Part shown: positions 1 to 64,000 of the stretch, piece after piece | How positions within the stretch are numbered: the stretch's first letter is position 1 | Layout: each line of letters begins with the position of its first letter | Assembly: GCA_965203905.1 (NCBI GenBank) | Contig: CBDBDQ010000005.1 | Span: 2,400,001 to 2,464,000, forward strand | Length of the DNA stretch: 64,000 nt | Source of the DNA: Spirochaetia bacterium | Lineage (GTDB): Bacteria > Spirochaetota > Spirochaetia > SZUA-6 > Bin103 | Reading direction: 5' to 3' | Translations under genes and position numbers: made by a program | The notes under the pieces: generated by a model | The model's input: the letters and a program-made list of their open reading frames with translations, nothing else | Told to the model about the DNA's origin: nothing | The model's database searches: none

Positions 1-38
1 AATGTCGGCCACTGCGCGCAAAATGCTATGCTGCCTCC

Positions 39-1010
39 GTGCATGCCATCGTCGTAGGACCTGGAGACAGCGCGCCGCTGGAATGGCGCCGGGTGGCGGA
101 CCCCGAGCCGCAGCCGCACGAGGTGCTGGTGAGCATCCACGCCACCGCGGTCAATCGCGCTGACCTGATGCAACGCCGTGGCGGCTACGACCCGCCGCCG
201 GGAGCCTCGCCGTACCTGGGACTGGAGATGGCCGGCACGGTCGTCGAGGTGGGGCCGCGGGCGCAGGGCTTCGCCGCCGGCGACCGCGTGTACTCGATTC
301 TGCCCGGCGGCGGTTACGCCGAGGCGGTGGCGGCGGATCCCGCCTACCTGATGCCGCTGCCGGAGGCTCTGAGCTTCACCGAAGCGGGCGGGCTGCCGGA
401 AGTGTTCCTCACCGCCTACGTCAACCTGTTCATGGAAGCCGGACTGGCCGCCGGCGAGACCGTGCTCATCCACGGCGGCGCCAGCGGTGTCGGCACCGCG
501 GCCATCCAGCTCGCACGCCGGGCGGGCGCCACCGTGTGCGTGACGGCACGCTCGGAGGCCAAGCTGGAGGCCTGCCGCAAGCTCGGCGCGCAGGTCACGG
601 CCAACCACGCCACCGAGGACTGGGCCGCGGTGATCGGCGCCGCCACCGGCGGCGTGGACGTGATCCTGGACTGCGTCGGCGCCGACTACCTGGAGCGCAA
701 CCTGCAGCTCCTGCGCCTGCGCGGGCGCCTCGTGTTCATCGCCACCCTGGGCGGCAACGTCGCCGAGCTGCGAATCGGCGACCTGATGCGCAAGCGCCAG
801 CGCCTCATCGGCTCCGTGCTGCGCTCCCGCAGCGCCGAGGAGAAGGCCGCCATCAGCGCCGGCTTCCAACGCGATTTCGGCGCCGCCGTAGCCGCCCGCG
901 AAATCCTCCCGGTCATCCACACCGTCCTGCCCATCCAGCAGGCTGAGCAGGCCCACGCCCTGGTGCAGTGCTACGACAACATCGGCAAGGTGGTGCTCAA
1001 GGTCCGCTGA
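39..1010 (+). CDS. NAD(P)H-quinone oxidoreductase, PIG3/zeta-crystallin (MDR) family
   Basis: VNRAD, PPPGASPYLGLE, VLIHGGASGVGTAAIQLA and C-terminal IGKVVL motifs; no Zn ligands. Confidence 0.92.
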   Translation: MHAIVVGPGDSAPLEWRRVADPEPQPHEVLVSIHATAVNRADLMQRRGGYDPPPGASPYLGLEMAGTVVEVGPRAQGFAAGDRVYSILPGGGYAEAVAADPAYLMPLPEALSFTEAGGLPEVFLTAYVNLFMEAGLAAGETVLIHGGASGVGTAAIQLARRAGATVCVTARSEAKLEACRKLGAQVTANHATEDWAAVIGAATGGVDVILDCVGADYLERNLQLLRLRGRLVFIATLGGNVAELRIGDLMRKRQRLIGSVLRSRSAEEKAAISAGFQRDFGAAVAAREILPVIHTVLPIQQAEQAHALVQCYDNIGKVVLKVR

Positions 1011-1067
1011 CCGCGCTCCGCGTCCTACCACCGCGAGCAACCGTTCGAGAGTCGCTGGGGCACCGGT

Positions 1068-1304
1068 TCAATCGGCGGCGAGCGATGCCTCCAATTCGGG
1101 CGAAACGCTGATGTAGATGAACCGTTCCGACGGATACAGGTAGTCCTCTCCGCTTTCGTCGATTACCCTAGTGTCGCCCTCGGCACAGGCACCCGCATCC
1201 TCGATCACGCGGTAGATCTTGTGCTTTTCGAGCGATGCAGCGTAGTCCGAGTTATCGATACACACCACATAATCGTTTTGCGCTCCCCTGTTCGCCTGTT
1301 TCAT
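1068..1304 (-). CDS. Small hypothetical protein, possible antitoxin/immunity protein (acidic, RVIDESGEDYLYP motif)
   Basis: 78 aa ORF starting 3 nt after the stop of the 1308-1544 gene; lower GC than flanks. Confidence 0.75.
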   Translation of the reverse strand: MKQANRGAQNDYVVCIDNSDYAASLEKHKIYRVIEDAGACAEGDTRVIDESGEDYLYPSERFIYISVSPELEASLAAD

Positions 1305-1307
1305 GCC

Positions 1308-1544
1308 TCAATCCAGATATCGCTTACGCTTGAATTCGAACCTACCAACGCCGTGGCCCTCATACCAGTGAAGTTCCGCGATTCGATAGTCCCCGTTGCG
1401 TAGCCGAATCGTCGCGGTCCCTTTCAGCTTCCTCCAGTTGGCTCGGCCGTAGACTCGGTTGAGTCGGTGCAACTCTCGAATGCCTCGGCCTCTCGTGATC
1501 GTTTCCACGTCCGTGATCTCGCCCGCGATTTCGAAATCGGCCAT
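1308..1544 (-). CDS. Small basic hypothetical protein, possible toxin (WRKLKG...AELHWYEGHGVGRFEFKRK)
   Basis: 78 aa ORF with purine-rich AAGGGG upstream; forms a tight two-gene unit with 1068-1304. Confidence 0.75.
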   Translation of the reverse strand: MADFEIAGEITDVETITRGRGIRELHRLNRVYGRANWRKLKGTATIRLRNGDYRIAELHWYEGHGVGRFEFKRKRYLD

Positions 1545-2059
1545 TGCCCCTTATCGTTCTCTTCCATATTATGCGCGGCGGCGTCGCGAATGTCACATCG
1601 TGGAGCGGCCGGTATGCCGGATGAGGCGGCCTGCGAGGTCGGCGAGCAGTGCACCGCCGGCGGGCCAACGACGTAGATCTACTGCGAAGCCTCTGCAATC
1701 TCCCGCGGCTGCGGGGATCGACGAGTGCTTGCAGGAGCCGGCGAGGTGGCGAGTATGCGCTTGAACCGGCGCGGATCACCCCACGATCCTGTGCCGCGGC
1801 GGCCATCTGCCCACTCAGTTCAGCTTGCACCCCGCATGCACCCTACTTGCACCCCGGTTCGCTCCCGCGCCACCGGCGGGACGCGTACTCAACAACTCGT
1901 ACAGGGTGGCCTCCTGCGGCATTACGCCCATCATGTCCGCTCCCGGTCTTGGAACCAGGAGAGCAAGCGCTTCTCGTGATGTCGGGGCGGTTACGGTCGA
2001 CAGCCGCAACCGCCCGATGGTACGTGGTAGGATCGTATGCCCGGAGTGCGGACGCAGCG

Positions 2060-3250
2060 ATGACAGGGAGCAGCTCACCGAGGCCGAGTTCGAGCGGTGC
2101 GACGGGCGGCGGCCAGCCTGCGCTCGACGTCTTCGCACTGCGTGACAGCGTCGTCGCCGAGTACGAGCGCTTCGCCACGTCGTTCACGACGATCCACGCT
2201 CCGGACATTCGCCAGCAGGTTGCGGCCATCTACGCGGAGAGCCGCTACTGGCCCGAGCCGCTGATCCAGATCAACCCGAGCTACAAGCGCTCGAAGGATG
2301 TCAGCACCCTCGTTGCGGACCGAGTCCTACATCCCGGCTGCGCCGACATCTTCTGCGCGGACGGTCAGCCGCTGTCGCTCTACAAGCACCAGGAACAGGC
2401 GATCGCGCTCGCCGCCGAGGGGGAGAGCTTCGTGGTGACCACCGGGGTACCGGGTCCGGGAAGTCGCTCTGCTTCTTCATCCCCATCGTCAGCCACGTGC
2501 TGGCCGCACGGCGGAGGAGTGCGCAACGCCGCACCCATGCCATCGTCGTCTACCCGATGAACGCGCTCGCGAACTCGCAGATGGAGGAGCTGAGCAAGTT
2601 CATCGACCAGTGCCGGGGGGCCGGCCGGTCACGTTCGCCCGCTACACGGGGCAGGAGGACATGGACGAGCGGAGGCGGGTGGCAGACGACCCACCGGACA
2701 TTCTCCTGACCAACTTCATGATGCTTGAGCTGCTCATGACGCGGCAGGAGGAACTCGACCGCCAGGTCATCGGCAACTGTGCGGGCCTCGGCTTCCTCGT
2801 CCTGGACGAGCTCCACACGTACCGCGGCCGCCAGGGTGCCGACGTGGCGCTGCTGGTGCGCCGTGTCCGTGAGCGCCTCCAGCCGGAGAAGCTCCTGTGC
2901 ATCGGCACCTCGGCCACGATGGCGAGCGAAGGATCGATCAAGGACAAGAGTGCCGTGGTCGCAGGCGTGGCTTCGAAGCTCTTCGGGGTCCCCATCGCCG
3001 AAAGCAACGTGATCGCCGAAACGCTCGAACGCATCACGGTTCCGTCCGCCACCGCTGATTCGGTGAAGCCCCACCTTGGTACGGCCATCCCGCTGTAGCG
3101 CCCCAGTACACCGGACGGGACGCTTGCTCCGACGCCACCGTGGCATCGCCCGCTGAGCGCTTCGACAACGCGTTCCCTCGCTGGCGAGACCTCTTTGCCG
3201 CCGCCGAAAAGCAACGCGACGCCGTGCACAGGTCCATGGACGAACTCGTC
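2060..3250 (+). pseudogene. Large DEAD/DEAH-box SF2 helicase (defence-island type), frameshifted and truncated
   Basis: LYKHQEQAI, TG(T)GSGKS broken by an indel near 2445, YPMNALANSQ, second frameshift near 2615, RYTGQE, DILLTN, LDELHTYRG, GTSAT; stop at 3098; a probable further fragment (AFPRWRDLF) at 3140-3250. Confidence 0.85.
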
Positions 3251-3368
3251 TACACGCCTGACAGCCTCGTCAGCGCACGCGACCGGGGAGTGGGTGGCCC
3301 TCACCGGGGCTCAACGGAGACCCTGCAGGTCCGTCCGTGACGGGAACACTATCACCGAGGAGGGCAAC

Positions 3369-4613
3369 ATGAACGCATTCCGGCTCCAGGAAATCGACGT
3401 ACGCAACTACCGTTGTTTCGAGGAACTGAAGTTACGACTCGAGGAGGACACCACGGTTCTCTTCGCCGAGAACGGCGGCGGAAAGACCGCGTTGCTCAAG
3501 GCCATCGCGATGGGGCTCGCCGTGTTCCAACGCGGCGCACCGAGGCCCCTGAAACTCGACGCACGGCGTGATCCCACAATGCGTACGCTCGACGAGAAGG
3601 GGCGACACGAGCCGGTCGGCCCGTGCAGGATTACGTGGACTGCCGCCGTCGGCGAATCGGATTCCGTCACATGGTCAACGGCAGCTCATCCCGCGTCCGG
3701 CCGCACGACGACCCAGCGCCAACCGATTCTTGAGGCGCTGGAGGGAGTTCGAGTGCCTGGAAATCGGTGGCCGTTGTTCGCGTGGTACGGTGTTGATCGC
3801 TTGGTGCGGACCCGCGGACGCCGTCGCAAGGTCGAACGCACGGGAGACCGATGGGAAGCGTACGCCTCCGCGCTCGACCCGAACCTCGACGAAGCTTCGC
3901 TACTTCAGTGGCTCCAGGACGAGATGCTCGGGGACGTGGTCCGGAGGCAGCAGGAAGAACCGGAGCGCTTTCTCGATAAGGCCGTGATGGATGCAACGGT
4001 CCGCGCCACGCCGTGCGTCGCCAATGCCTGGTACGACCCGGTGGAGCGAATGCCAAGGGTGGGCTTCGTCGACGGGCATGTGACTACGTGGTCCGAGCTG
4101 TCCGACGGCTACCACGTATTCATCGCTCTGGTCGCCGACATCGCCCGGCGCGCGGTCATGCTCAACGAGTTCGACGGTGCCGCCGCACCCGCGCGAGTAG
4201 ATGGCGTTGTGCTCATCGACACGCTCGACCTCCACCTCCACCCACGTTGGCAGCGCGTGGCGCTTCCACATCTTCGCGAGGCATTCCCGCGACTGCAGAT
4301 AGTCGTCACTACCCATTCGCCGCAGCTACTGAGTAGCGTCGAGAACCGCCAAGTACGCCGACTCTTCGACGGAAAGCTCCAGGAGTACCCCGTGTTGGTT
4401 GAGGGCAGAGACACAAACGCCATCCTGCGCGAGTACATGCGCACCGAGGACCGCAGCGCGGAGGGTACACGCGCGTTGCGCGCGCTCCACGACTACATTG
4501 ACCAGGGTCGCCGCGAGGAAGCCGAGGATCTGTACAAGGATCTACTTGCTCGTTGGGGCGACCTCGATCCCGCCTTGATTCAAGCCCACGCGTTCATGGA
4601 CTTGGACGAATAA
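3369..4613 (+). CDS. ABC/SMC-like AAA ATPase, PtuA (Septu/retron effector)-like
   Basis: NYRCF, Walker A AENGGGKT, signature LSDGY, LVADIARR, Walker B region LIDTLDLHLHPRWQ, TTHSP; RBS GAGGAG before ATG 3369. Confidence 0.88.
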   Translation: MNAFRLQEIDVRNYRCFEELKLRLEEDTTVLFAENGGGKTALLKAIAMGLAVFQRGAPRPLKLDARRDPTMRTLDEKGRHEPVGPCRITWTAAVGESDSVTWSTAAHPASGRTTTQRQPILEALEGVRVPGNRWPLFAWYGVDRLVRTRGRRRKVERTGDRWEAYASALDPNLDEASLLQWLQDEMLGDVVRRQQEEPERFLDKAVMDATVRATPCVANAWYDPVERMPRVGFVDGHVTTWSELSDGYHVFIALVADIARRAVMLNEFDGAAAPARVDGVVLIDTLDLHLHPRWQRVALPHLREAFPRLQIVVTTHSPQLLSSVENRQVRRLFDGKLQEYPVLVEGRDTNAILREYMRTEDRSAEGTRALRALHDYIDQGRREEAEDLYKDLLARWGDLDPALIQAHAFMDLDE

Positions 4614-4614
4614 G

Positions 4615-4810
4615 GTGCGCGGTGTCTCGAAGCCCAGGCCTCCAAGTGAGATGATGTCAATCCTAAGGGCCCGCGCTTGCAGAAGCTACTTCAAGAAACA
4701 AGACCGCTACCAGGGACGAACCCGAAACAGCGGCCACCCAACTCCTCGGCAGGGTAGCTTCCTCCGTTCGTGAGCATCCGGGTCGCGTGGCTGTGAAGAG
4801 ACCGGACGAA
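4615..4810 (+). pseudogene. Probable remnant of the HNH endonuclease partner (PtuB-like), core deleted
   Basis: GTG 1 nt after the ATPase stop, reading MRGVSKPRPP; C-terminal-like LPPFVSIRVAWL in another frame; no CxxC/HNH core in between. Confidence 0.45.
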
Positions 4811-4829
4811 GTCGGTGATGCTGACGGCC

Positions 4830-5134
4830 GTCACGATCACCCGTGACGACGATGATGGCGCCATCGCGCATCTCATCCGCGTGGCGTTCAATCAAGGTCC
4901 GCATGGCTTCGGCACGCTCCTTCGGTGTCATCTCGACGAGACGAACGATGCCAGGGTGCGGCCGGCCCCGCAGGAAGACGAGCACCCGATTTTTCCTCGC
5001 GGGCGAGTGCCAGCAGTGCTTCGTCCGAGGCGTTCGGGAAGCGCTCGCGGGCGGGACAGGACGTCGTGCCCGAGGTCCGCCAGGGCCGCGCGGAGCGGCC
5101 GCGAGTCCGCGCACACGTCGAGCAGGAACTTCAC
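4830..5134 (-). pseudogene. DUF5615 PIN-like (VapC45-type) toxin, frameshifted, catalytic TxDxDF segment missing
   Basis: MKFLLDVC...LGHDVLS, then +1 shift to ARERFPNASDEALLALAREE, second shift to NRVLV|FLRGRPHPGIVRL; the expected TEDKDFGEL segment is absent. Confidence 0.82.
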
Positions 5135-5388
5135 GAAGCCCCGCGAACCACGACGCGATCATGCACATGTTCGCCTGCCAGCGAGCGGTGCGCGAACAGA
5201 AGGCAGGCCCGGATGTCGTCCGGTTCAAGGAACGGGTAGTCCTCGAGAAGGTTCTCGACGGTCTCGCCCGCCGCCAGATTGGCCAGCACGTGCTCCACGG
5301 CGATCCGCATGTCGCGGATGATCGGCTTGCCGCCGAAAACGTCGGGGCGCACGGTAATGCGGTCCAGCAGTTCGTCTTCTCGAATCAG
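5131..5388 (-). CDS. DUF433 family antitoxin
   Basis: RITVRPDVFGGKPIIRDMRIAVEHVL...YPFLEPDDIRACLLFA; GAGGAG RBS before a CTG at 5388 (start uncertain); stop overlaps the PIN start. Confidence 0.9.
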   Translation of the reverse strand: MIREDELLDRITVRPDVFGGKPIIRDMRIAVEHVLANLAAGETVENLLEDYPFLEPDDIRACLLFAHRSLAGEHVHDRVVVRGAS

Positions 5389-5499
5389 GGGTCTCTCCTC
5401 GGTTCGATTTCTCGGCGCTCGGCCAGTCGCACAGATGACAAACAGCGCTGTTCTCGGACACTGGGTCACCGCCGGGACGCCCAGAGATGGCGAGTGTTC

Positions 5500-5715
5500 A
5501 GTGCACAGGCATGCTCTGGGATCCACCCGTGGTCGCGCAAATCGTCCCAGAACGTGGATGAGACGATCAGCGCGAACTGTTTGAGGCTATCCAGAAGGTC
5601 CGTCATGATGCAACTCAGCGCCGGGTGCGTCAGTGGGAACTGGCAGGCGGCGGCTTTCAGGCACACCGAGTGCCTGCGCGTCAACGCCTTCAGGCGCTGG
5701 ACAGCGGCGGTCGGC
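5500..5715 (-). pseudogene. C-terminal fragment of an aldo/keto reductase
   Basis: VQRLKALTRRHSVCLKAAACQFPLTHPALSCI...FWDDLRDHGWIP resembles the AKR C-terminus; no N-terminal part. Confidence 0.5.
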
Positions 5716-5729
5716 AACAGGAGGCCGCG

Positions 5730-5919
5730 ATGGGTACCAGCATCACCGGTGAGGGACTCGGCATCGCGTCGATCACCGTCTGGGGGGTCCTGGACCGAAT
5801 CGGCGCCTCCCTCACGGCCCGGGAGGGCCTCGCCGAGCGGTTCCTCGATCTTCTCGTTCCGTAACACCGGGGTCATGACCGTCAACCCGTGGACCGCCGC
5901 GCCCGCGGGGCCGCAATGA
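5730..5919 (+). pseudogene. Degraded VapC/FitB-type PIN toxin fragment
   Basis: GLGIASITVW(G)V...REGLAERF followed, out of frame, by RNTGVMTVNPW, resembling the VapC C-terminus. Confidence 0.4.
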
Positions 5920-6055
5920 GGACCGTTCGGATCATGCCGACCCCGATCACACGGAGCGCCGGAATCGGTGCTCACGGCCACACCAGGATTGAAGGTCGCT
6001 CCGAATTGCCATCACGCAGGCCGTCCGATACGATCCGTGACCGGCGGGAGTTGGG

Positions 6056-7015
6056 ATGAGCGAGGAGATGATGGTCGCCACGGAGCGTGCCAAACGCGGC
6101 ACCGGCACGCGCGGCACGTTTCTCAAGGAGGTGTACCGGCACCGCGAGTACCTGCTGCTGCTGCTGCCGGCGCTGGTGATCTTCGTGCTGTTCCGCTACA
6201 TCCCGATGGCCGGGATCGTCATCGCCTTCAAGAAGTACACCATCGCCGGCGGCCTGTTCGGCAGCCCGTGGGTCGGGTTCACCTACTTCGAGCGGCTGTT
6301 CGACTCCGAGAAGTTCTACCAGGTGCTGTGGAACTCGATCCGCATCAGCTTCCTGAAGATCGCCATCGGCTTCCCGGGGCCGATCATCTTCGCCCTGCTG
6401 CTCAACGAGGTGCGCCAGGTCGCCTGGAAGAAGTCGTTCCAGACCATCAGCTACCTGCCGCACTTCGTCTCCTGGGTGGTGGTCGGCGGCATCGTGCGCG
6501 ACGTGCTGTCGGTGCACGGCGTGGTCAACGGCATGATCGGATTCTTCGGCGCCGAGCCGCGGCTGTTCCTGCAGGAGATGCACTCGTTCCTGCCGATCGT
6601 CATCACCTCCATGATCTGGAAGAACATCGGCTGGGGCTCGATCATCTACCTGGCGGCGATCACCAGCATCGATCCCGACCTGTACGAGGCCGCCGAGATC
6701 GATGGCGCGGGGCGGGTGCGGCGCATGTGGCACATCACCCTGCCGTCGATCACGCACGTCATCATCATCCTGTTCCTGCTGCGCATCGGGAACATCCTGG
6801 AGGCCGGCTTCGACCAGATCTTCAACCTCTACAACCCGCTGGTGTACGACGTCGCCGACATCATCGACACCTACGTGTACCGCGAAGGGATCAGCGGCTT
6901 CCAGTACAGCCTGACGGCGGCGGCCAGCCTGTTCCAGAACGTGGTCGGGCTGATGCTGCTGCTGCTGGTCAACGTGGTGACCCGGCGCATGCAGGCCGAC
7001 TACTCGGTGGTATAG
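6056..7015 (+). CDS. Carbohydrate ABC transporter permease (LplB-like)
   Basis: SPWVGF, QTISYLPHFVSWVVV, EAA loop LYEAAEIDGA, DIIDTYVY. Confidence 0.95.
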   Translation: MSEEMMVATERAKRGTGTRGTFLKEVYRHREYLLLLLPALVIFVLFRYIPMAGIVIAFKKYTIAGGLFGSPWVGFTYFERLFDSEKFYQVLWNSIRISFLKIAIGFPGPIIFALLLNEVRQVAWKKSFQTISYLPHFVSWVVVGGIVRDVLSVHGVVNGMIGFFGAEPRLFLQEMHSFLPIVITSMIWKNIGWGSIIYLAAITSIDPDLYEAAEIDGAGRVRRMWHITLPSITHVIIILFLLRIGNILEAGFDQIFNLYNPLVYDVADIIDTYVYREGISGFQYSLTAAASLFQNVVGLMLLLLVNVVTRRMQADYSVV

Positions 7016-7020
7016 CAGCC

Positions 7021-7929
7021 ATGCGCCTGCCGACCTTGAAAGGAGCGACCCTGAAGCGCCGCACGCTCGAGGACGTGATCGTCGACGCCGTCGTGTGGAT
7101 CGTCATGATCGGTTTCTCGGTCTCGGTGATCTATCCGTTCTGGACCATGCTGATCGACTCCTTCTCCACCCCGGAGAACGTCTACTCGGTCGGCTTCCGG
7201 CTGTGGCCGCGACCGGCGACCGTCGAGGCGTACCGCGACGTGCTGTCCAAGGACACCGTCGGCATCGCCTACTACAACACCGTCCTCAGGACGGTCGCCG
7301 GCACCCTGGTCACGCTGTTCGTGTCGTTCTCCGCCGCCTACGCGCTGGCCCGGCGCACGCTGCCCCTGAACAAGACCATAACGCTGCTGATGATCTTCAC
7401 CATGTTCTTCTCCGGCGGCCTGATCGCCACCTACCTGTGGATGGGGCAGATGGGGCTGCACAACAACCGGCTGGCGCTGATCCTGCCGCCCGCCGCCAGC
7501 GCCTACTACATCATCATCATGCGCAACTTCTTCCGCGCCATCCCGCCGGAGCTGGAGGAGTCCGCGTTCATGGACGGCGCCTCGGCCTACACGGTGCTGC
7601 TGCGCATCATCGTGCCGGTGTCGATGCCGGTGGTGGCGACCATCGCGCTGTGGTCGGCGGTGTTCCACTGGGACTCCTGGTTCGACGCCCTGCTGTATAC
7701 GCCGAAGCGGGAACAGCTCGTGCTCCAGTTGATGCTGCGGCGGATCCTGATCGAGCACCAGGCGTCCAACCTGTTCGACCTGTCGGTGGACGAGCTGGAG
7801 AGCAGCTTCGTGGTGGAGACGATCAAGGCGGCCACCCTGTACATCGCAATCGGTCCGATAATACTCTTGTACCCGTTCCTGCAGCGGTACTTCGTCAAGG
7901 GAATCATGACCGGGAGCCTGAAGGGTTAG
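7021..7929 (+). CDS. Carbohydrate ABC transporter permease (LplC-like)
   Basis: TMFFSGGLI, MRNFFRAIPPELEESAFMDGA, YPFLQRYFVKGIMTGSLKG. Confidence 0.95.
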   Translation: MRLPTLKGATLKRRTLEDVIVDAVVWIVMIGFSVSVIYPFWTMLIDSFSTPENVYSVGFRLWPRPATVEAYRDVLSKDTVGIAYYNTVLRTVAGTLVTLFVSFSAAYALARRTLPLNKTITLLMIFTMFFSGGLIATYLWMGQMGLHNNRLALILPPAASAYYIIIMRNFFRAIPPELEESAFMDGASAYTVLLRIIVPVSMPVVATIALWSAVFHWDSWFDALLYTPKREQLVLQLMLRRILIEHQASNLFDLSVDELESSFVVETIKAATLYIAIGPIILLYPFLQRYFVKGIMTGSLKG

Positions 7930-8024
7930 CCCGGCAGAGTCGCACGGCGGCTCGGGACTCGCACGGCGACTCCACGCGGCGCAGTTCGGATGACGCGGTC
8001 GACCATTCAAGAAAGGAGGTGTGC

Positions 8025-9602
8025 ATGACACACACGAGATGGCTATTGGTGCTCGCCGGCCTGCTGGTTGCCGGTCTGGCGTTCGGCGGAGCGGAGCAGG
8101 AGGGAGCCGCCGCCGAGGAGCGGCTGACGATAAGCTGGATGGGGCCGAACAACCGCGGCGTGCTGCTGCCGGCCGACAGCCCGACCGAGCTGTTCCTGGA
8201 AGAATACTTCAACGTCGAGTTGGAGCCGTGGACCGACGTGGACCTCTACCAGTCGGACCAGTGGAAGACGCGCATCGCGTCCGGCGACATTCCCGACTAC
8301 ATCAAGGCCGATGCGATCCGGTCCGGGCTGCACGACATCGGCGCGGTGCGGGTGCTGTCCGAGGACTTGCTGCGCCAGCACATGCCCAACTACACCAAGC
8401 TGGTCGACCAGATCGCCGGTCCCTACGGCTGGCAGACGGTGACCTCGGGCGGCGAGGTGGTCGGCATCCCGAGCGTCAACGTCGCCATCGCCTCGGGCGC
8501 CACCTTCGTCACCCGCCGTGACTGGTTGGAGGCGGTCGGCGAGCCGCTTCCGGAGAAGCGCATGCTCGGCTCTCCCTATTCCGACTACTCCAGCCTGGAG
8601 GACGTCGAGCGCCTGCTGCTGAAGTATCGCAACGAGGATCCTGACGGCAACGGCCAGAAGGACACCTACGGCCTGTCGGTCTACAAGAACAGCAACACCG
8701 TCAGCTTCAACGCCGGCGCCCAGTGGGCGTTCCCGAACGAGTTCGGCGCCCACGGCGTGCGTCTCGCCTCCTGGCAGGAGGTCGGCGGCGCGCTGCAGTA
8801 CTCGATGATTTCGGAGGGCTACAAGGAAGCCCTGGCGTTCCTGCACCGCTGGTACGAGGAGGAGATCATCGATCCCGAGTTCGTCACCGACAAGCGCTCG
8901 GAGCTGATCACCAAGTTCTCCAACGGCATCGTGGGCGCCTTCCAGGCATCACCGGCCTGGACCGGCCCGCGCCCGAGCGGTCCGACCGGCGTCCTGCTCA
9001 AGAACGTGCCGGACACCGAGCTGGTCTACTTCATCGCCTACGAGGGCCCCGGCGGCAAGGCCTCGGTCAACTTCAACCCGATCCTCGGCAACACCTCGAT
9101 CGGCGCCAACGCCTCCGACGCCGTGACCGAGAAGCTGCTCGCCATGCTCGACGAGATCCATACCAACATGGAGCTGTACGGGCGGGTCGCCTATGGTGAG
9201 GAGGGCGTCAACTACGAGTGGGACGAGGACGGGCTGCTGATCCAGAAGCCCGGTTTCGGCACCGGTGAGGAACGCACCAACCAGGGTTGGCAGTACTTCA
9301 CCATGTGGAACACCATCACGCCCGACATCTCGCGCTTCCGGCTGCCGCGCTGGCGCACCATTCCGCACACCATCGGCATCGACGCACCGAAGCTCGACAA
9401 CGGGTTCGCTCCCCAGTGGGACGAGGAGCTGCGCGCCGTTGCCAGCCAGCTCACCGAGGTGGAGAGCGAGTACTTCTTCCGCGCCATCATCGGCCAAGCG
9501 AACTTCACCTCCGACTGGGACGCCTACGTGGACGAGTGGACCCGCCGCGGCGGCGATGAGCTGACCAAAGAAGCCAACCGCCAGTGGCAGGACTCGATGT
9601 AA
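8025..9602 (+). CDS. Carbohydrate ABC transporter extracellular solute-binding protein (LplA-like)
   Basis: Strong RBS AAAGGAGGT; hydrophobic signal peptide ending AFG; IASGDIPD, RRDWLE, DPDGNGQKDTYG, WDAYVDEW. Confidence 0.92.
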   Translation: MTHTRWLLVLAGLLVAGLAFGGAEQEGAAAEERLTISWMGPNNRGVLLPADSPTELFLEEYFNVELEPWTDVDLYQSDQWKTRIASGDIPDYIKADAIRSGLHDIGAVRVLSEDLLRQHMPNYTKLVDQIAGPYGWQTVTSGGEVVGIPSVNVAIASGATFVTRRDWLEAVGEPLPEKRMLGSPYSDYSSLEDVERLLLKYRNEDPDGNGQKDTYGLSVYKNSNTVSFNAGAQWAFPNEFGAHGVRLASWQEVGGALQYSMISEGYKEALAFLHRWYEEEIIDPEFVTDKRSELITKFSNGIVGAFQASPAWTGPRPSGPTGVLLKNVPDTELVYFIAYEGPGGKASVNFNPILGNTSIGANASDAVTEKLLAMLDEIHTNMELYGRVAYGEEGVNYEWDEDGLLIQKPGFGTGEERTNQGWQYFTMWNTITPDISRFRLPRWRTIPHTIGIDAPKLDNGFAPQWDEELRAVASQLTEVESEYFFRAIIGQANFTSDWDAYVDEWTRRGGDELTKEANRQWQDSM

Positions 9603-9622
9603 CCGTCGACTACGCCGAAGTA

Positions 9623-9662
9623 AAGCGCCCCGGACCGTGCCGCGATCCGGGGCGTTTGTATT
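9623..9662 (+). terminator. Intrinsic terminator of the ABC operon
   Basis: Stem CGCCCCGGA (9626-9634) / TCCGGGGCG (9646-9654) followed by TTTGTATT, 20 nt after the SBP stop. Confidence 0.7.
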
Positions 9663-9676
9663 ACCGGGCACCCAGG

Positions 9677-10000
9677 AACGTTGGCATGCCCGAGGTCGTG
9701 TCGCGACGCCGACGACTTCCGGTGCCGTGCCATCCCGGGACCTGGGTCGGCGACTACGTGCCGTTCTACTTCTGCCCGCGCTCGGTGATGCTCTACGTCA
9801 TCTCGCGCAAGAATCACCCAAGTCTGACCTATCGAGGTGGACAGAGGGTCCCCTGGTCGCTGATCGAGCGGATTGGCGTTCAACGCCATGGTGCTGCGCG
9901 TCGCGTCGACGAGATCCTGGCCAGCACGTCGGATGCCCATCGCCCTCGTGTCGAAGTGCGCCGTGACTGGTACTATCAAGAGACGGAGGCGGGAGGATGA
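9677..10000 (+). pseudogene. darT: DarT (DUF4433) DNA ADP-ribosyltransferase toxin remnant
   Basis: VPCHPGTWVGDYVPFYFCPRSVMLYVI...TYRGGQ joined directly to VPWSLIERIGV...DWYY; N-terminus and QAEFLV catalytic region absent; stop overlaps the darG start. Confidence 0.85.
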
Positions 10001-11046
10001 TCGACTATGCGACTGGCGATCTGCTCGAGGCTGACCGTGAAGCGCTGGTCAACAGCGTCAACTGCGTCGGTGTCATGGGCCGGGGCGTCGCACTCGCCTT
10101 CAAGCGCAGGTTCCCGGCCAACTTCAAGGCCTACAAGGCAGCCTGCGACTGGGACGAGGTGGAGCCGGGGCACATGTTCGTCTTCGAGACCGATCAGTTG
10201 CAGCCCCGCTACATCATCAACTTCCCAACCAAGCGGCACTGGCGGGGCAGGAGCCGCCTCGGCGACATCAAAGCCGGGCTGTCGGCCCTCGTCGCAGAGA
10301 TCGAACAACGGCACATTCGTTCCATCGCGCTGCCGCCGCTCGGCTGCGGCCTCGGCGGTCTGGAATGGTCGCGGGTGAAGCCGCTGATCCATGCCGCGCT
10401 GGCACCGTTGTCCGGCGTCGACACGCTAGTGTTCGAGCCCAACGCGACGTCCGCGTCCGTGCCTGCGCCCGCGGCCCCAACACCACCGGCCATTACGCCG
10501 GGACGCGCCGCCCTGCTTGGACTAATGCACCGTTACCTGGCCGGACTGGCAGAGCCGTTCGTGACGCTGCTTGAATTACACAAGCTGATGTACTTCATGC
10601 AGGAAGCAGGCGAGCCGCTGAGCCTGCGTTACGAAAAGGAGTGGTATGGTCCATATGCGAAGAACCTCCGACATGTGGTGGACACGCTCGACGGCCATTA
10701 CCTTACCGGAGAGGGTGCCGGTGGGGGTGACAAGCCGGACCAACCGCTGTTTCTCATGCCCGGGGCAACGGCGAAGGCGCTGGCATACCTCGCCGACTAT
10801 CCGGAGTCCCGCGCCCGGTTCGATCGCGTCGCCGAGCTGGTGGAGGGGTTCGAGTCACCGTCCGGCCTCGAGTTGCTCGCCACGGTGCACTGGGTCGTCA
10901 CAGAGATTGGCTCGTCTAGTGCGCGCGAAGTGACGCGTGCAACCTACGCCTGGAACAAACGCAAGAGGCGATTCTCGAAAGAGAATATCGTGCTGGCACG
11001 CGACAGGTTGCGCGATCGCGGCTGGATCGAGAGTCTCAGCGAATAG
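9997..11046 (+). CDS. darG: DarG macrodomain DNA ADP-ribosyl glycohydrolase antitoxin
   Basis: GDLL, ALVNSVNCVGVMGRGVA, IINFPTKRHWR, SIALPPLGCGLGGL; C-terminal HKLMYF..YGPY..LELLATV domain. Confidence 0.93.
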   Translation: MIDYATGDLLEADREALVNSVNCVGVMGRGVALAFKRRFPANFKAYKAACDWDEVEPGHMFVFETDQLQPRYIINFPTKRHWRGRSRLGDIKAGLSALVAEIEQRHIRSIALPPLGCGLGGLEWSRVKPLIHAALAPLSGVDTLVFEPNATSASVPAPAAPTPPAITPGRAALLGLMHRYLAGLAEPFVTLLELHKLMYFMQEAGEPLSLRYEKEWYGPYAKNLRHVVDTLDGHYLTGEGAGGGDKPDQPLFLMPGATAKALAYLADYPESRARFDRVAELVEGFESPSGLELLATVHWVVTEIGSSSAREVTRATYAWNKRKRRFSKENIVLARDRLRDRGWIESLSE

Positions 11047-11084
11047 GCCGTGCCAGTGCCCGGCGCGGAAGGGATGTGACGCGG

Positions 11085-12539
11085 ATGACCGTTCCCCATG
11101 CCGGCGGCGTCAGCGGGGCCAATGCGGCGGGGACGCCCCGCACCAGGCCGCACGTGCTGATCGTGGTGCTCGACCAGTTGCGGGCGGACTCGCTCGGCTG
11201 CGCCGAGCACCCGGTGATCAGGACCCCGGCCATCGACGGCATCGCGGCCCAGGGGCTGCGGTTCACCGGCGTGCACACCGTGTCGCCGGTGTGCCAGCCG
11301 GCGCGCGTCTCCTTCGTCACCGGCCGCTACCCGCACAACCACGGCATCTGGCACAACCGCGGCGAGTTGCCGGTGAACTACCCCACTTTCTTCACCGCGC
11401 TGCGCGACGCGGGGTACACGACGGCGACGGTTGGCAAGTCGCACCTGTGGAGCCATCGGCGGGTGGCGCACCTCCGCGAGGGCGAGCCCTACCTGCGGGC
11501 GCTCGGGTTCGACACGATCGACGAGGTCGGCGGCCCGCGGGGAACCTGCGCCACCGAGTCCGGTTACTCCGACTACCTGCGCGAGAAGGGGCTGTTCGAG
11601 CTGTTCGTGTTCGACACCAAGGAGCGCGTGGCCGACCCCACCATCACGCGGGCGGCGCCGTTCGACGAGGCCGATCACATGGACGGCTACGTCGGCCGGC
11701 GCGCGGTGCAGTGTGTCGACACCTTCCCGGATGACCGCCCGACCTGTCTGTTCGTGAACTTCCCCGGTCCGCACGATCCCTGGGACGCGCCCGGCCGCTA
11801 TGCGACCAGGTACGACCCGGCCAGCTCACCGCTCCCGATCCCCGTTCCGGACCGACCGCGAACCCTGCCCGACCATGCCGCCGCGAAGCTCGACTTCCAG
11901 CCGGACTCGGGGCTGACCCCCGAGGTGATCGCCGCGATTCGCGCCAACTATGGCGGCAAGGTGAGCTTCGTCGACGACTGGTGCCGGCGCATCTTCGACG
12001 CCTACGCGGCCCGCGGCTGGCTCGACGACCTGCTGGTGATCATTACCTCCGACCATGGCGAGATGGCCGGCGATCACGGCCGGGTATACAAGCGCACCTT
12101 TCACGAATCGGCGTTGCGGGTGCCGCTCATCCTGCGCTGGCCCGGGCGGATCCCCGGCGGAACTCGCGACGCGCTGGTCGAGAACATCGACATCCTGCCG
12201 ACGCTGCTGGAGGCGATCGGCGTGCCGCAGCCGCCCATGTCCCTCGGCCGGTCGTTGCTGCCGGTGGTCGCCAACCTGCAGGCGCAGCACCGCTCCGACC
12301 TGTTGAGCGAGATCTACTACGGCGGCTCGCGCAACGTGATGCTCAAGACCGCGCGCCACAAGTACGTCATCGACCAGGAGGGCCGCGGCTACATGCTGTA
12401 CGACCTCGACCGGGACCCGGACGAGCAGTACAACCTGGTCGGCGCGCCGGAGGCGCGAGCACTCGAGCAGGCCATGCGTGACGCGCTGCTCGTGCGGCTG
12501 GCCGCGTCGGCGTACGTCATCGACAGCGTCAACCTGTAG
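11085..12539 (+). CDS. Formylglycine-dependent sulfatase (S1)
   Basis: DQLRAD, CQPAR (CxPxR), GKSH, PHDP, SDHGEM, LYDLDRDPDE. Confidence 0.95.
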   Translation: MTVPHAGGVSGANAAGTPRTRPHVLIVVLDQLRADSLGCAEHPVIRTPAIDGIAAQGLRFTGVHTVSPVCQPARVSFVTGRYPHNHGIWHNRGELPVNYPTFFTALRDAGYTTATVGKSHLWSHRRVAHLREGEPYLRALGFDTIDEVGGPRGTCATESGYSDYLREKGLFELFVFDTKERVADPTITRAAPFDEADHMDGYVGRRAVQCVDTFPDDRPTCLFVNFPGPHDPWDAPGRYATRYDPASSPLPIPVPDRPRTLPDHAAAKLDFQPDSGLTPEVIAAIRANYGGKVSFVDDWCRRIFDAYAARGWLDDLLVIITSDHGEMAGDHGRVYKRTFHESALRVPLILRWPGRIPGGTRDALVENIDILPTLLEAIGVPQPPMSLGRSLLPVVANLQAQHRSDLLSEIYYGGSRNVMLKTARHKYVIDQEGRGYMLYDLDRDPDEQYNLVGAPEARALEQAMRDALLVRLAASAYVIDSVNL

Positions 12540-12590
12540 GGCCGCGGCGTCGTGGTGGCCGCGCCCCGCCGCATCCGCTACGGGTTCTGC

Positions 12591-13697
12591 TTATACCTCG
12601 AACCAGGTGCCCTGGATGCAGGTCACGCCATCGCGGTCCTCGCCGTAGTAGGCGGTGAACAGCTTGCCGGGCTGGTACTCGATCGCCGCGGGGTAGCCGA
12701 GGTTTCCGTTGGGCAGGTCGGCGCGGATCACGATCTCGTCGCTCCACGACGCCCCGTCGTCGGCGCTGACGATGGCGCGGATTCCGAACGGCGCGCGGCG
12801 CCGCCCGTAGACGATGACGACGCGGCCGTCGGCCAGCGCCACGCAGTGGCTGGGGAAGCCCCACACCGGCAACTCGCGCGGCAGCTCCCAGGTGGCGCCG
12901 CCGTCGCGCGATGCGCTCAGGTGGACGTGGCCGTGGTTCTCCTCGCGCGACGCCACCAGGATGGTGCCGGACGCGGTTTGCGCCGCCGACGGCTCGGAGA
13001 AGATCAGCCCTTGCTTGCGGGCCACCTCCACTGGTGCGCCCCAACTGCGCCCGCGGTCGCGCGAGCGGACGCAGAACGAGGCTTCCAGCGGACAGTGGTC
13101 GTGACTGCCGAGCGCCAGCAGCAGGTCGCCGCCTGCCAGTTCCAGCGCGCCCTTGGGGCTGAACGCTCCCTGGTAGGGGGCGATGGCCACCTCCGCGGTG
13201 TGCTCCCAGGTGCGCCCGCCGTCGCTGCTGACGTGCACCCAGGCGCCGCCCTCGGCGCGGGCGTAGGGGTGCGGGTGGCGCTGCCAGTCCGCCTCGCTCG
13301 CCGCCTTCTGCCAGCGCCGCTCCGTGCGCACGAAGATCTCACGCTCGCCGCGCGCCGCCAGCGCTTGCGCCTGCTCCAGCGGATACCACAGGAAACGCCA
13401 CTGGTTGAGCAGCACCTCGCCGCTGGAGAGGGCGCTGATGCCGGGCACCTCCACGCCGTGCCAGTCGTAGCCGGGAGCCACCCGCGGCGCCTCCCAGGTC
13501 GCGCCCTGGTCGCGGGAGCGGGTGATGAAGTTGAGAAACTGCGGATCGCTGGGCGGATGCATGTGAGGGACCCGCTCCAGGCTCTGGGCGAAGGCGACCA
13601 GCCAGTCGCCGTCCGGCAGGCGCGCAATGCACGCGTGCGACGAGTAGGCGTGCTGCGCCTTGTAGATGATGATGGTGCGACCGACGGTGGCTTGCAT
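12591..13697 (-). CDS. BNR/Asp-box repeat sialidase-family beta-propeller protein
   Basis: Five Asp boxes (SRDQGATW, SSDGGRTW, SRDRGRSW, SRDGGATW, SADDGASW), LGYP; AAGGAGG RBS. Confidence 0.88.
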   Translation of the reverse strand: MQATVGRTIIIYKAQHAYSSHACIARLPDGDWLVAFAQSLERVPHMHPPSDPQFLNFITRSRDQGATWEAPRVAPGYDWHGVEVPGISALSSGEVLLNQWRFLWYPLEQAQALAARGEREIFVRTERRWQKAASEADWQRHPHPYARAEGGAWVHVSSDGGRTWEHTAEVAIAPYQGAFSPKGALELAGGDLLLALGSHDHCPLEASFCVRSRDRGRSWGAPVEVARKQGLIFSEPSAAQTASGTILVASREENHGHVHLSASRDGGATWELPRELPVWGFPSHCVALADGRVVIVYGRRRAPFGIRAIVSADDGASWSDEIVIRADLPNGNLGYPAAIEYQPGKLFTAYYGEDRDGVTCIQGTWFEV

Positions 13698-13754
13698 CCG
13701 AGCCTCCTTCGCGGGATACCGGGTTCGTCGCCTTGAGTGTAACCTCGAAAGGTC

Positions 13755-13916
13755 ATGGAGCGCATCACCATCTCTCGCGACGACGACCTCTACGAGGCGT
13801 TCGCGGACATCGCACAGACTCCCGACGGCATGCTCGCGGTGACGTATCGCGAGAGCCTGCGCCACGGCCCGCAGCCGTTCTCACGGGTGGTGGTGCGTAC
13901 GAAGGAGCGGACTTGA
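13755..13916 (+). pseudogene. N-terminal fragment of a second sialidase-family gene
   Basis: MERITISRDDDLYEAFADIAQTPDGMLAVTYRES...RVVVRT, then a stop where the first Asp box would be expected; below the ORF-track length cutoff. Confidence 0.55.
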
Positions 13917-13998
13917 TTAGATCAGATTGGACCAGCCGGCCGCTTCCCACACTTGATTCACGTCGCCGGACCGCGCTACCCACGCCAGCGGACGGGCG

Positions 13999-15027
13999 CT
14001 ACGCGGCGGCGAAGATGAGGGCCAGCTCGGCCATGCGGTGGCTGAAGCCCATCTCGTTGTCGTAGAAGCTGGTGAGCTTGACCAGGGAGCAGCAGCCGTC
14101 GACCGGCACCACCAGCGGGCTGTCCGAGACCATCGACGAGAACGGCTCGCCGACGCAGTCGCGGGAGCACTCGTAGTAGTCGTTGACGGTGATCACCTGG
14201 CCGAGCAGGGTGGAGTCGTTGATCTTGCCGGCGTTGGCGCCCAGGGCGGCGACCAGCTCCTCCTTGGAGGGGGTGCCGTCGATCTGGTAGACCGCCTCCA
14301 CCACGCTGCCGGTGTCGGTGGGCACCCGCAGGGCGGTGCCGTTGAGCTTGCCGTTGAGGTGCGGCAGCACCTTGCCGACGGCGACCGCGGCTCCGGTGCT
14401 GGCCGGGATCACGTTGTTGAGGGTGGCGCGGTTCTTGCCGCCGCCGAAGGTGTCGGCCACTTTCTGGGTGGCGGTGGCGGCGTGGGTGGTGCTCATCAGG
14501 CCGCCCTTGACCGGGTAGCTCATGTCGACGGCGCGGGTCATTGGCGCCAGGCAGTTGGTGGTGCAGCTCGCGTTGGAGACGATCTTGTGCTCGGGGGAGA
14601 GAAGGTCGTGGTTGACGCCCACCACCACGGTGTCGGTGTCGTCGTTGCAGGGCGCGGAGACGATCACGCGCTTGGCACCGCCCTCGAGGTGGGCTCCGGC
14701 CTTCTCGGTGGTCAGGTAGAAGCCGGTGCACTCGAACACGATGTCCACGCCGTGGTCGCCCCACGGTACGTTGGCGGCGTCCATCTCGGCGTAGATGGTC
14801 AGCTCGTGGTCGCCGACGCGGATCTTGTTGTCGGCGGTCTGCTCCACCGCGGCGGGAAAGCGGCCGTACACCGCGTCCTTCGGCAGGCTGGCGGCGATGT
14901 CGGCGGTGGGCACCAGGTCGTTGCCGGCCACGATCTCGAAGCGGTCGTTCAGCTTCGAGACGATCACCCGCATCACGTTCTTGCCGATGCGGCCCATGCC
15001 GTTGAATCCTACGCGTACTTTGCTCAT
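13999..15027 (-). CDS. gap: Type I glyceraldehyde-3-phosphate dehydrogenase
   Basis: GFNGMGRIG, ECTG, SNASCTTNCLAP, STGAA, RVPT, YDNE; AAGGAG RBS. Confidence 0.93.
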   Translation of the reverse strand: MSKVRVGFNGMGRIGKNVMRVIVSKLNDRFEIVAGNDLVPTADIAASLPKDAVYGRFPAAVEQTADNKIRVGDHELTIYAEMDAANVPWGDHGVDIVFECTGFYLTTEKAGAHLEGGAKRVIVSAPCNDDTDTVVVGVNHDLLSPEHKIVSNASCTTNCLAPMTRAVDMSYPVKGGLMSTTHAATATQKVADTFGGGKNRATLNNVIPASTGAAVAVGKVLPHLNGKLNGTALRVPTDTGSVVEAVYQIDGTPSKEELVAALGANAGKINDSTLLGQVITVNDYYECSRDCVGEPFSSMVSDSPLVVPVDGCCSLVKLTSFYDNEMGFSHRMAELALIFAAA

Positions 15028-15234
15028 GGTGTCGATTTCTCCTTGTGGTGCGGCGCACTCGCCGAGCGGCACTACCCGTTCACCGGCAGGTAGCGGACCG
15101 GAGCCCGCCGCCCATGTGGGCCGTCACCGGGCAGTGCCGCCCCTTATATAGTCGGCCGCGCTGCTTGCCGTCAATGTTGGACCAACGCGCGTGGGGTTGC
15201 CGGAGGCCGCGCGGGGGTTTAGCTTGGCCCCGCC

Positions 15235-16728
15235 ATGCGCAGGTTCGTCTTGGCCCTCGACCAGGGTACCACCAGTTCGCGGGCGCTGCTGTTCGACGCC
15301 GCGGGAGCGGTGGTGGCCGTGGCGCAGCAGGAGTTCCGCCAGCACTTCCCCAAGGCCGGCTGGGTGGAGCACGACCCCGAGGAGATCCTCGCCAGCCAGG
15401 TTGCGGTGGCGCGCGAGGCGGTCGCGGCGGCCGGCGCCACCGCGGCGGAGGTGGCCGCGGTGGGCATCGCCAACCAGCGCGAAACCACCGTGGTGTGGGA
15501 CCGGCGCAGCGGCGCCCCAATCCACCCCGCCATCGTGTGGCAGGACCGCCGTACCAGCGCCATGGTGGAGCGGCTGGCCGCCGCCGGGCACGGGGACCTG
15601 TTCCACACCCGCGCCGGCCTGGTTCTGGACGCCTACTTCTCCGGCACCAAGCTGGCCTGGATCCTGGACCACGTGCCGGACGCACGGCGCCGCGCCGAAG
15701 CCGGCGAGCTGGCGTTCGGCACCGTGGACAGTTGGCTGGCGTTTCGCCTCAGTGGCGGCGAACTGCACCTGACCGACGCCAGCAACGCCAGCCGCACCCT
15801 GCTCTACGACATCCATCGCGGCCGCTGGGACCAGGAACTGCTGGGGCTGCTGGAGGTGCCGGCGGCGGTGCTGCCGGAAGTGCGCGACTCCTCCGCGGTC
15901 TACGGCGAGCTGAGCGGGCTGCTGGAGGAGCCGGTGCCGCTGGCCGGCATTGCCGGCGACCAGCAGGCGGCCTCGGTCGGCCAGGCCCTGTTCGCGCCGG
16001 GGCTGGCCAAGAACACCTACGGCACGGGCTGCTTCCTGCTGGCCCACACCGGCACGGCGGCCCCGCGCTCGGCCAACCGGCTGCTTACCACCGTGGCGTC
16101 GCAACTGGCCGGCCGACGGGAGTATGCCCTGGAGGGCAGCGTGTTCATCGGCGGCGCGGTGGTGCAGTGGCTGCGCGACGGCCTGGGACTGATCGCGAGC
16201 GCCGCCGAGGTGGAGCGGTTGGCGGCGTCGGTGCCGGACACCGGCGGCGTGTACCTGGTGCCGGCGTTCGCCGGCCTGGGCGCGCCCCACTGGGACCAGG
16301 AGGCACGCGGCACGGTGACCGGCCTGACCCGCGGCTCCACCGCTGCCCACCTGGCGCGCGCGGCGCTGGAGGCGATCGCCTGCCAGGTGGTGGACGTGGT
16401 GCGCGCCATGGAGCGCGACCTGGGCGCCCCGCTGCACGAGCTGCGGGTGGACGGCGGCGCCGCGGCCAACGACCTGCTGCTGCAACTCCAGGCCGACCTG
16501 CTCGACCTGCCGGTGGTGCGGCCGGTGAACCTGGAGACGACCGCCTGGGGCGCGGCACTGCTGGCGGGGCTGGCGGTCGGGCTGTGGCCCGACCGCTCGG
16601 CGGCGGCCGACCTGTGGCGCGCCGAGCGGCGCTTCGAGCCGCGCATGGACGCGGCCACCAGGGAGCACCTGCTGGCGGGCTGGGCGGAAGCCGTGCAGCG
16701 CACCCGCTCCGGGCACCGCCGCGACTGA
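15235..16728 (+). CDS. glpK: Glycerol kinase
   Basis: [42 protein letters not shown]. Confidence 0.97.
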
Positions 16729-16734
16729 GCGCGG

Positions 16735-18417
16735 ATGACGCGGGCCGGCCATCTGCGGCGGCTGCAGGAGGAACGCTTCGACCTGCTGGTGATCGGCGGC
16801 GGGGCGACCGGCTGCGGCAGCGCCCTCGACGCCGCCACCCGTGGACTGCGCGTGGCGCTGGTGGAGCGCGGCGACTTCGCCGGCGGCACCAGCAGCCGCA
16901 GCACCAAGCTGGTGCACGGCGGGGTGCGCTACCTGGAGCAGGCGGTCAGGCGCATCGACCGGTCTCAGTTCCGGCTGGTGCGGGAGGCGCTGCGGGAGCG
17001 TGCGGCGCTGCTGGAGCTGGCCCCGCACCTGGTGCACGAGCTGGCGATCTTCGTGCCCCTCTACCAGTTGCGCCAGCAACCCTACTACCGCATCGGCCTC
17101 AACCTGTACGACCGCCTGGCGGGCCGCTACGCGCTGCGCCGTTCCGAGTTCGTGCCGCGCGAGCAGGCGCACGAGCGGTTCCCCTACCTGCGCGAGCAGG
17201 TACGTGGCCAGGGACCGCCACGCCACCTGCGCGGCGGAGTGATTTACTACGACGCCCAGTTCGACGACGCGCGCATGAACCTGGCGCTGGCCCTGACCGC
17301 GGCCCATCACGGCGCGGCGCTGGCCAACTACGTGGCCGTCGAGGGACTGGTGAAGGACGCCGCCGGCCGGCTCACGGGCGCCATTGTGCGCGACCGCCTC
17401 GACGGTGCCGAGTGGGAGCTGCGGGCGCGGGTGGTGCTGAACGCGGCCGGGCCCTACGTGGACGAGCTGCGCCGCCTGGACGATCCCGGCGGCACCCCGC
17501 TGCTGCGCGTCAGCGCGGGGTCCCACCTGGTGCTTGGAGAGCGCTTTCCCGCCCCCGACACCGGCTTCCTGATTCCCCGTACGGAGGACGGCCGGGTGAT
17601 TTTCGTGCTGCCCTGGCACGGGCAGCTCCTGGCGGGCACCACGGAGGTGGACGCGCAGGTGACCGACGAGCCGCTGCCGGCGCGGCAGGAGGTGAGCTAC
17701 CTGCTGACGCACCTGCGCAACTACCTGAACCTGCCGGCGGGGCCCGGCGACGTGATGGCGGCATGGTCGGGGCTGCGCCCGCTGATCGCCGCCCCACCAC
17801 GGCGCGTGGCCGGCGGCCGCCGTCAGCGCCGGGACACCGCGGCACTGACCCGCGACCACTTCCTGAGCACCAGCCGCAGCGGGCTGATCACCGTCGCCGG
17901 CGGCAAATGGACGACTTACCGGGTGATGGCCGTGCACGCCGTGAACCGCGTCGTGGAGGCGGGCGGCCTGGCGCCGCGGCGCACGTCGCAGACCCGCAGC
18001 ACGCCGTTGCTCGGCGCGGTCGGCTACCGCCCGGACGCCGCCGGCCTGCAGCGCCGGTACCACCTGGCCGCCGACGTCGCCGGTCACCTCGACCGGGCAT
18101 TCGGCGACCGCGCCCACCTGGTGGCGCAGCTGGCGGGCGCCGGGTTCGGCTCCCGGCTGGCGCCGCGCCATCCCTACCTGGAGGCCGAGGTGGTGTACGC
18201 GGCGCGCCACGAGGCGGCCTGCACCGTGGACGACGTGCTGGCTCGGCGCACCCGGCTGGCGTTCGTCGACAACGTGGCGGCCCTGGCCAGCGTGCCGCGG
18301 GTGGCGCAGCTGCTGGCCGCGGAGCTGGGTTGGAGCGCCGCCGAGCGCCGGCGTCACGCGGACGCCGCCAGGGCCCGCCTGGAGACTGCACAGGCGATCG
18401 TCGACGGCGTCGAGTAG
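16735..18417 (+). CDS. glpD: FAD-dependent glycerol-3-phosphate dehydrogenase
   Basis: GGGATG, GTSSRSTKLVHGGVRYL, GGKWTTYR, DVLARRTRL; follows glpK. Confidence 0.95.
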   Translation: MTRAGHLRRLQEERFDLLVIGGGATGCGSALDAATRGLRVALVERGDFAGGTSSRSTKLVHGGVRYLEQAVRRIDRSQFRLVREALRERAALLELAPHLVHELAIFVPLYQLRQQPYYRIGLNLYDRLAGRYALRRSEFVPREQAHERFPYLREQVRGQGPPRHLRGGVIYYDAQFDDARMNLALALTAAHHGAALANYVAVEGLVKDAAGRLTGAIVRDRLDGAEWELRARVVLNAAGPYVDELRRLDDPGGTPLLRVSAGSHLVLGERFPAPDTGFLIPRTEDGRVIFVLPWHGQLLAGTTEVDAQVTDEPLPARQEVSYLLTHLRNYLNLPAGPGDVMAAWSGLRPLIAAPPRRVAGGRRQRRDTAALTRDHFLSTSRSGLITVAGGKWTTYRVMAVHAVNRVVEAGGLAPRRTSQTRSTPLLGAVGYRPDAAGLQRRYHLAADVAGHLDRAFGDRAHLVAQLAGAGFGSRLAPRHPYLEAEVVYAARHEAACTVDDVLARRTRLAFVDNVAALASVPRVAQLLAAELGWSAAERRRHADAARARLETAQAIVDGVE

Positions 18418-18455
18418 TGCCTTTCGCTGCGCCAATACGCGTAATCGGCAATACT

Positions 18456-19859
18456 TCAGTACCGTATATCGACAAACATAGCCATTCGTCCCGGACAGGG
18501 ATACCCGTATTTGTCTTTGTGAGGATTCAGACGGGTAGTGCGCTTCTTACGCCTGAAGCGTTTGCCACAATAAGTACACTCATAGATGTGATGTGGGCCG
18601 CTTCCTGATCGCGCTGCGCGTGTTCGGCGGCGCTGCCGCGTCGGTGCTGCCGCTCGAGCCGCGGCGGGCGGAACTGCGATCGGGTTCCGCGGACTCAACT
18701 CCACGACGTAACGCGGGACAAAGCTCCGTCCAGTAATCTTTGCGCCTTCAATACGGTCAATGCGGTAGCTCCGGTGCTCTCCATCAGAGTTTCGGATTGC
18801 GTGCAGGACGATATTTCCATCGCGGGTGCGTCGTAGAGAATACGGTTCAATCCGTCGAACTGAGCTCTGGTAGCGTAAGTCGACGCACACATGGTTGGCG
18901 GCCGCAAAGCGAATGATCTCCAGGAATGACCGTGCGGCCGTGGCCACCGGCAGCCGTAGTGTACGCTCTCTTAGGACGGTTTCTCCCGCCGCTATCTCGT
19001 AGACTTCCGGTTCGCTAGGGGCAACGCCAGTGTGCAGCCATGCAAAGAAATCAGGGAGCTCGTTCCAGAACGATTCGACCGGCAGTAGAGCCTGAAGCTG
19101 ATGACCCAGCATGGATCCCAAGAACCTTCAAGATCGCCTTTACGTCTCTCTAGTTCCGTAAGCGTTGGAATAAGGATGTCGCGATGCCTACACTTTTGGT
19201 GTAGTACATCGTGCAGTACAGCGGGCTGCGGGCGTGCCTCGGTATTCCGATAGAGATTGACCACATCGTAGAGATCGCGCGGCCGTGCACGGTCACCCAA
19301 TGCGCGGACCTTTGGCCGAAGGCTTCCTCATAGGCGTAGCAACGGACTCTGATGCCCTCTTCGGGCGCATCGCTGTAGTCGTGAAAGATGACTCGTTGCA
19401 GCGGTGGGAGTACAAGAATTTCGTCAGCCGTAAGATCCAGTTTGATACGCGGGAGACCACCTGACCGCGGAGCGATCGGCCCTTGATAGCTGAGTTGCCC
19501 TGACAGGAGAACGTGCCACGCGTGTTTTCGAAGATTTCGAAGTCCTGCAAGTCTGCCGGAATCTCGATGCCAGTATGATCGTATATCCATTCTCCGATTT
19601 CGCGGAATACGGGACGAAGGAACTCCTGATCGACGTGGGAAGGTTCGGTGAGTGTAAAATCAAGATCTTCGGAGAACCGATAGGTTTCAAAATAGCATTT
19701 CTTGAGACATGTCCCGCCCTTGAAGATCCAGGTATCAGTAAGTGCGGGATGCTGATGGATGCCGGCAAGAACCCAGCCAAGTACATAGTCCTTTTCGATG
19801 ATCTGAGGGCGTAACCCAAGCGTATTCGCTGCACTGAGGATTTCGCCGCGGCCAATCAT
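18456..19859 (-). pseudogene. abiEii: AbiEii/AbiGii nucleotidyltransferase toxin fused to WYL domain and Zn-finger-like tail; three frameshifts
   Basis: IEKDY, FKGGTCLKKCY, RFSEDLDF (19859-19500); IKLDL..Y (19500-19315); RARPRDLYD (19315-19115); RRIEPYSL..RSYRIDRI and CTYC..H..C (19115-18456). Confidence 0.85.
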
Positions 19860-19870
19860 CGAGAAGCCAC

Positions 19871-20656
19871 CTACGTCCAGCTCTCAGGTACCAGAAGGCG
19901 CCAACGGGAAACAAGACGACCGCAGGTGAGCGCTCGATCAAGCTTGGCGTTACCTTGGGTCAGATGCGCCCGGCACGCCTGGACAAGTCTAGCAGTGTTT
20001 GCTCTCCGTTCTGCCAGGAATCCCAGACGCTTGAATACGGCGCCATTGCCGAGCATCCCTGCATAATCTATTAGCTTGGCATCATCTCTGTCGTTGCGGC
20101 TGAAGTAGCTCACAACGCAGTCAGATACGTGCTGGATACCGGCTCCGACTTCCGGATCGTCGAGCATGTCGATGATGGTACGGTGAACGTCGGAAATCGC
20201 GATTCGAGTTCTTCCACGCCAGACGTTCTTGGTGCCGAAGATATTGGTCTCTTGAACGTGTTTCAGCGTGAAGTGTGCTCCGTGGCGTAGCAGCCTCTTC
20301 GCACGAACGGCCCGCGCCGTCATTACGACGATGTCACGAAAGATCTGGTCCGTCAGGCTCCAGTGTTCCGCTGCAGCGCGTCCGCCGATGTAGGCAGGTC
20401 CGAAGAGAACCGGCACCAGCACCCAGGGGTCATCGAGAACCAATTCGCTGGCCAGCGAATCAAGGCCGACGGGCGCGTAGCAGCCCGGTCCAACGCGTCG
20501 CAGCCAGCCCTGCCGAAACCACCGGGAGAGTAGCTTCGATGCGTCGGAACGGCTCACGTCCAGTGCTCGTTCGGCATCATCGATTTGGATGATATCGCCG
20601 GCTGCCCGAACAACGGCAGCCAGTCTAAGGCGACCCTTCGGTATGGGGGGGCTCAT
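19871..20656 (-). CDS. abiEi: AbiEi type IV TA antitoxin / transcriptional regulator
   Basis: N-terminal wHTH (GWLRRVGPGCY), YIGGRAAAEHWSLTDQI, ISDVHRTIID, KRLGFL; directly upstream of abiEii. Confidence 0.9.
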   Translation of the reverse strand: MSPPIPKGRLRLAAVVRAAGDIIQIDDAERALDVSRSDASKLLSRWFRQGWLRRVGPGCYAPVGLDSLASELVLDDPWVLVPVLFGPAYIGGRAAAEHWSLTDQIFRDIVVMTARAVRAKRLLRHGAHFTLKHVQETNIFGTKNVWRGRTRIAISDVHRTIIDMLDDPEVGAGIQHVSDCVVSYFSRNDRDDAKLIDYAGMLGNGAVFKRLGFLAERRANTARLVQACRAHLTQGNAKLDRALTCGRLVSRWRLLVPESWT

Positions 20657-20754
20657 GATTCAGTATCGGGACTCCAATAATTCGCTGTTTTCAGGAAGTT
20701 TAGCAAGCATAATATACACTATCGAGACCTCGTAAGGTACTTAAGTAAAGCATT

Positions 20755-20775
20755 AATTCGCATTTTTTGCGAATT
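20755..20775. promoter_or_regulatory. Inverted repeat in the AT-rich abiE promoter region, candidate AbiEi operator
   Basis: AATTCGCA-TTTTT-TGCGAATT; a second AATTCGC half-site at 20679; minus-strand TATATT -10-like box at 20711-20716. Confidence 0.45.
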
Positions 20776-20894
20776 CGAGCAGCGAAGATATCTAATCTCG
20801 AAGACGAACCGAGGTGCCGCCGGAGACGCGCGGGTTCAGACTTGGGTCATCGTCACCGGGACTGGAGCGGAGATCGCTCCGCTGGTTGTTTGGG

Positions 20895-22283
20895 CTATAC
20901 GACCGCGGATGGCAGAGTGCGCTCGATCTCGTCGATGCGGTAGCCGAAGCCGCTCCCGGTCACGGACTTCAGGTCGACGTGTCCGTCACGCCGGCGGTAG
21001 AGGCCGGGATGGACCCGCGCTTCGGCGGCTGAGGCGGCCGGGTAGAACTGCATGGCGTTGGTCTCCACGCCCATGATGGTGCCGGCGTGTGCCGCCAGTT
21101 GCAGGTGCGGGACCTGCGCCAGCATCGGATTGGTCAGGTCCTGCACCATCAGGGTCATGCCGTGGTGGCGCGCCCAGCACAGGCTGAGGATGGCGCCGGT
21201 CTGCGTCTTGCAGGTCTTCAGGGCCACCCCGCTCCAACCGAGCGAGCGGCCGAGGCGTACCAGCGTCCAGTCGTGGGCGCTCTCATCCATGAACAACGGC
21301 TTGCGTGCCGCCACCGAGCGCACGTCGATCTGATGCTGCTCCAGGTCGTAGGGGAACGGCTGCTCGACGTAGAGGATCGCGGCGTAGGTGCGCGGCTCGT
21401 GGTCGCGCAGTCGGTCCAGTATCCGGTTCACGTACTCGGGCTCGGTCACCGTACAGTTGAAGTCGGCGGACAGCCACAGCACCGGATGCCGTGCCGCGAT
21501 GGCACCTACCGCCGCCAGGCGCCGGTAGTCCCACTCGGCGTCGTCGCCGCGCAGCTTCACCTTGAGCGCCTGCAGTCCGTCGCTGCGGATCCAGTCCTCC
21601 AGCAACACCGGGTAGCCGTCGTCCGGCTCGTCCCCGGTGAGCTCGTCCGGCGAGAGGGGGTCGAGGCCCCCGACCAGGTGCCATGCCATCAGCCGGCGGC
21701 GCGGCGGCACCAGGTAGTCGCGGGGGTAGCGGCCGGCAAAGGCGGGGTCGCCCAGGAGCGCGGCCAGGTCGCTGCCCAGGTGCTCGGGGCCGTAGGTGTC
21801 GTAGGTGGGACAATCCAGCAGCTTGCCGTAGGCGTCATGGGTAGCCAGATCGAACGCCGAGGCACATACCAGGGCGGCGAGCCAGGGGATCGCGGCGGCG
21901 CCCGGCCGGGTGCGGTTGGCCGCCGCCAGCAGCTCCGGCAGGCGCCGCTCGACGAAGCGCTGGCCGATCTCCAGCGGATGACCCGGCTCCGCCGCATCCG
22001 GCCAGGCCCGCGCGATCGCCTCGCTGAGACCGCACAGCGCCTGCAGCCGTTCTGCGTAAGGGATGCCGCTCGGCCAGACCCATTGCACGCTCAGCGGCGT
22101 CTCGCCCCAGCCCACGACGGTTTCGGACCCGTCTCCGGCGCGGCTCAACTCGACGCTGGCGCGCGCGCAGATGACCGACGTGGTGACCTCCGGACCGAAC
22201 TTCAGCGGCACGCGGGTGGTGACCGGCAGATAGTACAGGTGGGTGGCACCTACCGCCGCGCTGCACGAATGGTGAGTGGGCAT
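20895..22283 (-). CDS. Mandelate racemase/muconate lactonizing (enolase superfamily) enzyme
   Basis: KVK motif, metal ligands in ADFN, YVEQP and MDES, ALKTCK. Confidence 0.85.
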   Translation of the reverse strand: MPTHHSCSAAVGATHLYYLPVTTRVPLKFGPEVTTSVICARASVELSRAGDGSETVVGWGETPLSVQWVWPSGIPYAERLQALCGLSEAIARAWPDAAEPGHPLEIGQRFVERRLPELLAAANRTRPGAAAIPWLAALVCASAFDLATHDAYGKLLDCPTYDTYGPEHLGSDLAALLGDPAFAGRYPRDYLVPPRRRLMAWHLVGGLDPLSPDELTGDEPDDGYPVLLEDWIRSDGLQALKVKLRGDDAEWDYRRLAAVGAIAARHPVLWLSADFNCTVTEPEYVNRILDRLRDHEPRTYAAILYVEQPFPYDLEQHQIDVRSVAARKPLFMDESAHDWTLVRLGRSLGWSGVALKTCKTQTGAILSLCWARHHGMTLMVQDLTNPMLAQVPHLQLAAHAGTIMGVETNAMQFYPAASAAEARVHPGLYRRRDGHVDLKSVTGSGFGYRIDEIERTLPSAVV

Positions 22284-22397
22284 CGCGCTCGGAGTATAGG
22301 GGGCCAACGGCCGGCGGACAACGAGCGGCCGGCGCGGCGAAGCCGGTGGGCGGTACCCCGGCGGCACTCCCGGCACCGGGCAGTGCACCCGCGGGCG

Positions 22398-22530
22398 AAA
22401 AAAAGGCCCCTGGGTAAAGGAGGTGAAACCCCAGGGGCCAATGGATGGTAGTCGGCGTAGCTTGCGGGTGTGCTCAGTTCCCTCAAGCTTTGCAAGCCAA
22501 ACGCTTGCAGACAGGAGGTTTCACCGACGT
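22398..22530 (-). ncRNA. Putative structured sRNA, copy 1, ending in an anti-SD-loop terminator
   Basis: 10-bp stem 22405-22414/22430-22439, loop GUUUCACCUCCUUUA, U7 tail; internal hairpins 22459-22489 and 22491-22509; second CCUCCU at 22513-22518; 5' end inferred. Confidence 0.55.
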
Positions 22531-22535
22531 TATAA

Positions 22536-22563
22536 TCGTCGGCTTCCGGCACTCACAGCTTTA
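22536..22563 (-). promoter_or_regulatory. Sigma28 (FliA)-like promoter for sRNA copy 1
   Basis: Minus strand TAAA-N16-GCCGACGA versus consensus TAAA-N15/16-GCCGATAA; upstream A/T tracts. Confidence 0.4.
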
Positions 22564-22632
22564 ATCATTTTCGAAGAAATCGGAATTTTTTTGACTCCTG
22601 TCGAGCGAGATTCCTGTCGAGAGCGCGGGCAT

Positions 22633-22742
22633 AAAAAAAGGCCCCTGGGTAAAGGAGGTAAAACCCCAGGGGCCAGTGGATGGCCATCAGAACATCTGGG
22701 GGTAAAATCACACGCGCGTGTTCGGAATCCCCCAGTGTCTAT
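22633..22742 (-). ncRNA. Putative structured sRNA, copy 2, ending in an anti-SD-loop terminator
   Basis: 10-bp stem 22640-22649/22665-22674, loop GUUUUACCUCCUUUA, U7 tail; 5' hairpin CTGGGGG (22696-22702) / CCCCCAG (22729-22735) with inner ACACGCGCGTGT; 5' end inferred. Confidence 0.55.
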
Positions 22743-22749
22743 AAGTAAC

Positions 22750-22775
22750 AACAACAGTCGAGTTGGAAGGTTACA
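22750..22775 (-). promoter_or_regulatory. ECF-sigma-like promoter for sRNA copy 2
   Basis: Minus strand TGTAAC-N17-GTT, matching the generic ECF AAC...GTT pattern; T-tract upstream. Confidence 0.3.
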
Positions 22776-22809
22776 TGGGGTACCAAAAAAATGTGAAAGG
22801 AGACCACGC

Positions 22810-23466
22810 CTACCGCGCCGCACGGTAGCGCTCCAGATGGCGCCGCACCGCGCTGCGCTGCTCGGCGGCCACCGAGGCCAGTTCCACCACTTCCTCGATC
22901 GTGATCAGTGCGGCGGTGGCAAACCCGAACTCCGCCTGCAGCTCGGCCAGGGCGCTGGCCGACCCGCTGCCGCGCTCCATGCGATCGACCGCAATCAGCA
23001 GGCCGACGATCCGCGCCGCCGATCGGCTGCGCAGCAGCTCCACCGCTTCCCGCTTGGCGCCGCCATCGGTAACTACGTCGTCTACAATCAATACGCGGTC
23101 GTCGGCTTCCGGTTCCCGCCCCACCAGGGTCCCCGCCTCGCCGTGGGTCTTGGCCTCCTTGCGGTTGAAGGTGTAGCTCAGCGGGCGTCCCAGCATCCGC
23201 GAGGCGCTGATGGCGGTCGCGACGGCCAGCGGGATCGCCTTGTACGCGGGACCGAACAGGCAGCTCGGCGGGGCGCCGGCAAAGTGCTCGGCGATGGCGC
23301 CCGCGTACAGGTCCGCCAGTTGGGCGATCTGCTCCCCGTGATGGATCGCCCCCAGATTGACGAAGTAGGGCGAGGAACGCCCGCTCTTGGTGGTGAACCG
23401 GCCGAAACGCACGGCGCCGGTGTCCACCAGCAACTGCGCGAGGCGTTGCTTGTCGGGGGTGGTCAT
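22810..23466 (-). CDS. pyrE: Orotate phosphoribosyltransferase
   Basis: FGRFTTKSGRSSPYF, FGPAYKAIPL, FNRKEAKTHGE, PRPP loop IVDDVVTDG. Confidence 0.96.
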   Translation of the reverse strand: MTTPDKQRLAQLLVDTGAVRFGRFTTKSGRSSPYFVNLGAIHHGEQIAQLADLYAGAIAEHFAGAPPSCLFGPAYKAIPLAVATAISASRMLGRPLSYTFNRKEAKTHGEAGTLVGREPEADDRVLIVDDVVTDGGAKREAVELLRSRSAARIVGLLIAVDRMERGSGSASALAELQAEFGFATAALITIEEVVELASVAAEQRSAVRRHLERYRAAR

Positions 23467-23515
23467 GGCCCCCGCAGTGTAGCGGATCGCGCGCCGGTTC
23501 GGGTACGTTGCCCCC

Positions 23516-24001
23516 ATGGCACGCAAGCGGATCTACCTGGCGAGCCCGTACGGATTCTCGAAGCAGCAGAAGGCGTTGCTGCTGCCGCCCATAGTGGCGC
23601 GGCTGGAGGCGCTGGGCGCCGAGGTGTGGGAGCCGTTCGCGCGCAACAACTGGGACATTCCGCGCCCGGGATGGGCCTACCGCGTCGCTCAACGCGACCT
23701 CGGCGACGTGCTCACCTGTGACGCCATCTTCGCGGTCGTGAACGGCACGCCGCCGGATGAAGGCGTGATGGTGGAGCTGGGCGTGGCCATTGCGCGGCGG
23801 ATTCCCACGTTCCTGTTCCGTGACGACCTGCGCCGCTGCACCGACAGCGAACACTATCCGCTCAACCTGATGCTGTTCGCGGGGCTGCCAGAGCAGGGTT
23901 GGAAGGACTACTACTACACCGACCTGGACCATCTGGCACGGTCCGACAAGGCCCTGGCTCCCTGGCTGGCGGCCGGGGACACGGGCGCGGCTGCGGATTG
24001 A
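23516..24001 (+). CDS. Nucleoside 2-deoxyribosyltransferase family protein
   Basis: IYLASP, PDEGVMVELG, LNLML. Confidence 0.9.
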   Translation: MARKRIYLASPYGFSKQQKALLLPPIVARLEALGAEVWEPFARNNWDIPRPGWAYRVAQRDLGDVLTCDAIFAVVNGTPPDEGVMVELGVAIARRIPTFLFRDDLRRCTDSEHYPLNLMLFAGLPEQGWKDYYYTDLDHLARSDKALAPWLAAGDTGAAAD

Positions 24002-25191
24002 GTGGCGTGTCGGGCGGCGAGCTGATCCTGGCGCTGATACTCGGAGGCATCGGGCTGGCGCAGCTCGCGCCGCCGCTGGCGAGCTGGTGGCGGCGCGCCC
24101 GCTACCGGCTGCCGCCGCTGGCCGGGCGGCCGTCGCCGCCGGTTCACCTGGTGGTGCCCTGCAAGGGCGGAGGCGCTCACCTGGCGCGCCACCTGGAGGC
24201 GTTCGCCGCGCAGCGTTACCGTCCACTGCTGGTGTCCTTCGTCACCGAGAGCGCATCTGACGCCGCCGTCCCGCTGATCGCGGAGCTGGCCGCCCGCCAC
24301 GACCACGTGCGCCACGTCGTAGCCGGACTGGCCAGTTCCGGGTCGCAGAAGATCCACAACCTGCTGGCCGCCGTCGCCGCCGCCCCGCCGCAGGCCGAGG
24401 TGTTCGCCTTCTGCGACTCCGACATCGAGCCGCACCCCGACCTGCTGCACCACCTGGTGGGGGCGCTGGTGTCCCACGGCGTCACCGTGACCACCGGCTA
24501 CCGCTGGCTGGCTCCGGAGCCGGCCGGTCTGGTGGCGCGGGTGCACACCGTGCTTTCGGCTTACCTGGCGACGCTGGCGGCGTGGCCGACCTCGCGGGTC
24601 GTGTGGGGTGGTACCTGGGCGATTCGGCGCAACGACTGGCAGCGGTTGCGGGTAGCCGAGTACTGGCGCCCGCGCCTCTCCGACGACCTGTCGCTGCAGA
24701 CCCTGCTGCAGCGCCACGGGGCGCGCCGCGAGTTCGTGCCCTGGTGCGTGTCGCCGACCCGCGACGCGCTCACCGGGCCGGCGCAGCTGCTGGACTGGTT
24801 CAGCCGCCAGGTTTTCTACATGCGTCTCTACACGCCCTCCTGGTGGCGCGTTGCGGTGGCGTCGCTGCTGTTGGCGGGGGTTGCGGTAGTGGGTGCGCTG
24901 GGGGTGCTGGCGGCACCGCTGTTGGGCTGGGGCTTCGCGGGCGTGCTGCCGGCCGCGGGCGCCGCCGTGATGCTCCTGGGTGTGCTCGCCGTGCCGCTGC
25001 TGATCGTCGCGCCGCGCCCCGGTCCCCTTACCTTCACGCGGCGGCAGTGGGTGGCGCTGGCGCCGCTGGCAGGGGTGGTCGCGCTGCTGAGCGCGGTCCA
25101 CTCGCTGTTCATGCGCCAGGTTACCTGGGCCAACATCACCTACACCTTCAACCGCGACGGAACGGTGAAGCGGGTTCAGCATCAACCGTGA
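23998..25191 (+). CDS. Membrane GT2/GT21 glycosyltransferase (ceramide glucosyltransferase/HpnI-like)
   Basis: N-terminal TM, VPCKG, QKIHNL, DSD, WGG, SDDL, WFSRQ, C-terminal TMs; TTG start overlaps the upstream stop (start uncertain). Confidence 0.82.
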   Translation: MSGVSGGELILALILGGIGLAQLAPPLASWWRRARYRLPPLAGRPSPPVHLVVPCKGGGAHLARHLEAFAAQRYRPLLVSFVTESASDAAVPLIAELAARHDHVRHVVAGLASSGSQKIHNLLAAVAAAPPQAEVFAFCDSDIEPHPDLLHHLVGALVSHGVTVTTGYRWLAPEPAGLVARVHTVLSAYLATLAAWPTSRVVWGGTWAIRRNDWQRLRVAEYWRPRLSDDLSLQTLLQRHGARREFVPWCVSPTRDALTGPAQLLDWFSRQVFYMRLYTPSWWRVAVASLLLAGVAVVGALGVLAAPLLGWGFAGVLPAAGAAVMLLGVLAVPLLIVAPRPGPLTFTRRQWVALAPLAGVVALLSAVHSLFMRQVTWANITYTFNRDGTVKRVQHQP

Positions 25192-25266
25192 ACCTGCGGG
25201 CCATGGCTGCATCGGTAAGCCCGCCGGGAGTATGCTGTCGGCGTCCAACGGACGAGGAGTGAGCAG

Positions 25267-26091
25267 ATGCATAGCACACGGGTAGCGTGCGGCCAGTTCC
25301 ATGCCCGCGCCGCCGACAAGGCGTACAACCTGGACCGGATGCGATCCCAGATCGACGAGGCTGCCGGCGCCGGGTGTGCCGTGATCCTGTTCCCGGAGCT
25401 GATCGTGAGCGCCTACCTGGCCGCCGACCGGGTACCCGAACAGGCCGAGCCGGTGCCGGGCCCGGCGGTGTCGCGGATCCAGGAGGACGCCGCCGCGGCG
25501 GGCATCGCGGTGGCGTTCGGCATGGCCGAGCGGGCGCCGGACGGCAAGCTCTACAACAGCCTGGTGGTGGTGGATGGCGCCGGCACGCTGGTGACCACCT
25601 ACCGCAAGCTGCACCTGTTCGGGGCCGAGACCTCGTGGGCCACCGCCGGCGATACGGTGCCGGTGTTCAGCGTCGGCGGCGTCACCGCCAGCGGCTGGAT
25701 CTGCTTCGATACCCGCTTCCCGGAGCTGGCGCAGTGCGCCGCCGCCGGCGGGGCGGAGCTGGCGCTGGTGCCCACCGCCTGGCTGGGTCCGCCCGCGGAG
25801 TGGGAGCTGGCACTGCGCGCGCGGGCCATGGACAACAGCATGTTCGTGGCCGGCGCGGACATCGTCAGCTTCGCCGACGGGCTGCGCTGCCGCGGCAACA
25901 GCCTGATCGCGGGTCCCCACGGCGAGGTGCTGGCGCGCGCCGAATCGGACACCGACTGCGTGATCCACGCCGACCTGGATCCCGCCTCCATCGCCCATCA
26001 GCACCAGCGCCTGGCGCTGCTGGCCAACCGCCGCGACGACCTGTTCGGCAGCGCCGGCGGCCGCGCCGCGGCCCAGACCGCCCGCGCCTGA
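25267..26091 (+). CDS. Carbon-nitrogen hydrolase (nitrilase superfamily)
   Basis: Catalytic triad in FPE, YRKLHL, ICFD; RARAMDN. Confidence 0.93.
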   Translation: MHSTRVACGQFHARAADKAYNLDRMRSQIDEAAGAGCAVILFPELIVSAYLAADRVPEQAEPVPGPAVSRIQEDAAAAGIAVAFGMAERAPDGKLYNSLVVVDGAGTLVTTYRKLHLFGAETSWATAGDTVPVFSVGGVTASGWICFDTRFPELAQCAAAGGAELALVPTAWLGPPAEWELALRARAMDNSMFVAGADIVSFADGLRCRGNSLIAGPHGEVLARAESDTDCVIHADLDPASIAHQHQRLALLANRRDDLFGSAGGRAAAQTARA

Positions 26092-26174
26092 GGCGTTGCC
26101 GGCGGCTGCCCGGATGCCCACGGATGCCCCGCGGCGGGTGCCCGTGCCGGGTACATCGATGATAGGATGCCACC

Positions 26175-27332
26175 ATGAGTCGCAGAATTCGCATGGGAAT
26201 GGTGGGCGGCGGCAGAGACGCTTTCATCGGCGCCGTCCACCGCATGGCGGCTGCCCTGGATGGCCATATCGAACTGGTGTGCGGGGCGTTCAGCAGCGAT
26301 CCGGAGCGCTCGCGGGCGTCGGGAGCCGACCTCTACCTGCCACCGGACCGCGTCTACGGCGGCTACCAGGAGATGATGGAGGCGGAAGCCGGGCTGTCCG
26401 CGGACGAGCGCATGGACTTCGTGTCCATCGTCACCCCCAACCACGTCCACTTTCCGGTGGCCAAGGCGGCGCTGGAGGCGGGGTTCCACGTCATGAGCGA
26501 CAAGCCGATGACCTTCGACCTGGCGCAGGCGCGGGAGCTGCAGTCGCTGGTGGAGCGCACCGGGCTGCAGTTCGGCCTGACTCACAACTACACCGGCTAC
26601 CCGATGGTCAAGGAGGCGCGCCACCTGGTGCGCAGCGGCACCATCGGCAAGGTACGCAAGATCGTGGTGGAGTATCCCCAGGGCTGGCTGGCGCAGCTGA
26701 TCGAGGCCGAGGGCCAGAAGCAGGCGAGCTGGCGTACCGATCCGACCCGTGCGGGGGCCAGTTCCTGCATCGGCGACATCGGCACCCACGCCGAGAACCT
26801 GATGGAGTACATCACCGGGCTGCACATCACCGAGCTGTGCGCCGACCTCACCACCTTCGTCGCGGGCCGCAAGCTGGAGGACGACGGCAACGTCCTGGTG
26901 CGGCTGGAGCAGGGCGCCCGCGGCGTGCTGTACGCCAGCCAGGTCTCCGCGGGCGAGGAGAATCCCCTCACCATCCGCATCTACGGCGAGGACGCCGGCC
27001 TGGAGTGGCACCAGGAAGAGCCCAACACGCTCATCGTGAAGTGGGGGGCGCAGCATCGCGAGGTGCGGCGCACCGGCGTCGGCGAGCTGTCGGCGGCCAG
27101 CGCCGCCCATACCCGGCTTCCGCCCGGACACCCGGAGGGGTTCGTCGAAGCGTTCGCCAATCTGTATCGCAACTACGCGCTGGCGCTGCAGGCGCGGCTG
27201 GCCGGCGCAGATCCGGCGCCCGAACATCTCGATTTCCCCACGGTGCATGACGGGGTCCGCGGCATGGCCTTCATCGCGGCCTGCGTGGCCAGCTCCGCCA
27301 GCGCCGACAAGTGGACCAGACTGGAGGTATAG
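26175..27332 (+). CDS. Gfo/Idh/MocA family oxidoreductase
   Basis: GMVGGG..FIGAVH, TPNHVH, DKP, GDIGTH. Confidence 0.94.
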
Positions 27333-27334
27333 AC

Positions 27335-28339
27335 ATGGCACGAGAGGTAACCCTGTTCACCGGTCAGTGGGCGGACCTGCCGCTGGAGGAGTTGGCCGGG
27401 AAGGCGGCCGCCTGGGGCTTCGACGGCCTGGAACTGGCGTGCTGGGGCGACCACTTCGAGGTCGACAAGGCGTTGGCCGACGCCGGCTACGTCAGCGCCA
27501 AGCGGGAGCTGCTGGAGCGCCACGGCCTGAAGTGCCACACCATCAGCAACCACCTGGTGGGCCAGTGCGTGTGCGACTCCCCCATCGACGCCCGGCACCA
27601 GGGCATCGTCGGCCCGGAGATCTGGGGCGACGGCGACCCGGAGGGGGTGCGTCAGCGCGCGGCCGAGGCGATGAAGGACACCGCGCGGGCGGCCGCGAAG
27701 TTCGGCGTCACCACGGTGGCGGGGTTCACCGGGTCCAGCATCTGGTACGCGCTGGCCGGCTTCCCGCCGGCGGTGGAAGGCATGATCGACGCCGGCTACC
27801 AGGACTTCGCCGACCGCTGGAATCCGATTCTCGACGTGTTCGACCAGGAGGGGGTGCGGTTCGCCCTGGAGGTGCACCCCTCCGAGATCGCCTACGACTA
27901 CTGGACCACCCAGCGCACGCTGGAGGCGGTCGACCGGCGGCCGGCGTTCGGCATCAACTTCGATCCCAGCCACCTGGTGTGGCAGGCGGTGGATCCGGAG
28001 CAGTTCGTGCTCGACTTCGCGGACCGCATCTATCACGCCCACGTCAAGGAATCGCAGCGCAACCACAACGGCCGCAACGGCGCCCTGGCCTCCCACCTGG
28101 ACTTCGGCAACATGCGCCGCGGCTGGGACTTCGTGTCGCCGGGACGCGGCGAGGTGCCGTTCGAGCGGGTGTTCCGGGCGCTGAACTCCATCGGCTACCA
28201 GGGCCCGCTCTCGATCGAGTGGGAGGACAGCGGCATGGACCGCGAGCAGGGCGCGCCCGAGGCGCTCGGGTTCGTGCGCCGCACCGACCTGACCGCCTCG
28301 CAGATCGCCTTCGACGCCGCCTTCACCCAGTCGGAGTAG
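27335..28339 (+). CDS. Sugar phosphate isomerase/epimerase (AP endonuclease 2 TIM barrel)
   Basis: [40 protein letters not shown]. Confidence 0.93.
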
Positions 28340-28461
28340 CACCAGGCTCCGTGCGGCGGTCGCCGGCGGGCCGCGCGGAGCAGTCTCGACACGGGGCGAA
28401 GACTCGTTCGTCCATGCCCTCGGCGGTCTCGGTGGCCGCCGATTCGTGCTATCGTCCAGCC

Positions 28462-29499
28462 GTGGCTGAAGAGATAGGAATCGGGATCGCCGGCCTCGGA
28501 CGCAGCGGCTGGTCGATTCATGCGCGGGCGCTGGGGGAACTTGGCGAGCACTACCGCGTGGTAGCGGTGTCCGATCCACTGGCGGAGCGGCGCGCGGAGG
28601 CGAGCGAGCGGTTCGGCTGCGCGGCCCACGAGGAGTTCGCCGCGCTGCTGGAGGACGAGCGCATCGAGGTGGTGGTGGTGGCGGCGCCCAGCCACCTGCA
28701 CGCCGAGTACACCGTCGCCGCGCTGCGTGCCGGCAAGCACGTGGTGTGCGAGAAGCCGATGGCGACCGACGTCGCGGCGGCCACGGAGATGAGCGCGGCG
28801 GCCGAGGAGACCGGCAGGCTGCTCACCGTGTTCCAGAACTACCGCTATCACGGCGACGTGGCCAAGGTGCGCGAGGTGCTCGCCTCCGGAGTGCTGGGGC
28901 GCATCGTGCTGATCCGCATCGCCCATCACTCGTTCACCCGGCGCTGGGACTGGCAGACGCTGCAGCGCTACGGCGGCGGGTCGATGAACAACACCGGCCC
29001 GCACGTCATCGATACCGGCCTGCTGCTGTTCGGGGACGGCGAGCCTCAGGTGACCTGCGTGCGCGACCGCACCCGCACCCTCGGCGACGCCGATGACCAT
29101 GTGATCATCCTGTTGCGCGGGGAACGCAACCCGGCCGTGCAGATCGAGATCACCGCGGCGTGCGCCTATCCCCAGGAGAAGTGGCAGGTGATGGGCTGTG
29201 AGGGCGGCCTGACCGGTTCCGACTCGGAGTTGCACTGGCGTTACGTGGAACCGGGATCGCTGCCGGAGCGGACCCTGAGCACGGAGCCGACCCCCGACCG
29301 CAGCTACAACCGCGACCCCGCGGTGTGGGTGGAGCACTCCTGGTCGCAGGACGAAGCCCCGGCCGGCCGCGGCGACGCCGGATTCTACCTGGACCTGTAC
29401 GCGGCCGTCCGCGACGGGCAGCCGGTGCCGGTGCCCGCGGAGGAGGTGCTGCGGCAGATGCGGGTGATGGAGGAGTGCCGCCGCCAGGCCCCGCTCTGA
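28462..29499 (+). CDS. Gfo/Idh/MocA family oxidoreductase
   Basis: GIAGLGRSG, HVVCEKP, GGGSMNNTGPH. Confidence 0.92.
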   Translation: MAEEIGIGIAGLGRSGWSIHARALGELGEHYRVVAVSDPLAERRAEASERFGCAAHEEFAALLEDERIEVVVVAAPSHLHAEYTVAALRAGKHVVCEKPMATDVAAATEMSAAAEETGRLLTVFQNYRYHGDVAKVREVLASGVLGRIVLIRIAHHSFTRRWDWQTLQRYGGGSMNNTGPHVIDTGLLLFGDGEPQVTCVRDRTRTLGDADDHVIILLRGERNPAVQIEITAACAYPQEKWQVMGCEGGLTGSDSELHWRYVEPGSLPERTLSTEPTPDRSYNRDPAVWVEHSWSQDEAPAGRGDAGFYLDLYAAVRDGQPVPVPAEEVLRQMRVMEECRRQAPL

Positions 29500-30666
29500 T
29501 CAGGTGAGCGCCTGCAGGCCGGTCACCAGGCGTTCGATCCCCGCGCCGGCGTCCTGCGGCGTCAGCGCGGCGTAGCCGAGGCGCAGCGAGCAGCCTTCCA
29601 GTCCGAAGGCGGTGCCGGGCAGCACCGCCACCCGGTGCTCGGCCACCAGCCGCCGCGCCAGGGTCATCGGGTCGCCGCCGCGGCGCAGCCGCAGCAGCAC
29701 GTAGAAGGCGCCGTCGGCGTGCACCGGCTCGCAGCGGTCACCGAGCGCCGCGAGCGCCGCCAGCACCGTTTCCCGCACCCGCTCGATCGGGACGCGCCGC
29801 TGCAGGCAGTAGCTGCGGCCGGCCTTCAGGGCGCCCGTCGCGGCCACCTGGCTCACCAGCGGCGGACAGATCAGCACCGTGTCCTGGATCTTGGCCACCG
29901 CGTCGTAGAGCGCCGCCGGGATCGTCAGGTAGCCGATGCGCCAGCCCGCGAAGCCGTAGCTCTTGGAGAGCGAGAACAGGGAGATGGTGTGTCCCGCGGC
30001 CTGCGGCAGCGAGCCGGGCGAGAAGTGCGCGCGCCCGTCGTAGGTGAAGTACTCGTAGGCCTCGTCGTGGATGTGGTAGATGCCGCGCTCCGCGCACAGC
30101 GCGTTCAGGCCCCTCAGGTCGGCCTCGGGGTAGACCGCGCCGGTGGGGTTGTTGGGCGAGATCGACACCACCGCGCGGGTGCGTGAGGTGATGGCGCCGG
30201 CTATGGCGTCGAGATCGAGCTGATAGGCGGCGTCCGCGGGCACGATCACCGGGCGGCAGTTGGCCATCGCCACCGCCATCTCGTGGTTGAAGTAGTAGGG
30301 GCTGATCAGGATTATCTCGTCGCCCGGATCGGCGATGGCGAGCAGGGCGTTGACGAACGCCATGTTGCCGCCGGCGCTGACTACCAGCTGGCGCTCATCG
30401 TCGAGGCGGATGCCGTTTTCCGCCTCCAGCTTGGCGCACAACAGCTCGCGCAGCGGCGGAATGCCCCACACCGCCCCGTAGAGGTGGTTGGTCGGTGTTT
30501 CCCAGAAGCCACGCAGTGCCTCCTCGGTCTGCGGCGGCGGTCCGTAGTAGACCACGCCCTGGCCCAGGGAGATGGTGTCCGGGTACTCGCGGATCAACCC
30601 GTGGATGATCGGGATCACCGGCGGCTGCACCTGCGCCAGCCGCGCCGACTCCCCGAGCCCCCTCAC
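29500..30666 (-). CDS. PLP-dependent aminotransferase class I/II
   Basis: ISLGQG, PNNPTG, DEAY, SLSKSYGFAGWRIG. Confidence 0.94.
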   Translation of the reverse strand: MRGLGESARLAQVQPPVIPIIHGLIREYPDTISLGQGVVYYGPPPQTEEALRGFWETPTNHLYGAVWGIPPLRELLCAKLEAENGIRLDDERQLVVSAGGNMAFVNALLAIADPGDEIILISPYYFNHEMAVAMANCRPVIVPADAAYQLDLDAIAGAITSRTRAVVSISPNNPTGAVYPEADLRGLNALCAERGIYHIHDEAYEYFTYDGRAHFSPGSLPQAAGHTISLFSLSKSYGFAGWRIGYLTIPAALYDAVAKIQDTVLICPPLVSQVAATGALKAGRSYCLQRRVPIERVRETVLAALAALGDRCEPVHADGAFYVLLRLRRGGDPMTLARRLVAEHRVAVLPGTAFGLEGCSLRLGYAALTPQDAGAGIERLVTGLQALT

Positions 30667-31688
30667 GCCGCTGGTACCAGCACGGCGGACCCGCTCAGGG
30701 CGCCGCTGCGCACGGCGTGCAGGGCGCTGTTGGCCTCCTCCAGGGGGAAGCGCTCGGCCGCGGCGGTGAGCGACAGCTCCGCGGCACGCGCCAGGAAGGC
30801 GGCTCCGTCACTCCGTGTCAGGTTGGCCACCGAGCACAGCTCCCGTTCGTGCCACAGGGCAGCGTAGGGAAACGCGGGGATATCGCTCATGTGGATGCCG
30901 GCGCATACCACGGTGCCACCGCGTTCCACCGCCGCGAGGGCCGCCGGAACCAGGCCGGCCGCCGGGGCCAGGATGATGGCGGCGGCGGGGCGGTGGGGCG
31001 GCGCGGTGTCGGAGCCGCCAGCCCAGGCGGCCCCGGCTGCCCGCGCCTGCTCCTGCTTGCGCAGGTCGCCGGGCCGGGTATGGACGTACACGGCATGGCC
31101 GTCGGCGCGGGCCACGGCCAGCAGCAGCCGCGCCGCGGAACCGAACCCGTACAGCGCCAGCGGCCCGCCTCCCGCGGTCAGGGCCGGGCGCGCCTTGCGG
31201 TAGGCGCGGAAGCCGATCATGCCGGCGCACAGCAGCGGGGCCACGACCGCGGGATCGGCCGGCGCCGCGGCGCCCAGCGAGAACACGTAGCCGGCGCGGG
31301 TCAGCATCAGCTCCGCGTAGCCGCCGTCGGTCGTAAATCCGGTGAAGAGGGCGCCCGTGCACAGGTTCTCGCGGCCGCTACGGCAGAAGGAACAGCCGCC
31401 GCAGGTCGCCGCCAGCCACGCCACTCCGATGCAGTCGCCCGGCGCGAAGCCGGCACAGCCGGGGCCGGTCGACACCACCTTCCCCACCACCTGGTGCCCG
31501 GGAATTCGGGGCAGCGGCACCCGTGGATCCAGCTCGCCGTCGACCAGGTGCAGGTCGGTACGGCACACCGCGCAGGCCAGCACCCGTAACAGCAGCTCGC
31601 CCTGACCCGGAACCGGATCCGGCACCTCGCGTGCCTCCAGCGGCCGCGCCGATCGTGGGGTGATCCGTTCCAGGACCATGGCCAGCAT
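30663..31688 (-). CDS. Zinc-binding alcohol dehydrogenase family protein
   Basis: VCRTDLH, PGHQ, CGGCSFC..ENLC, APLLCAG. Confidence 0.93.
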   Translation of the reverse strand: MLAMVLERITPRSARPLEAREVPDPVPGQGELLLRVLACAVCRTDLHLVDGELDPRVPLPRIPGHQVVGKVVSTGPGCAGFAPGDCIGVAWLAATCGGCSFCRSGRENLCTGALFTGFTTDGGYAELMLTRAGYVFSLGAAAPADPAVVAPLLCAGMIGFRAYRKARPALTAGGGPLALYGFGSAARLLLAVARADGHAVYVHTRPGDLRKQEQARAAGAAWAGGSDTAPPHRPAAAIILAPAAGLVPAALAAVERGGTVVCAGIHMSDIPAFPYAALWHERELCSVANLTRSDGAAFLARAAELSLTAAAERFPLEEANSALHAVRSGALSGSAVLVPAA

Positions 31689-31958
31689 GCCCCCATGGTG
31701 CGCGCTGCGAAGCCCCCGCGCAAGTACTTGCATAAACAGACAAGTGTCTGTATTGTTGGTCTTCATGGCACTACGATGGAAGCCTGCAGTAGTCATGGCG
31801 CCACGCCAAGCCAGAGCCGGACCCGTTCTTGCAGACACGGGTGGGTACAGGGCAGAGGTACACGCGGAACTCTCAGTGTTCTGTGACGCTTGCTTGCCGA
31901 GCCCTAGGCTGCTGCGTCAATATGGGCTCGCACATGGGCCAGTGGCGCATACTCGCCG

Positions 31959-33036
31959 GTGATTGAGCATTGGATTGGAAGCAAACGTATCCGGGATCCG
32001 ATACACGGCCTTATCGTATTCGGCGGGAGCGGAAACCGTGAGCGCGACCAGATAGATCAAGTCGCGTGGGATCTTATCAATACGCGAGAGTTCCAGCGTC
32101 TACGACGTATTCGACAACTCGGATTCTCTGAGTTGGTGTTTCCCGGAGCAACGCACAGCCGCTTTGCCCGCAGTGTTGGCGTGTATCACATCGCGCGTCG
32201 TCTTGCTGACATCGTCGCACAGCAACAGAGCAACTATGATATGGACCGCGAACGTGTCGCACTTCTGTCCGCTCTCCTGCACGATGTCGGTCACGGACCG
32301 TTCAGCCATGCATTCGAACTTGTGAGTACAAATGGTCCAAAAAGAACACATGAAGACTGGAGCGTTGAGATCATCCGCGATGACGCTACCGAAGTTAATG
32401 GACTGTTGCGGCAGGTAGACGAAGGATTACCCGAGCAGATTGGTGCGCTTCTGAAGGAAGAAGAACCCAAGGACATCTACGCCACCATCGTTTCCAGCCA
32501 ATTCGACGCCGACCGGCTCGACTACATCCGACAACGTACTGGCGAGTCGCGATCCGGTTCTGCGTTTCCTGGCAGCAGAAGCCCCGACCATCGGTTCCTA
32601 TCTTGATCTCGATGATACGGTTATCTGGTCCGCATTGCTGCACTATGAGAACCATTCGGATCCGCGCCTGGCACAACTCGCGGGACGCCTGAGAAATCGG
32701 AGACTCTATAAGTGCGTTGACATCGGTGTTCGGGATGAGCCAGGAGGCAATTTGTATCTTCGTTTACGGCGTGAGTTAGATGAGCGTTCAATCGAATGGC
32801 GTGAAGATCTGATCTTTGACGAGCCATCAGTGACGCCATACAAGTGGTACAATTTCGAAGATGCTTCAGCGTTAAACAAGGTGCTGGTCAAGACAGATAC
32901 AAATGAACCCAAGGACATCGCCAGCATGTCGCGTATCGTCGAGACACTCCAGAGCGAAGAGCGAATCCAGCGCGTATACGCTCCGGATTCGGAAAAGGCT
33001 GAAGAGATTCTCAAGATAGTGGAGGAATTGGTGTGA
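31959..33036 (+). pseudogene. HD-domain dNTP triphosphohydrolase (YwfO/SAMHD1-like), internally deleted and frameshifted
   Basis: IRDPIHG, FQRLRRIRQLG, THSRFARS (His to Arg), LLHDVGHGPFSH, DADRLDY, then a jump near 32530 to YLDLDD..RLRNRRLYK in another frame. Confidence 0.87.
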
Positions 33037-33566
33037 TGAAGGCAAGAGAGATCGTAGTCAATCTGATTGCACTGTACGGGGGAGAGCTTGTCGGTCGGAC
33101 GCGGTTGCAGAAGCAAGCCTATCTTCTTCATCGCTGTGGGGGTGAATTCCAACTGGACTTCGTCTATCACCATTACGGCCCATACTCGTTCGATCTTGCC
33201 GACGGTTTGACCGATGCGCGTGCGGAGGGCCAGATCGAAATAGAGGAAAGGCCCGGACGGTACGGCATCCGATATGCGATATTCAGGCTTAGCGAAGATA
33301 TACGGCAGCCGCACGGGATTGGGAAACTTACCGCAAGTGGTGCCCTTCGGTTACTTGAGATCATGAAAGACGAGGTTTCAGACATCGTCCTTGAGATAGC
33401 TGCTACCATCGTTTTCTTACGTGATGAAGGAGGCTACGGGGATCAAGCTGTTGTGGAGACCAAGGTCCGCAAACCTCTCAAAGCAACGGCACAACGCGTC
33501 AGACACGCACTCGCATTGCTACACAAACTCGACTTGGATACGAAGCAGCTTCCTGGAGCAACCTGA
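33033..33566 (+). CDS. YwgA-like / Panacea-like wHTH protein, putative antitoxin
   Basis: GRTRLQKQAYLL, FVYHHYGPYS, LEIAATIVFL; start overlaps the HD gene stop. Confidence 0.8.
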   Translation: MMKAREIVVNLIALYGGELVGRTRLQKQAYLLHRCGGEFQLDFVYHHYGPYSFDLADGLTDARAEGQIEIEERPGRYGIRYAIFRLSEDIRQPHGIGKLTASGALRLLEIMKDEVSDIVLEIAATIVFLRDEGGYGDQAVVETKVRKPLKATAQRVRHALALLHKLDLDTKQLPGAT

Positions 33567-33582
33567 GATGGGCGGCGGATCG

Positions 33583-34140
33583 ATGGACTTGGTGCAGACA
33601 GTCGAAGAGTTCCGCCGGGACGGTTTCGTCAGGATTCCCGGGCTGCTGTCGGAGGCCGAGTTGCGCGCACTCCGGCACGACACGCAGCGCATCATCGACG
33701 GCGGCTACGAGGAGGTGGCGAACCGGTCCGACTACCGGACCGCGCCCGATCCCGGTAGCGGGGAGGAGGTCTTCAACCGGGTGCAGTTCGTGTTTCCGCT
33801 GGCCGCCATCGAGCCCAACCCGCTGCTCGCGCTGCTCGGCCATCCTCGGGTGCAGGCGCTGGCGCACGCGCTGCTGGGCGATGACGCGCTGTGCAACGCG
33901 GAGGCGCTGGTGTTCAAGCTGCCGGGCAACGGCTCCGAGGTGCCGGTCCACGCCGACTGCGACCCCGCCGACCGGCGCACCTCCGACGCCCACCTGGGAT
34001 TCAACGTCGACTTCTACCTCGACGACGCGACCCTGGAGAACGGCTGCCTGCTGGCCGCTGCGGGCAGCCACCGGGCGCGCCACTCCCGGGAGAACCCCGT
34101 GATGCTCAGAACCAAGTTGACCGCGTCGCCGAACTGGTAG
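33583..34140 (+). pseudogene. Phytanoyl-CoA dioxygenase family protein, C-terminally truncated
   Basis: FRRDGF, HxD (HAD), LDDATLENGCL..GSH; ends before the distal Fe-ligand His. Confidence 0.65.
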
Positions 34141-34253
34141 CGCCCGCGACGGCCTTGACCGCAGTGGGGGGCGGCAGGATACTCCCGGCAGCAACCGGCG
34201 CGGTGGCCCACCGCCACGGCGCCAGGACGATGAAGAAAACGAGGTAATTCGAA

Positions 34254-35141
34254 ATGGCGGACAAGAAAATCGGATGGGTCGGTACCGGGGTGATGGGGCG
34301 CTCCATGTGTCTGCACCTGATCGAAGCGGGCTACGAGACGGCGGTGTACACCCGCTCGCGGGAGCGCGCCGCCGACCTGGAGGCGGCCGGCGCCGCATGG
34401 TGCGACGGACCGGGTGCGGTCGCCGCGTGCTCCGACGTGGTGTTCGCGATCGTCGGCTACCCCAGCGACGTGGAGCAGGTTTTTCTGGGTGAGGGCGGCA
34501 TCGTGGCCAACGCCGCGCCGGGGGCGCTGCTGATCGACATGACCACCTCCGAGCCGTCGCTGGCGAAGCGCATTGCGGCGGCGGCCTCCGAGCGCGGCTG
34601 TGCCGCCCTGGATGCGCCGGTCTCCGGCGGCGACGTCGGCGCGCGCGGGGGAACCCTGGCGATCATGGTGGGTGGCGAGCAGGCAGATTTCGACCGCGCC
34701 AAGCCGCTGTTCGAGATCATGGGCGAGAACATCGCCCTGATGGGCCCCGCCGGCTCGGGCCAGCACACCAAGATGAGCAACCAGATCCTGATCGCCTCCA
34801 CCATGATCGGGGTGGTCGAGTCGCTGCTGTACGGCCAGCAGGCGGGGCTCGACCAGGACGCCATCATCGACGTGATCGGCAAGGGCGCCGCGGCCTGCTG
34901 GTCGATCAACAACCTGGGCCGGCGCATCGTGCAGGGCAACTTCGATCCCGGCTTCTTCATCAAGCACTTCGTCAAGGACATGGGCATCGCGCTGGCCGAG
35001 GCGCGGGCCATGAACCTGGCGCTGCCCGGACTGGCGCTGGCGAACCAGTTCTACCTCGCCGCCACCGCCGACGGCCTGGAAGACCTGGGCACCCACGGCC
35101 TCTACAAGGTGCTGGCGCGCATGAACGGCGCCGCGGACTAG
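34254..35141 (+). CDS. NAD(P)-dependent beta-hydroxyacid dehydrogenase (3-hydroxyisobutyrate/tartronate semialdehyde reductase family)
   Basis: GWVGTGVMG, DAPVSGGDVGA, KMSNQ, KDMGIAL. Confidence 0.94.
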   Translation: MADKKIGWVGTGVMGRSMCLHLIEAGYETAVYTRSRERAADLEAAGAAWCDGPGAVAACSDVVFAIVGYPSDVEQVFLGEGGIVANAAPGALLIDMTTSEPSLAKRIAAAASERGCAALDAPVSGGDVGARGGTLAIMVGGEQADFDRAKPLFEIMGENIALMGPAGSGQHTKMSNQILIASTMIGVVESLLYGQQAGLDQDAIIDVIGKGAAACWSINNLGRRIVQGNFDPGFFIKHFVKDMGIALAEARAMNLALPGLALANQFYLAATADGLEDLGTHGLYKVLARMNGAAD

Positions 35142-35165
35142 GGCCGAGCGCGCTCGGAGGGGGCG

Positions 35166-36212
35166 GTGCGGGTCGAGGCGAACGCCCCTCTGGCCGCCCG
35201 CAACACGCTGCGGGTGGCGGCCACGGCGCGCTACCTGGTGCGCGTCGCCGGCACCGCATCCGCGGCCGTGGCGCGGGAGCTGGAAAAACTGCTCGCCGAG
35301 CCGCGCTTCCGCGGCCTGCCGCGCCTGGTGCTGGGCGGCGGCAGCAACGTCCTGTTCGCCGCCGACTTCCCCGGCGTCGTGATCGTGCCGCAGGCCGCTG
35401 GCGTCGAGATCGACGAGACTGCCGAGTCCGTGATCGTGAGCGCGGCCGCCGGACACGACTGGCACCGGCTGGTGGAGTTCACGGCTGCGCGCGGCTGGGG
35501 CGGTCTCGAGAACCTGAGCCTGATTCCCGGTGCGGTGGGCGCCGCGCCGATCCAGAACATCGGCGCCTACGGGGCGCAGCTCTCCGACGTGTTCGTCGAC
35601 CTGGAGGCGGTACCGCTGGACGGCGGTGAACCGCGTACCATGGACGCCGAAGCATGCGCGTTCGGCTACCGGGACAGCGTGTTCAAGAAAGCCCTGCGCG
35701 ACAAGATGCTGATAACCCGGGTGCGGCTGCACCTGCACAAGAGGCCGCGGCTGAACCTCGAATACGCCGGCGTGCGCGGGGAGCTTGCCAGCATGGCGGT
35801 GACCGAGCCGACGGTGGCCGACGTGAGCCGGGCGATCATCCGCCTGCGCCGCCGCAAGCTGCCCGATCCGGATTCACTCCCCAATGCCGGTTCCTTCTTC
35901 AAGAACCCGGTGCTCGCTCCCGACCACTACGCTCAGGTACGGGAGCGCTTCCCGCACCTCGCCGGAGTGGCGGTGGAGGGTGGCCACAAGGTCCCGGCGG
36001 CGCAGTTGATCGAGGCCTGCGGGCTGCGCGGCCGCCGCTTCGGGCGCGCCGGCGTGGCCGAACGCCACGCCCTGGTGCTGGTCAACCACGGCGGCGCCAG
36101 CGGCGCCGAGCTGCTCGCCGCCGCGGACGCGGTGGAGGAGGCGGTGTTGGAGCGTTTCGGCGTCCGCCTGGAGCGCGAAGTGCGCGTAGTCGGCGCCGAG
36201 GAGGAAGCCTGA
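35166..36212 (+). CDS. murB: UDP-N-acetylenolpyruvoylglucosamine reductase
   Basis: LGGGSN, GLENLSLIPG..GAAPIQNIGAYG, FGYRDS, NAGSFFKNP, HALVLVN. Confidence 0.96.
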   Translation: MRVEANAPLAARNTLRVAATARYLVRVAGTASAAVARELEKLLAEPRFRGLPRLVLGGGSNVLFAADFPGVVIVPQAAGVEIDETAESVIVSAAAGHDWHRLVEFTAARGWGGLENLSLIPGAVGAAPIQNIGAYGAQLSDVFVDLEAVPLDGGEPRTMDAEACAFGYRDSVFKKALRDKMLITRVRLHLHKRPRLNLEYAGVRGELASMAVTEPTVADVSRAIIRLRRRKLPDPDSLPNAGSFFKNPVLAPDHYAQVRERFPHLAGVAVEGGHKVPAAQLIEACGLRGRRFGRAGVAERHALVLVNHGGASGAELLAAADAVEEAVLERFGVRLEREVRVVGAEEEA

Positions 36213-36325
36213 TGGAACAGCAACCAACCTCTCCGGAGGGCTCTCGGCGTCACCCTCCAAACCGCGCCTGAACGACGTTTACGAATGGTGGCGGCAGGTG
36301 CCGTGGATTCCTCTTCAGGTCTGTG

Positions 36326-37741
36326 CTATCCGGCCATTACGAGCGGCAGGATGGTCATCATCGGCAGCGTGGTCGCCGCCAGTGCTGCCGGCGAACCCGC
36401 GTCGTGGTACCGCAATGGCTGCCGTGTCGTGGCGAAGCGGGAGGCCAGGTACTGGAGCAGCAGTCCGAGGCCGATGCCGTAGAGCACGTGCCCGATCAGG
36501 GAGGCATAGTTGGCCGTGGCCGCCGCCAACGACCAGTCGACCGGCTGCCGCAGCAGTGCCGGGAACAGGGTCAGAGCGCCGAGCACCCACCACAGCACTC
36601 CATACACCACTCCCCAGCTCATGCCGGCACCGGGGCTGTGTGCCTCACGCTGAAACAGCAGACCGAAGCTGCTGCCGATGAGGATCGAAATGACGAAATG
36701 CACCAGTACGCCGACCACGGGCGAGCGCGAGCCGACGAGGCTGGCGACCATGGGCAGGGCACCGACGCCGTACATGACGAAGGTGAAGAGTACGCCCCCC
36801 AGAATGCCGCCTGCCTGACCGATCAGGACCCCGCGGACGCTGCGTGCGCCGGCGCCTTCGTGGGTGCGATGGAGCGGATCGGAGTCCACGAACAGGATCA
36901 TCCATAGGCGATTCACGACGCCGTAGACCAGGCCGACGACCGCCCCGTAGAGCAGGTGCGCCACCAGCGAAGGAAAGCTCGCGCGGGCCGCCTCCAGCGT
37001 CCATTGAATCGGGCTGTGCATCAGGAGCGGCAGCAGCGTCAGCGGGCCGAGAATCCACCACGACATGCCGTAGCTCATTCCCAGGATCACCGCCGAGCCG
37101 GCACCGCGCACGTCGCGGTGGAACAGAAGCGCGAAGGTCACGGCAATGACCAGACCGATCAGGTAGTGCAACGTGCCGCCCGCCATGGGCGCGCGCATGC
37201 CGACAATGCCGGCGACCAGGGGAAAGAAGTCAGCCGACTCGATACCCCACAGGAACGCCCAGGCACCGATCAGTCCGCCCAGTCCGCCGACCACCAGCGC
37301 CTGTACCGGCGGCGGCACCAGATCGGGAACCCGCGGTTGTGCCGGCGACCGGTTGGCGGTCGCGGGGATGAACGGGAGCAGGCGGCCGATACCGTACATC
37401 CCCAAACCCAGCACCGCACCGAATCCGAACACCTGCACGAGAAGTTGCGAGGAACCGGCGTGGATGGCCGCCACGCTCCACCGCAGGCCGCGCCCATCCA
37501 CGAGCGGCAGCAGCGTCAGCGAACCCAGCATCCACCACAGGACGCCGTACGCCTGGCCCCACAGCAGGCCCGTGCCGGCGGTGCGCACCCGCACACCGAA
37601 CCCGAGTCCGAAGAGCAGGCCCAGGACGCCGCTCACCACCAGGTGGAACAGCCAGCCCTGCGGCGGCGTTGCCAGCAGCCCCGCGACCACTCCGCCGATC
37701 ACCCCGGCGATCACCCCGGCCAGCACCCGGTTGCGCGTCAT
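36326..37741 (-). CDS. Polytopic membrane protein with three internal His-bearing repeats
   Basis: Three repeats of H...GxxYGxxWWxLGxLTLxP...W...; start overlaps the NDH-2 stop (ATGA). Confidence 0.85.
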   Translation of the reverse strand: MTRNRVLAGVIAGVIGGVVAGLLATPPQGWLFHLVVSGVLGLLFGLGFGVRVRTAGTGLLWGQAYGVLWWMLGSLTLLPLVDGRGLRWSVAAIHAGSSQLLVQVFGFGAVLGLGMYGIGRLLPFIPATANRSPAQPRVPDLVPPPVQALVVGGLGGLIGAWAFLWGIESADFFPLVAGIVGMRAPMAGGTLHYLIGLVIAVTFALLFHRDVRGAGSAVILGMSYGMSWWILGPLTLLPLLMHSPIQWTLEAARASFPSLVAHLLYGAVVGLVYGVVNRLWMILFVDSDPLHRTHEGAGARSVRGVLIGQAGGILGGVLFTFVMYGVGALPMVASLVGSRSPVVGVLVHFVISILIGSSFGLLFQREAHSPGAGMSWGVVYGVLWWVLGALTLFPALLRQPVDWSLAAATANYASLIGHVLYGIGLGLLLQYLASRFATTRQPLRYHDAGSPAALAATTLPMMTILPLVMAG

Positions 37742-39480
37742 GACTCCCCACCCTGGTCCGGCTCCTGGTCGAAGCTCATCGTTTGCACGATGTCCGGCGG
37801 GAAGAACACGTCCAGCACCCAGTCCAGCAGGACTCGTACTCGTTTTTCCAGGTTGGGGAGCTTCGACAGGTAGATGCCGCGCCACATGATCCACGCGAGA
37901 AAGCCTGAGAAGCGGTGCCCGAACACTTCAGCCACCGCCAACTGGTACCCCAGCGCGGCCAGGCTGCCCAGGGTCTTGAAGTCGAACGGTTGCAGTGGCT
38001 GACCGCGGATCGCGGCGGCAACGTTGCGCCCCAGGAGTTTCCCCTCGCGCGCGGCGTGCTGCGCGGTCGGTGGGTAGTAGGCCCCCTCGTTGTTGGGAAT
38101 GGGGATTTGGGCGCAGTCGCCCGCCGCCCACAAGGCGGGCCTCTCGGTCGATCGCAGCTCCGACGACACCGGGATCTGGCCGCGCCGGGTCAGCTCGACC
38201 CCGAGCTTGCTCACGACCGGCCCCGGCTTGTTGCCCGCGGTCCACACCACGGTGTCGGCGGCAAGTTCCTGGTCGCCAATGCGGATCGCGCCCGGCCTGG
38301 CGCCGGTGACCCGCTTGTTGGGGATGAACTGGACGCCGCGCGCGGCCATCTTCTCCTGTGCGAACCGCCCGAGCGGCTGGCTCAACTCGGGCAGGATCAC
38401 CTCGCCGGGATGCACCAGGACGAACCGCAGGTCGTCCGGCCCCACGTTGGGATAGTACGGCAACATGCCGCGGCCGAAGTCGTTGAGACCGCCGATCAAC
38501 TCCACGCCGGCGAAACCGCCGCCGACCACCACGAACGTCAGCCGTTGGCGTTTCCTCTCCGCCTCCTGCTCGAAGTCGGCCCGCTCGAACATGTCGATGA
38601 CCTGGTTGCGCAGCCGGATGCTGTCCTGCAACGACTTGAAGGTCAGGGTGTGGGCCGCGAGCTCTTTGTTGCCGAAGAAGTTCGGGGTGCACCCGCTGGT
38701 GATCAGCAGGTGGTCGAACGGCAGGCTGCGGTGGGGCGAGCGCGCGTCGGGACTCAGATCGACCCGACCGCGCCCCCAATCGACGCTCTCGACCTCGCCC
38801 TGCACCACGTGCACCCGTTGAAAGAACGCGCGCAGGGGCGGACTGATGTGCTGCGGATTGACCGCGCTCGCCGACACCTCGGACAACATCGGCGTATGCA
38901 CCAGATAGTTGGTCTTGCTCACCAGCCACACGTCCACGCTCGGATCGTCGGCGAATGCCTTGTCGAGCGAGGCGGCGGAGCTGGCCCCGGCGTAGCCGCC
39001 ACCGACGATCACCACGTTCGTCCTGGTCGTGGATTCGGGTGCGAGCGTTGCGGCGGCCGGCGCCAGACCCAGGCGCTGGTACACCAGGCCATAGAGGAAA
39101 CCGGTCAGACTGCCGTGCAGCACGTAGGCGACGAGTTGCGGGACGATGCTCGCCGCAGTGTCCACGTGCCACATCGGAGCGTCCGCCTCGAGGAGGGGGA
39201 ACAGGTTGAGGGCCAGGATCACCCACGCCACCGCGCCCAGCACCACGCCGCCCATCACGTTCGCCGCGTGACCGCCGGGCGCCGGACGGAACAGCAGCGC
39301 GTAGCCACCGCCCAGCAATCCTCCCGCCACCAGCAGGCGTACCGCCCCGCCCAAATCGGCCAGGGTGATCCCGCCGGCCGGCGTGGTGGGACCGAGCGTC
39401 ACCGGAATCAGCTCCACCAGAGCAACGAACAGACCGATCAGCAGGCCGGTGACCAAACGGCGCGTCATCAGTGGATCCAT
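37738..39480 (-). CDS. Type II NADH:quinone oxidoreductase (NDH-2) with N-terminal membrane domain
   Basis: IVGGGYAG, VVVGGGFAGVE, WTAG, AAGD, PPTAQHA, LPNLEKRVRVLLDW; about 135 aa hydrophobic N-terminal extension. Confidence 0.9.
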   Translation of the reverse strand: MDPLMTRRLVTGLLIGLFVALVELIPVTLGPTTPAGGITLADLGGAVRLLVAGGLLGGGYALLFRPAPGGHAANVMGGVVLGAVAWVILALNLFPLLEADAPMWHVDTAASIVPQLVAYVLHGSLTGFLYGLVYQRLGLAPAAATLAPESTTRTNVVIVGGGYAGASSAASLDKAFADDPSVDVWLVSKTNYLVHTPMLSEVSASAVNPQHISPPLRAFFQRVHVVQGEVESVDWGRGRVDLSPDARSPHRSLPFDHLLITSGCTPNFFGNKELAAHTLTFKSLQDSIRLRNQVIDMFERADFEQEAERKRQRLTFVVVGGGFAGVELIGGLNDFGRGMLPYYPNVGPDDLRFVLVHPGEVILPELSQPLGRFAQEKMAARGVQFIPNKRVTGARPGAIRIGDQELAADTVVWTAGNKPGPVVSKLGVELTRRGQIPVSSELRSTERPALWAAGDCAQIPIPNNEGAYYPPTAQHAAREGKLLGRNVAAAIRGQPLQPFDFKTLGSLAALGYQLAVAEVFGHRFSGFLAWIMWRGIYLSKLPNLEKRVRVLLDWVLDVFFPPDIVQTMSFDQEPDQGGES

Positions 39481-39705
39481 GTCAGTCCCCCAGTCTGCCG
39501 GCAGCGCGTCCGTACCTCGCCGGAACGCCGTCCAGGGCGCGATCGGAGTGCGGCGGGTTCCGGCTCGACGAGTATAAACGTATGGGCCCGAAGATCGGAA
39601 ACAGCCGTGGCCCCATGGCACCATGCAGCTCGAGGACCGGGACGCGCCATTCATGAGATTCTGGTACCGGCCGCGAGCTCTCGATCGCGATGAGGAGGCA
39701 GGTTG

Positions 39706-40965
39706 ATGGAACAGGAATTGCCGCGTCTGGCACGTTTTCGGCGTCCCCTGCCGAGCGCCGCCCTGGCCGATGTGGGAGCGGCCGTGCAGCAGGCGCTGAC
39801 CGACACGTTCAGTTCCGCCGACGTGGCCGGGCGACGCGTCGCGGTCGGCCTGGGCAGCCGCGGTGTGGCCAACTACGCCCTGGTGGCGCGGCGCACCGTC
39901 GACTGGCTGCAACGCCGGGGCGCGCAGCCGTTCATCGTGCCGGCGATGGGCAGCCACGGCGGCGCCACCGCGGCCGGGCAGCGTGAAGTGCTTGCCGGCT
40001 GGGGAATCACGTCCGAATCGATGGGCGTGCCGGTGGACGCCACCATGGCGGCGGTGGAGTTGGGCAGCGTCGGCGACCCGGCGGTACGGGTGTTCATGGA
40101 CCGGAACGCCTGCGCTGCCGACGCCGTGCTGGTGGTCAATCGCGTCAAGCCGCACACCGACTTTCACGGACCGGTGGAGAGCGGCCTGATCAAGATGGCG
40201 GTAATCGGACTCGGCAAGCGCGCCGGCGCGGAGGCGATCCACTTCCACGGCGTGTACGGGCTGGCGCACCTGATCCGGCCGGCGTTCGACGTGGTGCTGG
40301 CCTCGGGCAAGCTGCTCGGTGGCGTGGCGCTGGTGGAGGATGGCCGTGAGCAGACGGCGGCGGTGCGGGCGGCGCGCGCCGCCGACATCCCGGCCCGCGA
40401 GGCGGAGTGCCTGGCACTCGCTCGCCGCAGCATGGCCGCCCTGCCGCTGGAAGAGATCGACGTGTTGGTGCTGGACGCGATCGGCAAGGAGATCAGCGGC
40501 ACCGGCATGGACACCAACGTGGTCGGCCGCATCGGCATCGCCGGCGTCGCCGAGCCGCAGTCGCCGCGGGTGCGCCGCATCGTGGTATTGGGGCTGACCG
40601 AGGCCTCGCACGGCAACGCTCTGGGTATCGGTCTGGCCGACGTGACCACGCGCCGCTTCCAGCAGCAGGTTGACCAGGACGTCACCAACGCCAACGTGCT
40701 CACCAGCACCTTTCTGGAGCGCGGCCGCATGCCGCTGGTGGCTGCGAACGATGTCGAGGCGGTGCGCTGGGCCCTGCACACGTGCGGTGCTGCCGCGCGC
40801 GACGCGGTGGTGGTGCGGATCCGCAACACGCTGGCTCTGGAGACCCTGCTGCTCAGCCGGCCGGCGGCGCAACGCGCCCACGCCGCGCGGGTCCCGCTTA
40901 CCCGGGAGGGCGACTACGAACCGCCCTGCACCGCCGGCGGCCAGATCGTTCCCTGGCGAGAGTGA
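39706..40965 (+). CDS. LarA-like (DUF2088/DUF362-related) protein
   Basis: GSRG, PAMGSHGGAT, NRVKPHT, SGLIKM..IGLGK, GKEISGTGMD; GAGGAGG RBS. Confidence 0.75.
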   Translation: MEQELPRLARFRRPLPSAALADVGAAVQQALTDTFSSADVAGRRVAVGLGSRGVANYALVARRTVDWLQRRGAQPFIVPAMGSHGGATAAGQREVLAGWGITSESMGVPVDATMAAVELGSVGDPAVRVFMDRNACAADAVLVVNRVKPHTDFHGPVESGLIKMAVIGLGKRAGAEAIHFHGVYGLAHLIRPAFDVVLASGKLLGGVALVEDGREQTAAVRAARAADIPAREAECLALARRSMAALPLEEIDVLVLDAIGKEISGTGMDTNVVGRIGIAGVAEPQSPRVRRIVVLGLTEASHGNALGIGLADVTTRRFQQQVDQDVTNANVLTSTFLERGRMPLVAANDVEAVRWALHTCGAAARDAVVVRIRNTLALETLLLSRPAAQRAHAARVPLTREGDYEPPCTAGGQIVPWRE

Positions 40966-41031
40966 ATTGGGGGTTGCCCATCCTCGGTTATCGAATTCCC
41001 GGTATGCTTGGTAACAACGTGAGGTGGAGCA

Positions 41032-41253
41032 ATGCTTGATTCGCCGGATTCCATGGTGATGAAAATCGGAGAAGCTGCCGGCGAGATCTGGCGCGCCCTC
41101 GACAGCAGTGGCACGGAGCTGGACGTGTCGCAACTCAGGACCCGGACCAGACTGCGTTCCGACCGGCTGCACCAGGGTATCGGCTGGCTGGCGAGAGAGG
41201 ACAAGATCGAGCTGGTGATTGAGGGGAGGATCACGCGGATTTGGCTGAAATGA
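41032..41253 (+). CDS. Winged-helix protein (DUF2582-like)
   Basis: IGEAAGEIW..L, IGWLAREDKI; GAGGTGG RBS. Confidence 0.85.
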   Translation: MLDSPDSMVMKIGEAAGEIWRALDSSGTELDVSQLRTRTRLRSDRLHQGIGWLAREDKIELVIEGRITRIWLK

Positions 41254-41293
41254 CGCTGCTGAGCAACCACCTGCCCGCGGCAAGGGGCGGGCC

Positions 41294-42028
41294 ATGAACG
41301 TACTCGTGGTCGATATCGGCGGCTCCAAGGTGAAGATCAGGGTCACCGGTGAGGAGCGGCGACGAGCCGCACCGTCGGGACCGGAGATGACGGCGACCGA
41401 GATGGCCGAGACGGTCGGGAAGCTGGCACTGGGGTGGCACTACGATGTCGTTTCGATCGGTTTTCCGGGGCCGGTGCTGGATGGCAAGGTCCTGAAGGAG
41501 CCGCGGAATCTGGGACCCGGCTGGGTGGGTTTCGACTTCGTGGAGGCGTTCGACCGTCCGGTGAAGGTGATCAACGACGCGGCGATGCAGGCGCTCGGCG
41601 GCTATCGGGGCGGGCGCATGCTGTTCCTGGGGTTGGGCACCGGTCTCGGCTCGGCGATGGTTTCGGGGGGCACGGTGCTGCCGATGGAGTTGGCTCACCT
41701 GCCGTACAAGAAGGAGATGACCTTCGAGGACTACGTCGGCCGGCGCGGTCTGGAGCGGCTGGGCAAGAAGAAGTGGCGCAAGGAGGTGGCCGCCGTGGTG
41801 GCGTGTCTGCGCGCCGCCCTGGTATCCGACTACGTCGTCCTCGGCGGCGGCAACGCCACGCTGCTCAAGGAGCTGCCTCCGGCCACCCTGTTCGGTCCCA
41901 ATACCAACGCGTTCCTCGGAGGTTTCCGGCTATGGGAGTCGGCAACGGCAAGGTCACGCCGTGACGCACCGGCTTTCCCGCCGCCAGCGTCACCGCTGCC
42001 ACCAACGGGTCAAGGAGATACCACATGA
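41294..42028 (+). CDS. ppgK: ROK family polyphosphate glucokinase-like protein
   Basis: DIGGS, GFPG, NDAAMQA, LGTGLG, ELAH, LGGGN. Confidence 0.8.
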   Translation: MNVLVVDIGGSKVKIRVTGEERRRAAPSGPEMTATEMAETVGKLALGWHYDVVSIGFPGPVLDGKVLKEPRNLGPGWVGFDFVEAFDRPVKVINDAAMQALGGYRGGRMLFLGLGTGLGSAMVSGGTVLPMELAHLPYKKEMTFEDYVGRRGLERLGKKKWRKEVAAVVACLRAALVSDYVVLGGGNATLLKELPPATLFGPNTNAFLGGFRLWESATARSRRDAPAFPPPASPLPPTGQGDTT

Positions 42029-43116
42029 CGAGATTGCATGAGCTGGCCGACCTCGGCCAGGCGGTCTGGTTCGATTTCATTCGGCGTTCGTTCACCGAGT
42101 CCGGCAAGCTCGGGGACCTGATCGACCGGGGCGTGCGCGGGGTCACTTCGAACCCCACCATCTTCGAGAAGGCGATCGCCGGCAGCGCCGACTACGACGC
42201 GGACCTGCGGCGGCTGATCGACGTCGGCCGGTCGCTGGACGAGATCTACGAGACCCTGGTGGTCGAGGACATCCGCGCGGCCGCCGCCCTGTTGCGCCCG
42301 CTGTACGACGCCACCGGCGGCGGCGACGGCTACGTGAGCCTGGAGGTCAACCCCAATCTGGCCCACGACACCGACGCGACCATCGAAGAGGCGCGCCGTC
42401 TGTTCGCCCTCGTGGCGCAGCCCAACGTGATGATCAAGGTGCCCGCCACTCCGGCCGGCGTGCCCGCGATCAAGGCGCTGATCGGCGAGGGGATCAACGT
42501 CAACGTCACCCTGATCTTCTCGCTGGCCCAGTACGAGGCGGTAGCGGAAGCCTACGTCGCCGGGTTGGAGCGCCTCACGGTCGCCGGCGGCGGTCTCGAC
42601 ACGGTGGCGTCGGTGGCATCCTTCTTCGTGAGCCGGGTCGATACTGCCGTGGACGCCGCCCTGGCGGAGGCCGGCAGCCAGGAGTTGCAGGGCAGGATCG
42701 CGATCGACAACGCCAAGGTGGCCTACGCCCGCTTCCGCGAGCTGTTCAGCGGCTCCCGCTGGCAGGCCCTGGCCGCGCGCGGAGCGCACCCGCAGCGTCC
42801 GCTGTGGGCCAGCACCGGTACCAAGAACCCGGCGTACTCCGACACCCTGTACGTCGACAGCCTGATCGGCCCGGACACCGTCAACACCGTGCCGCCCGAT
42901 ACCCTGCAGGCGTTCCTCGATCATGGCCAGGTTGCCGCCACCATCGATACCGACCTCGACGGGGCGCGCGCCCGCCTGCAGCGCCTGGCGGCGCTGGGCA
43001 TCGACCTGGACGCGATAGCCGGGGAGCTGCAGGATGCCGGGGTCGCCTCCTTCACCGAGTCGTTCACCAGCCTGATGGCCGGCATCGGCGCCAAGCGCGA
43101 GCAACTGCTGGTATGA
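42025..43116 (+). CDS. tal: Transaldolase
   Basis: GVTSNPTIF, VSLEV, MIKVPAT, NVTLIFS, SFFVSRVD, LWASTGTKNP. Confidence 0.96.
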   Translation: MTRLHELADLGQAVWFDFIRRSFTESGKLGDLIDRGVRGVTSNPTIFEKAIAGSADYDADLRRLIDVGRSLDEIYETLVVEDIRAAAALLRPLYDATGGGDGYVSLEVNPNLAHDTDATIEEARRLFALVAQPNVMIKVPATPAGVPAIKALIGEGINVNVTLIFSLAQYEAVAEAYVAGLERLTVAGGGLDTVASVASFFVSRVDTAVDAALAEAGSQELQGRIAIDNAKVAYARFRELFSGSRWQALAARGAHPQRPLWASTGTKNPAYSDTLYVDSLIGPDTVNTVPPDTLQAFLDHGQVAATIDTDLDGARARLQRLAALGIDLDAIAGELQDAGVASFTESFTSLMAGIGAKREQLLV

Positions 43117-43138
43117 ACGGAGCGACCGACCTCGAGCC

Positions 43139-45178
43139 GTGACGGAGGCTCGCGCGATCGCTCTGGGGCGGGCCGACTGCGGCTGCTTCGAGCGCGCAAT
43201 CCGCCGCGAATGGCTGGTGACCAACGGCCTCGGCGGCTACGCGGCGGGCACCGTGGGCGGGATCAACACGCGCCGCTATCATGGTCTGCTGGTCACGGCG
43301 CGGCAGCCGCCGCGGCAGCGCATGCTGGTGCTCGCCAAGGTCGACACCTGGGCCGCCTGCGGAGCGGAGCGCTATCCGCTGTTCGCCAATGAGTTCGGTG
43401 ACGGCACGATCGACCCGCACGGCTACCGCTACCTGGAGTCGTTTCGCCTCGAAGATCTGATCCCGGTCTGGGAGTACGCGCTGGCCGACGCCCGTCTGGA
43501 GCAGCGCATCTGGATGGTGCACGGGCACGATACCGTGCACGTGAGCTATACCCTGGTGCGCGCCACCCGCCCGCTGGCGCTGACCGCAACCCCGCTGGTC
43601 GCCGGTCGCGACTTTCACGCCCACGTGCGAGGCGGCCGCGAGATGGCGAGCGGCGCGATCGCCGGGGGCGTGTCCGTGGACACCGGCACCGACACCGGTC
43701 CCTGCCGGATCGTCGTCGATCACGGCCGGTTCCATCAGCGTCCGGAGTGGTACTGGAACTTCAAGCATCGCGTGGAAGAGCGGCGGGGACTGGACAGCAG
43801 CGAGGATCTGTTCGCGCCGGGGTACTTCGTCTGCGAGCTGGAACCCGGTGCCACCGTCACGCTGACGTGCTCGCTGGAGGAATCTGCGGCCACCGGCGGC
43901 GCGTTCTCGCTGGCCACCGAACGCCGCCGGCAGGCGCACCTGGTGCCGGCGTGGGCGGCGGCAGCACCCGGCTGGGTGCAGCGCCTGACGCTGGCGGCCG
44001 ACCAGTTCGTGGTGGGCAGCGTGCGCGCCGGCGACGCCGCTCCCACGCCCGGTCCGGCGGCGCCGGGGAGCACCGTCATCGCCGGCTATCCCTGGTTCGG
44101 CGACTGGGGCCGCGACACCATGATCGCCCTGCCGGGGCTGACCCTGACCACCGGCCGGCACGCGCTTGCCGCCGCCATCCTGCGCACCTTCCGGCGTACG
44201 ATCGACCGCGGCATGCTCCCCAACCGGTTGCCGGAGCGGGAGCACGAGGTGCTGGAGTACAACACCGTGGATGCCGCGCTGTGGTACGTGCACGCGATCC
44301 ATCAGTACCTGCGCCACAGCGGCGACCTGGCCCTGGTCGAGGAGCTGTTTCCCGCGCTGGTCGAGGTGGTCGAGTGGCACCGGCGCGGTACCCGCCACGG
44401 CATTCGCGTCGACGCGCAGGACGGCCTGCTGTGCGCCGGCGAGCCGGGGGTACAGCTCACCTGGATGGACGCCATGATCGGCGACTGGGTGGTGACCCCG
44501 CGCATTGGCAAACCGGTCGAGGTCAACGCCCTCTGGCACAACGCGCTGCGCGTGATGGCCGAGCTGGCGGCGCGCCTGGGCGATGCCGTAGCGGGCGCCG
44601 GCTACCGCGCCGCTGCCGACCGCACCGCCGCCAGCTTCCGCCGGCGCTTCTGGTACCCCGCCGGCGGCTATCTCTACGACGTGATCGACGGTCCCGAGGG
44701 TGAGCCGGAGGCGGACGGCACGCGCTGCGATCGGCGGCTCCGGCCCAACCAGCTGTTCGCGGTATCGTTGCCCTTCCCCCTCCTGAACGAGGGCCAGGCG
44801 CAGGCGGTGGTCGACGTCTGCGCGCGCCGGCTGTGGACCTCGTACGGCATGCGCAGCCTGGCCGACTCCGATCCGGACTACGTCGGCCGCTACCGCGGCG
44901 GGCCGCTGGAGCGCGATGCCGCCTATCATCGGGGAACCGTGTGGGGATGGCTGCTGGGGGCCTTCGCCTGCGCCCACTACCGCGTGTACCGGGATCCGGC
45001 GGCGCGGGACTTGCTCGCTCCCATGGGACAGCATCTGGCCGACGCCGGGGTCGGCTCCATCAGCGAGATTTTCGACGCCGACCCACCGCATACTCCGCGC
45101 GGCTGCTTCGCGCAGGCCTGGAGCGTGGCGGAGGTGTTGCGCGCCTGGAAAGAAGTGGGAGACGAGGGAGAGACTTAG
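43139..45178 (+). CDS. Amylo-alpha-1,6-glucosidase / glycogen debranching enzyme (GH133-like)
   Basis: EWLVTNGLGGYA, TRRYHGLL, AGYPWFGDWGRDT, LTWMDA, LRPNQ, AQAWSVAE. Confidence 0.93.
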   Translation: MTEARAIALGRADCGCFERAIRREWLVTNGLGGYAAGTVGGINTRRYHGLLVTARQPPRQRMLVLAKVDTWAACGAERYPLFANEFGDGTIDPHGYRYLESFRLEDLIPVWEYALADARLEQRIWMVHGHDTVHVSYTLVRATRPLALTATPLVAGRDFHAHVRGGREMASGAIAGGVSVDTGTDTGPCRIVVDHGRFHQRPEWYWNFKHRVEERRGLDSSEDLFAPGYFVCELEPGATVTLTCSLEESAATGGAFSLATERRRQAHLVPAWAAAAPGWVQRLTLAADQFVVGSVRAGDAAPTPGPAAPGSTVIAGYPWFGDWGRDTMIALPGLTLTTGRHALAAAILRTFRRTIDRGMLPNRLPEREHEVLEYNTVDAALWYVHAIHQYLRHSGDLALVEELFPALVEVVEWHRRGTRHGIRVDAQDGLLCAGEPGVQLTWMDAMIGDWVVTPRIGKPVEVNALWHNALRVMAELAARLGDAVAGAGYRAAADRTAASFRRRFWYPAGGYLYDVIDGPEGEPEADGTRCDRRLRPNQLFAVSLPFPLLNEGQAQAVVDVCARRLWTSYGMRSLADSDPDYVGRYRGGPLERDAAYHRGTVWGWLLGAFACAHYRVYRDPAARDLLAPMGQHLADAGVGSISEIFDADPPHTPRGCFAQAWSVAEVLRAWKEVGDEGET

Positions 45179-45181
45179 CCC

Positions 45182-47878
<2,697 letters not shown>

Positions 47879-47925
47879 TTGGCAGCGCGCCGCGCACGGC
47901 GACTGTCATGTGCGCGGCGCTGCGA

Positions 47926-50067
<2,142 letters not shown>

Positions 50068-50227
50068 TTATGGCAAGCTGCCGGGTATGGCGCGACGTTC
50101 CGTTACCGGGCGCGCGCTCGTCACATTGTAGCCCCAATCGTCAACGCTCCGTCAATGCTCGGAGTGCCTTCTTGTCTACCCGATAGACCGCACGGCGGCT
50201 ACCCGGTAGATTAGGCGCGGCAAGATC

Positions 50228-52126
50228 ATGGGACAGGCATATACACGACTTACCGAACCGCTGGTGCGTACCGGCGGCGAGCTGCGGCCGGCGACCTGGG
50301 AGCAGGCGCTGGAGCGGGCGGCGCAGGGGGTGCGCGCCGCCATCGAGCGCGGTCCTACGCGCTCCTTCGGGCTGTTCAGCTGCTCCAAGGCCACCAACGA
50401 GATGAACTTCCTGGCCCAGAAGTTCGCCCGCTCGGTGGTCGGCAGCAACAACATCGACAGCTGCAACCGCACCTGACACGCGCCGAGCGTCGTCGGTCTG
50501 GCGGCGGTATTCGGCGCGGGGGGCGGCACCAGCTCATACCAGGAGATCGAGGACACCGACCTCATCGTGCTGTGGGGTTCCAACGCCCGCGAAACCCATC
50601 CCATCTACTTCCACCACGTGTTGAAGGGGATCCGGCGCGGGGCGCGCATGGTCGCAGTCGATCCGCGCCGCACCAGCTCCGCGCAATGGGCGGACCTGTG
50701 GCTGGGCCTGGACGTCGGAACCGACGTGGCGCTGGCCAACACGGTCGGCCGCGAGATCATCGCCGCCGGCCTGGAGAACCGCACCTTCATCGATCACGCC
50801 ACCGTGGGCTTCGAGGAGTACCGGCGCTCGGTGGAGCCGTTCACCCTGGAACGCGGCGAGGAGCTCACCGGGGTGCCGCGCGCCGCCATCCGCGAACTGG
50901 CGCACAGCTATGCCACCGCCGACCGTGCCCAGATCTGCTGGACCCTGGGAATCACCGAACATCACAACGCGGTCGACAACGTGCTGGCCCTGATCAACCT
51001 CGGGCTCCTGACCGGCCACGTCGGGCGCTACGGCTCGGGGCTCAATCCCCTGCGCGGGCAGAACAACGTCCAGGGCGGCGGCGACATGGGGGCGATACCG
51101 AACAAGCTGCCCGGGTTTCAGGACCTGGAGGACGCGGCGCTGCGCGGCAGGTTCGAGGCTGCCTGGGGCTGCCCGCTGCCGGATCGCATCGGCTGGCACC
51201 TGTCACTGATGTTCGAGGCGATGGAGCACGGCGACCTCAAGACCTTGTACGTGATCGGCGAGAACCCGGCGCAGTCGGAGGCCGACGCGACGCGGGCGCG
51301 GGCGCTGCTCGGCGGTCTGGACCACCTGATCGTGCAGGACATCCTGTTCACCCGCACCGCGCAGATGGCCGACGTGGTGCTGCCGGCTGCGGCCACCTGG
51401 GCGGAGGCGGACGGCACGGTGACCAGCAGCGAGCGGCGCGTGCAGCGGGTGCGCAAGGCACTGGAGCCGCCGGGCCAGGCCCGCGACGACATGGCGATTC
51501 TGTGCGACCTGGCGCGCCGCCTCGGCCACGACTGGGGAACGCCCACCGCGGAGCAGGTATGGGATGAGTTGCGCTCGCTGTCGCCGATGCACGCCGGCAT
51601 GAGCTACTCCCGGCTGGCGGAACTGGGCGGCATCCAATGGCCGTGCGCGGACGAGCAGGACCCCGGCAGCCAGTTTCTGCACGGCCGCCTGTGGCGCACC
51701 CCGCTGGAGGGAGCGCCGGCGCCGTTCCACCCGGTGCAGCACCAGCCGCCGGTGGACAAGCTGGACGACCAGTTCCCGTTGCGCCTGACCACCGGACGCA
51801 CGCTCGATTCCTACAACACGGGGGTACAGAGCGAAGGCTTCCGCTCGCCGATCCGGCGCGGCGACTCGCTCGACATCTGTCCGCAGGACGGCGACCGCCT
51901 GGGAGTGGCCGACGGCGAGCGGGTGCAGGTGAGCTCGCGTCGCGGCAGTCTCGAAGTCACCGCCCGCTACGCCGACGGGTTGCGCCCGGGACTGGTGTTC
52001 ATGACCCTGCACTTCCCCGACCAGGTGGATACCAACCTGCTCACCATCGATGCCTGGGACCGCAAGTCGGGCACCGCCGAGTTCAAGGCCACCGCGGTGC
52101 GCATCGACAAGCTGGCGGCGCGCTGA
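50228..52126 (+). CDS. Selenocysteine-containing Mo/W formate dehydrogenase catalytic subunit (lacks N-terminal Fe-S domains)
   Basis: In-frame TGA 50474-50476 in DSCNRT-U-HAPS joins the two listed ORFs; LRGQNNVQG, ADVVLP, ERRVQ, LTTGR, EFKATAV; 632 aa. Confidence 0.93.
50474..50518 (+). promoter_or_regulatory. Bacterial SECIS element
   Basis: Hairpin directly after UGA: lower stem CGCGCCGA/UCGGCGCG, upper stem CGUCGUC/GGCGGCG, apical GGUCU loop. Confidence 0.85.
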
Positions 52127-54045
52127 TGGACCTGCACCTCGTCGCAACCGAGCCCACCGCCGCCGAACGGTCGGCGGTCGACGCCGTGCTCGACGGGGTG
52201 GTGCCGCCGGCCGCCGGCTCCGAGCTGCAGGACGCGGCGCGAGGCGGCCGCGTCGAGCTCGGCGGCGCCCGCGCCCGGCGCGGTGTCCGCCACCAGTTGC
52301 TGCCGGCGCTGCACGGGGTGCAGGACGCGATCGGCTGGATCAGCCCCGCGGCGCTCGGCTACATCTGCCGCCGTCTGGACGTGCCGCCGGCCGAGGCCTA
52401 CGGCGTGGCCACCTTCTACGCCCTGCTGGCCACCGAGCAGCGGCCGCCGCGGGTGGCCCACGTGTGCGACGACATCGTGTGCCGCAATGCCGGCGCCGCC
52501 GAGATCTGCCGGCGCCTGGAACAGCGGCTCGGGCCCGCCCACGAGGCGGCCGGCGCTTCCCACCCGCCGCCAGCCGCCGCCGGGGGAGCGCGCGCCACCT
52601 GGATGACCAGTCCCTGCCTGGGGCTCTGTGAGCACGCGCCGGCGGTGCTGCTGCAACTGGCGGGCGACCGCGACGCCGCATTCGCCCCGGCCGGCGTGGA
52701 CGAGGTGTGCGCAGCGCTGGCCGCGGGTGCCGGCGGCGCAGCCGGCCCGGTGCCCGGGGCCGAGGCGGTTCCCGCCCCGCCCCCGGCCGCGCTCCGTTCC
52801 TCGGCCCCGCAGGCCGACCGCACCGCAACGGCGGCGGAGCTGACCCTGCTGCGCCGGGTCGGCACGGTGACCCCGGAGAGCCTCGACGACTACCGTCGTC
52901 ACGGGGGCTACGCCGCCCTGCGCCGCGCCTTCGAGCTGGGCCCCGAGGGCGTGCTGCGCGAGCTGCACGACTCCAGGCTGGTGGGGCGCGGGGGTGCGGC
53001 GTTCCCTACCGCGACCAAGTGGCAGGCGGTGGCCCATGCCGCCGCGCGCCCCCACTACGTGGTGTGCAACGCCGACGAGTCGGAGCCGGGCACCTTCAAG
53101 GACCGGGTGATCATGGAGCAGGACCCGTACGCGGTGCTGGAGGCGCTGACCATAGCGGGGTTCGCGACCGGGGCCACGCAGGGCTACCTGTACGTGCGTG
53201 GCGAATATCCCGTGGCCACCGAGCGCCTGCAGGTCGCCCTGGACCGGGCGCGCGCCCGCGGCCTGCTGGGCGGCGACATCCTGGGCACCGGGATGGCCTT
53301 CGACATTGACCTGCGGCGCGGCGCCGGGGCCTACATCTGTGGCGAGGAGACCGCGCTGTTCAACTCGCTGGAGGGGTTTCGCGGCGAGCCGCGCAGCAAG
53401 CCGCCCTATCCTACCGAGGCCGGACTGTTCGGCAAGCCCACGGTGATCAATAACGTGGAGACCCTGGTCAACCTGCTGCCGATTCTCCTGGCCGGCGGCC
53501 GTGCCTACGCGGCGCAGGGTACCGCGCAGTCCACCGGCACCAAGCTGTTCTGCCTGTCCGGTGCGGTGGCGGTTCCCGGCGTCTACGAGGTGGAGTTTGG
53601 GGTTACCCTGCGGCAGCTCCTGGAGCTGGCGGGGGGCACCCTCGGCGGCACCCCGCGGGCCGTCCTGCTGGGCGGCGCGGCCGGCAGCTTCGTGGGCCCG
53701 GAGCACCTCGATGTTCCGCTCACCTTCGAAGACACCCGCAGGATCGGCTCCACCCTGGGCTCGGGAGTGGTGATGCCGTTTGCGCAGAACACCGATTTCC
53801 CCGACATCCTGCGTCGTATCGCGCGTTTCTTCCGCGACGAATCGTGCGGCCAGTGCGTGCCGTGCCGGGTCGGCACGGTGCGCCAGGAAGAGTCGCTGGC
53901 GCGCCTGTGCGGCAACGGCGCCGGTGCCGAGCGGGCGCTGCTCGGAGATCTGGCGCAGGTGATGGGCGACGCCTCGATCTGCGCGTTGGGCCATACCGCG
54001 GCGGCGGCGCTGCAGTCGGCCCTGGCCCTGGGACTATTGGAATAG
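52126..54045 (+). CDS. Fused NuoE-NuoF-like diaphorase subunit (FDH gamma+beta)
   Basis: VATFY, CDDIVC..CLGLC; GRGGAAFP, NADESEPG, GAYICGEETAL, SCGQCVPCR..SICALG. Confidence 0.93.
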   Translation: MDLHLVATEPTAAERSAVDAVLDGVVPPAAGSELQDAARGGRVELGGARARRGVRHQLLPALHGVQDAIGWISPAALGYICRRLDVPPAEAYGVATFYALLATEQRPPRVAHVCDDIVCRNAGAAEICRRLEQRLGPAHEAAGASHPPPAAAGGARATWMTSPCLGLCEHAPAVLLQLAGDRDAAFAPAGVDEVCAALAAGAGGAAGPVPGAEAVPAPPPAALRSSAPQADRTATAAELTLLRRVGTVTPESLDDYRRHGGYAALRRAFELGPEGVLRELHDSRLVGRGGAAFPTATKWQAVAHAAARPHYVVCNADESEPGTFKDRVIMEQDPYAVLEALTIAGFATGATQGYLYVRGEYPVATERLQVALDRARARGLLGGDILGTGMAFDIDLRRGAGAYICGEETALFNSLEGFRGEPRSKPPYPTEAGLFGKPTVINNVETLVNLLPILLAGGRAYAAQGTAQSTGTKLFCLSGAVAVPGVYEVEFGVTLRQLLELAGGTLGGTPRAVLLGGAAGSFVGPEHLDVPLTFEDTRRIGSTLGSGVVMPFAQNTDFPDILRRIARFFRDESCGQCVPCRVGTVRQEESLARLCGNGAGAERALLGDLAQVMGDASICALGHTAAAALQSALALGLLE

Positions 54046-54065
54046 GGATTGGAAGCGAGGTGGAA

Positions 54066-55016
54066 ATGGAGCAGGCGATGGTGACGGATCCGGTGCGCAC
54101 GGTGGAGCTGACGGTCGATGGCAGCGCGGTGCAGGTCAGTGAGGGAGCGACGATTCTCGACGCCTGCCGGGTGGCCGGCATCGCCACGCCGACCCTCTGC
54201 TTCGCCGACAACCTGACGCCCGTAAACGCGTGCCGGGTCTGCGTGGTGGAGCTGGAGGGCTCGCGCACCCTGGTGCCGGCCTGCGCCCGCGCCGCCAGCG
54301 ACGGCATGCAGGTGCAGACCGACTCGGAACGGGTGCGCCACAGCCGGCGCCTGGTGCTGGAGCTGCTGGCATCGTCGGTGGACCTGACCCGCGCCGACGC
54401 CGCCGTGCGCCACTGGCAGGACCGCTACGGCGTCGAGCCGCAACGGTTCGGGCCTCCGGCGCCGGACGCACCCGCAGGCGCGCGGGAGCAGCTGCACCCC
54501 GGTCACCATGCCGCTCCCGACGGCGCTACGGCGGCCACCGTGGGGCAGCCGGTCAAGATCCAGGACGACCTCTACGTGCGCGACTACAAGCGCTGCATCC
54601 TCTGCTACAAGTGCGTGGAAGCGTGCGGCGAGGATGCCCAGAACACGTTCGCCATTGCGGTCGCCGGGCGTGGCTTCGACGCCCGCATCGCCACCGAGTT
54701 CGAGCAGCCGCTGCCGGAGTCGGCCTGCGTCTACTGCGGCAACTGCATCGGCGTATGTCCCACCGGCGCGCTGATGTTCAAGAGCGAGTACGAGCACCGC
54801 GAGCAGGGCACCTGGGACGAGTCACGACAGAGCGTGACGCGCACGGTGTGTCCCTACTGCGGCGTCGGCTGCAACCTGGAACTGCACGTTCAGGATCAGG
54901 AGATCGTGAAGGTGACCTCGCCCGCCGACCATTCGGTCACCAGCGGTCACCTCTGCATCAAGGGGCGCTTCGGCTTCCAGTTCGTGCAGAACCGGCCGCC
55001 GCCACCGAGCGGTTAG
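54066..55016 (+). CDS. FDH iron-sulfur subunit (2Fe-2S + 2x[4Fe-4S] + Molybdop_Fe4S4 domain)
   Basis: PTLC..ACRVC..PAC; CILCYKCVEAC; CVYCGNCIGVCP; CPYCGVGC..LCIKGRFG. Confidence 0.92.
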   Translation: MEQAMVTDPVRTVELTVDGSAVQVSEGATILDACRVAGIATPTLCFADNLTPVNACRVCVVELEGSRTLVPACARAASDGMQVQTDSERVRHSRRLVLELLASSVDLTRADAAVRHWQDRYGVEPQRFGPPAPDAPAGAREQLHPGHHAAPDGATAATVGQPVKIQDDLYVRDYKRCILCYKCVEACGEDAQNTFAIAVAGRGFDARIATEFEQPLPESACVYCGNCIGVCPTGALMFKSEYEHREQGTWDESRQSVTRTVCPYCGVGCNLELHVQDQEIVKVTSPADHSVTSGHLCIKGRFGFQFVQNRPPPPSG

Positions 55017-55996
55017 CCGGCCACCGAGGCGGAAGCGGACGGCACCGCCTGCAGCTCGCCGGTTGGGGCGCCGCCGGCGTCCAAGATACCGGTCACGCGC
55101 TGCGCGCCGGCATAGATGTTGAAGCGGCCATCGCGCAAAAACCCCACCAGGGTGATGCCCAGTTCCGCGGCCAGGTCGCAGGCCAGGCTGGAGGGTGCCC
55201 CCACGGCGGCCAGGAAGCGGACCCCGGCGCAGGCGGCCTTCTGCACCAACTCGAAGCCGGTGCGGCCGCTGAACAGGATTACCGCGTCCTGCAGCGGCAG
55301 CCGTGCCTCCAGCACGGCACGGCCGATCAGCTTGTCCAGGGCGTTGTGGCGCCCGACGTCCTCGCGCAGCAGGCACAGCGTGCCGGCGGCATCGAACTGC
55401 GCGGCGGCGTGCAGCCCGCCGGTCTGGGCAAAGGTGCGCTGGTGCCGCCGCAGCTCGGCTGGCAGCCGGTGCAGGATCGGCGCCGCCACGGCGGGAGTGG
55501 CGGCACGCTCCGCGGTCTGCGCGACGGGTGCGGGGAGGGTCGCCAGGACATCGTCGATGGAGGCCTTGCCGCAGACGCCGCAGCTCGAGTTTGCCACCAG
55601 GCGGTTGTCCCGTGCGTCCACACCGCGTTCCGCGCCACCGCCGTGCCCGGCGCTAGCGTCCGACCCACCGGCCAGCGTAGCGCGTACCACGTTCCCTTCA
55701 CGCCCGCAGTGGCGCACGCCGACCAGCTCCTCGGGACGGCGATAGAATCCTTCGTTGAACAGGAACCCCGCCGTCAGCTCGTAGTCGTGCCCCGGCGTGC
55801 GCATGGTTACCGCCACGCTCCGTTCCTCGTCCGCTGCGGCGCCAGCCTCGCAGACGCGGATTTCCAGCGGCTCCTCCACCGTGAGCAGGTCGCTCCGGGC
55901 GCAGCCGGCGCTGCCGCGCACCCGCACCACGCTCACTTCGCGGGCCCGGTCGCCGGGGTTCGCACCTGCAGCCCCCGGGCCGCCGGCACCAATCAC
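55013..55996 (-). CDS. fdhD: Formate dehydrogenase accessory sulfurtransferase
   Basis: EEPLEI, TMRTPG, SSCGVCGK, TGGLHAA, EDVGRHNALDK; start uncertain. Confidence 0.95.
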   Translation of the reverse strand: MIGAGGPGAAGANPGDRAREVSVVRVRGSAGCARSDLLTVEEPLEIRVCEAGAAADEERSVAVTMRTPGHDYELTAGFLFNEGFYRRPEELVGVRHCGREGNVVRATLAGGSDASAGHGGGAERGVDARDNRLVANSSCGVCGKASIDDVLATLPAPVAQTAERAATPAVAAPILHRLPAELRRHQRTFAQTGGLHAAAQFDAAGTLCLLREDVGRHNALDKLIGRAVLEARLPLQDAVILFSGRTGFELVQKAACAGVRFLAAVGAPSSLACDLAAELGITLVGFLRDGRFNIYAGAQRVTGILDAGGAPTGELQAVPSASASVAG

Positions 55997-56188
55997 CCCG
56001 CAACCCCTCGCCGCACGTCCATCCCCCGATCATGGGGCGCCTAGGCCCGAACGTCAACAAGCCCGGAGCCAGCCGAGCCAGCCACACCCGACCGCACCTG
56101 CCACCGGACGGACTGCTGCATTCTGACGCGCGTGCTATCCTCTGTTACCGTTCTCATGATCGGTCGCGAAGCACAGCAGGAGCGTTAG

Positions 56189-57418
56189 ATGAGTCCCACA
56201 GCTTCAATACATCCCGCCCGCATTGAGCGTCTGCGCGTGCGAAACTTTCGCGCCCTGCACGACGTCGAATTCCAGAGCATGCGACCACTTACCGCACTAC
56301 TCGGCCCCAACGGAAGTGGCAAGTCCACGGTATTCGATGTTTTTGCTTTTCTCGCTGACTGCTTCGAATCCGGCCTGAGACGTGCGTGGGACCGGCGCGG
56401 ACGTGCCCGCGAGATCAAGTCACGCGGGTCGGACGGTCCGGTAACGATCGAGATCAAGTACCGCGAACGCCCGGGGCGTCCTTTGATTACCTACCATCTG
56501 GCGGTCGACGAGCAGGATGGCAGACCGAGGGTGAAAGAAGAGTGGTTGAGCTGGCGCCGTGGCCGATGGGGGAAACCATTTCGGTTTCTGGAGTACCGCG
56601 GCGGGATGGGCCGAGCGGTCAGTGGGGACGAGCCCGATGAGCAGGCCGAACGGATGGAGATACCCCTCAATGCGCCCGATCTTCTGGCCGTCAACGCTCT
56701 CGGCCAGTTCGCGGACCATCCACGTATCGCGGCCCTCCGTAGTTTCATTACCGGCTGGTACGTATCGTACCTGTCTGCGGACAGCGCGCGTGGACAACCC
56801 GAAGCGGGGCCGCAGGAACGGCTCAGCCGATCCGGAGACAACTTGGCCAACGTGATCCAGTATCTGGCCGAACAGCATCAGGATCGACTGGAGCAGATTT
56901 TCAGCGTTCTGCGCAACAGGGTGCCGCGTGTCGAGAGAGTGCTGGCCGACACCATGCCGGACGGCCGCCTGCTGCTGCAGATCAAGGACGCTCCGTTCAG
57001 CCATCCGGTGATGGCTCGCTTTGCCTCCGACGGGACGTTGAAGATGCTGGCGTACCTCGTCTTGCTGTACGACCCCGAGCCGCCACCTTTCATTGGAATC
57101 GAGGAGCCAGAGAATTTCCTCCATCCGCGACTGCTGCCGGAACTGGCCGAGGAGTGCCGGGCTGCGGCCGAGCGCACCCAACTGCTCGTCACAACACATT
57201 CGCCGTTTTTTCTCAACGGACTGAGACCTGACGAAGTGCGGATTCTGTGGCGCGACGAACAAGGGTACACGCATGGCGAGCGGGCCGCCGACCGCCGCGG
57301 GGTTTCCGAATTCACCACGGAAGGCGCCTTGCTGGGCGACCTCTGGATGGAGGGCCACCTCGGGGTGGGCGATCCGCTGGTAAACCAGGGAATCCCTTGG
57401 CCCGCCGATAGTCGATGA
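56189..57418 (+). CDS. AAA_21-type ABC ATPase (defence-associated)
   Basis: [35 protein letters not shown]. Confidence 0.92.
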
Positions 57419-57421
57419 CAG

Positions 57422-58040
57422 ATGCCGGCGCGACACCTGGAGTTTCTGATCGAAGAGCCCTCGATGGAGACTTTTTCTCAGTGCGCTGTTGCCGATCATT
57501 CTGCCGGGAGAGTGTACTTTCGCGTGCCACGTTTTTCCGTACAAGGCCAAACCGGCCGCAAAGCTGCGGGACCGACTGCGAGCGTACGCGCGCTGGTTGC
57601 CCCATGACTGGAGGCTCGTGCTTCTCGTCGATCGTGACCAAGCGGACTGTCACTGCCTGAAGCAGCAACTTGAAGACGTGGTTCGTGATGCCAACCTTCA
57701 GCTCCCATCGCCTGCTGGCGGCGTAGCTTGGCAGGTGGTAATCCGTATTGCCATTGAAGAATTGGAGGCATGGTACTTCGGGAGTTGGGACGCGGTGCGT
57801 GCGGCATACCCGAGAGTCCCCGCCACCGTGCCGCAGCGAGCACAATACCGCGACCCCGATGCGGTCTCCGGTGGCACGTGGGAAGCGTTCGAACGCATTC
57901 TTCAGCGCGTGGGTTACTTCTCTACGGGAATACGGAAGATAGAAGCGGCCCGAGCAATCGCTCCGCACCTGGATCCGCGGAAGAGCCGTTCCCGGAGCTT
58001 CGCGCGATTCCACGATGCCGTGTTGCAGGCTACGAACTGA
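57422..58040 (+). pseudogene. DUF4276 (TOPRIM-like) protein with a +1 frameshift
   Basis: LEFLIEEPSME, extra T in T5 run 57472-57476, then LLP..LVDRD..EELEAWY..SRSF; the indel could be a sequencing error. Confidence 0.78.
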
Positions 58041-58044
58041 TCAG

Positions 58045-58542
58045 CTAACAACGGACGGCGCCCGGCACCGCGGCGAGGCCGAGCCGCAGGGCTATCAGGT
58101 CTCCTACATTCTCCAGGAACAGCTCGTCCTCGGGCTGGAATGGCGCGGGCCGGTCGGAGTCGACCGCCAAAAGACCGATCAGGCTGCCGGCGGAGCGCAG
58201 TGGCACGGCGACCTGGGACGCCACCCAGCGGCGGGAGCCGCCCTCGGCCCCGGCGAGGTTCTGTGCGACGGCGGTCTCGCCGGCGTCGGCGGCTCGGCCC
58301 CACAGCCCCTCGCCGTAGGTCACCGCGGACGGGTAGGGACGGCGGCCCGCGGCCGCCACCAGCGTCAACTCGCCGGGACGGTCGTGCAGCGCGGCGTAGA
58401 GGCATATCGTCGCGTAGTGGGCAACGTGGTCGCAGAGGTGCCGGCAGAGCTGCTGCAGGCGCTGCGGCAGCGGCGACGGCTGCTCCAGGATCTCCTCCAC
58501 CGTGGCGTACTGCGCGCCGAGCTCCGCGGCGCGACCCGTCAT
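58045..58542 (-). CDS. Stand-alone GAF domain protein (fRMsr/MsrC-like fold)
   Basis: [27 protein letters not shown]; start overlaps the OYE stop. Confidence 0.8.
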
Positions 58543-59981
58543 TCCCCCGCCGCCTTGAGCCGCTTCAGCTGCGCGGCCTCGGCGCGTGCCTTGTAGAACG
58601 GGTCGAGCGGGAAGCAGCCCGAGATCAGGCCGTTGCGGGGCGCCGTGGTGCAGTCGCTGAAGGTGCGGCAGATGCGCTTGCGTTCCAGGGCCCGGCCGGC
58701 CAGCAGGTCCGCCGGCAGGTGCGGATAGGAGAGCGCCATGCGGCCGATGCCCACGAAATCGACGCCGCCGCGGGCGACGCCGGCGCTGGCGACGTGGGGC
58801 AGCCACTCCTGGAGGTAGCTGTAGCCGCTGCCCACCACGATCATCTCCGGGAAGTGCTGCTTGATCTGGCGCACCACCTCGATCTGCCGCGCCACGCCGA
58901 CCAGCGGATCTTCCGGCGGCTGGTAGCCGTCGGAGGGTGGGAACAGCGCCGGGCGCTGGATGTGGGGGTTGTAGTAGGGGCTGCCGGCCGTCACGTTGAG
59001 CAGGAAGATGCCCAGCTCCTGCAGCAGGGCGACGAAGCGCAGCGGCTCGGTGAGGTCATACGCCGTCGGGTCGTGGCCGGCGGCGCCGAAGCCATGCCGA
59101 TAGCGGGAAGCGACCGGTGACGGAATGCCGACCCTGGTTTCGGCCTGTGGCTCGAAGGGGATCAGGTCGAAGGCGCTGAGCCGGACCCCGATCAGCAGCT
59201 CGGGGACCCGCCGCCGGAGCCCGGCAACCACCTCGCGCAGAAAGCGGGTACGATTCTCGAAGCTGCCGCCATAGCGGCCGGGACGATCCACGGCGCTGAG
59301 AAACTCGTGCCCCAGGTAGCCGTGGCAGTGCTTCACGTCCAGGAACGCGAAGCCCGCCTGCCACGCCAGCACCCCGGCCGCGATGAAGCGTTCGATGAGC
59401 GCCTCCACCTCGTCGTCGGAGGCGGGCCGGTGCTCGGCGCCGATGCCGAATTTGCGATCCAGCAGGGCGTGCGGGTACAGCGTCACGGGCTCGGTGACCT
59501 GCTTGGAGTTGGGACGGCAGAAGCGGCCGGAATGGGTAAGCTGCAGCCCCACCAGCAGGTCAGCGGCATGCCCGTACCGTTCCTCGTGCGCTGCCACCAG
59601 CTCCGCGCGCAGCGCCGCCAGCGCCGCGGCGGTATCCTCCTCCAGGCGCAGCTGGTTGGGATTGGCGCGTCCGGCATGCTGAATCGCCGTCGCCTCGCCG
59701 CCCCAGATCAGCTTGGCGCCACTGGTTCCGAAGGCACGCCAGCGACGCCGCACCAGCTCGGTCGGGGTGCCGTCCGCCGCCGCGTCCCATCCTTCCATCG
59801 GCTGAATGCAGAAGCGGTTGCCGACCGTGCGTCCATCGGGCAGGCGCAACGGTGCGGCGAGGGGCGCCATGGCGGGACCCTCGTCGAAGACAATCTGATC
59901 CGCTATGCCGAGCGTATGGAGGTAGTCGCGAAAGGCGGCCGGCGTCTTGAGAGCGGCTACGCGCCGGTAGGCGGGGGCCAC
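58539..59981 (-). CDS. NADH:flavin oxidoreductase (old yellow enzyme family)
   Basis: [37 protein letters not shown]. Confidence 0.92.
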
Positions 59982-59985
59982 CCCG

Positions 59986-60966
59986 CTACCAGCGCACCAG
60001 GTTTCCGCCGAACGTGAGGCCGGCGCCGAAACCGGCGGTCACGATCAGGTCGCCGCGCTCCAGCAGGCCCTGCTCCACCAGGTCGTTCAGCGCTATCGGA
60101 ATGGTGGCGGCGGAGGTGTTGGCATACTCGGCGATGTTCACGTAGAGCTTCTCGCGGGGTATGCGGCCGCGCTTGGCGGCGGCCTCGATGATGCGTTCGT
60201 TGGCCTGGTGCGGCACGATGAACTTGACGTCGTCGATGGTGAGGTGATTGCGCTCCAGGATGGTGGTGACGGTGTCGACGATTACCTGGACCGCGAAGTT
60301 GTAGACCAGGCGTCCCTCCATCTTGATGAGCAGCTCCCGGTAGCTGGTCTTGCCGGGCTCGTAGGGGGTACGCGTGCCTCCCGCCTCTCGGGCCAGGGCC
60401 ATCGCCCCCGAACCGTCGGAGCGCAGGAACGAATCGAGGATCCCATGCCCGTTGTTGGAGTGGGACACCACGGCGGCCCCGGCGCCGTCACCGAACAGCA
60501 CGCAGGTGTTGCGGTCCTTCCAGTCCATGATGCGCGTCAGCACCTCACTGCCCACCACCAGGACGTGCTGCACCGTTCCGGAGGCGATCAACCCCTTGGC
60601 CGTCTCCAGGCCATACACGAAGCCGGTACAGCCGACCAGCAGGTCCATGGCCGCGCAGTTGCTGGCGCCCAGCTTGTCCTGGATGATGCAGGCGGTCGAC
60701 GGGAAGCCGACGTGGTCGCCGGAAGCGGTCGCAACCAGCACCATCCCCAGGTCGTCGGGCTCGATCCGGGCCCGCTCCAGGGCCTGCATCGCGGCGCGGT
60801 ATCCGAGGTCGGATGGTGCCTCGTCGGGGTCGGCTATGTGGCGAAACTTGATCCCGGTGTGTGATTGGATCCACTCGTCGGAGGTGTCGAGGAACGCCTC
60901 GAATTCGTGATTAGACATCCGCCGCTCGGGCACGTAGGCGCCCGTCGACCGAATCTCTGCTCCCAT
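59986..60966 (-). CDS. fabH: Beta-ketoacyl-ACP synthase III
   Basis: DTSDEWI, catalytic C (GCTGF), H (PHQAN), N (NTSAA), FGDGAGA. Confidence 0.96.
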
Positions 60967-61069
60967 CAGCTCCCCCTGGGAACGTTAATGCTGGAGTATC
61001 TCAAACCGGTATAACACGTCGGTCAGTTCCCCGTAGTGTACGTCCGGAGGACGCGTCGGTCAACCTTGC

Positions 61070-61102
61070 CCTGGCCGCAACCTGGCCGCAACCTGGCCGC
61101 AA
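61070..61102 (+). repeat. 11-bp tandem repeat x3 (CCTGGCCGCAA)
   Basis: Exact copies at 61070, 61081 and 61092, intergenic upstream of fabH. Confidence 0.85.
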
Positions 61103-61128
61103 CCGGCCACGGCCGGCGGCTCCGTTTG

Positions 61129-62328
61129 CTACTGCCACCCCGGCCCCGGTGGCGGTCCGGCAAGCAGGGTCGTGCCCTGGTAAAACACCGCCGGACAGCC
61201 GGCGGCACGGATCCCCCGCTCGAGGCGGTGGGTCACCTGCGGCGGCCAGTCGCTGCCGCGCAGCACGGGCATCACCCGCTGCGGCGGACACGCGCTCAGC
61301 ACCTCGTCGAGCAGGGCGCCGACCACCTGCTCGATGGTCGCGGCGGCGCCCTCGCCCTTCATCTCCGTTTCGCTGCACGGCAGCCGGCGCGGGTCGAGGC
61401 CGAACAGCCGCCACACACCGGCCAGGGCATCCGCCTCGCTCAGTCGGCCGCTGCAGCGGCGCACCAGACGCGCCCAGGCCGCGCCGCACTGGAACACGTG
61501 CCAGTTCATGTATCCGAGCAACGGTTGCACGAAGTCCGCCTGGCGCGCGAGGGCGCCGTAGTGCTGCCCGCTCAAGGCGGCGGCGTGCGGGCCAATCGCG
61601 TTGCTCCCGGCGATCAGGCGATCGCCTCCGGCCCGGCGTGCGGCGGCGAGGAGCTGCGTCGCCGCCGCCTGCAGACGCGTCGCGCGCTGCGCAAACCAGG
61701 ATCCGAACGGCGCCGCGGCGCCGCCCGCGGCTGCGCGGCGCCGGGCAAGATGATCCAGCGCCCCGATCAGGTCGTGGCGGGCGCTCAGCTCCGCGAACTG
61801 CGCCGGAGTGATGCCGTCGAGTCCGGCAACGACCCGTTCCCAGTCCGTTGCAGGCGGCGGCGCCGGCCAACCGGGGGCACTCTCGAACAGGGCACCGATA
61901 GCGGCCGGATGGCGAAACCGGGCGTGGGTCAGGCAGATTGCGTGCGGGCGCCAGCGCCTGCCGAGTTGTTCCAGGTTGGCACCGATGGCCGCGTCGGCAC
62001 GGCCCCCGGGGACCCACATCGGCCACTGCTGCTCGTGCGCCGGATAGTCTCCCAGCAGGTCTCGGCGCGCCAGTGACTGCCACTCCCCGGACAAGGCCAT
62101 GGTTTCGCCGCCGGTGATCCCATGCCCCCACCAGGTGCCGGCCAGCAGCCACACCACGACGCCGAGCCGGTCGGCCACGGCGACCGCCCGCTCCAGGTCC
62201 GCCGCCGAGCGCTCCGGATTGAACCCGGTGCGCAGCAGGAATATCGAGACCCCGGCCGCGGCCAACTCGGCGGCGTACGTGGGGTCGCTGGCCACCGCAG
62301 ACGGTTCTACGTACACCCCACGCGTCAT
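61129..62328 (-). CDS. Hypothetical protein, possible TIM-barrel (glycoside hydrolase-like) fold
   Basis: 399 aa ORF with GAGG RBS and TAAGAT -10; alternating beta/alpha pattern; no diagnostic motif recognised. Confidence 0.65.
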   Translation of the reverse strand: MTRGVYVEPSAVASDPTYAAELAAAGVSIFLLRTGFNPERSAADLERAVAVADRLGVVVWLLAGTWWGHGITGGETMALSGEWQSLARRDLLGDYPAHEQQWPMWVPGGRADAAIGANLEQLGRRWRPHAICLTHARFRHPAAIGALFESAPGWPAPPPATDWERVVAGLDGITPAQFAELSARHDLIGALDHLARRRAAAGGAAAPFGSWFAQRATRLQAAATQLLAAARRAGGDRLIAGSNAIGPHAAALSGQHYGALARQADFVQPLLGYMNWHVFQCGAAWARLVRRCSGRLSEADALAGVWRLFGLDPRRLPCSETEMKGEGAAATIEQVVGALLDEVLSACPPQRVMPVLRGSDWPPQVTHRLERGIRAAGCPAVFYQGTTLLAGPPPGPGWQ

Positions 62329-62484
62329 GGCCGTGCCTCGCTCCCCATCTTAACCGCCTGCCGTGGTTGACGCCACGGGGCCGTCGTGGTACGTTCCGCG
62401 CCAGCTTCCGGGCAGGTTCGATTGCACGGATCGGACCCGCGTCGGCGCTGTTCCATCCAGGCAGCGCTGGGAGCCGCCTACCGT

Positions 62485-63420
62485 ATGAAGACCTGTTTTT
62501 TGTTCCCTGGACAAGGAGCCCAGTATCCCGGCATGGGCAAGGACCTGTGGGACGCCAGCGCCAGCGTCAAGGAGTTGTTCCGCGGCGCCTCAAAGGTCAC
62601 CGGACTCGATCTCGAGGAGCTCCTGTTCCGTGGCAGCGCGGAGGATCTGCAGGCCACCAATCGCACCCAGATCGCGGTTACCCTGGTGAATGTCGCCGTG
62701 GCGCGGGTGCTGGCCGAGCGCGGCGTCGCGGCACACGGCTACGCCGGGTTCAGCGTCGGCGAGTACGCCGCCCTGGCGGCCGCCGGAGTGATCGCCGACG
62801 AGGACCTGTTTCGTATCGTGCAGGCACGTGGCGAGTTGATGGAGCAGGCCAGCCGCGGCGCCGACACCGCCGGCGGGGCGGCCGGCATGGCCGCCGTGAT
62901 CGGACTGGCACCGGAGGCGCTTACCGCGGCCCTGGAGGGCGCCGGTGAGGGCGTCTACGCGGCCAACTTCTCCAGCCCGCGCCAGGTGGTGCTGGCCGGC
63001 ACCGTGGAGGGCCTGGCGCGTGCCGAGGAGGCATGCTCGGCGGCGGGTGCGCGCCGCTTCGTGCGGCTGCGGGTCTCCGGACCGTTTCATTCGCCGCTGA
63101 TCGAGGGCGCGCGGCAGCGGTTCGCCGAGGTGGTGGCCGATTTCGAGTTCTACGATCCGGTCACCCCGGTGTACGCCAACGTGACCGGAACCAGGGTGAC
63201 CAGCGGTGCGGAGGCGCAACGGCTGTGTGTCGAACAGATCGTTTCCAGCGTGCAGTGGGTGACGGAGATCCAGGCGCTGGAGGACGCCGGCTACGAGCGG
63301 TTCCTGGAGACCGGTCCCGGCTCCGTGCTGACCGGGCTGATGCGCGGCTTCGACACCGATGTCGGCTGTACCCCGGTAGGGACGGTCGAGCAGGTCGAGT
63401 CGGTGGCGGGTGCGGGGTGA
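62485..63420 (+). CDS. fabD: Malonyl-CoA:ACP transacylase
   Basis: FPGQGAQ, GFSVGE, VSGPFHS, ETGPG. Confidence 0.96.
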   Translation: MKTCFLFPGQGAQYPGMGKDLWDASASVKELFRGASKVTGLDLEELLFRGSAEDLQATNRTQIAVTLVNVAVARVLAERGVAAHGYAGFSVGEYAALAAAGVIADEDLFRIVQARGELMEQASRGADTAGGAAGMAAVIGLAPEALTAALEGAGEGVYAANFSSPRQVVLAGTVEGLARAEEACSAAGARRFVRLRVSGPFHSPLIEGARQRFAEVVADFEFYDPVTPVYANVTGTRVTSGAEAQRLCVEQIVSSVQWVTEIQALEDAGYERFLETGPGSVLTGLMRGFDTDVGCTPVGTVEQVESVAGAG

Positions 63421-63424
63421 GTTG

Positions 63425-64000
63425 ATGGGGGGAGAGTTGCACGGCAAGGTTGCCATCGTCACCGGCGGCTCCCGCGGCATCGGCGCCGCGGTGGTGGCAA
63501 CGTTGCTGCGCGAGGGAGCCGTCGTGCACTACCTGTCGCGGTCGGCGGCCGCCGATCACGCCGGGTTGGAGCAACGGGCCGCGGCCAAGGACACCGCGGT
63601 GCACTGGCGGCAGACCGACGTGACCGACGAGGCGGCCATCGTGGCCGCCGTGAACGGCGTTCTGGACGCCCATGGCGGGGTCGACGTGCTGGTCAACAAT
63701 GCCGGCATCACCCGCGATGGACTGGTCATGCGGATGAAGCGCGAGACCTGGGACGCCGTGCTGCAATCCAACCTGACCTCCACTTTCGTCGCTTCGCGTG
63801 AAGTGGCGCGGGCCATGCTGCGGGCGCGGTCCGGTGCGATCGTCAACGTCTCTTCGGTCAGCGGGCTGCGCGGCAACCCCGGGCAGACCAACTACGCCGC
63901 GTCCAAGGCCGGCATCATCGGCCTTTCGAAGAGCCTGGCGCGGGAGGTCGCGGGCCGCGGCGTGCGCGTCAACGTCGTGGCGCCGGGATACATCGACACC
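63425..64000 (+). CDS. fabG: 3-oxoacyl-ACP reductase (partial, runs off the window)
   Basis: TGGSRGIG, NNAGITRDG, NVSS, GQTNYAASK, NVVAPG; follows fabD. Confidence 0.94.
   Translation, partial: MGGELHGKVAIVTGGSRGIGAAVVATLLREGAVVHYLSRSAAADHAGLEQRAAAKDTAVHWRQTDVTDEAAIVAAVNGVLDAHGGVDVLVNNAGITRDGLVMRMKRETWDAVLQSNLTSTFVASREVARAMLRARSGAIVNVSSVSGLRGNPGQTNYAASKAGIIGLSKSLAREVAGRGVRVNVVAPGYIDT

Follow-up and report, generated by a model that had tools for sequence, protein, structure and literature searches.

Two tandem candidate sRNA genes displaying an anti-Shine-Dalgarno-like loop and their Spirochaetia family

Since two near-identical hairpin modules lie within a single intergenic region of the Spirochaetia DNA analysed here (a stretch of 64,000 nucleotides, hereafter the window), the question arises whether they are genes of regulatory RNAs, signals belonging to the adjacent genes or simply a repeat. 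A repeat search returned a 51-nt unit that occurs twice, at 22398-22448 and 22633-22683, with 96% identity and a start-to-start spacing of 235, as the original prediction had described. The space holding both copies is AT-richer than its surroundings, as had been claimed (GC 0.505-0.51 vs 0.68-0.73 in the flanks), but it is about 526 bp long instead of 420 bp, bounded by the stop of a pyrE-like gene (22810) and by the ATG with which the following minus-strand gene begins (22283). When a 35-nt stem-loop pattern was searched with up to 3 mismatches, exactly two matches were found in the 64-kb window and none in 100 shuffles.

Read on the minus strand, each module consists of CCATCCAYTGG, a perfect 10-bp stem with a 15-nt loop and a run of seven T, in the predicted order in both copies. 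In the downstream copy (sRNA-1) the arms are at 22430-22439 and 22405-22414, the loop at 22415-22429 and the T run at 22398-22404 (plus-strand coordinates); in the upstream copy (sRNA-2) the corresponding positions are 22665-22674 and 22640-22649, 22650-22664 and 22633-22639. The stem contains 9 G-C pairs and is directly followed by the U-run, as in a Rho-independent terminator, whereas the 15-nt loop departs from the short, unconserved loop of a plain terminator. A terminator scan, which takes only loops of 3-8 nt, did not report the hairpins. Both loops contain ACCTCCTTT with the core ACCUCCUUU, which resembles what we take to be the 3' tail of 16S rRNA, i.e. the ribosomal anti-Shine-Dalgarno sequence. 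No 16S gene was found within the 64-kb window by Rfam scan.

The distribution of the hairpin was determined in 185,579 species genomes (one per species) with a pattern that fixed 13 loop bases and 3 closing pairs. The scan gave 107 matches at 104 loci, 74 of which passed a strict filter for the hairpin plus T run. After removal of one weak case (L100) and addition of nine by eye (carrying one mismatch or truncated at the end of a contig), the final member set comprised 82 hairpins at 79 loci in 78 assemblies, and 73 of these loci were in records with spirochaete titles. The remaining 25 matches are close to the approximately 17 estimated by chance for 18 fixed bases in 2 x 596 Gb at equal base frequencies. 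In the 82 hairpins (78 distinct), 93.2% of the stem cells were paired, and double changes were observed in all 7 stem pairs left free by the search pattern. The number of double-change cells was 153, compared to 47.8 +/- 6.7 in shuffled alignments (0 of 500 shuffles reached 153), and the covariation score was 0.506 vs a maximum of 0.244 with the partners slid. In the tail, three columns had T conserved at 90% or more. The relatives with stem covariation that the original prediction had called for were thus found.

Conservation of the loop itself is partly circular, because the pattern fixed 13 of its 15 bases and relatives with other loops are invisible to the scan. The 60 nt upstream of the stem were not constrained by the search, and CCTCC occurred there in 33 of 83 distinct sequences (shuffles 3.3 +/- 1.7, maximum 10), while GGAGG occurred in 0 of 83. 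This recurrence in the RNA body is an independent sign of the importance of CCUCC. In the relatives, the second CCUCC usually lies within the loop of a small hairpin, as in the fold of L064. A second CCTCCT had also been claimed for sRNA-1 and is present there (22518-22513, minus strand), but it is carried by only one of the four orthologous copies and is therefore not conserved.

No match to Rfam 15 at the gathering threshold was obtained in the whole window, and among 20 representative related loci the only matches were rRNA and tRNA in L080, away from the hairpin. The sequences form an apparently undescribed Spirochaetia sRNA family that is absent from Rfam and present in about 80 species, and the existence of the genes and of the family is well supported. 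To our knowledge, very few regulatory RNAs are known from spirochaetes outside Borrelia; for the free-living Spirochaeta, Alkalispirochaeta and Salinispira groups none were found in the literature searched.

The closeness of two near-identical copies might also suggest a dispersed repeat or a mobile-element remnant (REP- or MITE-like) with no regulatory role. This reading has hardly any chance of being right, as the window holds only two copies, both in one intergenic region, and 77 of the 78 member assemblies carry a single locus (one hairpin or a tandem pair), which keeps its syntenic position across species at 73-83% identity. Apart from five weak matches scoring 10.5-13.6 bits (E 1.4-9.1) and one antisense to L044, a search of 85 sources (312 kb) with a covariance model of the hairpin returned only the pattern sites and no divergent extra copies. 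Plasmid and phage collections gave no blastn match to the modules, and the repeat search detected no terminal inverted repeats at the two modules beyond the stem itself.

Promoter-like motifs were found upstream of both hairpins on the minus strand. That of sRNA-2, TGTAACCTTCCAACTCGACTGTTGTT at 22750-22775, combines a -35-like TGTAAC with a -10-like GTTGTT and is a perfect version of TGTWACY-N13-GTKGTT, which has this single match in the 64 kb with up to 1 mismatch. In the fetched loci together with the window (371 kb), a hairpin follows the strict motif in 48/48 occurrences, and 64 of 68 occurrences of a loose form in the fetched DNA sit at a hairpin. Conversely, the motif precedes 63 of the 83 hairpins with enough upstream sequence; the other 20 lack it as written, with near-variants recognizable by eye in some. 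No copies with other loops were recovered from the fetched DNA by a promoter-anchored search. A palindromic operator was considered as another reading of the motif and rejected, since the palindrome (TGTAACT-N6-AGTTACA) is confined to one subgroup (L035, L041 and L094) and is not family-wide.

A TGTAAC -35 element has been reported for the SigX and ECF16 sigma factors. The -35 TGTAAC(C) agrees with this SigX/ECF16 consensus, while the -10-like GTKGTT departs from the CGWC and CGAA reported for the -10 element, which is placed about 16-17 nt further downstream in ECF promoters, so that the motif resembles an ECF-sigma-type promoter in its -35 element only. Sigma-factor Pfam families were present in 0 of 114 flanking ORFs (E up to 1e-5) and in 0 of 51 window ORFs (E up to 1e-6).

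The downstream copy is preceded by a different motif. TAAA-N14-17-GCCGAYRW matches the window nowhere but at 22536-22563 on the minus strand, where the sequence is TAAAGCTGTGAGTGCCGGAAGCCGACGA. In 4/4 downstream copies (window, L073, L077 and L079) such a motif precedes the hairpin by 126-134 nt, with a perfect GCCGATAA in L077. The sigma-28 consensus in the literature reads TAAAGTTT-n11-GCCGATAA; compared with its TAAA-N15-GCCGATAA, the window sequence TAAA-N16-GCCGACGA has a spacer longer by 1 nt and two mismatches in the -10 element. The putative promoter of sRNA-1 is sigma-28-like and may be of the flagellar FliA/WhiG type. The occurrence of two promoter types, not mentioned in the original prediction, is the strongest evidence that the copies are independent genes.

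Transcription of both genes would start and end at positions taken from these motifs. The predicted sRNA-2 transcript extends over about 108 nt (22633-22741, minus strand, 5' end placed from the promoter position) and begins with a stem-loop at its 5' end, which is followed by a single-stranded stretch containing CCATCC (22683-22678), the terminator hairpin and U7 (22639-22633). Folding yields -46 kcal/mol (z -4.3) and is predicted to leave the 15-nt loop unpaired, and in the orthologues from 7 loci the outer 5' stem and the hairpin are kept, as is CCATC in 8/8 sequences. If transcription starts at the sigma-28-like promoter, sRNA-1 would measure about 133 nt (22398-22530, minus strand) and comprise a structured body, the single-stranded CCATCC (22448-22443), the terminator hairpin and U7 (22404-22398). 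Its fold has -57.8 kcal/mol (z -4.9), again with the loop predicted unpaired; an alignment of 4 sequences predicted 33 pairs and retained CCATC in 4/4. Both lengths agree with the expected size of approximately 110-130 nt, and the RNAs predicted for motif-bearing relatives range from 57 to 128 nt with a median of 86. In sRNA-1, TGAAACC at 22523-22517 is a degenerate TGTAAC motif and creates its non-conserved second CCTCCT.

The pyrE-like phosphoribosyltransferase gene upstream of sRNA-2 (22810-23526, minus strand; Pfam Pribosyltran, E 4.4e-11) is an ORF whose read-through would also stop at the sRNA-2 hairpin. Downstream lies an enolase-superfamily gene (20895-22283, minus strand; Pfam MR_MLE_C, E 1.6e-13) with a promoter-like TTGTCC-17-TATACT at 22321-22293. 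Since this site ends 10 nt before the ATG, the gene is probably leaderless and outside the sRNA unit. Both sRNA copies are kept in the syntenic loci L077 and L079 (83% and 80% identity), where pyrE is absent, and L046 and L053 carry the upstream-type copy only. In other clades the gene is located between PFK and PGI (11 and 8 loci) or beside other genes.

These neighbourhoods bear on the idea that the hairpins are cis-acting terminators or attenuators, serving the 3' end of pyrE or control of the enolase-like gene, with an incidental loop sequence. A stem followed by U7 is a canonical terminator, and the upstream hairpin is positioned about 135 nt past the pyrE stop on the same strand, where it would end read-through. 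Nevertheless, such a role alone is very unlikely: the hairpins have conserved promoter motifs of their own, the pair persists without pyrE, the neighbours vary by clade, and several loci have a downstream ORF annotated in the opposite orientation (such as the PGI ORFs of L024, L035 and L038). The downstream gene in the window has its promoter-like site beside its own ATG, and a 15-nt loop exceeds the 3-8 nt range of the terminator scan. The possibility that only the pyrE terminator had been seen, which the original prediction itself had raised, is countered by the minus-strand promoters, by the pair without pyrE and by the unrelated neighbours elsewhere.

The opposite strand has its own candidates. 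On the plus strand the loop shows AAAGGAGGT, followed in each copy by an ATG at a distance of 17-21 nt, and two sigma-70-like sites were scored, so that a CsrA-type sponge with a GGA/AGGAGG loop, or a small ORF using the loop as Shine-Dalgarno sequence and the ATG in GGATGG, might be imagined. We regard a plus-strand product as highly improbable. The T-run reads as an A-run ahead of the hairpin on this strand and gives no terminator, and both conserved promoter motifs belong to the minus strand. By reading, the ORFs that follow the ATG on the plus strand share neither length nor sequence between the two copies and L073, where there are only a few codons, and the TATAAT site is not kept in L073. 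The changes in the stem compensate one another and indicate an RNA structure rather than a coding sequence. For this reason, and because they are not conserved between the copies or in L073, small ORFs were rejected as candidates for both strands.

All computational checks put forward in the original prediction turned out in its favour. Taken together, the two modules are probably paralogous trans-acting sRNA genes of a family that is widely distributed in Spirochaetia but missing from Rfam, and their anti-Shine-Dalgarno loops would mask strong Shine-Dalgarno sites. Each minus-strand unit would be self-contained, its promoter being followed by a structured body that varies and then by a Rho-independent terminator. 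The unusually large 15-nt loop of the terminator would display ACCUCCUUU, which copies the anti-Shine-Dalgarno sequence of the ribosome. The upstream copy would be driven by TGTWACY-N13-GTKGTT, the signature promoter of the family. The downstream copy may have arisen by tandem duplication within a subclade, losing a good signature promoter and using the sigma-28-type promoter instead. With different promoters, the two siblings would answer different signals. The exposed loop is predicted to pair with extended AAAGGAGGU-type Shine-Dalgarno sites on a limited set of mRNAs, and this pairing would block 30S binding and lower translation, as described for other anti-Shine-Dalgarno sRNAs.

A candidate target site in the window is the Shine-Dalgarno sequence AAAGGAGGT with the ATG (8025) of a 525-aa ORF, at 8012-8027 on the plus strand. 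It gave the best predicted loop duplex, -17.8 kcal/mol, among the 83 candidate starts scanned, and serves as one example to which no statistic is attached. A 9-nt anti-Shine-Dalgarno sequence is generic. Besides the antisense of the two loops, AAAGGAGGT occurs in the window at the 8012 site only. Extended Shine-Dalgarno sites are rare in the window, and specificity of the sRNAs would follow from this rarity. The ORF has no Pfam family at E up to 0.01; by eye, its first residues are signal-peptide-like.

The same loop could act by titration of a protein instead of by pairing with mRNA, its U-rich/CCUCC sequence binding an RNA chaperone or a factor that recognizes the 16S 3' tail. Such a decoy would account for the 13 invariant bases of the loop, U-rich flanks included, beside stems that vary freely, bearing in mind that loop conservation is partly circular. 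A 9-nt anti-Shine-Dalgarno sequence alone would provide little target specificity, and the conserved CCAUCC linker is left unexplained by simple masking of Shine-Dalgarno sites. In contrast, the unconstrained parts of the RNAs repeat exactly CCUCC(UUU) in those 33 of 83 sequences, as pairing with Shine-Dalgarno sites predicts, and the gene neighbourhoods show no linked candidate protein. Known sRNAs with such loops are described as acting on ribosome-binding sites (PMC4615179, PMC4438229). The decoy is considered unlikely.

A broader variant, which we consider quite unlikely, holds that the sRNAs are regulated mimics of the 16S rRNA 3' tail that reprogramme initiation globally under sigma control rather than acting on a few targets. 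With the ECF-type or flagellar sigma factor active, sRNA levels would rise and the strongest Shine-Dalgarno sites of the whole transcriptome would be contested between sRNAs and ribosomes, and translation would shift to weak-Shine-Dalgarno and leaderless mRNAs, such as that of the apparently leaderless neighbour gene.

Its spread over about 80 species, its signature promoter and its clear covariation make the family suitable for a covariance model and for submission to Rfam. TGTWACY-N13-GTKGTT is a candidate regulon marker that points to an alternative sigma factor or an activator, and the siblings, as judged from their motifs, appear to have come under the control of two sigma factors, ECF-like in one case and flagellar in the other. 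The predictions are directly testable, since one carrier is the cultured type strain Alkalispirochaeta alkalica DSM 8900 (L056).

Small RNAs controlled by alternative sigma factors include the sigma-E-dependent MicA, RybB and MicL of enterobacteria and the sigma-28-dependent sRNAs of Campylobacter, which are transcribed from an alternative sigma promoter alone and act as the repressing arm within stress or flagellar regulons. The seeds of these sRNAs are 5'-terminal and target-specific, whereas here anti-Shine-Dalgarno loops are displayed and the sigma factors are proposed from motifs. The best sub-threshold Rfam match was to suhB/mmgR (alpha-r8, RF00519), with 17.1 and 14.8 bits vs the gathering threshold of 41 (E 0.74 and 2.8). 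What aligns is a small stem together with CCUCC and the U-tail; membership in this family was rejected because of the scores and because the match bypasses the 10-bp stem.

The cuckoo RNAs of Alphaproteobacteria (alpha-r14/RSs0680/NfeR1) are described as modular, with C/U-rich anti-Shine-Dalgarno-like hairpin loops and strongly variable stems; they often have several paralogues, some of them in tandem, and some are under RpoHI/HII stress-sigma control (PMC4615179). Two motif-bearing hairpin loops are likewise a feature of many relatives of the window RNAs. The motif is ACCUCCUUU in Spirochaetia compared to the reported cuckoo motif CCUCCUCCC, which the window loops, reading ACCTCCTTT, do not contain; CCTCCTCCC occurs in the window only at 33761, at an unrelated site. 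Each window copy has one motif-bearing hairpin, the terminator, whereas the cuckoo RNAs are reported with two to four adjacent ones (a second CCTCC is found in the 33 of 83 relatives noted above), and phylum and promoters are different. The cuckoo/ar14 type named in the original prediction is therefore apt for the presumed mode of action and inapt for family membership, as the loop motif differs and no Rfam match was obtained.

The CiaR-dependent csRNAs of streptococci are reported to share promoter and terminator with low overall sequence similarity, to number two to six siblings per genome and to have a conserved CCUCCU anti-Shine-Dalgarno stretch together with an anti-start-codon stretch (PMC4438229). 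Their anti-Shine-Dalgarno sequence is in the first loop, whereas here it is in the terminator loop, in another phylum and with no sequence similarity; the CiaR repeat NTTAAG-N5-TTTAAG was absent from the window even when 1 mismatch was tolerated. Promoter, anti-Shine-Dalgarno sequence and terminator likewise unite the Spirochaetia family. In addition, the clade of the window has a conserved CCAUCC, which contains CAU, 5' of the anti-Shine-Dalgarno sequence: the CCATC linker is present in 12/12 copies of this clade, approximately 20 nt from the anti-Shine-Dalgarno sequence across the 5' arm of the stem, and may be a counterpart of the anti-start-codon stretch of the csRNAs.

Repeat search of the window revealed a 51-nt unit in two copies, at 22398-22448 and 22633-22683, with 96% identity and a spacing of 235 bp. 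On the minus strand each copy consisted of CCATCCAYTGG, a perfect 10-bp stem, a 15-nt loop with ACCTCCTTT and seven T, so the paired near-identical stem-loop modules of the original prediction were borne out. Pattern search for the 35-nt stem-loop gave exactly two sites in the 64 kb at up to 3 mismatches (0/100 shuffles). The sRNA region had a GC content of about 0.51 versus about 0.70 in its surroundings and was bordered by a pyrE-like gene (stop 22810, minus strand) and an enolase-superfamily gene (ATG 22283, minus strand). The latter, downstream of the sRNAs, is probably leaderless, because no Shine-Dalgarno (SD) sequence was found before its ATG and its own promoter-like TTGTCC-17-TATACT (22321-22293, minus strand) ends 10 nt before the ATG. 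The window contains no 16S gene and hence no sequence for comparing the loop with the organism's own anti-SD tail.

The pattern used to scan a species-representative genome collection fixed 13 bases of the loop and the three G-C pairs that close it; the remaining seven pairs of the stem and all other positions stayed free. This gave 107 matches at 104 loci (handles such as L073 denote the fetched loci). A strict automatic filter, asking for no fewer than 3 additional perfect stem pairs and for 5 or more T within the next 10 bases, was passed by 74 of the 107. From these L100 (Mucilaginibacter; 4 pairs, weak tail) was removed, and nine hairpins with one internal mismatch, another tail or a contig-end cut were added by eye (L014, L044, L045, L055, L070, L071, L076, L087 and L088). 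The final set comprised 82 hairpins at 79 loci in 78 assemblies, with a single locus per assembly except for the one holding both L028 and L044. Spirochaete titles accounted for 73/79 loci (Spirochaetia, Spirochaetales, Spirochaetaceae, Alkalispirochaeta, Salinispira, Spirochaeta and one Treponema MAG), and the type strain Alkalispirochaeta alkalica DSM 8900 was among the carriers; the remainder were three Rickettsiales MAGs, one Cloacimonadia MAG and two records titled only 'bacterium'. The other 25 matches were spread across unrelated phyla without the hairpin; by our own estimate about 17 matches would arise by chance (assuming 18 fixed bases, equal base frequencies and 2 x 596 Gb). Two of the 25, L015 and L007, came from spirochaete records and resembled variants, L015 with the promoter motif. 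No plasmid or phage match was found, and a covariance-model search of the fetched loci gave no extra copies. Judged by these matches, the two window modules belong to a family and are not a local oddity.

Some members departed from the standard form. The L044 hairpin (1989-2041) had no T-run behind it and was followed by a further CACCTCCTTTT, so that its RNA would carry two or more consecutive anti-SD motifs; L028, in the same assembly, was a standard copy. The Rickettsiales MAGs (L025, L080 and L097) shared the loop on an unrelated stem (GGAGAC/GTCTC in L080 and L097), located at about position 2000 in L025 and L080 and about 300 in L097. A sigma-70-like promoter was seen by eye directly before the hairpin in L080 and L097, giving a predicted RNA of only about 45 nt, and in L025 and L080 the hairpin lay between a Ham1-family gene and rpsB. 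These hairpins could reflect convergent evolution or a distant relative.

An ungapped alignment was made of 80 complete hairpins from the loci and the two from the window (78 distinct rows). Standard pairs occupied 93.2% of the cells of the 10-bp stem, and the covariation expected of relatives was found, with double-sided changes at all seven stem pairs left free by the search. Double-change cells numbered 153, compared with 47.8 +/- 6.7 in shuffles (0/500 reached 153), and the covariation score was 0.506 versus at most 0.244 with slid partners. The search pattern itself fixed the three inner pairs and 13 bases of the loop, whose invariance is therefore uninformative on conservation; as the relatives were found by the loop pattern, the loop itself is uninformative on CCUCC function. 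The search put no constraint on the 60 nt preceding the stem, and there CCTCC occurred in 33/83 distinct sequences (shuffles 3.3 +/- 1.7, maximum 10 in 500) and CCTCCTTT in 24/83, while GGAGG occurred in 0/83. The second CCUCC motif lay within the loop of a small hairpin in predicted folds (L064). The 15-nt loop was predicted to be open in both window RNAs, at -46 kcal/mol (z -4.3) and -57.8 kcal/mol (z -4.9).

Alignment of upstream regions showed a conserved motif, TGTWACY-N13-GTKGTT, at a distance of 55-125 nt upstream of the hairpin and in many cases with (T)AGACAC after it. On both strands of the 371 kb of loci and the window the strict motif occurred 48 times, with a hairpin downstream in 48/48; for a looser motif the figure was 64/68. 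It preceded 63 of the 83 hairpins with enough upstream sequence and as written was absent from 20/83, two further hairpins being unscored because their upstream sequence was too short. Predicted RNA lengths were 57-128 nt (median 86). The sole window occurrence, at 22775-22750 (minus strand), precedes the upstream copy. PMC12153292, PMC8315932 and PMC3420878 give -35 TGTAAC and -10 CGWC for B. subtilis SigX and tGTAACc-N16-CGAA for ECF16 sigma factors. The TGTAAC -35 is alike, but the -10-like GTKGTT differs from CGWC and CGAA, and for this reason the promoter is called ECF-like and no more. Pfam sigma-factor families were matched by 0/114 flanking ORFs at E <=1e-5 and 0/51 window ORFs at E <=1e-6. 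In L035, L041 and L094 only, the motif lay within a palindrome, TGTAACT-N6-AGTTACA, about 95 nt before the hairpin; this palindrome is a possible operator site for a regulator that binds as a dimer.

In the downstream copy (sRNA-1, 22398-22530, minus strand) the signature motif was degenerate (TGAAACC ... GTTTGG), a change generating its second CCUCCU. That element, noted in the original prediction, was present in only 1/4 orthologues. Twenty-odd bases upstream of the degenerate motif lay TAAAGCTGTGAGTGCCGGAAGCCGACGA, the only sigma-28-type pattern match in the window. This motif was found 126-134 nt before the hairpin in 4/4 downstream copies (window, L073, L077 and L079), with a perfect GCCGATAA in L077; its spacer is one base longer than in the flagellar consensus TAAAGTTT-n11-GCCGATAA given in PMC2859248 and PMC8325347. 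The two copies thus appear to be differently wired, and each hairpin copy is a predicted gene with its own promoter. Transcription, sigma-factor identities and repression are all points that we infer.

The window locus was syntenic with L073 (82% identity over 2.3 kb), L077 (83%), L079 (80%) and L053 and L046 (73-80%). Only the upstream-type copy was found in L046 and L053, indicating that the putative sigma-28-type copy arose by duplication inside a subclade. The explanation that the hairpins are simply the pyrE terminator was ruled out, since L077 and L079 retain both copies though without pyrE. Neighbours in other clades were phosphofructokinase (11 loci), a Transketolase_C/lipoyl/FabH-like ORF (11), glucose-6-phosphate isomerase (8), response-regulator/Hpt genes (8) and Sua5 (4). 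A response-regulator/Hpt or hybrid histidine-kinase gene adjoined the sRNA gene of the Alkalispirochaeta-type clade (L011, L023, L033, L040, L050, L051, L056 and L058; Hpt only in L076), a possible hint of regulatory coupling.

Elsewhere in the window, a low-GC island at 18456-20656 (minus strand; GC 0.455-0.65 over 20000-20900 versus about 0.70) encoded a WYL-domain protein, an AbiEii-type nucleotidyltransferase toxin and an AbiEi-like antitoxin. This island probably represents a type IV toxin-antitoxin or abortive-infection module gained by horizontal transfer. Two genes at 3195-4610 and 56189-58037 (both plus strand) encode ATPases with AAA_15/AAA_21 domains and, as candidate defence genes, resemble the OLD-family or abortive-infection type; one also matched DUF2813, and a DUF4276 gene lay behind the other.

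Cuckoo RNAs and csRNAs, which are described as masking SD sites, provide the analogy for a likely mechanism: the loop should pair with SD regions of mRNAs and would thereby block translation initiation. Its 9-nt complement AAAGGAGGT occurred three times in the window; two occurrences were the antisense of the loops, and the third was the SD of an ORF of 525 aa with its start at 8025, whose first residues are signal-peptide-like by eye. Among 83 candidate starts scanned, this SD gave the best predicted duplex with the loop (-17.8 kcal/mol). The rarity of AAAGGAGGT together with this duplex suggests selectivity for extended SDs, with one predicted example. Just 5' of the terminator stem, single-stranded CCAUC(C) was present in 12/12 copies of the window's clade (CCATCC at 22678-22683 and 22443-22448 in plus coordinates, one per copy), while the surrounding linker varied. 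As it includes CAU and would fall downstream of the SD on a target, a csRNA-like anti-start-codon contact is possible but unsupported.

The predicted novelty held against Rfam 15, in which no family matched the window or the related loci examined, the best sub-threshold match being suhB/mmgR at 17 bits versus a cut-off of 41. No such RNA in spirochaetes, anti-SD, CCUCCU and ACCUCCUU sRNAs included, was found in the literature searched (PMC8632094 among it; subscription journals and supplements aside). The family differs from cuckoo RNAs in lacking their defining motif CCUCCUCCC and from csRNAs in lacking their defining CiaR repeat. We rate the spirochaete RNAs as a family that is new, though its kind of regulator is known; it would work like cuckoo RNAs and csRNAs while being a member of neither.
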